Virus record (IMG/VR): IMGVR_UViG_3300013767_000020
Location: 1-31,098 of that record
Reading direction: 5' to 3' (one strand)
Length of the DNA: 31,098 nt
Origin: a virus
Taxonomy: Duplodnaviria > Caudoviricetes
Part shown: piece after piece, positions 1 through 31,098 of the stretch
Layout of the letters: each line of letters opens with the position of its first letter
Position numbering within the stretch: the stretch's first letter is position 1
Translations under genes and position numbers: made by a program
The notes under the pieces: generated by a model
Told to the model about the DNA's origin: nothing
The model's database searches: none
Seen by the model: only the letters and a program-made list of their open reading frames with translations

Positions 1-222
1 CCGCACCTCATACCCCGCACGCAGCGCCAGCTCGGCCAGCGCGGCCCGAAACCATTCGAAGTCGCTGGCGGTATCCGGAACCTTGGCCAGAGGCCAGTCG
101 GGCTCGGGGATCTCCGGCGCCTTGCATGGCGTGCTTACCGGCACCTTCACCTCTACCGGCTTTTCGATGACTTGAGGCGCAGCGCATCCGGCCAGCAGCA
201 GGCAAAGCAGCGCGGCTCTCAT
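1..222 (-). CDS. Rz1: o-spanin lipoprotein (Rz1-like), runs off left edge
   Basis: Read by hand: AAGGAG RBS, ATG at 222 overlapping the Rz stop (ATGA); MRAALLCLLLAGC lipobox followed by Pro-rich EKPVEVKVPVSTPCKAPEIPEPDWP; not in the ORF track because it is truncated. Confidence 0.85.
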   Translation of the reverse strand, partial: MRAALLCLLLAGCAAPQVIEKPVEVKVPVSTPCKAPEIPEPDWPLAKVPDTASDFEWFRAALAELALRAGYEVR

Positions 223-638
223 GGCCGCTCCTTCGTGAACGTGACGCGCAGACCGTGGAGCGACGCGCAAGGATCAACGCCGGCCGTCTGTGCTTGGACC
301 TTTCCGGCCAGCAGGGTGTACTTCGATTGGGCCGCCTGAGCGTCGGCGTCGGCCTTGGCCGCCTGATACTGCCGCAGCTTGGTCTGCGCCTGCAGATCGG
401 CGACTGCGGCGTTTTGCGTGCCGAGCATGTTGGACAGTTCGCGGTTGTCGGTCTGTGCCTTGGTCAGATCGGACTGAGCCTGTGCCAGATCGGCACGCGC
501 CGAGTCGCGCTCGTGGCGGTAGACCAGCATCGAGCCGACGGCCAGCGCGAGAACAACCAGCACTGCGGCAACGAAGATGCGCTCGGGCGTGGCAAATATG
601 GCCCTCAGCGCAGTGCCGATGGCTTCAAGAATCAGCAT
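219..638 (-). CDS. Rz: i-spanin (Rz-like)
   Basis: N-terminal TM helix (IFVAAVLVVLALAVGSMLVY), Ala/Gln coiled coil, C-terminal Cys; directly upstream of a lipoprotein at the end of the lysis cassette. Confidence 0.85.
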   Translation of the reverse strand: MLILEAIGTALRAIFATPERIFVAAVLVVLALAVGSMLVYRHERDSARADLAQAQSDLTKAQTDNRELSNMLGTQNAAVADLQAQTKLRQYQAAKADADAQAAQSKYTLLAGKVQAQTAGVDPCASLHGLRVTFTKERP

Positions 639-1116
639 GGTGGATAACCTCCGTCGGGCTGAACTGGTAGCCTTCCCGCGCGTATTTCTGGGCGATCCAC
701 AGCGGGAAGGGCATGTCGTGGATACCGGCGTCCTTGCCGGTGTGGTGCATCTTGCAGAGCAGCAGCCCGTTGACCGTCATGTCGTCGACAAAGGCGTACG
801 GGTCGGCTGGATTGAAGGCGTCCCAGTTGAATGCCGCGGCGTGCGGACCAAGCGCGCCGGACTTGGCGAACTCGGCCACGCTGGCCCAGTCGATCATGTT
901 GGCCAGCGACCGCTCAATTGGGTGGTGGTGCGCCTCGAGCGGGTGGCCGCTCTCTTCCGCCGTGCAACCGCAGATCCAGCAGCGGCCGCCCTCGCGCGCG
1001 ATCAGCGCCTTCTTCGAATGCAGAAACAGTGGCGTGGTGGTGCGCGCCTCATGCCCCGGCAGCAGCACGTCGACGGCCAGCGTCTCTTTCTCTTCGTGGG
1101 TATCGGTGACGGCCAT
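625..1116 (-). CDS. HNH-like Zn-binding protein (163 aa) within the lysis cassette
   Basis: Start MAVTDT after GGAGGG RBS; CWICG...LEAHHHP...NGLLLCKMHH resembles an HNH beta-beta-alpha-metal motif. Confidence 0.6.
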   Translation of the reverse strand: MAVTDTHEEKETLAVDVLLPGHEARTTTPLFLHSKKALIAREGGRCWICGCTAEESGHPLEAHHHPIERSLANMIDWASVAEFAKSGALGPHAAAFNWDAFNPADPYAFVDDMTVNGLLLCKMHHTGKDAGIHDMPFPLWIAQKYAREGYQFSPTEVIHHADS

Positions 1117-1127
1117 AGGCCCTCCAG

Positions 1128-1157
1128 AAAAGCAAAAGCCCCGCGCGCGGCGGGGCT
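1128..1157 (-). terminator. Intrinsic terminator (minus strand)
   Basis: AGCCCCGC/GCGGGGCT stem followed by TTTTGCTTTT on the minus strand. Confidence 0.75.
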
Positions 1158-1175
1158 GGGTGGGGTGTGTCGAGG

Positions 1176-1472
1176 TCAGTCGACGTCGGGCAGATCGACC
1201 GTTTGGCCGGCCAGCGCGTGTGTGCAGTCGCCAAGGAACTGGATTTGCCCTTCCCTGACGAACGAATGGCAGACACGCTGCTCGCGGTCCTTTCCCCACG
1301 GATAAGTCACGAGAACAGACGGGGAGAATGTCGGCTTATCCATGCTGCCATTCCACTGCCAAAGGGGGTGTCCTGCGCCGGCAACGTGGACGACGTGCAG
1401 CATGTCGCAGCCAGGGCATTCGAATAGCAATGACTGCACGCCGTCTTCACGCTTAAACTCTTCGAGTTTCAT
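1176..1472 (-). CDS. Small Cys/His metal-binding protein, DUF6527-like (98 aa)
   Basis: ATG overlaps endolysin stop; FECPGC-x2-H...WQWNGSMDKPTFSPSV...CHSFVREGQIQFLGDCTH pattern recalled as DUF6527. Confidence 0.7.
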   Translation of the reverse strand: MKLEEFKREDGVQSLLFECPGCDMLHVVHVAGAGHPLWQWNGSMDKPTFSPSVLVTYPWGKDREQRVCHSFVREGQIQFLGDCTHALAGQTVDLPDVD

Positions 1473-1969
1473 GCCGATTTCCTCCCTTCGCAGTACGCAC
1501 GCGCCAGCGCGCGGCGATTGATCAACCCTTGTACGGGCTTGCCCTTGACGTTGACCCACAGCGACAGCGCCGCGCACGCGCCGGCCATGTCGCCAGCATT
1601 CGCCTTGCGGGCCATGCTGCTGCCGCAAAAGGCTGCGACACCTATGTTGAACGCCGTGTCGACAAAGGCAACCTTCTGCCCGTCCGTCAGCGGCGCGTGC
1701 ACACAGGCCATGACGCCCTCAGCATGCGCGGCCAGATCCTTGTCGAGCTGGGCTCGGCACTCGGCCGGCGTGTAGGTCTTACCCGCTTGAGCGTCCTCAG
1801 TGGCCCCGGTGCAGTACGTCAGCACGCCGCCGATGTCGCGGTAGGTCTTGTAGACGGTGGCCTCGTTCTTCGGGACCAACACCATCAGGGCCGCGGCCGC
1901 AGCAGCGCCGACGATGGCGACTAGGCTCTTACGCGATGAGAGAAAGCCGCCGACTGTAGGCTCAGCCAT
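1469..1969 (-). CDS. SAR endolysin, GH24 lysozyme
   Basis: Ala-rich weakly hydrophobic N-terminal SAR segment, E-x8-D-x5-T triad (NEATVYKTYRDIGGVLT), AFNIG and GLINRR motifs. Confidence 0.92.
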   Translation of the reverse strand: MAEPTVGGFLSSRKSLVAIVGAAAAAALMVLVPKNEATVYKTYRDIGGVLTYCTGATEDAQAGKTYTPAECRAQLDKDLAAHAEGVMACVHAPLTDGQKVAFVDTAFNIGVAAFCGSSMARKANAGDMAGACAALSLWVNVKGKPVQGLINRRALARAYCEGRKSA

Positions 1970-2360
1970 TTTTCACCCCCGCCACCGCATCGCGCGCATC
2001 CTGGACAACTTCAGCCAGATCCTTGTCCTTCCGCTTCTCGATCCAATTGAACGCCCACCGGACAATCGACCACGCAGGCAGCCCGCAGGCGAACACCAGC
2101 CCCAGCATGGCCACCAGACCAAAGGGGTCGTGCGCCCACGACTGCAGGCCAAATTTCATGATGACCGCCGACCCGCCGGCAATCGAGCCGACGACTGTCG
2201 AGGTCAAACCAACCGCCCACTCGCGCGGGCTTCGCGGTGTAGTGATGCACATGACGACGATGGAAGCTAAGCCCGCACCGATTGCACCGGCTGTCGCCGC
2301 GCCGCCTAGAAGTTTCCAGCCGGCTGCACCAGCGACGCTGCTGGTAATTGGTTCGGACAT
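1962..2360 (-). CDS. Putative holin
   Basis: Three hydrophobic segments, charged C-terminus, overlaps the endolysin start. Confidence 0.75.
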   Translation of the reverse strand: MSEPITSSVAGAAGWKLLGGAATAGAIGAGLASIVVMCITTPRSPREWAVGLTSTVVGSIAGGSAVIMKFGLQSWAHDPFGLVAMLGLVFACGLPAWSIVRWAFNWIEKRKDKDLAEVVQDARDAVAGVKNG

Positions 2361-2375
2361 GTGAGACCCCGGGAA

Positions 2376-2399
2376 GAAAAAAGCCGCTCAGAGGCGGCT
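2376..2399 (-). terminator. Intrinsic terminator upstream of holin (minus strand)
   Basis: AGCCGC/GCGGCT stem plus T7 on the minus strand. Confidence 0.7.
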
Positions 2400-2413
2400 G
2401 TGGTTGGTGTTAC

Positions 2414-2442
2414 TTGTAAACTCCGCGCTAATGTCTTAGCAT
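2414..2442 (+). promoter_or_regulatory. Putative sigma70 promoter of the plus-strand moron
   Basis: TTGTAA-17 nt-TAGCAT, ending about 40 nt upstream of the ATG at 2484 (GGGAGA RBS). Confidence 0.5.
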
Positions 2443-2483
2443 ACGCATGTGCTCAAAGCACAAACATTCACGGGAGAACAGCA

Positions 2484-3314
2484 ATGCAGTTCGTCAGAAG
2501 ATTCGTAGTGGCGGCAGTCGCCTGTCTAGTTACAGCCTGCGGTGGCGGCGAGGATTCCAGTCCAGCGCAACAGGCTCAGGTAACGCCAGTGACGACGCCC
2601 ACAAGTACTCCGGCGCCGGTAGCGGCGATTCCTGCGCCAGCGCCGGCCGCCACTTTGACACCCACGCCCGCTCCGGTCGTCGCGCCTGCACCAAAGCCGC
2701 CAACACCCATCCTCATTGAGGTCTACGGCGACGACGCGATGCGTGGCATGACGTCAATGATGGGCGTTGCACAGCAGAGCGAGACGGTTCAGTCGCAAGC
2801 GTTGCTTCGCGCTCAGTCCGGCGACGGAATCACGATCATCAACCGCGCGACGGGCGGCAGGTCAAGCAGCCTCAAGAACCAAATGAACGGCATGGACGGC
2901 AACGGCGCACCGTTCGCGGATCGCATCAAGACGTCAGCCGCGAGCATCGTCATAGACAACCATGCGATGAACGATGCGCTTGGCGGCGAGACGTTGGACG
3001 AATATCGCCAGTACCTGGCGCAGTGGGTCACCGCAGTCAGGGCGGCCGGCAAGACGCCTGTGTTGGAAGAGCCGAATCCGGTGTGTGATGGCGACCACCC
3101 GCGACTGGCGGCCTACGTGGCAGCAATGAACGATGCGGCGGTACAGTTCAGCGTGCCGCTGGTGAAGCAGTACGACTACATCCAGACGTTGCCGAACTGG
3201 CAGAGCCATATGTCAGGCTGCCTCTACCCAGACGAGTGGATGTTGCAGGTTAAGGGGCAGCGGCAGGCGGAGGTGCTGAGGCCGATTGTTGTGCACCTGT
3301 TGAGTGCGGAGTAA
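2484..3314 (+). CDS. Lipoprotein with Pro/Thr/Ala linker and SGNH/GDSL-fold domain (catalytic residues degenerate)
   Basis: Signal peptide with LVTAC lipobox; IEVYGDD block I-like, NRATGG block II-like, NHAMND block III-like, CLYPD block V-like. Confidence 0.75.
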   Translation: MQFVRRFVVAAVACLVTACGGGEDSSPAQQAQVTPVTTPTSTPAPVAAIPAPAPAATLTPTPAPVVAPAPKPPTPILIEVYGDDAMRGMTSMMGVAQQSETVQSQALLRAQSGDGITIINRATGGRSSSLKNQMNGMDGNGAPFADRIKTSAASIVIDNHAMNDALGGETLDEYRQYLAQWVTAVRAAGKTPVLEEPNPVCDGDHPRLAAYVAAMNDAAVQFSVPLVKQYDYIQTLPNWQSHMSGCLYPDEWMLQVKGQRQAEVLRPIVVHLLSAE

Positions 3315-3371
3315 CCCGCATCGATAAACAAGGAACGGAGCGATCTATGGCATCATTCCGTTTCCCCAAAA

Positions 3372-4595
3372 GTGGAAACAAAAATGGACCTGTTCAGTCC
3401 TTGGTATTTTGCTGCGATCATTTTCGTCGCCATGGTTGTCGTGTCACCAAAACGACTGTTCGCAAGCATAGATAGTGGATCAACGGCCGGCCGTCTTGAT
3501 ACGCTAGACGGATTGCGTGGCTTTCTGGCGCTCGCGGTATTTGCGCATCACGCGGCAATCACCTACGGATTCCTCAAAACAGGGAATTGGGCATTGCCGC
3601 CATCGAACTTTTACAAGCTTCTCGGCCAGACCGGTGTTTCCTTTTTCTTCATGATCACCGGCTATCTATTCTGGAGTCGCCTTCTTAATGCACGGGAGAG
3701 CGTTGACTGGAAAGGCTTGTTCATTGGTCGAATTTTCCGGATCGGGCCCCTCTATCTCTTTGCCGCCATTGTCGCGATCACTATTTCGCTGCACCGGACC
3801 AGTTGGTCGCTAAAGTATCCCATTTCTGATGTGGCGCTGCAGGTTGCCCAATGGCTGGCTCTTGGGTTGTATGGGCAGCCAGCAGTTAACGGTTACAACA
3901 CGGGCCAGTTACTTGCCGGCGTTACGTGGACCATTTACTACGAATGGATCTTCTATTTTGCGCTTCCGGCCCTGAGCATAGCGGCGGCATCACGTTCGCA
4001 TTTGGCGATCATCGTCACAGCGATCTGGATGATTCCGCGAATGCCCAGCGTATTCCCGGATCCGGAAAAATACCTTATCACCCTGTTTCTGTGCGGGATG
4101 CTGACGGCGTCGCTACACAAGAAGTTTCCGGGTATGTCGTTAAAATCACCCCCGTTTTCCGTCGCCGCGGTCTGCTTGCTTGGCTACCTTTACGCCAACT
4201 TTGATACTGCTTTCGACTGGACCGCGATCGCCATAATGATGGGATTCTTTCTTATCGTCGCCTCGGGATCCTCGTTGTTCGGTCTTCTGACCTCACGCCC
4301 CGCTCTCCGCCTCGGCAACATCAGCTACAGCATCTATCTCCTGCACGGCCTTACCCTGACCGCCATGTTCTCGCCCAAGTTCCCACTAGGCGCCTGGGCA
4401 ATGGCCAGCACCAGGCACTACTGGGCAGCGATCATGATCACTGCGATCGCGGTTGTACTCGTATCGATCGCTGCTTACCTGCTCATCGAGCGCCCCGGCA
4501 TATCCATCGGGAAGCAGCTCTCCAAAGCCCTGAAGACGGGCTATTGGAAGGCCGCACCGAAGAACGTGAATGCCGATCAGGTGCCAGCGGGATAG
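3372..4595 (+). CDS. Acyltransferase family 3 (OafA/Oac-like membrane O-acyltransferase)
   Basis: [60 protein letters not shown] motifs; about 10 TM segments; visibly lower GC than flanks; start may be the ATG at 3384. Confidence 0.92.
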
Positions 4596-4987
4596 GCCGG
4601 CTGGTTCGGCAGGGGCTGGGTGGCGTCGCCGGAAGCCGCACCAACAATTGCGCGCAATGCCTTCCGGTAGGTTGCCCACGCCGTAGGTACGGAGACAGAG
4701 TTCTCAGCACATCGCAAGATGGTGATGTCCGACTTATCAAGCGCAGCCTGGGCTTTTGCTTGATAGGCTGACCATGCGGCGGCTGCCGCTTGAGCCGCGA
4801 GTTGTGCGGCAGTCGGCGCCACCAGCGCACCGCTCACCACCTTGTAGCCTGGCGTGCTAAGGCACGCCTGCCACTGAGAATCAGTGATCCCAATGGCGTT
4901 GACTCCAGCCGGCACCGGGCTGTCCTCACTGTCATAGAAACTGGTGATGTTGCCCTGAGCATCGTAAGCTGCGAATTTCTGACCCAT
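4577..4987 (-). CDS. Tail fibre assembly chaperone
   Basis: Follows the tail fibre; [13 protein letters not shown] and [11 protein letters not shown]...LPNQP pattern typical of Tfa-like proteins. Confidence 0.75.
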
Positions 4988-4989
4988 GA

Positions 4990-6300
4990 TTACCATCCGA
5001 TTGCGATGTAAGAGCAGGCAGCACCGTTACTGGCGGCGGCTCCGGTCGACCCAATGACGAGGTTGTAAGTGCGCGTTGATGTTGTTGCGATTACACCGTT
5101 CACAACAACGTTTCCATTGCCTGCGAATGAGACGTCATTCAGAAATGCATTGGGGAATGAAATAGGAAACGTCGCTACAGCCTGACCGGCGCCCCCGGCT
5201 ACAATTGCGTTGCCCCACTGAACAATCGCCGTTCTCAGGACACCCGACACCATGACGGGGATCTTGAGGTAACCGCTTGACGAAAGACTCGCTAGGAACT
5301 GCCCGATCTGCGCTGCGTGGTTGCTCTGCGTGGCGGGGGCGACCTGCAATGCTCCGCCGCTCGAATCGAGCATGATGTACGAGCCACCACCGATCGACGA
5401 GTTCCATTGCACCCACACGTCGCCGTTCTGGATCGTCTCGCCACCTTGCAGCGCGGCGTGAGCCCCACCAACCACAGAGACCGCGCCAAGCCCATCGTTG
5501 AGCGTCAGGGCACCGGTATTCGCGGCCGGTGCCTTGTACTTGATCACCATGCCGTCGACACGCTGCTGGAGTGCTGGTGTCAGGGCTACGACGTGGGCAT
5601 TCGCCGAGCCGGTCGCGACGGCGTACGACAGGTTCCCGGTCTGGATCGAGGAGAGCAGCGACGACGGCATGATCGGCGCGCCGGCTACCTGCGAGATGTT
5701 GCCTGCGGTGATCTGCGTCTGGCCGTTGGCCACGGTCACCACATAGAGGCCGGTATAGCCGGAATCCGCGGCGGGCGTGGTCTGGCTGCCGGTAGTGGCG
5801 GCGACGCCTGCCTTGGCCTGCAGCGTCACAATGCCCTTGCGAACAGTGGGTTGTGCCGTTCCGCTATTACCCGGACCTGACCACGCCTGAGAGGGATTGC
5901 CTGCGTTGTAGTACGGGAGCGCGACGTTTCACGAGTCGGAGTCTTGGTAGATCGCCTGGATCAAATAGGTGAGCGACTGGCCAACGGTCCCCGGCGCCGG
6001 GCATGACAAATTGACGGCATCGAGCACAACTCCCTGCTTCATGATGCTATGGGTCGTGTCGACCGGAAGCGACGAGTATTGAGTCGCATCGATGGCGACC
6101 AGGCTGTACATCTCGCCCGGATTCACGTTCACGGTCAAACTCGCCGGACCGGTCGGAACGCATGCCAGGCCATTGATAACCGTCGTGGTGCCGAGCATCG
6201 CTGCGGCGAGCTTCGCCAGCGCGACCATCGTGCTCTTGTTGGTGTTCAACAGATCCGCCTCAAGCGGAATCTGCCCGGCGTAAATGATCTGGCGGTCCAT
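4990..6300 (-). pseudogene. Tail fibre protein interrupted by one in-frame TGA (5929-5931)
   Basis: ORFs 5929-6300 and 4990-5829 share a frame; the 99 nt between them are open (NVALPYYNAGNPSQAWSGPGNSGTAQPTVRKGI); C-terminal GYLKIP...IVQWG...FPISFPNA fibre domain; position after the baseplate genes. Confidence 0.8.
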
Positions 6301-6316
6301 TCAGGCTCCAGGAATG

Positions 6317-6340
6317 AAAAAGCCCGCTCGAGGCGGGCTT
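6317..6340 (-). terminator. Intrinsic terminator after HNH gene
   Basis: AAGCCCGC/GCGGGCTT stem plus T tract on the minus strand. Confidence 0.75.
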
Positions 6341-6362
6341 GATGGTTGCGTGGGTGTGCTGG

Positions 6363-7043
6363 TTAGCTTTCGCGCATGCGAATGCTGATCCGATGGCGGT
6401 CTGCTCTAGGGGTGAGTGGCGCGGTCAGCGCCTTTTCGGCGGGCCATCCTTTATTCAGGCGCCTTATGATCGTGGCTGAGGCAATTCCTTTCCTCGCGGA
6501 CCACTCTGAGACTGTAAGCGTTTCGCCGAACGCCTCAACGTAGCGATTTGATCTGCGGTTGTTTGCCTGTTGGGCTGGCGTTGCCCACCGGCAGTTTCCG
6601 GGTTCATAGTTGCCATCCACCTCAATCCGGTCCAACGTAGTTCCGTCCGGGCGCGGCCCCATATCAGCGTAGAAGCTCTCGAACGACCCCGCCCACCTGT
6701 CGCAAACCTTTATGCCGCGCCCACCGTAGTTTTTGTGCTGCGGGTGATGCTCTTGGTTGCACCGCCTCAACATCTCGTAATACGCAGCCCACTCGACCCC
6801 ATGAGACAAACCATGCTTGCGATTTCCTAGGTTTTGCTCGCCTTTTCGCCCTCTGTAGCATCCGCACGATTTTGTATGGCCGGTAACGAGAAGTAGCGAC
6901 ATAACCGACTTCATCCTGCCGCATTCGCAGCGACACTGAACGTGCCACTTGGCATTTCTTCTGGCATCTAGCTTGAACGGCGCGCCGATGACGGTGAGGC
7001 GCGAAAATTTCGCGCCGACTGGGGTAAAATCGTGAGAAGCCAT
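6363..7043 (-). CDS. Free-standing HNH-type (homing-like) endonuclease
   Basis: CRCECG...TKSCGC, YGGRGIKVCDRW, TLDRIEVDGNYEPGNCRWAT...QANNRR motifs of a common phage HNH family; GGAG RBS. Confidence 0.85.
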   Translation of the reverse strand: MASHDFTPVGAKFSRLTVIGAPFKLDARRNAKWHVQCRCECGRMKSVMSLLLVTGHTKSCGCYRGRKGEQNLGNRKHGLSHGVEWAAYYEMLRRCNQEHHPQHKNYGGRGIKVCDRWAGSFESFYADMGPRPDGTTLDRIEVDGNYEPGNCRWATPAQQANNRRSNRYVEAFGETLTVSEWSARKGIASATIIRRLNKGWPAEKALTAPLTPRADRHRISIRMRES

Positions 7044-7120
7044 CGCTCGATCTCCAGTATCGGATGGTGGTCAGAAGCCCGCTCGGTGGTGGAACACCTT
7101 GCGGGCTTTGCTAATTTTAC
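7025..7120 (+). ncRNA. Predicted cis-antisense RNA module over the HNH RBS/start (copy 1)
   Basis: Plus-strand TAAAAT at 7025-7030, CCATC/GATGG hairpin, AAGCCCGC/GCGGGCTT hairpin, ATTTTAC; homologous to 17900-17995. Confidence 0.6.
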
Positions 7121-7136
7121 TGCTAAATCGTTATCT

Positions 7137-7805
7137 CTAGCTGGAAATATTGACCCAGACGGTCGTGGCTACGGGGCGTGTCGCCTCGATAGCCGCGTAG
7201 ATGTCGGCATCTGTAACCGCACCCTGGATCGAAGACATAGACGCGTAATCCGCCTGCGACGGCTGCGCATAACCGCCTGTCGAGATTCCATAGCCGGCGA
7301 CGTTCGGGATGCCGGTACCAGCCGGGCGATAGGCGATGACGAAACACTGGTACGGCATGAGCAGAGAGCCGTAGGCCCCGGCCACTCCATACCCAATCGT
7401 CGGGCCGCCATACGCGCCGGTATCGGCCGGTCGCGTCGGCTCGATGATTTTCGGCGTCCGCCCAGTCAGATCTTGGAGAGCCTTGACCATCCCGTTTCGT
7501 GTCGCGCGTTCGCGAAACAGGTTCAATCTGATCCGCGACCGAAACGAAGCGTCCGACTGATTGGCTGAGCGCTGCAACGACGCACCGAAAAAGTCGGCCG
7601 CGATCATGTCGAGCCAGCCATCTGTCGCGCTCAAAATCCGCGTCTGCAGCTTCGCGTAGGCGTAGAGGCTGTAGATGTACGCCCCCGAGTAGGCCAGTCC
7701 CTGCAGCAGCGCGTTCAGGATCGGTGATTGCGCTTCGTCGCCGAACCATCGCGGGAGGTAGCCCCGCAGCCGATGGTAGATGTCCTGCTGATCGCCGACG
7801 CTCAT
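7137..7805 (-). CDS. Baseplate wedge protein (P2 gpI/Mu gp48-like)
   Basis: ATDGWLDMIAADFFG...R..NQSDASFRSRI motif; follows baseplate J. Confidence 0.75.
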   Translation of the reverse strand: MSVGDQQDIYHRLRGYLPRWFGDEAQSPILNALLQGLAYSGAYIYSLYAYAKLQTRILSATDGWLDMIAADFFGASLQRSANQSDASFRSRIRLNLFRERATRNGMVKALQDLTGRTPKIIEPTRPADTGAYGGPTIGYGVAGAYGSLLMPYQCFVIAYRPAGTGIPNVAGYGISTGGYAQPSQADYASMSSIQGAVTDADIYAAIEATRPVATTVWVNISS

Positions 7806-8933
7806 TTAACTCACCACTACTGAAGACCACTTTACGACCTGCAAAGACGTCGCCGCCAGATCAGCCGTGCCGCCGTTTAGGGTGACTGCCGTGATGTTTG
7901 TCACGCCAGGCGAGGCGTCGTAAGCAACCTGCGCCAGTCGCGAATAAGGCAGCGTCTGGCCGAGCTTTAGGCTGTTGATGTAGTTCTTCAGCGCCGTCAC
8001 GATCAGGGCCTTGGTGGCTACCGGGTCATACCCGGCCGCAATGGCCGCGGTCATGGCTACTGTGGCATTCACGACCACCGGTGCAAAGACACCGAAGCTG
8101 CTGCAGAGCGGCCGAACTGCATCGATCGCGTTCGATGCCGACGATAGAAGCGTCGAGGATGGAGAGCCCGTCCCATCGTCGACTACGGCGAAGAAGTAGC
8201 CCATCTGCGTCGCGCCGCCGTAGGTCTGGTTCTCGACCAGCGAATAGCTCAGGCCCTGCTGAAGCGACGTGATGGCGTAACCGACTGCCGCCTTGGTTGC
8301 CTTCGACAGGCTTGCCACGTAGGCAATGAATCGCGTGCGCAGCGCGGCGTCGCTCTCGGCGTCGGCACCATTGGTGAAGGCCGCCGTGTTGGTGACCGTA
8401 TCGACGCCGGAGATCGCGCCGACGATGGTCGACACAGCGCCTATGACGGCATTACCAGCCGCGCCAGAGACGACCGCCTGAACTGGCACATTCACGCTCG
8501 CCACGCCGGCCGCGATCACATAGCCGCCCAGCGTCGCGCTGTACGCCGGATTCGTCGTGTCCACCACCACGTTGAACTGCTGCGTGCCGTCGGCGGTTTG
8601 GACAACGGCAGTCAACGGAACGACAACCTGCTGCGTCGTCGTGAACCGCGAGAATGTGACGGTGCCGGTGGCAGCCACCGCAGCGAGTCGCGTCACGCCG
8701 AAGTCCGCCACCCACGAATCGAGATCCGCGCCGCTCGACGTCGCCGCACGGGTGATGGCCAGCACCTGCATGATCAGGCCCTGAAGCCAGATCGTCACTG
8801 CGGCGTTGGCTTCCACGACGGCGCGCAGGATAGAGCCGACCGTGAGGTCAACCAGCACCTTCGCGTAACCTTGGATCGTGGATACCTGGTTTCGTACCAG
8901 GGTTACCCAGTCCTGCACCTGAATGGATGCCAT
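7806..8933 (-). CDS. Baseplate J/gp47-like protein
   Basis: GADLDSWVADFGVTR..A..ATGTVTF, GAAGN, NGADAESDAALRTR motifs. Confidence 0.92.
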   Translation of the reverse strand: MASIQVQDWVTLVRNQVSTIQGYAKVLVDLTVGSILRAVVEANAAVTIWLQGLIMQVLAITRAATSSGADLDSWVADFGVTRLAAVAATGTVTFSRFTTTQQVVVPLTAVVQTADGTQQFNVVVDTTNPAYSATLGGYVIAAGVASVNVPVQAVVSGAAGNAVIGAVSTIVGAISGVDTVTNTAAFTNGADAESDAALRTRFIAYVASLSKATKAAVGYAITSLQQGLSYSLVENQTYGGATQMGYFFAVVDDGTGSPSSTLLSSASNAIDAVRPLCSSFGVFAPVVVNATVAMTAAIAAGYDPVATKALIVTALKNYINSLKLGQTLPYSRLAQVAYDASPGVTNITAVTLNGGTADLAATSLQVVKWSSVVVS

Positions 8934-8934
8934 G

Positions 8935-9315
8935 TCAGTTGTTCACATTGAAGTTCAACGCCACCGGGAGCCGTGTGTCCGAACTGGTGTAGAGGATGTG
9001 CACGCTCGCGCCGTTGGTGATCGGGCTAACGTCGACCTGCGGCTCAGGGGACTGCGCGACGCCCTCCTCCATGAGTACCTGTGAGCGGATCAGGCCGCGC
9101 AGCGCAGCGATATCGAGCGTCTGGCCGATCTTCGCCGGCAGGCCCACGCCGTATTCCGGGTGGAAGATGTACTCGCCCGGATTCGTCACCAAGCGCCGGA
9201 CGATGCGCTGCTGCGTGCGCAAATCACCATTGGCAGTACCGAGATCGCCGGTTGCGGACGTAGCGAGGTCCCCACCAACCCAGTGGTTGATGTCGTTCAG
9301 GAGTTGCTGGGTCAT
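8935..9315 (-). CDS. Baseplate wedge/sheath initiator (gp25/gpW-like)
   Basis: QRIVRRLVTNPGEYIFHPEYGVGL motif, size and position. Confidence 0.85.
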   Translation of the reverse strand: MTQQLLNDINHWVGGDLATSATGDLGTANGDLRTQQRIVRRLVTNPGEYIFHPEYGVGLPAKIGQTLDIAALRGLIRSQVLMEEGVAQSPEPQVDVSPITNGASVHILYTSSDTRLPVALNFNVNN

Positions 9316-9980
9316 GAGACAGGGGTCCCGGTGTTCGCGCCGCCGTTCCCGTTGCTGTGGACGTGCGAATCGTCGATGTGCTTGCCGTTGGCCGTCACCG
9401 TGCCGGTGAAGTTCGTGTTGCCGTTGATGCTCATCGAATTGCCGGTACCGTTATTGCCGGATACCGCCATACCGTTCTGGCCAGTGATCGTGTCCGTCAC
9501 CAGCAGCTTGCCGGTGATGTTCAGCGGGCCGGTGTGGTTCCATTGCGGCGCCTGACTGGTCAGCGTGCCCGCCGACACCAGCGTCACCGTGCCGTCGTTG
9601 TTGAACTTCAACTTCGAACCCGATGCATGCGTCAGGAAGAATTCGCCGGACTTCGCGCCGGTCGGCCGCTGCTGGTCGCTGAATAGCCGACCAGAGACAT
9701 AGCCATTCTCGATCTCGCCGCCGAAGAACTTCACTTCGACCTGGTCGCCGGGGCTGACTGGGGCGTCAAGACCCCATCCATTCCCGACCCATGGCGAAGC
9801 CACTGGCAGCCAGCCGGTCAGGGTGCGATCCGGGAAGTCCGGGTCTGCCGGCTCCAGCCTCACGCGGGCCGCCGCAGCGCCGGGGTCGTAGCTGGTCACA
9901 ATGCCGACGCGCGCTTCGGCACGTCCTGCCTGCGCAAGCTGCGCCTGCAGAGCCATCTGATTACGAAAGCGCTGCATCAT
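9312..9980 (-). CDS. Baseplate spike (gpV/gp45-like)
   Basis: N-terminal OB-fold pattern (GIVTSYDP...TGWLPV...PGDQV), beta-helix-like repeats, terminal HVH iron-binding motif. Confidence 0.9.
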   Translation of the reverse strand: MMQRFRNQMALQAQLAQAGRAEARVGIVTSYDPGAAAARVRLEPADPDFPDRTLTGWLPVASPWVGNGWGLDAPVSPGDQVEVKFFGGEIENGYVSGRLFSDQQRPTGAKSGEFFLTHASGSKLKFNNDGTVTLVSAGTLTSQAPQWNHTGPLNITGKLLVTDTITGQNGMAVSGNNGTGNSMSINGNTNFTGTVTANGKHIDDSHVHSNGNGGANTGTPVS

Positions 9981-11095
9981 AGAGCGGGCACCGAATCAAC
10001 GTTGTGGTTCTTCGCGGAAACGTCCATCACATAGCCAGCATCAAGGCTCATTTCGCGCGTGATGCTTTCCACGTAGTAGTCCTGATCCCAATTCGTACCG
10101 GTCCCCGTCAATCGCACCATGGCGGTTTGCGTCAGGATGTTGTCGGCCGGCAGCCTGGCACGCAGCTTCATTTCGTGCTGCGTGATGTCGTGGTGCGTCT
10201 GCTGCGCCAACTGGCTCGCCTTCTCTTGCGTCAGGCCGCCGCGGTTGATCGTGTAGATTTGTTGATTGCCAAACGGGGAAGCCTTACCTGCCTGCGTCGC
10301 CTTTCCCTTGCTGGGGTAGTAGCCGACGATCCGATTGGATGGCTTCAAATTCCATGAGCGCACCACTACCGTGATCCCCTTTGCCACCGTCAGGCTGCGC
10401 GACAGGCGCAAATCCTGAACATTGGCCGAAGGGTTGCCCCTCTCGTCGACCGTCCAGCGAAGTTCGTAAGGCTCTGGCGGAGCCGGCGGCCGGGGCTCGA
10501 AGTGCAACTCCATCCCCTTCACGTAACACACGTACCCCTCTTCGGAGGCAAGCCACGTCAGCAAATCCCACTCGCTGCGCTGGTCCTCCATCCGGATATG
10601 GTCGTACGTGTAGAACGTCCCAGCCACGGTGTTTGTGGCAGTCACTACCGGCGTCAGCCCGTGAGCCTTGGCCAGATTCGTTGCAATGTCCGACGACCGC
10701 AGATTCTGGTACGCAATCGACGTTTTTGCATCGATGAAGGCTGCCGTCAGGTCGCGCCCTGTGACCGTAATGAGTGTCGAAACTGGGTCATAGTCGATGT
10801 CATCGATTCGCCCGTAAAACAGGCTGGTCAGGTCCGTTTCGCTATAGCTCGTCGGATCGGCCGGGAAGCCCGCGAAGATCTCCACGAACGCTTCCGTCTG
10901 CAGCGATAGCCAGTTGGCGTTCGTCTCTGGCGCCATCGCGCTAGCGGCGAAACTGACGCGGAAGGTATCGGCCTGGTAGAAGGTGTTGTTGTCCACCGAC
11001 CAACTGACCCATGCGGGCACCTGAATGCCAGCCACTTTCACGATGGCGCGCGGCTGCCGGACGACCGGCTGTACAGGGAGGTCGTTCAGGCTCAT
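9977..11095 (-). CDS. Baseplate hub (late control D/Mu gp44-like)
   Basis: ADTFRVSF, LFYGRID, ITVTGRDLTA, SEWDLLTWLASEEG motifs; position. Confidence 0.85.
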   Translation of the reverse strand: MSLNDLPVQPVVRQPRAIVKVAGIQVPAWVSWSVDNNTFYQADTFRVSFAASAMAPETNANWLSLQTEAFVEIFAGFPADPTSYSETDLTSLFYGRIDDIDYDPVSTLITVTGRDLTAAFIDAKTSIAYQNLRSSDIATNLAKAHGLTPVVTATNTVAGTFYTYDHIRMEDQRSEWDLLTWLASEEGYVCYVKGMELHFEPRPPAPPEPYELRWTVDERGNPSANVQDLRLSRSLTVAKGITVVVRSWNLKPSNRIVGYYPSKGKATQAGKASPFGNQQIYTINRGGLTQEKASQLAQQTHHDITQHEMKLRARLPADNILTQTAMVRLTGTGTNWDQDYYVESITREMSLDAGYVMDVSAKNHNVDSVPAL

Positions 11096-11103
11096 AGGTC
11101 AAG

Positions 11104-11127
11104 AAAAAGCCCCGCACTTGGCGGGGC
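11104..11127 (-). terminator. Intrinsic terminator
   Basis: GCCCCGC/GCGGGGC stem plus TTTTTCTT on the minus strand. Confidence 0.7.
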
Positions 11128-11128
11128 G

Positions 11129-12091
11129 TCAGGAGTTCAGCAGACCGCCGACACTGTCTTTGGATGGCGGGATCGTTACCGTCTGGATGCCGGTCAATTG
11201 CGGATCGCCGCCGAGTTGCGGGTTAGCCTTCGCAATGCCGGTCCATGCCATTGCATCGCCCCACTCTTTGGCCGCGATGTTCATCAGATTGCCACCGGCG
11301 ACCGTCAACTGCTTGGCGCTGCTGTAGATCGAGTCGACGTTCAATTGCATCCGGCCGACGACACGGTCAAGCTCCACCAAAACCGGCAACTGCTGAGCCG
11401 CGACGATCTGACTCGTGATCTTCGAGACCTGCGTCGAAATCGGGTTGTTCGGCAGGATGCCGCCCAGCGTCGTGGCGTTGATCAGCGTGTTGTTCGTCGC
11501 GGCGATCAGCGCCTGAGTCTGCGTCCGGAGCGCCGCCATCGGCTGCAGAACGCTGTTCAGCGTCGACTGCGCGGCATTGGCGAAGCTCGACACGCCATTG
11601 ATGGCCGTTTGCATCGTAGAAAACAAGCCGCTCAATGTCGCGTCGCCGATCGACGATGCCAGGCCGGATGCCGTCGCGAGATCGCCATTGATCAGGCTGT
11701 CGATACCAGGAGTCGACTGGCCACCGGCGAAGTTCGTCAGGTCGCTGACCACCTCGCATGTGATGCGGTACGGGATTTGATAGGAGCGCTGAAAATCGGT
11801 ACGAAAGTCGCGGATGACCACCGAGAACGCCAACTCGGACCACTGCAGCAGCAGGCTGTTGCCCGCCACCCGCAACCGGTCTAACTCGCGCGCCCGGGAT
11901 AGCGCATTCTGCCCAAGCAGCCAGCCGGACCACTCGATGGGAGCCGGAAAAGCCCCCATCGCGTCGACCTGCTTCGTGCCGCCAACCAGCCGATGCACTG
12001 CGAGCGCCTGTTCGCCGCCAAATGGCAGTGACTCGGGAATTTCCTGTCGTTGGAACTGGAAACTCCCGAGCCGTAGTACGAGGTCAGGCAT
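11129..12091 (-). CDS. Tail tube initiator with C-terminal LysM-like domain
   Basis: Follows tape measure; C-terminal NLMNIAAKEWGDAMAWTGIAKANP is LysM/gpX-like. Confidence 0.75.
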   Translation of the reverse strand: MPDLVLRLGSFQFQRQEIPESLPFGGEQALAVHRLVGGTKQVDAMGAFPAPIEWSGWLLGQNALSRARELDRLRVAGNSLLLQWSELAFSVVIRDFRTDFQRSYQIPYRITCEVVSDLTNFAGGQSTPGIDSLINGDLATASGLASSIGDATLSGLFSTMQTAINGVSSFANAAQSTLNSVLQPMAALRTQTQALIAATNNTLINATTLGGILPNNPISTQVSKITSQIVAAQQLPVLVELDRVVGRMQLNVDSIYSSAKQLTVAGGNLMNIAAKEWGDAMAWTGIAKANPQLGGDPQLTGIQTVTIPPSKDSVGGLLNS

Positions 12092-12094
12092 GTG

Positions 12095-13909
12095 TTACCT
12101 CAGTGATGGCGGACGCATGGCCAGGCTGGTGTCGAAACCGCTGGGCCCGGTCTGCGGCCGACTCATGTCGCGTTCGTAGTTGTTCCACAGCACCGCGCCC
12201 ACCTTTCGAGAATCCAGGTAGACGTCCCCCTTCGGGGCCGCTGACTTGCTGCCGCCACTTCGCACGAATGGGCTCTTCCCGTCTCCGCCAAGTTCGCCGG
12301 CAGCGATTCGCCGCTGCGCTTCCGGCGTCAGCTTCACGCCGCCGTCGGTCTTGTAGGAGTCGATCTCGCCCTGAGTCATCGGCCGGAAGGCATACGCTGC
12401 GGCGGCCAGCGTGCCGAGCGCCAGGACAGCGATCCCGATCGGGCTGGCCAGCGCACCGAGGGCGCCCACCAGTGCAGTCGGGCCCACCCCACCGATCATT
12501 GCAGCGATGCTGCCGATATTGAGAAGTGCCAAGCCAGAGAGCGCAGCCTTTACCAACAGCAGGCCGCCGCCGAGCAGCGCTAGGGCGGAAAGTGCCGCGC
12601 CAAAGGCCATGATCACCTTCGTCAGGACCGGGAAGTCCTTGGCGAACCTCGTTACCCGATCGATGACCCCGATCAGCAGTTCCATCCCTTTGATCGCCAT
12701 GGGCAGGATCTTTTGCCCAAGTTCCAGCTTCAGGCTCGCCAGTTTGGCCTCCAGTTCCAACTCCTTGCCGGCCATGGTCTTGCTGCCACTGTCATACAGC
12801 CCGGAAATTCCGGCCGCCTTCTTGGCGCGCTCGGTGTACAAATCCGCGATCTTCTGTTCGCGGACGAACTGATCAGCCAGGTTTGATGCAGTGCGAATGC
12901 CGAACAGCGACGCCAACTGCATATTGAGATCGTCGCCCTTGTGCCCCTGCTTTTGCAGGAGTGGGACAACCACATCATTGATGTACTTGAATGGGTTGTC
13001 GGAAAATTCCTTGGCCCGGATGATCCCCATCGGGTCGACGCCGGTAATGTGGCCGGTCTTGCCGTAGTGGATTGCGTTCGGGTCCAGCAGCCCAAGCCCT
13101 GCCATGCGCTCCGCGATACGCTGCGGCATGCGCCCCATAGCCCAGTTCTGGAACATGGACATGGCCGCCGTACCGGTGCGCGAGCCGCCGGACTCCTGCA
13201 TGAAGTGCCCGAGCCCATAGAAGAACATCTCGGGCTGCATCATCTTCGTGGAGACGCCGCCGGTCTTGATGGCTGCAAGGTAGTCCTGCGGCTTCACCAG
13301 GCCACCGCTGGCGACATAGGCCTGCGTCATCATGTTCAGCGCCTGACCGAACTTCTGGGGGTCGATTTCACCCGTTTCCCGGTTGACCAAGGCGCCGCGC
13401 AGTTCCGTAACCTTGATGGCGGACTGGAACATCTGTTCGAATTTCGAGCTGTGCTCGGCGCCCATGACCGACTCAAGGCCGAACTTCATCTTCGCCAGAA
13501 GTGGGACGACCTCCTGAGCATGGTGGAAATCCCCCATGATCGAGGTGGCCTCGCGCAGCAGCTTCATGTTGTCGCGGGCCGACTGGCCCATGACGTTCAT
13601 GCCCTTGGCGAACTTGTCAGCCTGCGAGGTAACGGCATCCCCCAGCCCGAGCGCGCGGAAACGCTCCAATTCGGTCTGGTATCTCTTGGCCTCTTCGAGA
13701 GGGCCTTGCAACATTTTGAAGCCGCCAGCGCCGGCAGCGGCTAAAATGCCCCCAGCGGCGGTCATTTTCCCGATCCTGGCCAAGCGGGATTCCAATTCCT
13801 TGGAATCCATGTTGACGCGCTTGAAATGCCCGGAAAGCATCGCCATCCCGCGCGAAACATTCTCGACAAGCGAGATCTGTACCGCGATTTTGTAGGCGTC
13901 GAAGCTCAT
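12095..13909 (-). CDS. Tape measure protein
   Basis: 604 aa Ala/Gly-rich helical protein with hydrophobic C-terminal segments, downstream of the tube and chaperone genes. Confidence 0.85.
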   Translation of the reverse strand: MSFDAYKIAVQISLVENVSRGMAMLSGHFKRVNMDSKELESRLARIGKMTAAGGILAAAGAGGFKMLQGPLEEAKRYQTELERFRALGLGDAVTSQADKFAKGMNVMGQSARDNMKLLREATSIMGDFHHAQEVVPLLAKMKFGLESVMGAEHSSKFEQMFQSAIKVTELRGALVNRETGEIDPQKFGQALNMMTQAYVASGGLVKPQDYLAAIKTGGVSTKMMQPEMFFYGLGHFMQESGGSRTGTAAMSMFQNWAMGRMPQRIAERMAGLGLLDPNAIHYGKTGHITGVDPMGIIRAKEFSDNPFKYINDVVVPLLQKQGHKGDDLNMQLASLFGIRTASNLADQFVREQKIADLYTERAKKAAGISGLYDSGSKTMAGKELELEAKLASLKLELGQKILPMAIKGMELLIGVIDRVTRFAKDFPVLTKVIMAFGAALSALALLGGGLLLVKAALSGLALLNIGSIAAMIGGVGPTALVGALGALASPIGIAVLALGTLAAAAYAFRPMTQGEIDSYKTDGGVKLTPEAQRRIAAGELGGDGKSPFVRSGGSKSAAPKGDVYLDSRKVGAVLWNNYERDMSRPQTGPSGFDTSLAMRPPSLR

Positions 13910-14129
13910 GAATATCCTTTTCCGTGCTCAGGAATGGCTTGCCGATCGGGTTTCGTTCATCCAATACCCGAACGTCAGGCGCGTTTTGCCGCAGCGCGCC
14001 ATGCCACGCAAGCTGTCGCTGGCCGAGGGCGTGCTGGTCGGCGTCGGCTCGGCCATCGTGCTCGCGGTTGGCGCCGGCATGGTAATCGCCGGCTGCTTCG
14101 TGTTGTACGTGATCGTCAGCAGCCTCTAA
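13908..14129 (+). CDS. Small membrane protein on the opposite strand (moron-like)
   Basis: 73 aa, long C-terminal hydrophobic stretch; exactly fills the gap between two minus-strand genes; no clear RBS. Confidence 0.5.
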   Translation: MNILFRAQEWLADRVSFIQYPNVRRVLPQRAMPRKLSLAEGVLVGVGSAIVLAVGAGMVIAGCFVLYVIVSSL

Positions 14130-14593
14130 ACGTCGTAGTCCAGCGCGTTGCCGCCGACGATGCCTGTAATCACCGCCCCTCCGACCAATTTCTTCACATC
14201 GTCGATGTGTTCGTACGCTGCCGAGCCAAGAAACGGCCGCGGCGGTATCTTGTCTGTCCCCAATTCCTGATAGACGGCAATATCAGACGTGGAGCCGATG
14301 ATCGCTGTAAGGTGACCGTCCGTTTCGTGGCTGATGGAGTCGCGCAACTCGCCGGTCCGCAGCAGGGGGTCGTTCTCAGTGAAGCCAAGCCGGGACCGCT
14401 CTTTCTTGGTGCTGTCCGCCAGCTCCGGCCACGCGTCATGCATGCCGTTGGCATCCTGATACTCCCCGATCTTGTCTCGGGCAGCCTTGTCGATCTTGGC
14501 GGCGGCCTTTTCCAGCCCGTGCTCAAGCGCAACCAGCAGTCGAGCGTCGGCGGTGGCGAACTGCAGCGCCATTTCAGCAAGCGACAGGTTCAT
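14126..14593 (-). CDS. HK97 gp10/Mu gpG-like neck or tail completion protein
   Basis: WPELADST, PLLRTGELRDSI, AVYQELGTDKIPPRPFLG motifs. Confidence 0.85.
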   Translation of the reverse strand: MNLSLAEMALQFATADARLLVALEHGLEKAAAKIDKAARDKIGEYQDANGMHDAWPELADSTKKERSRLGFTENDPLLRTGELRDSISHETDGHLTAIIGSTSDIAVYQELGTDKIPPRPFLGSAAYEHIDDVKKLVGGAVITGIVGGNALDYDV

Positions 14594-14595
14594 CC

Positions 14596-14769
14596 CTACT
14601 CCTTGAACGACATGGTGTTCAGGTCAAACTCAGCGCCTTGGAACTCGCTGCATTTGATGGCCATCGCCTGCCGCATTGCATCATCGAGGGAAAACGCCAC
14701 GTCGAACGGAACACCGTTATGCACGAGCCAAATTGCCTCGTGAAACGGGCCGTCCGTCAGGAGTTTTTT
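14596..14769 (-). CDS. -1 frameshift extension of the tail assembly chaperone (gpGT-like)
   Basis: Slippery A AAA AAC at 14763-14769 just before the chaperone stop; -1 frame open as LLTDGPFHEAIWLVHNGVPFDVAFSLDDAMRQAMAIKCSEFQGAEFDLNTMSFKE*. Confidence 0.8.
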   Translation of the reverse strand, partial: KKLLTDGPFHEAIWLVHNGVPFDVAFSLDDAMRQAMAIKCSEFQGAEFDLNTMSFKE

Positions 14770-15119
14770 ACTTCGGCCTCCACGGCAGGCGCCTGGCCGC
14801 TGAAATTCGCCGCCACGCCGCGCTGAGCCGCTTCGTTGCCCTCGTCGCCCAGGCGCTGATACAGCGCGCGCAATTGCGGCTCAGTGGAAGGTGTCGGGAC
14901 TGAGTCGCCGTCGATCGCGGCAACGAACTTCAGGTGCGCGACTTCGGCCAGATACAGGACGTTCAACTCGGAGCTGCCGGCCGCCTTGGCAAAGTCAAGA
15001 TTGGCCAGCGGGTTCGGCTTGCGCAGCGTGATCTTGCGGCCGAGCGCGTCGTCAACGACGACTTCCTTGGCGGATGCCTTGATGATCTGCGCGGAGGGGG
15101 TAAGCGTTACGGTCGTCAT
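14757..15119 (-). CDS. Tail assembly chaperone
   Basis: Directly follows tail tube; GRKITLRKP motif; ends at a slippery site. Confidence 0.8.
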   Translation of the reverse strand: MTTVTLTPSAQIIKASAKEVVVDDALGRKITLRKPNPLANLDFAKAAGSSELNVLYLAEVAHLKFVAAIDGDSVPTPSTEPQLRALYQRLGDEGNEAAQRGVAANFSGQAPAVEAEVKNS

Positions 15120-15550
15120 CAGGCCACCAGGTAGCGGCGCGAGGCCACGAAGTTAATCGATTGTTTGACGGTCGCGTCGCCGGCACGGTTGCCAGCGTCG
15201 GCTAGGGTCATCAGCACGCCGTCATAGCGGTATTGCGACACAGCGCCATTGGCTTCTTGGATCGTCTCGTAGATCTGCGCCGGCTGCTCATTGATGCCTG
15301 CGTAGTAGTTCGACTCCAAGCCCGCAAACCAGCGATCAACGGTCGCATCCTGGCGCTCGATGTCGAACGAGCCGGACCACCCATCAAAGAAGCGCACATG
15401 GTCAGTGATGCCGTCCAGGCGTTTGACGCGCACGTCGGTCACGTCCTGCTTGCTCTTGAACGAAGTGAGCTTGTTCAGTTGCAGCGGGCCCGTCGCGGTC
15501 TGGATGACCAGCGTGTAGTCGCGCCCGACGGAATAGCCATTAATCGGCAT
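15119..15550 (-). CDS. Tail tube protein
   Basis: 143 aa beta-rich protein immediately after the sheath. Confidence 0.8.
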   Translation of the reverse strand: MPINGYSVGRDYTLVIQTATGPLQLNKLTSFKSKQDVTDVRVKRLDGITDHVRFFDGWSGSFDIERQDATVDRWFAGLESNYYAGINEQPAQIYETIQEANGAVSQYRYDGVLMTLADAGNRAGDATVKQSINFVASRRYLVA

Positions 15551-15561
15551 TGCTTTCTCCG

Positions 15562-15586
15562 AAAAGAAAAAACCCGCCGAAGCGGG
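15562..15586 (-). terminator. Intrinsic terminator between sheath and tube
   Basis: CCCGC-TTCG-GCGGG stem plus TTTTTTCTTTT on the minus strand. Confidence 0.75.
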
Positions 15587-15608
15587 CTATGGTGTTCAGT
15601 GGGGTGCG

Positions 15609-17141
15609 TTACTGGTTGCTGGTCGAGGTGCGGATCACCGTGGCCTGACTGCCTTCCACGTTGACCAGGAACTTCTCGATCACCGACAGGTAGATCACCT
15701 TCACATCCGCCTGGAGGTATCCAAGCGCCACGCGAGCCAGCGGGTTGTTGTTGGCGTCGATCTGCACCGAGAACGACGGGCCGCCGTTGACGGCACCGAT
15801 CATTCCCTGCTGCTCCATCGAACTGAAGAAGTTCGACAGCGTGGCTGCGGCCTGCGCGCGCACCGTGACCGACTGCAACTGGCCGACGTACTTGCCCATG
15901 CCAGCGTTGATCGTGCTGGCGATGTAGTTCGTCATACGGGTGTAGTTGTCCCCGTAGGTCAGCGAGTTCGAGCTGGTGTTGTGGCCAGCGCGGCAGCCGA
16001 AGTAGGAACCACCCGGCACCGGGTTGGTGATCAGGTCGATGCCGGCCTGAATCAGCGTCTGCAGCTCGGCGCTCGAATACTGTTGGTTGGCATACGACTT
16101 CTGCGTGCCGACGACGCCGTACAACTGCTTGTTCAGCGACGAGTTCTGCGGCGAGAGGTTGGCCAGCAGTCCGGCGACAAAGCCCTGCGGCGAAACCAGA
16201 CGTGTCACGCCGTTGACCGTGTCGAGCCAGTAGACCCAGTCGCCGAACAGCAGCTTGAATGCATACGAATCGATGCCGGCCGTGCTCTTGGTGCTGGTCG
16301 CGTTGGTGATCGTGTCGCCGGCCGGGCCGACGCCGATCATGTAGATGCCCTCGGACAGGCCGAACGTTACCTGAGTGGCCCAGCTCGTCGAGTCGTCGCA
16401 GTCCGCCAGCATGGCGACGGATGCACCGGTATTGCGCAGGGCGTACATGCCCTTGCGGGGCACCGTATCCACGCCGAGCAGAACCGAGCCGGAGATCGTC
16501 GTAGCGCCATCCAAGCCACCGGACAGCGTGGTCGTGCCGGCGGACGGAGCAGTCACGCCTACACCTGCCGAGGCGGTGAGGATCTGCGACGGGCCACGCG
16601 TGACGCTGTTGCCGTTGTTGATGGCGGCAGCGATCGCCAGCCACAGCGCATTGCCTGACAGGCCAGATCCGATGTTGTCGAAGACCTCCGGCGACAGTGT
16701 CGGCGCTGCGATGGTCGCCTTCCAGGTGTTCGCGGCAGAGCCAGCGGCCAGCGTGAGCGACACGGTATTGCCGAGCGTGCCGGTGTACTTGCCCGTCAGC
16801 GTCAGACAGTTGGTCAGAATCGTCGCTGTGGCGGCGGCATCGGTGCCGTCCGTCACACGCACGCAGCGGAAGTTGTTCGCGCCCTGCTGGACAGCCACAG
16901 CAATTGCGGTGCCCATGTCGTACTTGCGGTTCTGGATCGCGCCGAACGTGCGCGCGTACGCCGCCATGTCGCCGATGATAGTCGGCGAGTTGGTCGGGCC
17001 CCATTGCGCGGTCCCGACGACGCCCAAAACGTTGGTCGGGACGCCGTTCAGCAGGGCGACACTCGGCGGCTGGACCTGAACGTACAAATCCGGGACTATC
17101 AGCGCCGTCGTGTTGATCGAGCCGGCCTGGACGATTGGCAT
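15609..17141 (-). CDS. Contractile tail sheath protein
   Basis: Start MPIV after GGAGG; PDLYVQ, GVVGTAQWGP, LSGGLDG, VSPQGFVAG, YTRMTNYI motifs. Confidence 0.93.
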   Translation of the reverse strand: MPIVQAGSINTTALIVPDLYVQVQPPSVALLNGVPTNVLGVVGTAQWGPTNSPTIIGDMAAYARTFGAIQNRKYDMGTAIAVAVQQGANNFRCVRVTDGTDAAATATILTNCLTLTGKYTGTLGNTVSLTLAAGSAANTWKATIAAPTLSPEVFDNIGSGLSGNALWLAIAAAINNGNSVTRGPSQILTASAGVGVTAPSAGTTTLSGGLDGATTISGSVLLGVDTVPRKGMYALRNTGASVAMLADCDDSTSWATQVTFGLSEGIYMIGVGPAGDTITNATSTKSTAGIDSYAFKLLFGDWVYWLDTVNGVTRLVSPQGFVAGLLANLSPQNSSLNKQLYGVVGTQKSYANQQYSSAELQTLIQAGIDLITNPVPGGSYFGCRAGHNTSSNSLTYGDNYTRMTNYIASTINAGMGKYVGQLQSVTVRAQAAATLSNFFSSMEQQGMIGAVNGGPSFSVQIDANNNPLARVALGYLQADVKVIYLSVIEKFLVNVEGSQATVIRTSTSNQ

Positions 17142-17152
17142 GTTGCCTCCAC

Positions 17153-17181
17153 AAAATAAAAAAGCCACCCGAAGGTGGCTT
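17153..17181 (-). terminator. Intrinsic terminator after HNH gene
   Basis: AAGCCACC-TTCG-GGTGGCTT plus T tract on the minus strand. Confidence 0.8.
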
Positions 17182-17201
17182 GTGAGAGTCGAAAATCTGC
17201 T

Positions 17202-17918
17202 TTAAAGCAATCGCCCGTTTTCCATGGCGAAGTCGAATGGGTCCTTGTCCTTCTTGCGAAGGTTGCAGCGCTTGCATAGCAACTGAAGGTTGCTAGGCCA
17301 ATTTGAGCCACCCTTACTTAGCGCGACGATGTGGTCGACGTGGTATCCGCGACGGATACAACAGCCACAGCATGCGCATCGCCCGCGCTGAGAAGCGAAC
17401 AACTGCGAGATGTCCTTGCCGGTGTGATGGCCTGGCGCGGCACGCTTTCTTGCCTTGTAGTTCCACCGGAGAGCGCGGACCGCCTCAGGATTGGCTTGGC
17501 GCCACTCCCTGCTTTTCATCGCAACGTAATCCGCATTTCTTTCTTGCCATTTGCGCATGGCAGAAAGCCTCTTCGGTTTGTGCTTATAGTAATCCGCCAG
17601 CGCCCATTCGGCCCTCTTGGCTGGATTCTTCCTCGCCCAAGCCGCATTGAGCGCATCAAGGCGTTCGCGATTCGCCTGATAGTAGGCGGCGTAGTATGGC
17701 CTCATGCGCTCGCGATTTGCTTCGGCCCAAGCCTTATTCGTTGCCCGCTTCTTCTCGCTGTTTTGCTCATACCAGCGCCTGCTGTCAGCGCTTTTGCATG
17801 CCTTGCAGTGAGATGAGAGCCCATCCCTGCTGGACTTGCGCTTGACGAAGTCGACTGCGGGCTTAGATTCGCCGCACTTTGTGCAGCATTTGACCGTGCT
17901 AGAATGCACATCAGCCAT
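17202..17918 (-). CDS. HNH endonuclease with N-terminal Zn ribbon and basic helical repeats
   Basis: CTKC...CKAC at the N-terminus; CACCG...HVDHIVALSKGGSNWPSNLQLLCKRCN canonical HNH; AGGAG RBS. Confidence 0.92.
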   Translation of the reverse strand: MADVHSSTVKCCTKCGESKPAVDFVKRKSSRDGLSSHCKACKSADSRRWYEQNSEKKRATNKAWAEANRERMRPYYAAYYQANRERLDALNAAWARKNPAKRAEWALADYYKHKPKRLSAMRKWQERNADYVAMKSREWRQANPEAVRALRWNYKARKRAAPGHHTGKDISQLFASQRGRCACCGCCIRRGYHVDHIVALSKGGSNWPSNLQLLCKRCNLRKKDKDPFDFAMENGRLL

Positions 17919-17995
17919 CGTTTGCTCCTGTAAAGCAGATGGTGGTTAGGAAGCCCGCACAGCGCGTCAACGCTTGCGGGCTTCCGTCATTTTAC
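17900..17995 (+). ncRNA. Predicted cis-antisense RNA module over the HNH RBS/start (copy 2)
   Basis: Extended -10 TGcTAGAAT (hexamer 17900-17905), CCATC/GATGG hairpin, GAAGCCCGC/GCGGGCTTC hairpin, ATTTTAC; homologous to 7025-7120. Confidence 0.6.
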
Positions 17996-18147
17996 GCCTT
18001 CGCGCCAGTCTTTGCTGGCGGATCGGCCGCGACCTGTACAACGTATGCAGATTGCTCGCTGCCGAGAATGGCCTTGATGGCGTCGGCGTCGGTGATCTGG
18101 TCGCCCACCTGGTAGGCGCCAAACGGCACCGTCACAACGAGTTTCAT
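17992..18147 (-). CDS. Small pre-sheath protein (51 aa)
   Basis: Read by hand: GGAG RBS, MKLVVTVPFGAYQVGDQITDADAIKAILGSEQSAYVVQVAADPPAKTGAKA*; small genes are common at this position in myophages. Confidence 0.7.
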   Translation of the reverse strand: MKLVVTVPFGAYQVGDQITDADAIKAILGSEQSAYVVQVAADPPAKTGAKA

Positions 18148-18149
18148 GG

Positions 18150-18989
18150 TCACTCCACGATGGTCTTAACTGCGAATTGGGAGGTCAGCGACGGGCCGGC
18201 GGTGATGTTCTCCACGCCGACTGTGATCTGGTAATCCGCCTCGGTCGCAATGGTCGAATACTCGACCGCGTACTGCAGGTCACGTCGATAGACGCGATCC
18301 TTCTGCGTCCCGTCGTCCGGCCGACTGCTTCGGTACCGGAGCGTCGCGTTCTGGTCGGGCAACGTCAGATGGACGGTGTTCGACAAAGCCGCGTCCAGCT
18401 TCGACGCGAGCGAGTCACGCAGCGCCGGGTCGTTCGCCCAGACAGCAATCAGGAATGTCCGCTCCTGCCGACGCGTCTCGCGCTGCGACGTCCCTCGACC
18501 GCCTACCCGCGGCGAGATGTATTTCGCGTTCGGGACGGTTACTACGGCGCCGGCGGCGGTCGCCGTCTGGTCTACCGCAACCAGTGCGGCCAGCGCCGAG
18601 GCGATGCTAGCCAGTGTGTCGGCCGGCTGGACAGCGTAGACGTAGCCTTTGCCGTCAACCACCAGCGCCGCGTTCTGCGGGGTGGATATCGTGCCGCCCA
18701 CGGTCACCGCCTGGCCTGCGAGGGTCAGCGTCACGGTGTTGGCCGGCGCCGTCGCCTGCGTCCAGTCGGACATGGCTGAATCTACGATCCGTTCCATGTT
18801 CGGCATAGGGAACACCGAGACGTGCACTTTGCCGACCGCAAGGTCAGCGTCCAGCGTCTGGGGCTGCGGCCAGCCGGGATAGACCATCACCGGCTTGTTC
18901 ACGATCGACGGCTGAGATGTCCCGCTCGGGTATGCAACCCCGGCCGCCAAGGTCACCAAGGCTGCGGAAACGTCGGAAATGTCGGCCAT
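18150..18989 (-). CDS. Tail terminator-like protein with internal beta-rich insertion
   Basis: Position before sheath; VYPGWP N-terminal and VYRRDLQYAVEY C-terminal segments. Confidence 0.65.
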   Translation of the reverse strand: MADISDVSAALVTLAAGVAYPSGTSQPSIVNKPVMVYPGWPQPQTLDADLAVGKVHVSVFPMPNMERIVDSAMSDWTQATAPANTVTLTLAGQAVTVGGTISTPQNAALVVDGKGYVYAVQPADTLASIASALAALVAVDQTATAAGAVVTVPNAKYISPRVGGRGTSQRETRRQERTFLIAVWANDPALRDSLASKLDAALSNTVHLTLPDQNATLRYRSSRPDDGTQKDRVYRRDLQYAVEYSTIATEADYQITVGVENITAGPSLTSQFAVKTIVE

Positions 18990-19342
18990 TACGTCTCCAG
19001 TTTCTCAACCCGGAGCGCGTATCCGAGGCTATTCCAGTACGGCGCCGAGACTTGGTACCGCACACCCAGGTCGTCGGTGATCACGTCCTGCGAGTTGATC
19101 AGACCGTTCTGAGCCGACGCCCCGGGGATGAACACTCGCCACATACCGTTGCCGATCGAGTCGCCAGGCAGGGATGCTCTTGGGCTGGTCCCCGTTCGAT
19201 CGAACTGGATCGACGCGGGCAGGCCGGTCGCGACGGTCGTCTCGTTCGAAGGCTGAAGGCCGCCATATCCAACTGCCCCGACGCCGCTCTGCGGCACAGG
19301 CCGCGTGATCGTGATCGTGCGCGGGTAGATGAAGGAACTCAT
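18989..19342 (-). CDS. Head closure / head-tail joining protein
   Basis: MSSFIYPRTITITRP...DVITDDLGVRYQV pattern; ATG overlaps upstream stop. Confidence 0.7.
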   Translation of the reverse strand: MSSFIYPRTITITRPVPQSGVGAVGYGGLQPSNETTVATGLPASIQFDRTGTSPRASLPGDSIGNGMWRVFIPGASAQNGLINSQDVITDDLGVRYQVSAPYWNSLGYALRVEKLET

Positions 19343-20268
19343 ACGAACGCCCTCACCCGCCACGGTTGCAGCATCGCCTTCACGTCATCGCTGATGATCG
19401 TCGCGGCGAACTGCTCGATTGCAGTGTCCCCAGCCTTGTACGTTTTCCAGTTGCCGAGTTGCGAATTCGCGGCCGCCGACGTGATTAGTTGCGCGCACGC
19501 CATCTTGACCGGCGCCGGCAGGTTCGCGTACTGGAACCCGGCCACATACCGGACCTTGACCTCGCTGTAGTAGGCCAACATGATCCCGGCCGGCACCCAT
19601 AGCTGACCAGTGCTCGCATCGATGCCTGCGGCGGAGTTCGCCGGCCAGATTTCCCATGCAGGAGGCCCGCCGAACTTCTGCAGGCTGGCCAGCAGGTTGA
19701 AGTCGTCGACGTTGTAGGCGCCCGCGTCGCCGCGTCGGCCGTAGCCGTAACGGCCAGTCCCGCCGATGATCCGCGCGACCGGCGTGTGAGCCAGCATGAC
19801 CTCGCTACGGGCCTTGGGCAGATACCGTTTCTCGGTGATCTGCAACCCTGTCTCGATCGTGCATCCTGCGGCGTGGGCGTTCTGGACGCCTTGCGAGCCA
19901 ATCGCCTGAGTTGTCCCAAGCGTGAGCACGTTGCCGTTGATGCTGGTGATTTGCACCGCCTCCATCAGCGATGGGGTCGCACGGTCCAGCACAACACAAT
20001 CGCCAACCTGCAGCATCTGCACCGGCCCAGTCACCGGAACGCTAATGCCGTTGCCCGGACCGAATCCGCCCACGCTGTTGAACGTCAGCTCCGGGCTCAG
20101 GCCGGCCATGTAGGCGGGCTGACCGGATGCGTCAGGCGTATAGATCAGGCCCTCCGGCCGGCGCAAGTACACGTCAATCAACGTGCTCGCCTGCCCGACT
20201 TGAGCGGTCGTGGCATTGGGCGCGCCGAACGTCGCGTAGTCGGTCGACTGGAGGTAGGTGGATGGCAT
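19339..20268 (-). CDS. Head-tail adaptor/connector (extended)
   Basis: ASTLIDVYL N-terminus; VKVRYVAGF...LPAPVKMACAQL...VKAMLQPWR C-terminus typical of gp6/gp15-like adaptors. Confidence 0.75.
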   Translation of the reverse strand: MPSTYLQSTDYATFGAPNATTAQVGQASTLIDVYLRRPEGLIYTPDASGQPAYMAGLSPELTFNSVGGFGPGNGISVPVTGPVQMLQVGDCVVLDRATPSLMEAVQITSINGNVLTLGTTQAIGSQGVQNAHAAGCTIETGLQITEKRYLPKARSEVMLAHTPVARIIGGTGRYGYGRRGDAGAYNVDDFNLLASLQKFGGPPAWEIWPANSAAGIDASTGQLWVPAGIMLAYYSEVKVRYVAGFQYANLPAPVKMACAQLITSAAANSQLGNWKTYKAGDTAIEQFAATIISDDVKAMLQPWRVRAFV

Positions 20269-20269
20269 G

Positions 20270-20554
20270 TTAGAAGCCGATCAGGGCGTAGGTTGTGCCT
20301 GTTGCGCTGCCGATGCCGCTCAAGGCATTTGCAAGGCCGAATGGTAGAGTGATCGACGCGCCGGGAGCCAGCGTGAAGTCGCTCGCCGTCGCCGCGGCGT
20401 TGAACGACAGCGATAGCTTGTTCGACGCATGGGTGTTCTGGATCGTCACCCACGCGCTGTATGTGCCCGCTGCCACGATGACCGCGCTCGCGGTGCCGAC
20501 AGTGCCGTTCGAACTGATGCCGGCTGCTGGAATGGAACCGATACCGACGCTCAT
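20270..20554 (-). CDS. Small beta-rich virion protein, hypothetical
   Basis: Coupled ORF; WVTIQNT...FTLAPGASITL pattern. Confidence 0.65.
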   Translation of the reverse strand: MSVGIGSIPAAGISSNGTVGTASAVIVAAGTYSAWVTIQNTHASNKLSLSFNAAATASDFTLAPGASITLPFGLANALSGIGSATGTTYALIGF

Positions 20555-20775
20555 GCTGCCACCTCAAGAATGATGGGAGAGCGCTGTGCGAGACCTCGGT
20601 CGAGCAGGTATTGCGCCAGATGATCGGGGAGGTCGTCGGAGGCGCCCTCACGGAATTCGATAGCGAACATCTTCGGCTTGCCGTCGTCCGCCATCCAGTC
20701 GCTCACCGGGTAGTGAATGCCTGGCTGGACAAAGGTGATTTTCTTGCCGCGTTCGCCGGGGTGATAGACCTTCAT
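20551..20775 (-). CDS. Hypothetical protein after major capsid (74 aa)
   Basis: GAGGG RBS, start MKVYHPG, stop overlaps next start. Confidence 0.7.
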   Translation of the reverse strand: MKVYHPGERGKKITFVQPGIHYPVSDWMADDGKPKMFAIEFREGASDDLPDHLAQYLLDRGLAQRSPIILEVAA

Positions 20776-20792
20776 AGAGCCCTCAGAAAGAC

Positions 20793-20817
20793 AAAGGGCC
20801 GCCCGAAGACGGCCCTT
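20793..20817 (-). terminator. Hairpin/terminator after major capsid gene
   Basis: AAGGGCCG/CGGCCCTT stem with TTCG loop, TTTGTCTTT tail on the minus strand. Confidence 0.7.
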
Positions 20818-20833
20818 ATTCGCCAAAGACTAC

Positions 20834-21829
20834 TTACGGACGCTGCACCTGAACAGTTGCATGTGCATATGCCGCGCCCTTGAACACGCAGCTATCGAAC
20901 TTGACCCCGACGAACTGGCCCGAAAGGTTGCCCGTCAGCCCGAGCTGGAACAGGCGCGGGTTCGGGTTATCTTCCTTGCCGCTGATGTACGGCATCTCGA
21001 TCTCCGATTCCATCAGGATCGAGGCGTAGTAGCCCTTGATGCCGGTCGGCGTGGCCGAGAAGCCGTACTGCGCGGTAGCGGCCGGGGTCGTCGGCATGAA
21101 CGGATCGCCGATCAGCGGCAGCTTGCCGACTTGCGTCGAGATGGCCGCGACGGTCACGCCGGCGACAACTTCCATCTCATCGAGCGTGATGCGCGAAGCC
21201 TTGGCTTCCTGGTCGATCAGGTCGGCCAGCAACGGGTTCAGATAGATCGCGGTCGGACGCACGACGTAGGTCGAGTTTGCCACCATCGTTGCCACGGCCG
21301 TCTTCAGGCCGTCGATGATCGAGGCGCCGTTCGCCACCGTGAACTGCTGGGTGACCTGCGACAGTCCGCCCATCCACTCCAGCGTGGTCGGGGCCGACAT
21401 GCTGGTGTCGGTACCCATCCAGAACATCGAGGCGCGCTTCAGCTCGACCGCGCTGATGATGTCGTCAACGTCCTTGGCCACTACCGACGCGAACAGGCCT
21501 TGCTGCTCGGTCACGTCCTTGTCGAACAGCGACAGGTTGGACTGCGCGGTCACGGCCTTGATGAAGGCGGGGCGCTCCACGCGGGTCGGGCCCGTGGTGG
21601 TCGCCGACAGGTTGCGCGGGTCAACTGCAGCAGCCGACGCCAGGGCGGTCTGCTCGAAATAGCGGTGCGGGTGGCCGGTCGCGCGCGACGGCTTGATGCG
21701 CTGCAGCGCGACGGACGAGCGACGCAGAACGTCGAAGATCTCGCGCTCGAACTCCGGTACTTCGATGGCGCCGGTGCCGATGTAGTCTGCCGCGGCGTCC
21801 ATGCTCATCATCTTTGCTTGGATGGTCAT
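20834..21829 (-). CDS. Major capsid protein (HK97 fold inferred)
   Basis: 331 aa, follows protease/scaffold, GGAGA RBS, followed by a terminator; FWMGTD...EWMGGL and PTAIYLNP segments. Confidence 0.82.
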   Translation of the reverse strand: MTIQAKMMSMDAAADYIGTGAIEVPEFEREIFDVLRRSSVALQRIKPSRATGHPHRYFEQTALASAAAVDPRNLSATTTGPTRVERPAFIKAVTAQSNLSLFDKDVTEQQGLFASVVAKDVDDIISAVELKRASMFWMGTDTSMSAPTTLEWMGGLSQVTQQFTVANGASIIDGLKTAVATMVANSTYVVRPTAIYLNPLLADLIDQEAKASRITLDEMEVVAGVTVAAISTQVGKLPLIGDPFMPTTPAATAQYGFSATPTGIKGYYASILMESEIEMPYISGKEDNPNPRLFQLGLTGNLSGQFVGVKFDSCVFKGAAYAHATVQVQRP

Positions 21830-21847
21830 TGATTTCTCCAGATCCTG

Positions 21848-21877
21848 AAAAGCAAAAAGCCACCCGGAGGCGGCTTT
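21848..21877 (-). terminator. Intrinsic terminator upstream of capsid gene
   Basis: AAAGCCGCC/GGTGGCTTT stem plus TTGCTTTT on the minus strand. Confidence 0.7.
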
Positions 21878-21898
21878 GCGAATGGGGTGTGAGACTGC

Positions 21899-23308
21899 TT
21901 AGGCGCGACCGACGACCATCAGGCCTTCGTGGCGCATCTTGAGCTTGGCTTCGATGCGTTTCTGGCCGGTCAACCCTGCGGCATCGAGCACCTTGTCGGC
22001 CTGCTCCATCGACAGCTTCTTACCGTCGGAGAGAGCGTCCTCGCCGACACCGCCCTTGGCGAGCAGCGACTTGATCTCCGGCGACAGCGTCTTGCGGGTC
22101 GGCGCCTCAGCACTGGTGAACGCCTTGGCCTGCAGATCCTTGATCAGGGTCTGCGAAGATTCGAGCGCGTCCTGTACCGGCTTCACCGCCGCGGCGGTGG
22201 CGTCGGCAATCATCTTCGCGAGAGCGCCCTTGTCAGCGCTGGCTTCCACACGCGCGTCCGGCAGATAGTCGTGGTCGCGGTAGACGTTCGGAACCTTGCC
22301 CGACACAGCCTCAGCAGCCAGATGCGCTGCGACGCGGCGAATCACGCCAGCATGGCCGGCCTTGGCATCTGTGCCGACCCCGGCCTTTTCCATGGCATCA
22401 GCGGCGGCGTTGAGCGCGTCAACGTGGGGCTTCACCTGATCGATGATCGGGCCGCCCAGCGAGGCGCCCTTCGCTTCCAGATCGGTCACCTTGTCGGTCA
22501 GTGCGGTGACGGATGCCGCGATCGGCTTCAGCATGTCGCCCAGCAGGGCCTGCATTTCTTCCTTGGTCATTTCCAGTTCCTGTTCGGCCTGAGCGGCCAA
22601 TGATGTTGTGGTGTAGGCCGCGAGATGCTTGTACAGCACGGCCGCTCCGGTGAATACACAATGGTCGATTACCCAAGGGTCGGCATCTGTGTCAGAGATG
22701 GCTGCCAGGCATTCATACGAGAACCCCAACAGATTCTTCTCCGCTTTAATGCGCGCGCATTCTTCGGGAAAGTCGTTCGAATACAGGAAGCCCGCGATAT
22801 AAACCGCGTTTCCCTCAACTCTTGCTTCAGTGATTACCCCGATTTTGGATTTCTTGTCGTGGCCGTCAAAGTCTTTCGTATAGTCGATCGCCATCCCCAG
22901 CAGAGTGGGGATGGCCCTTTCTGCTACCGCCTTGGGGATGAGCGTCCGCTTGCCCGTGCTACCGTTCGGCGGGGCGTCGGATGGCTCATCAATGCGGGTC
23001 AGAATGCCGGAGAATGGCATCCGGTTTGGGTGATCCTCGACGTCTGGCATCTGGAGCGACATGGCGTCGAGGCTGAACGCCAGCGCATGCAACTCCCATC
23101 CTGATACGTCCATTCCGGACTCCTTCGCCTTACGGATGATCTTGTGCCGCGCCTCTTCGCGCTCTGCGTCAGACAGTCCTTGGGTGCGGGGCAGTTGCGA
23201 CCACGCCATGCGAATGTGTCTCTCGTCATGGATCGGAAGTGCCCGCTTACCGGGAACGGCGAAATCGCTGTCTGGTAGCGCGTCGCGTTGCTCTTTAGAG
23301 AGGGACAT
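21899..23308 (-). CDS. Prohead protease/scaffold with N-terminal DUF6582-like domain
   Basis: Start MSLSKEQRDALPDSDFAVPGKRALPIHD; central H...IGVIT...GFSYE protease-like motif; Ala-rich helical C-terminus. Confidence 0.75.
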   Translation of the reverse strand: MSLSKEQRDALPDSDFAVPGKRALPIHDERHIRMAWSQLPRTQGLSDAEREEARHKIIRKAKESGMDVSGWELHALAFSLDAMSLQMPDVEDHPNRMPFSGILTRIDEPSDAPPNGSTGKRTLIPKAVAERAIPTLLGMAIDYTKDFDGHDKKSKIGVITEARVEGNAVYIAGFLYSNDFPEECARIKAEKNLLGFSYECLAAISDTDADPWVIDHCVFTGAAVLYKHLAAYTTTSLAAQAEQELEMTKEEMQALLGDMLKPIAASVTALTDKVTDLEAKGASLGGPIIDQVKPHVDALNAAADAMEKAGVGTDAKAGHAGVIRRVAAHLAAEAVSGKVPNVYRDHDYLPDARVEASADKGALAKMIADATAAAVKPVQDALESSQTLIKDLQAKAFTSAEAPTRKTLSPEIKSLLAKGGVGEDALSDGKKLSMEQADKVLDAAGLTGQKRIEAKLKMRHEGLMVVGRA

Positions 23309-23885
23309 GGGCTGGCCTATATCCGTTCTGCTTGACCTTTGTGATGATCGAATCGTTGACAGAGAACTCGCGCGCGAGCGCGGCACCCTTTTCCCCATTT
23401 GCCAGGCGAGACTTGATCTCGGCGATCTGAGCGTCATTGAGCAAGCGGCGGCCTGGTCTGCCGCGCCGATTGGCAATCACCATGTTTCGACGGTGCTCCG
23501 CAGTGAAGGGCGCCTTCTTTACGCCTTTCTTGGCTGCGCTGATCTTGGCGCGGGTCGCATCCGACACCACAAGTCCCGTTCCGGCGGCCGTGACAGACTT
23601 CGCAATGTTGTACCCTCGCGCAGGGTTGGTGCATCGCGTGCTGTCGAGCCAAAATTGCTCACGCTCAAGCATCTCAGCACGATCCTCGATGTGCTCCAGG
23701 GCCATAAAAATGAACCCGTCTTGGCCGCCGTAAGCATCCCATGCTCCCTGCAAATGCCGAGAGTGATGCACTCCCTTTTCAAGCAGGAAACGATGGCGCA
23801 CCCATCTGCGCCTCATGTCGATCGACGAGCCAATATAGATCTTGCCGTTCACGATGTTCCGTATCAGGTATATTCCGCTCGCCAT
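23295..23885 (-). CDS. GIY-YIG endonuclease with NUMOD3-like and HTH segments
   Basis: SGIYLIRNIVNGKIYIGSS...RRW..H, EREQFW, GYN; SDATRAKISAAKKG. Confidence 0.92.
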   Translation of the reverse strand: MASGIYLIRNIVNGKIYIGSSIDMRRRWVRHRFLLEKGVHHSRHLQGAWDAYGGQDGFIFMALEHIEDRAEMLEREQFWLDSTRCTNPARGYNIAKSVTAAGTGLVVSDATRAKISAAKKGVKKAPFTAEHRRNMVIANRRGRPGRRLLNDAQIAEIKSRLANGEKGAALAREFSVNDSIITKVKQNGYRPAHVPL

Positions 23886-23894
23886 CGATGATCC

Positions 23895-24167
23895 TTACAG
23901 AACAGCCTTGATCTTGGCGATCACAGCCCTGACGTCATCCGAAACGCCTTCCTCGATCGACGCCATGCGGGTACGCAGGTCCACGAAGCATGTCTCGATC
24001 GCGGACAGCGCGCCGTGTGCGGCATGGTCGCCAGCCCCGGCGGCCGATTTCACGGCAGCCTGGATCTCGGCAAACAGGCCTTGTGCTTCGGGCGATGCGT
24101 CTGCGGGTTGACCTGCTTGGCTGTCAGCGGTGTCGGCCGCAGTCGTGTCGTTCTTTGGTCGTGCCAT
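23895..24167 (-). CDS. Hypothetical protein
   Basis: AAGGA RBS, tight packing in the operon. Confidence 0.7.
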   Translation of the reverse strand: MARPKNDTTAADTADSQAGQPADASPEAQGLFAEIQAAVKSAAGAGDHAAHGALSAIETCFVDLRTRMASIEEGVSDDVRAVIAKIKAVL

Positions 24168-24176
24168 GTTCGGTCC

Positions 24177-24395
24177 TTACAGGTTCGCCAGGAGGCTGGC
24201 CAGCGCGGCGGCGGCGTTGACGTCAAGCACGCCGCCGGCGGCATTGATTCGCGCGACGATGATCTTCAGTTCGGCGATCTTCACCTCGAGTTCTTCGAGG
24301 CGAGCCAACTGGGCATGATTGGAGGCTGTCGGCGCGGTGTTGATCGCCTTCTCTGCGGCAAGGCGCGCCGTTTTCACATCGGAATGCTGTGCCAT
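24177..24395 (-). CDS. Hypothetical helical protein
   Basis: GAGGG RBS, tight packing. Confidence 0.7.
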   Translation of the reverse strand: MAQHSDVKTARLAAEKAINTAPTASNHAQLARLEELEVKIAELKIIVARINAAGGVLDVNAAAALASLLANL

Positions 24396-24402
24396 GGCGC
24401 CC

Positions 24403-24615
24403 TCAGCTCAGATTGGCGATCAGGGTATTGATCGTCGTGATATTCGGGTCGCCGCCCGGCAAGCGGTTGACGATCGTGTTCAGCGTCTGGATCAGCTCGC
24501 TGGCCTTCGTCTGCGCGACCGACAACATGCCGACCATGTCCTCGCCGTACGTCGCGCCGTTGTTGTCGGCGTTGGTGGTGAACGAGAGGCCCGACAGCGT
24601 GGTATTGGTGCCCAA
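24403..24615 (-). CDS. Hypothetical protein (TTG start)
   Basis: TAAGGAG RBS, fills the gap between neighbours. Confidence 0.65.
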   Translation of the reverse strand: MGTNTTLSGLSFTTNADNNGATYGEDMVGMLSVAQTKASELIQTLNTIVNRLPGGDPNITTINTLIANLS

Positions 24616-24624
24616 GGCGGCTCC

Positions 24625-24936
24625 TTATGCGAAGAGGAACCAGTCAACCGTGCCGGCGGCCAGGGTGCTGGCGGCAAGGCGCGGCGACAGGTTGATCGTG
24701 AAGCCGGTGGCGGTCTTGCTCGAGATCCACCAGGTGGCGTCTTGCCCCGGGTTCACCAGCACGCCGAAGTTGGCGGGCAGGTTCTTCAGGCCAGACACGG
24801 CCACGGTCACGGACGTACCAGCACCACCGCCGGCGGCGTTCGCTACGCCGAGGCCAGCGCCAACAAGTGCGCGACCCTTCTGGCCGAAACCGTACCCGCC
24901 ATCGGGCACCTCCAACGTATGCAGATCGAACGGCAT
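24625..24936 (-). CDS. Small Gly/Ala-rich beta protein, possible head decoration
   Basis: TAGGAG RBS, start MPFDLH; SSKTATGFTI...GTVDWF resembles fibre/decoration beta-sandwich termini. Confidence 0.65.
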   Translation of the reverse strand: MPFDLHTLEVPDGGYGFGQKGRALVGAGLGVANAAGGGAGTSVTVAVSGLKNLPANFGVLVNPGQDATWWISSKTATGFTINLSPRLAASTLAAGTVDWFLFA

Positions 24937-24965
24937 GTATGCTCCTATAGGGCGAACGCCCAATG

Positions 24966-24990
24966 AAAAAGGCCGCCCCGAAGGACGGCC
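24966..24990 (-). terminator. Intrinsic terminator after portal
   Basis: GGCCGTCC-TTCG-GGGCGGCC plus T5 on the minus strand. Confidence 0.75.
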
Positions 24991-25013
24991 GCTGTGTCAG
25001 GCGTTCAGCCTGT

Positions 25014-26348
25014 CTACTCTTTGCTGATCAGATCAGGATTGACCTGCTTGGCGCCCTGAGCACCCTTGATCGCGATCTCGACATCGGCATACGGCAAATC
25101 GGCCCACTCGCTCTTGAGCGGCGGTCGTCCGCGTTGCGCCCGGTACTCATTGACCGTGGTGGCGTTGTTCTTGTACTCAACCTCGAACACCTTGGCGAGA
25201 TTGAGCTCGTCCTCGCGGTCCAGACCAAGGAATCGGAATTCGAGTTGACTGAACCCGAGCCTGCCCTCGATTGCCTCGCGCGTGAAGTACGCCGCGAAGT
25301 TGCGCGCCGTCGGGATGATGATGCCGTCCCAGTCGCGGTCATCTGCGACCTCGCTGGTGTTCCGGTTCACATCCGCCTCGACGCCCAGGTTCTGGGGGCT
25401 GAGTTCGAACGCCGTGGCGATCTCGCGCAAGAGAAACTCTTGGTACTTCAGGTACAGCGCATCGTCCGACGCGCCGCGGAGCTTGTGCACCTTCAGTTCG
25501 TCGCCGCCAACTACGGGTGTCTGGCCCTGGCCTTCGATCTCGTTGCGCCACCACTCGCGGAACGTGTCGAGCGTCGCCCGGTCCATCCCGACCATCTGCA
25601 ACAGGTTCTCCGGCTGGCTGTTCCCGGTCAGGTTCCCGGCGTAGTCAGCAACGCCGAGCTGCCGGTTGATCGAATTGAACGCCACCTCAAGGCAGCCAAT
25701 ACCGAACGGGCTATCCGTGCTCGGGTCTTTGCGGACGTAGATCAGTTGCTCGTTCAGCAACTGGATGCCCTGAACGCCGCCAATGTTGCCGTACCCAAGC
25801 GCCTGCAGGTACCGTGCCTCGTTACGCTCACCGGACCAGCCGGCGTACACCTGGATGCTCAGCGCATCCACCGGCCACATCCAGAGCGGTCGGATAGCAT
25901 CGCCGCCGACTTCCTGCTCAATCGCGCCAGCACCGCCGACCAGGTAGTCCTCGACAGCCTGCTCGATCAGTGTGCGAAATGAGTCGTCGTTGTTCGGCCG
26001 CTCAAAGCATTGCGTCGCAATCTGACCCTGGCGGCGGATCTCGCCGTTTTCCTTCACATCCGCCTTGGCGCCGATCTCCCAGTCAAGGCCTGCAATCGCA
26101 CCCTTGATCCGGTTGATAGCTCGCCGTGCGTACACCGTGCGAGAAAATTGCCTGAGATTGGACGGCGTCGGCTTGATGATCGGCCGGTCTTTCATGTAGC
26201 GCGTGCTGCCGATGCTCATCAGCTTGGCGTATGCCGTCGTCGCGCGCTGCGGGGACTTGCGGAGCCTGCCAGCCCAGAGGGCCTGCGCGAGACGGTCGCC
26301 AGACCAGTCAGCTAGGCGCTGGAGGAACGGTTTCTTTCGTACCACCAT
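25014..26348 (-). CDS. Portal protein
   Basis: Follows TerL; RPNNDDSFRTLIE, LWMWPVD, PFGIGCLE, REIATAFELSPQNLG, TVNEYRAQRG motifs of HK97-type portals; start MVVRKK after AGGA. Confidence 0.92.
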   Translation of the reverse strand: MVVRKKPFLQRLADWSGDRLAQALWAGRLRKSPQRATTAYAKLMSIGSTRYMKDRPIIKPTPSNLRQFSRTVYARRAINRIKGAIAGLDWEIGAKADVKENGEIRRQGQIATQCFERPNNDDSFRTLIEQAVEDYLVGGAGAIEQEVGGDAIRPLWMWPVDALSIQVYAGWSGERNEARYLQALGYGNIGGVQGIQLLNEQLIYVRKDPSTDSPFGIGCLEVAFNSINRQLGVADYAGNLTGNSQPENLLQMVGMDRATLDTFREWWRNEIEGQGQTPVVGGDELKVHKLRGASDDALYLKYQEFLLREIATAFELSPQNLGVEADVNRNTSEVADDRDWDGIIIPTARNFAAYFTREAIEGRLGFSQLEFRFLGLDREDELNLAKVFEVEYKNNATTVNEYRAQRGRPPLKSEWADLPYADVEIAIKGAQGAKQVNPDLISKE

Positions 26349-26355
26349 GGTTTTC

Positions 26356-27828
26356 CTAAAACGCCCATTGCTTGCCTGCAATTAGCCTGTGGAATGCCCG
26401 CGATAGCGCGTCGATCTGGTCGTCGTGCGTACCGTTCGGGAACATGCGCATTTCGTCGGTCAACACCTTGTTCCACGCCGCACGTAGCATGAAGACGTTG
26501 CCCGCTTCCATCTGCGCCGCAAATGCCGATGCTCGGGTGATCTTGCTGCCAGTTTCAGGCGTGAACTCCACCGTGTACCCAGCCAGCCGCTGTACCATGT
26601 TGAATGCTTGCGCCTTGCCGGCCTGACCGGGATCTTGCGGGCCGCTGATAGCCACTTCAGGGCCATCCATAGCCGCCGTCGATATCAACGACTGCTCGAC
26701 ATCCAGCGGACTGCCGCGGAATCGGTTGATATCGCAGATATAGAAGCGGCCCATTGCGTCGCGGCCCATGAGCCCACCGACCGTCCAGTCCGCCTTCTTG
26801 CTCTCCGCCTCGGTAGTGCCGGCCAAGTCCCAGCCGCGCGCCCGCTGGAGCCCAATAGGCAACGCGTCGATCAGGGTGATGCGATCTGGCTTGAACAGGC
26901 TTCCGTCCGCCGGCGCCGGCCGCTGCTGGAAGAGTGCCGACCAGGTGCGCTGGTTCTGCTCGAACTGCGCCCAGTGTTTCAGGTCGAACCACTGCGGCCA
27001 GAGGTATTCGCCATACTCACGACCGAGCGGGTCGTTGTCGACCTCGCATCGCGCCTGCAGGCAGACGACTTCCCAGTGGTTGCCGTCCTTGCACAGGATG
27101 CGACCGCTTTCGCCGTTCCAGCCATCCGGCAAGATTCTACCGGCCAAGTCATCTTCGTGCCAGCGCGTCTGAATCAGAACGATCCAGCCGCCCGGGATCA
27201 AACGCGTCTTCAGATCATCTTCGTACGCGTCCCACGTCTTCTGGCGGATCGTTTCGGAATCGGCCTGCTCGCGGCCCTTGATCGGGTCGTCGATGATGAC
27301 GCCGTGGGCGCGGTTCCCGGTGATGCCCGAGAGAATGCCGCACGCCATGTACTCGCTGCCGTTGGTCAGGGCGAACTCTTGCGCGGCTTGCGAGTCGGCG
27401 GTCAGTTCCGCCTTGAATATCTGCTTGTATCGACGCTGCCGCAGGATTGAGCGCGTGCGACGCCCCATCTTACGGGCCAGGTCATCGCCATAGCTGGCGA
27501 GGATGATCTTCTTGTTCGGCTCGCGCCCAAGGTACTGCGCCGGGAAGACGACCGATGCATAGGTCGACTTTGCGGAGCCAGGCGGCATGAACACCATCAT
27601 GCGGCCATGCGGTGTCCGGCTGACTTCGTCAAGCTTGCGCAGCAGCAGGCGATGGTGGTCGGCTACCGTTGTCTCGATCGGCCGGAAGAACTCGGTATCG
27701 GGGTCATCCCCGACCGGGCGCCCCGGTACATCGATCGCATTGCAGAAATCCAAGATGTCGGCGTGAGCTCTACGCCGGATCAACAGTTCCGTGGCAGCCG
27801 CCTGCGGCGATAGCGGCGAGTTCGTCAT
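26356..27828 (-). CDS. terL: Terminase large subunit
   Basis: Walker A MPPGSAKST, ITGNRA..VIIDDPIKG, IQTRWHEDDLAG, WDLA and HDDQIDA nuclease motifs. Confidence 0.96.
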   Translation of the reverse strand: MTNSPLSPQAAATELLIRRRAHADILDFCNAIDVPGRPVGDDPDTEFFRPIETTVADHHRLLLRKLDEVSRTPHGRMMVFMPPGSAKSTYASVVFPAQYLGREPNKKIILASYGDDLARKMGRRTRSILRQRRYKQIFKAELTADSQAAQEFALTNGSEYMACGILSGITGNRAHGVIIDDPIKGREQADSETIRQKTWDAYEDDLKTRLIPGGWIVLIQTRWHEDDLAGRILPDGWNGESGRILCKDGNHWEVVCLQARCEVDNDPLGREYGEYLWPQWFDLKHWAQFEQNQRTWSALFQQRPAPADGSLFKPDRITLIDALPIGLQRARGWDLAGTTEAESKKADWTVGGLMGRDAMGRFYICDINRFRGSPLDVEQSLISTAAMDGPEVAISGPQDPGQAGKAQAFNMVQRLAGYTVEFTPETGSKITRASAFAAQMEAGNVFMLRAAWNKVLTDEMRMFPNGTHDDQIDALSRAFHRLIAGKQWAF

Positions 27829-28453
27829 CGGTGTATTCGTGTGCGCTGCGCCGGGTCTCTATTGGGCCGCCGTCTTTGCCGGTCACTTCGACCTTCTGCG
27901 CCTCAGCAATGCCGTAGGCTTCCCGCTCCAGTCCAATCAGCACCTTGAGCGTGTCGGCCAGCTTTTTCATGCTGTCCACGCGTCCGGCGCCAGAAAGCAC
28001 CTTGCGGTAGATGTCGTTCCGCTTGTCCTGGCCCCTGTCATCCTCACTGCGGAGGATCTCGCCTAGTTCGGTGAACAGATCAAGGTTGCCGGTCTCGATC
28101 TCCAATTCCTCAAGCAACGACATCGCCAGCCGGCGGGACCGGGCAATATCACTCCGGTGCGCCATCCGAACGCCAGCGATCACCTCGGCGTTAGCCTCGA
28201 CGATCAGGCGCTCGGTAGCCGCAGTATCCGCGGATACCTGACTGGATACCTCCCGCTTGGATACCAGCGCTTCGGCCTTCGCCTTGATCTTGGCGGACAG
28301 GTCTCTCGTCCACCCGTCGCGCTTGGCGCGCTTATTGATCGCGCCGTGGGTAATCCCCTGAGAGGCCGCAATTTCCCGGACGGACAGAACGCCGGCCCGG
28401 TAGTCAGCTTCGATGCGCTCCCAGTCCGGCGCCGGCTTTTCAGTCTGCGCCAT
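27770..28453 (-). CDS. terS: Terminase small subunit
   Basis: DWERIEADYRAG.LSVREIA...AINKRAKRDGW HTH, KVEVTGKDGGPI, YTDDELAAI; overlaps TerL. Confidence 0.88.
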   Translation of the reverse strand: MAQTEKPAPDWERIEADYRAGVLSVREIAASQGITHGAINKRAKRDGWTRDLSAKIKAKAEALVSKREVSSQVSADTAATERLIVEANAEVIAGVRMAHRSDIARSRRLAMSLLEELEIETGNLDLFTELGEILRSEDDRGQDKRNDIYRKVLSGAGRVDSMKKLADTLKVLIGLEREAYGIAEAQKVEVTGKDGGPIETRRSAHEYTDDELAAIAAGGCHGTVDPA

Positions 28454-28468
28454 GTGATTCTTCCTTGG

Positions 28469-28654
28469 TTACTTCCCGCAGCCCTCAATAGCTGCAAGGT
28501 GCCGCCCCAGCGTGTTATGCGCGTCGGCCCGCTCGTGGATCTCGTCCGATGCGCCCGACAACGGATGCGCCTGGCCCGTTCGGCGGTTCAGCACGATTCC
28601 CGGCTGATCCAGTAGCGCGGCGCGGGCGATGCGGAGTGCTTCGGTTAGGGTCAT
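28469..28654 (-). CDS. Hypothetical protein (61 aa)
   Basis: Fills the gap, tight packing. Confidence 0.5.
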   Translation of the reverse strand: MTLTEALRIARAALLDQPGIVLNRRTGQAHPLSGASDEIHERADAHNTLGRHLAAIEGCGK

Positions 28655-28657
28655 GGC

Positions 28658-28948
28658 TCAGCAGGTAAGGGTTACCTTGCCGGCATCAAGCCAGTGGGGC
28701 GGGACTGCGGTGCGATCAACCGGCGGCCATGCATCAGCCGGGCGAGTCGTGCCTCCACCCTTGCGCAGGCCATCCATGACCCGCTGCATGTCCTTGACGT
28801 CGACCTTGGCGCCAACTGGCGGCGTCACCTTGATGAAACAAGTCGCCAGATGCTCGCGGATAGACTTCCATTGCTCAGGCGTCGGCGGCGCGTCGCCGCT
28901 CAATTCCGCGAAGCCTTGCAGCCAGTAGAGAAACTGTTCCGGGCTCAT
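28658..28948 (-). CDS. Phage hypothetical protein
   Basis: MSPEQFLYWLQGFAEL...PTPEQWKSIREHL pattern recalled from phage hypotheticals. Confidence 0.7.
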   Translation of the reverse strand: MSPEQFLYWLQGFAELSGDAPPTPEQWKSIREHLATCFIKVTPPVGAKVDVKDMQRVMDGLRKGGGTTRPADAWPPVDRTAVPPHWLDAGKVTLTC

Positions 28949-28952
28949 AGCA

Positions 28953-29039
28953 TCAACCTTTGTTGTTCGGCCACATGGACACGCCGCACATGAGCAGCCA
29001 GAGGCCGACGCAGTAGCTGGTGTAGATCGGAGCCCACAT
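28953..29039 (-). CDS. Possible 28-aa hydrophobic peptide
   Basis: MWAPIYTSYCVGLWLLMCGVSMWPNNKG*, GAGGG upstream, abuts both neighbours. Confidence 0.4.
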   Translation of the reverse strand: MWAPIYTSYCVGLWLLMCGVSMWPNNKG

Positions 29040-29041
29040 GG

Positions 29042-29140
29042 TCAAGCCCTCGGCAGGCGCTCAAGGAGCGAGCGCAGCGCGCGGCTCGGCTTCGGGCCTT
29101 TGGCCTGGCGTTTCTCGACGTAGGAGCCTTGACTGGGCAT
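29042..29140 (-). CDS. Possible 32-aa basic peptide
   Basis: GAGGT RBS; MPSQGSYVEKRQAKGPKPSRALRSLLERLPRA*. Confidence 0.4.
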   Translation of the reverse strand: MPSQGSYVEKRQAKGPKPSRALRSLLERLPRA

Positions 29141-29157
29141 CGCGCACCTCAGATGTA

Positions 29158-29181
29158 AGAAACCGCCAATGGGGATGGCGG
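29158..29181 (-). terminator. Terminator-like hairpin after the tRNA cluster
   Basis: CCGCCA/TGGCGG stem plus TTTCTT on the minus strand. Confidence 0.55.
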
Positions 29182-29213
29182 AAAACCGCGCGAGCGCGGC
29201 GGGAGGGAGACAC

Positions 29214-29289
29214 TGGTAGACCGCGCGGGATTCGAACCCGACCTAGCCACCTTGAAAGGGTGGTGACCTCACCAGAAGTCGAGCGGTCC
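29214..29289 (-). tRNA. tRNA-Glu (TTC)
   Basis: GGACCGC/GCGGTCT acceptor, CCACC-CTTTCAA-GGTGG anticodon arm, GTTCGAATCCC T arm, encoded CCA. Confidence 0.9.
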
Positions 29290-29293
29290 AAAC

Positions 29294-29368
29294 TGGAGCG
29301 GGCTGCGAGAATCGAACTCGCCTAGATAGCGTGGAAGGCTATCGCCTCAGCCAATCGGCCAAGCCCGC
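29294..29368 (-). tRNA. tRNA-Gly (TCC)
   Basis: GCGGGCT/AGCCCGC acceptor, T discriminator plus CCA, ATAGC-CTTCCAC-GCTAT anticodon arm, GTTCGATTC T loop. Confidence 0.92.
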
Positions 29369-29374
29369 AAAATC

Positions 29375-29465
29375 TGGCGGAAGATGCAGGAATCGAACCT
29401 GCGCAGCGGCTTGCGCCCACTGTACGGATTAGCAATCCGCTGCCTTACCGCTCGGCCAATCTTCC
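29375..29465 (-). tRNA. tRNA-Ser (GCT)
   Basis: GGAAGAT/ATCTTCC acceptor, G discriminator plus CCA, TTGCTAA loop, long variable arm. Confidence 0.94.
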
Positions 29466-29473
29466 ATATGGGT

Positions 29474-29637
29474 TGAGGGAACCACAGCGCCGGGTTGTCT
29501 AGCCCGAACGGCTTACGTGGGGGCCAACCTTGGGGCCGCATCGTGCGGCGGTGTCCACTACCCCGGGCTAGGCGCGAGCCAGTTTCGGGAATCGGCACCC
29601 TAGGGACATCAATGGTCGGTTGGCGCTGTCACCCTCA
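29474..29637 (-). ncRNA. Multibranch structured non-coding element of unknown class
   Basis: Nested helices (plus-strand text): TGAGGG/CCCTCA, ACAGCGCC/GGCGCTGT, CTAGCCCG/CGGGCTAG, GCCGCA/TGCGGC. Confidence 0.5.
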
Positions 29638-29754
29638 TCGCTCCATCCTGGAAGGTCGATTTCCAGGCACGTACCGGGTTATCAGCCCGGGGCTCTGCCT
29701 TGCCTACCGCTTGGCCTTCGCGGCGCGACTTTCTGAGCTAATGGAGTGATGAGG
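29633..29754 (-). ncRNA. tRNA-Ile(GAT)-like cloverleaf with expanded D and T loops and no CCA
   Basis: ACTCCAT-TA-GCTC-[39 nt]-GAGC-C-CCGGG-CTGATAA-CCCGG-TACGTG-CCTGGAA-ATCGACC-TTCCAGG-ATGGAGC, closed by an extra CCTCATC/GATGAGG helix. Confidence 0.65.
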
Positions 29755-29807
29755 TGCCTCATCGAGGCGTTGTGTGGATTCCGCCACACAAGACACAAAA
29801 CTTTCGT

Positions 29808-29836
29808 TTGCGTTTTGATAATACGTTAGCTATAGT
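29808..29836 (+). promoter_or_regulatory. Sigma70 promoter antisense to the late leader
   Basis: TTGCGT-17 nt-TATAGT. Confidence 0.65.
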
Positions 29837-30051
29837 CACACACAACAGCAGGCCGATTAGCAGAATTCGCCGGATTCCCCGGCAAGGAGATGCCCCGTGA
29901 CGACCAACCCCTATCCCGCAACCGGCGCAAGAAGACATCTGGCGCTTAGGAATCTCCGCAGAAGAGTCTGCGCGCGGCCCCCGATGACTGGCGCAGGGGC
30001 CGCGCAGTGAGATCGGGGGAGTACAGCGCCAGGCAGGAGGAAACAAGAACA

Positions 30052-30084
30052 GGCCCCGCCAACGAGTGGGGCTTTTCCCTTTTT
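30052..30084 (+). terminator. Intrinsic terminator (plus strand)
   Basis: GGCCCCGC/GTGGGGCT stem plus TTTCCCTTTTT. Confidence 0.7.
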
Positions 30085-30159
30085 AGGCAAGCACTTACAT
30101 AACCTTACAACTTGCTGGCGTACTATGACCTACATTCAGTAAGCGTGCTTATAAATGCC

Positions 30160-30187
30160 AAGAGCCCGCGCATCTGGCGGGCTCTTT
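30160..30187. terminator. Strong hairpin just downstream of the late-type promoter
   Basis: AAGAGCCCGC/GCGGGCTCTT 10-bp stem; short U tails on both strands. Confidence 0.55.
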
Positions 30188-30234
30188 CGGGATCAGCTTC
30201 ATGGATTCGGGTGATGTATCGCTACCTTGCCTGC

Positions 30235-30263
30235 ATATTAGCAAGCACGGCGCACATAGTCAA
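30235..30263 (-). promoter_or_regulatory. Putative late (pR'-like) sigma70 promoter
   Basis: TTGACT-17 nt-TAATAT pointing into the tRNA/terminase region. Confidence 0.7.
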
Positions 30264-30285
30264 GCGTTTTGCACACTGGTTAGCA

Positions 30286-30546
30286 TCATGGTCCAAAAAA
30301 TAGGCGCTCTACCCTCTCCTTTAATCTGGTGACGAGGGCCATGGCCGGCCGCGGATTGTTCCGATCCGCCAGGCACCCCATCAGTTTGTACGCGGTCGAG
30401 CCATCATCCATCACGTAAGCGATGACGATGCCCTTGACCTTCCCCGACTTAAAATCTGCTGCCACCTCGTCCAGCTCGTCACAAGCGTCACTTGTGGGTT
30501 CGCTTTGAAACAGAGGGACTACGTTGTTTTTTTTCGCTGCTCTCAT
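30286..30546 (-). CDS. Hypothetical protein overlapping the repressor 3' end
   Basis: 86 aa alpha/beta protein (NVVPLF...GKVKGIVIAYV), 59-nt overlap with the repressor. Confidence 0.7.
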   Translation of the reverse strand: MRAAKKNNVVPLFQSEPTSDACDELDEVAADFKSGKVKGIVIAYVMDDGSTAYKLMGCLADRNNPRPAMALVTRLKERVERLFFGP

Positions 30547-30952
30547 TGTCTGTGAGGGTGATTACCCGTCCTTTCGTTGCATCGGCTGATTTCTCATCCA
30601 GGTTGATGTGTCCAAGGAAGCCTTCCCGCTCCGTACTATCCACCATATCGAGCAACTCGACCAGTGCATCTAATTTGGCGCGTGGCAGCTCCAAAAGCTT
30701 GTCAAAAATCTGACGCGCAACCATGACATGCGCGTCCTCGATGTGAGATACGTCCATCCAGCCGTGCGGCTTCTTCGTGCCGAACTCCAGGCGGCGCGCG
30801 AGTTCGTCCCCGATCGCTCGGAACGCGCCCTTGCCCACGCACTGGGATAGGTAGCTCTGGGACGTTCCGGCGAGCTTGGCAACCGCCGTGAGGCTCCCCA
30901 CCTCCTTCTCGAGGAGGCGAACGTTCATGCGTCGAATAGTTTTGATATCCAT
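30488..30952 (-). CDS. CI-like XRE HTH repressor (154 aa), no S24 peptidase domain evident
   Basis: MDIKTIRRMNVRLL...AVAKLAGTSQSYLSQ...IGDELARRLE...PHGWMD typical prophage repressor N-domain; divergent from a cro-like gene. Confidence 0.85.
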   Translation of the reverse strand: MDIKTIRRMNVRLLEKEVGSLTAVAKLAGTSQSYLSQCVGKGAFRAIGDELARRLEFGTKKPHGWMDVSHIEDAHVMVARQIFDKLLELPRAKLDALVELLDMVDSTEREGFLGHINLDEKSADATKGRVITLTDNESSEKKQRSPSVSKRTHK

Positions 30953-30959
30953 GCCGCCA

Positions 30960-30987
30960 ATTCTAGCGCCATCAAAATTTATGTCAA
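30960..30987 (-). promoter_or_regulatory. Repressor promoter giving a probably leaderless mRNA
   Basis: TTGACA-16 nt-TAGAAT, 7 nt before the ATG at 30952; no Shine-Dalgarno. Confidence 0.75.
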
Positions 30988-31058
30988 CGCGTTCGCAACA
31001 TGCACATGATTTTGCGTTATAACGGGTGTGCACGACCAACCTAACGTGGAGATACCCT

Positions 31059-31098
31059 ATGAATCTGTCCGAATGGCTTGATGCGACTAGCACCGCCA
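31059..31098 (+). CDS. Cro-like regulator, 5' end only
   Basis: GGAGA RBS, MNLSEWLDATSTA..., divergent from the repressor; TATAAC -10 at 31018-31023. Confidence 0.6.
   Translation, partial: MNLSEWLDATSTA

Follow-up and report, generated by a model that had tools for sequence, protein, structure and literature searches.

Two unrelated HNH-family genes in the tail-gene region of a phage, headed by one common 95-base control unit

The locus and its phage

The window, the whole stretch of 31,098 nucleotides that was analysed, is a 31-kb virus record with a CheckV completeness of 64%; its minus strand carries terminase, portal, capsid, tail sheath, baseplate and lysozyme genes (Pfam, PHROG). Among cultured phages, the nearest relatives found belong to the Raharianne group of Ralstonia phages (~72% nucleotide identity), and a repressor-like gene at 30488-31093 suggests that the phage is temperate. 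Within the tail-gene region, two unrelated HNH-family genes are headed by one common 95-base control unit; the genes and the terminators behind them are listed here.

6363..7043, minus strand: HNH-family endonuclease gene 1, 226 aa; PHROG 374/3377; between a baseplate gene and a tail-fibre gene
6320..6340, minus strand: intrinsic terminator 3' of HNH gene 1; identical with the native terminator of the empty site (L199-L201)
17202..17918, minus strand: HNH endonuclease gene 2, 238 aa; Pfam HNH, HNH_5; PHROG 1035; upstream of the tail sheath gene
17162..17181, minus strand: intrinsic terminator 3' of HNH gene 2

The dissimilarity of the two proteins, claimed in the earlier note, is borne out by comparison (best BLASTP E 0.087). 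Protein 1 matches PHROG HNH families 374 (E 1.8e-58) and 3377 (E 8.9e-53), gives no match against Pfam and finds no relative among solved structures; the solved-structure relatives of protein 2 are Cas9-type HNH domains. Arginine occupies the usual histidine position of protein 1 and is common to all 14 motif-matching homologues (of 16 homologues), so that the exchange is, judged by these sequences, a family trait and not decay.

Site 1 is empty, with <150 nt before the tail-fibre gene, in 71 of the 80 viral loci that have the baseplate gene upstream; eight of the other nine have other inserts, one is unscorable, and HNH1 is in none. At site 2, 4/4 viral contigs are without HNH2; Raharianne and its kin are filled, with a leader that is diverged but complete. 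The covariance model (described below), run on 48 of the 84 site-1 and site-2 loci, found no module. Each cassette sits between a stop codon and the native terminator. Both HNH genes are insertions in the phage tail operon and look like free-standing homing endonucleases, being endonuclease-family reading frames of sporadic occurrence with empty alleles in relatives.

Site 1 (window 7136-6301) is also an insertion hotspot, where unrelated inserts of 0.4-2.8 kb are found in relatives (L194, L203, L204, L210, L219, L271). At several empty sites (L227-L245), the gap that follows the baseplate gene contains a C/A-rich run, similar to CTAACCAC, right before the terminator hairpin, the reverse of the module order; this run is possibly chance, possibly raw material for the module.

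Layout of the two leader copies

7025..7030, plus strand: antisense -10 hexamer TAAAAT (predicted), within codons 5-7 of HNH gene 1; lacks both a TG extension and a -35 consensus
7038..7113, plus strand: predicted antisense RNA 1, ~72-82 nt; 3' end uncertain (7110-7119); start from the SymR register; 72 bits with model R2
7039-7071, plus strand: proximal hairpin of RNA 1, anti-Shine-Dalgarno CUCC in a 7-nt loop (7052-7058)
7074-7109, plus strand: distal hairpin of RNA 1, from the MFE fold
7052..7055, minus strand: Shine-Dalgarno-like GGAG of HNH gene 1, 8 nt from the ATG; from sequence
7067..7074, minus strand: box CTRACCAC, conserved, whose antisense-strand counterpart pairs with the RNA 5' end through G-U pairs
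7114..7119, minus strand: predicted sense -10 TAAAAT of copy 1, just upstream of the distal hairpin; doubles as the U-rich tail of the antisense RNA
17897..17905, plus strand: predicted extended -10 for the antisense RNA, TGc TAGAAT, lying in codons 5-8 of HNH gene 2; hexamer and offset as at E. coli symR
17913..17988, plus strand: predicted antisense RNA 2, ~73-82 nt; 60.4 bits with model R2
17913-17947, plus strand: proximal hairpin of RNA 2, from the fold
17949-17985, plus strand: distal hairpin of RNA 2, from the fold
17925..17928, minus strand: Shine-Dalgarno-like GGAG of HNH gene 2; from sequence
17989..17994, minus strand: predicted sense -10 TAAAAT of copy 2; bases 1-3 are likely to serve as stop codon for the 156-nt upstream gene (18147-17992)

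The earlier note had aligned the leaders as a -10 box, exactly 10 nt and the complement of the start codon, and so the sequence reads (TAAAAT at 7025-7030 and TAGAAT at 17900-17905, followed after exactly 10 nt by 7041-7043 and 17916-17918, respectively); the distance of 77 nt from start codon to motif end holds for both copies, and the four covarying tetramers named there are present and paired in the MFE folds. Two of its figures need changing: the spacer between GCGGGCTT and ATTTTAC, given as 4 nt, is 5 nt in both copies, and the RNA starts, given as 7037 and 17912, are likelier 7038 and 17913 by register with SymR, because SymR begins at the sixth base of symE and the same hexamer and offset are found at copy 2. 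The core GCCATCG..GATGGTGGTYAG has two occurrences in the window, and 0 of 100 shuffles had any match. Plus-strand folds of both copies give two hairpins (z -3.98 for copy 1, -7.80 for copy 2), the inner distal stem of copy 2 being shifted by one base relative to copy 1. A plain promoter scan of the window called neither antisense promoter. The position of the copy-2 sense -10 reads TAGAAT in phage Raharianne.

A third endonuclease gene of the window, of GIY-YIG type (23295-23885, minus strand), is without the antisense leader; its start abuts the stop of the upstream gene, to which it looks translationally coupled. Neither the pattern nor the covariance model found a third copy of the module at this gene, and 1/20 of its homologues has a marginal model match of 13.5 bits. 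A further HNH-family match near the lysis genes (625-1299, minus strand; PHROG 8048) is likewise without the module.

A family of leaders on unrelated genes

Viral sequences were searched with a pattern of the box and ATGGCT, ending at ATGGCT, so that the -10 was left out of selection; the 119 viral loci obtained reduce to 94 unique leaders, and 57 representatives were taken below 75% identity. For target labels, 34 of these and related proteins were run on PHROGs and Pfam, and labels were then transferred by BLASTP clusters. Among the targets of the 94 leaders, endonucleases number 40: one HNH cluster accounts for 32, and there are 4 further HNH proteins and 4 of GIY-YIG type, of which one was assigned by eye. 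The remainder are small satellite-type genes (26; PHROG 1743, Icd-like), small Cys-rich proteins (9), GroES-like proteins (3), helicases of SNF2 type (2), a Bro-N antirepressor, and 13 others that probably include 7 false matches. Covariance models were built from 48 viral leaders, with the window copies and every known RNA kept out, and give rough E-values; model R1 had helix 2 out of register by one column and was replaced by model R2. Left out of the 48 were L092, L093, L139 and L162 (without the distal hairpin) and L155, L169 and L170 (false by eye), which remain in the counts of 94 and 57; L115 lies too near a contig end and is not in the counts.

Model R2 gives the window copies 72 and 60 bits, within the range of the training set. 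This bears on the reading that the family is real and the window copies are decayed passengers without RNA production, which we hold to be barely credible: the -10 of copy 1 is indeed bare, with neither -35 nor TG extension, but no element is missing from either copy, and in the Raharianne orthologue the -10 and the fold persist although the stem sequence has changed.

Model matches were found at 2/16 homologues of HNH1 and 0/10 homologues of HNH2 (distant homologues, with most HNH2 matches confined to the N-terminus, and flanks of 800 nt). Since few of these homologues carry the module while unrelated genes do, the leader is, on the sequences collected, not tied to a protein family. BLASTN of the leader gave, among plasmids, nothing beyond short partial matches and, among phages, the Raharianne group (4 records) and 4 short matches. 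Scans with exact patterns gave 13 loci in genomes and 1 in metagenomes; being exact, these patterns are no measure of abundance.

In the uncultured phages L081, L085, L101, L106 and L147, the module lies at a similar site before a small Cys-rich gene or a GroES-like gene; in L081 and L085 the small Cys-rich gene is followed by the GroES-like gene, and where the leader directly heads the GroES-like gene, the first residues carry leader-type sequence. This arrangement suggests a leader kept after gene loss or grafting. On a GTDB contig (L292), a leader precedes a reading frame of at least 306 aa that is, by eye, integrase-like with an arm-binding domain. At one satellite-type locus (L021, 878-1079), Rfam matches to C4 RNA, c4-a1b1 and isrK adjoin the module, two antisense systems being stacked there.

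Conservation of the antisense -10

An antisense -10-like hexamer lies 12-13 nt from the ATG in 82 of the 94 unique viral leaders, as against a mean of 5.65 and a maximum of 28 in a shifted-window control, and a mean of 43 and a maximum of 54 under a synonymous-recoding null (1000 draws); among the 57 representatives, 45 have it (recoding mean 19, maximum 27), and all of these counts come from sequences that are akin and hence are not probabilities. It occurs in two codon phases (27 and 56). A TG extension is found at the antisense -10 in 11/94 relatives only, and -35 elements are not evident. Elsewhere in the window, 1/25 of the other correctly placed starts has an antisense -10, one of the 26 window starts being mis-positioned and left out of the count.

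For a reciprocal test, loci were picked on the distal hairpin and the box only: of 61 unique loci, 55 have a 5' arm that can form pairs with the antisense-strand box, as against a mean of 2.7 in the shifted control, and the antisense -10 is present in 52 of those 55. Satellite-type genes have GTAGCT or GCAGCT as the arm and the ATG 6 nt further on, with the spacing between arm and -10 unchanged. Because arm and -10 stay in register when the satellite-type ATG moves, the register belongs, so far as these alignments tell, to the RNA and not to the start codon. The same comparisons indicate that the antisense promoter is under selection of its own, beyond the requirement of the protein.

Fold, covariation and strand

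Covariation of the variable parts, seen in the two copies by the earlier note, extends to the larger alignments. RNAalifold on the unfitted 48-sequence alignment gives 14 pairs, 6 of them with two-sided changes; the alignment fitted to the model (A3; structure-fitted, 67 rows including 12 partial reverse-strand rows) has two-sided changes at 14/22 pairs, and 93% of its cells pair, versus 37-44% in slid controls. In each of the four helices, the ratio of G-U pairs to A-C mismatches points to the antisense strand (110:15, 10:4, 44:3 and 40:9; 55 full rows); helix 1 and the outer distal stem were chosen by the search patterns, the inner helices (10:4, 40:9) were not. The antisense strand has the more stable fold in 55/55 rows. 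By these measures the fold belongs to the antisense strand, and a conserved structure lies opposite the RBS and start codon, as in the cis-antisense class. The predicted antisense RNAs have short U tails, with on average 3.9-4.7 U in 8 nt.

The sense strand folds well too (z -2.87 for copy 1, -4.95 for copy 2), with its own Shine-Dalgarno sequence mostly paired in the predicted mRNA ensemble, and a cis hairpin in the sense mRNA could do part of the work. Hairpins that sequester the RBS are a known control of phage homing endonucleases (PMC2988022, PMC2677866); those of T4 I-TevI/II/III and segB and of Aeh1 mobE resemble the module in placing RNA structure at the RBS, but work in cis, with a late promoter inside the structure lifting their effect, and the passages on them in PMC2988022 describe no antisense RNA control. 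A leader acting in cis only, whose mRNA hairpins hide the RBS as in T4 I-TevI and Aeh1 mobE and whose antisense -10 is incidental, is nevertheless unlikely. It leaves unexplained why the -10 is kept in two codon phases more often than synonymous recoding would give, why wobble pairs favour the antisense strand, and why arm and -10 remain in register when the ATG moves; furthermore, the T4 scheme places the promoter so that late transcripts lack the hairpin, whereas here the sense -10 lies upstream of both hairpins.

The suggestion that the differing loops give each pair its own specificity is plausible in one respect and weakened in another: predicted co-folding gains are far larger for cognate (-100.6 and -78.5 kcal/mol) than for crossed pairs (-15.0 and -13.3), but raw duplex energies of crossed pairs are about half of the cognate ones, so cross-talk between the copies may remain.

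The distal end and the predicted sense promoter

A sense -10, 8-9 nt before the distal stem, is found in 18/35 non-satellite representatives versus a control mean of 0.74 and a maximum of 3, with TATAAT, TAGAAT and CACAAT as variants. In the 18 satellite-type representatives, the count of 5 equals the control maximum of 5, which is no enrichment, and the A-run remains. The double duty that the earlier note had offered for ATTTTA thus stands for stand-alone cassettes, where it is likely, from the pattern of bases, both tail and sense promoter, and is not borne out for satellite-type leaders. ATTTTA as a terminator tail alone was considered and rejected for stand-alone cassettes, since the variants keep the sense -10 pattern. 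Late sense transcription is predicted to pass through the distal hairpin, because that hairpin has no U-run on the sense strand.

Facing -10 hexamers at a fixed spacing, in both copies and in 18/35 non-satellite representatives, are what would be expected of transcriptional interference, in which both promoters are real, facing polymerases collide ~85 bp apart and RNA-RNA pairing is not the main event. We consider this improbable: interference has no need of a conserved, covarying antisense fold, and SymR represses in trans (PMC1891008).

Relation to SymR, Sar and the IncQ countertranscript

At the Rfam gathering level, the window gives two tRNAs only. Neither copy matches Rfam symR (RF01809) or sar (RF00262) at E up to 10; both miss the cut-offs of 61 bits (RF01809; positive control 95.3 bits), 43 bits (RF00262; positive control 97.8 bits; the opposite gene is no antirepressor) and 55 bits (RF00043, Plasmid_R1162; 18.2 bits for copy 1 and 27.7 for copy 2, positive control 82.4). 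The Rfam check proposed in the earlier note therefore returns no match at cut-off for either copy and a weak one to RF00043, on the mRNA strand. By cut-offs, then, the module is no member of RF01809, RF00262 or RF00043, and the targets differ.

Relatives come closer to symR: full-length symR matches are found in 5/18 viral relatives (33.7-40.8 bits), and Rfam symR matches the Raharianne orthologue of copy 2 across all 77 positions, with 42.6 bits. Conversely, the viral-leader model finds the symR locus at full length (30.9 bits, E 1e-9), the IncQ repA leader of pDN1 (17.9 bits) and P22 sar (17.3 bits), each at its annotated place on the antisense strand, the sar and IncQ scores being low. In one Pectobacterium genome, 4 of 9 full-length model matches head SymE-family genes. 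A whole-genome search of E. coli K-12 with the model gave a single weak match of 22.3 bits that was rejected, there being no ORF in register; under the stricter filters of that search, symR was missed.

SymR/symE (RF01809; PMC1891008) resembles copy 2 in having the antisense -10 TAGAAT 10 nt after the ATG, and both window copies have an antisense -10 in the first codons of the target at the offset of symE. SymR shares with the module two hairpins, a length of ~77 nt, a similar distal loop and the helix of 5' arm and box, the last with a compensatory C-G to U-A change. It differs in the distal stem sequence and in the target, an AbrB-fold SymE toxin as against an HNH gene here; the RF01809 target is a SymE-family gene under a LexA-controlled promoter, and no LexA-like box (CTG-N10-CAG) was found in 7001-7300 or 17881-18200. 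When the symR -10 was mutated, the RNA was lost and the amount of SymE protein rose more than sevenfold (PMC1891008).

Sar of P22 ant (RF00262) is like the module in its antisense promoter in the first codons (from annotation), in its AAGCCC..GGGCTT distal hairpin, which is the annotated terminator, and in its ~70 nt over the RBS; it differs in lacking the CTRACCAC box, in a proximal hairpin that cannot be aligned, in starting one base before the ATG and in its antirepressor target. The window copies match the model of the IncQ R1162/RSF1010 countertranscript (RF00043) at full length on the mRNA strand, and in the repA leader of pDN1, ATGGCT and a box are accompanied by a -10-like hexamer that follows the ATG at a distance of 10 nt. 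IncQ repA encodes the replication helicase, and the R1162 RNA serves copy-number control; target and role differ from those of the HNH leaders. As a side observation, the Rfam model RF00043, named 'R1162-like plasmid antisense RNA', matches the repA mRNA strand and not the antisense strand at L367 (3371-3442).

Taken on these likenesses, the module is likely to act as SymR does, and kinship between the two is probable. A search of the literature, covering few subscription journals and no supplementary motif catalogues, found no account of the leader family or of antisense control of a homing endonuclease.

SymR/symE is classed as a type I toxin-antitoxin system. A type I toxin-antitoxin reading (addiction or abortive infection) of the window, with an HNH toxin and an RNA antitoxin, could draw on this closest characterised relative and on the SymE-family leaders that the model finds. 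We regard it as quite improbable, and the type I framing of the earlier note finds no support: both genes are sporadic tail-operon insertions that belong to PHROG HNH endonuclease families and look like homing-endonuclease insertions, and the same leader type heads GroES-like, helicase and Bro-N genes.

Proposed mode of action

The conserved -10, the covariation, the fold on the antisense strand and the model matches at the symR and sar loci uphold the earlier idea of a portable leader akin to SymR and Sar, as far as comparison of sequences can carry it. We think it probable that a predicted cis-antisense RNA of ~75 nt damps translation of the endonuclease as SymR does for symE. Speaking against this reading are, among others, the bare hexamer of copy 1, the negative promoter scan, the short U tails, the predicted pairing of the Shine-Dalgarno sequence in the sense mRNA itself, the missing symR and sar matches in Rfam and the lack of the usual His in protein 1.

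A sigma-70 -10 hidden in codons 5-7 would fire backwards from the sixth base of the gene; the RNA would fold into a proximal hairpin, whose loop contains or borders the anti-Shine-Dalgarno sequence, and a distal hairpin, at which antisense transcription would end before reaching the upstream structural gene. The antisense RNA would pair with the RBS and start codon of the facing sense transcript, which may come from the cassette's own -10 or from late-operon read-through. Low-level mRNA would stay untranslated, the nuclease being made only when sense transcription outruns the antisense RNA, and the differing loops would keep the two copies largely specific.

In a wider reading, to which we lean slightly, plug-in antisense cassettes would form a single large family, as yet without a name, of which SymR, P22 Sar and the IncQ countertranscript are three captured members. 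Its cassettes would have been joined time and again to genes of unrelated kinds (several HNH families, GIY-YIG, SymE, satellite, Bro-N, helicase, GroES-like), with loop changes keeping same-genome copies orthogonal. As part of this one-family reading and with the same slight preference, the cassette would be a unit of ~100 bp made up of facing promoters, terminator, RBS and the first seven codons. If these readings are true, a selfish nuclease enters a strongly transcribed phage operon carrying its own silencer, whereas phage homing endonucleases are known to be controlled by a cis hairpin combined with a late promoter and not by antisense RNA; three Rfam families without a clan would be joined into one superfamily; the MA(D/T)xx(S/I/F)-type starts of many unrelated mobile genes would be explained by promoter and RNA constraints and not by the protein; and a natural library of small, likely orthogonal antisense repressors would be at hand.

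Other features of the window

A cluster of three tRNAs (Ser, Gly, Glu) lies at 29214-29465 on the minus strand, upstream of the terminase region; a tRNA-Arg called by ARAGORN at 8087-8183, inside the baseplate J gene, is probably false. At 2361-4595 on the plus strand, opposite the late operon and between tail and lysis genes, lie genes for a GDSL-like hydrolase and an Acyl_transf_3 acyltransferase; the pair is probably a surface-modifying moron.
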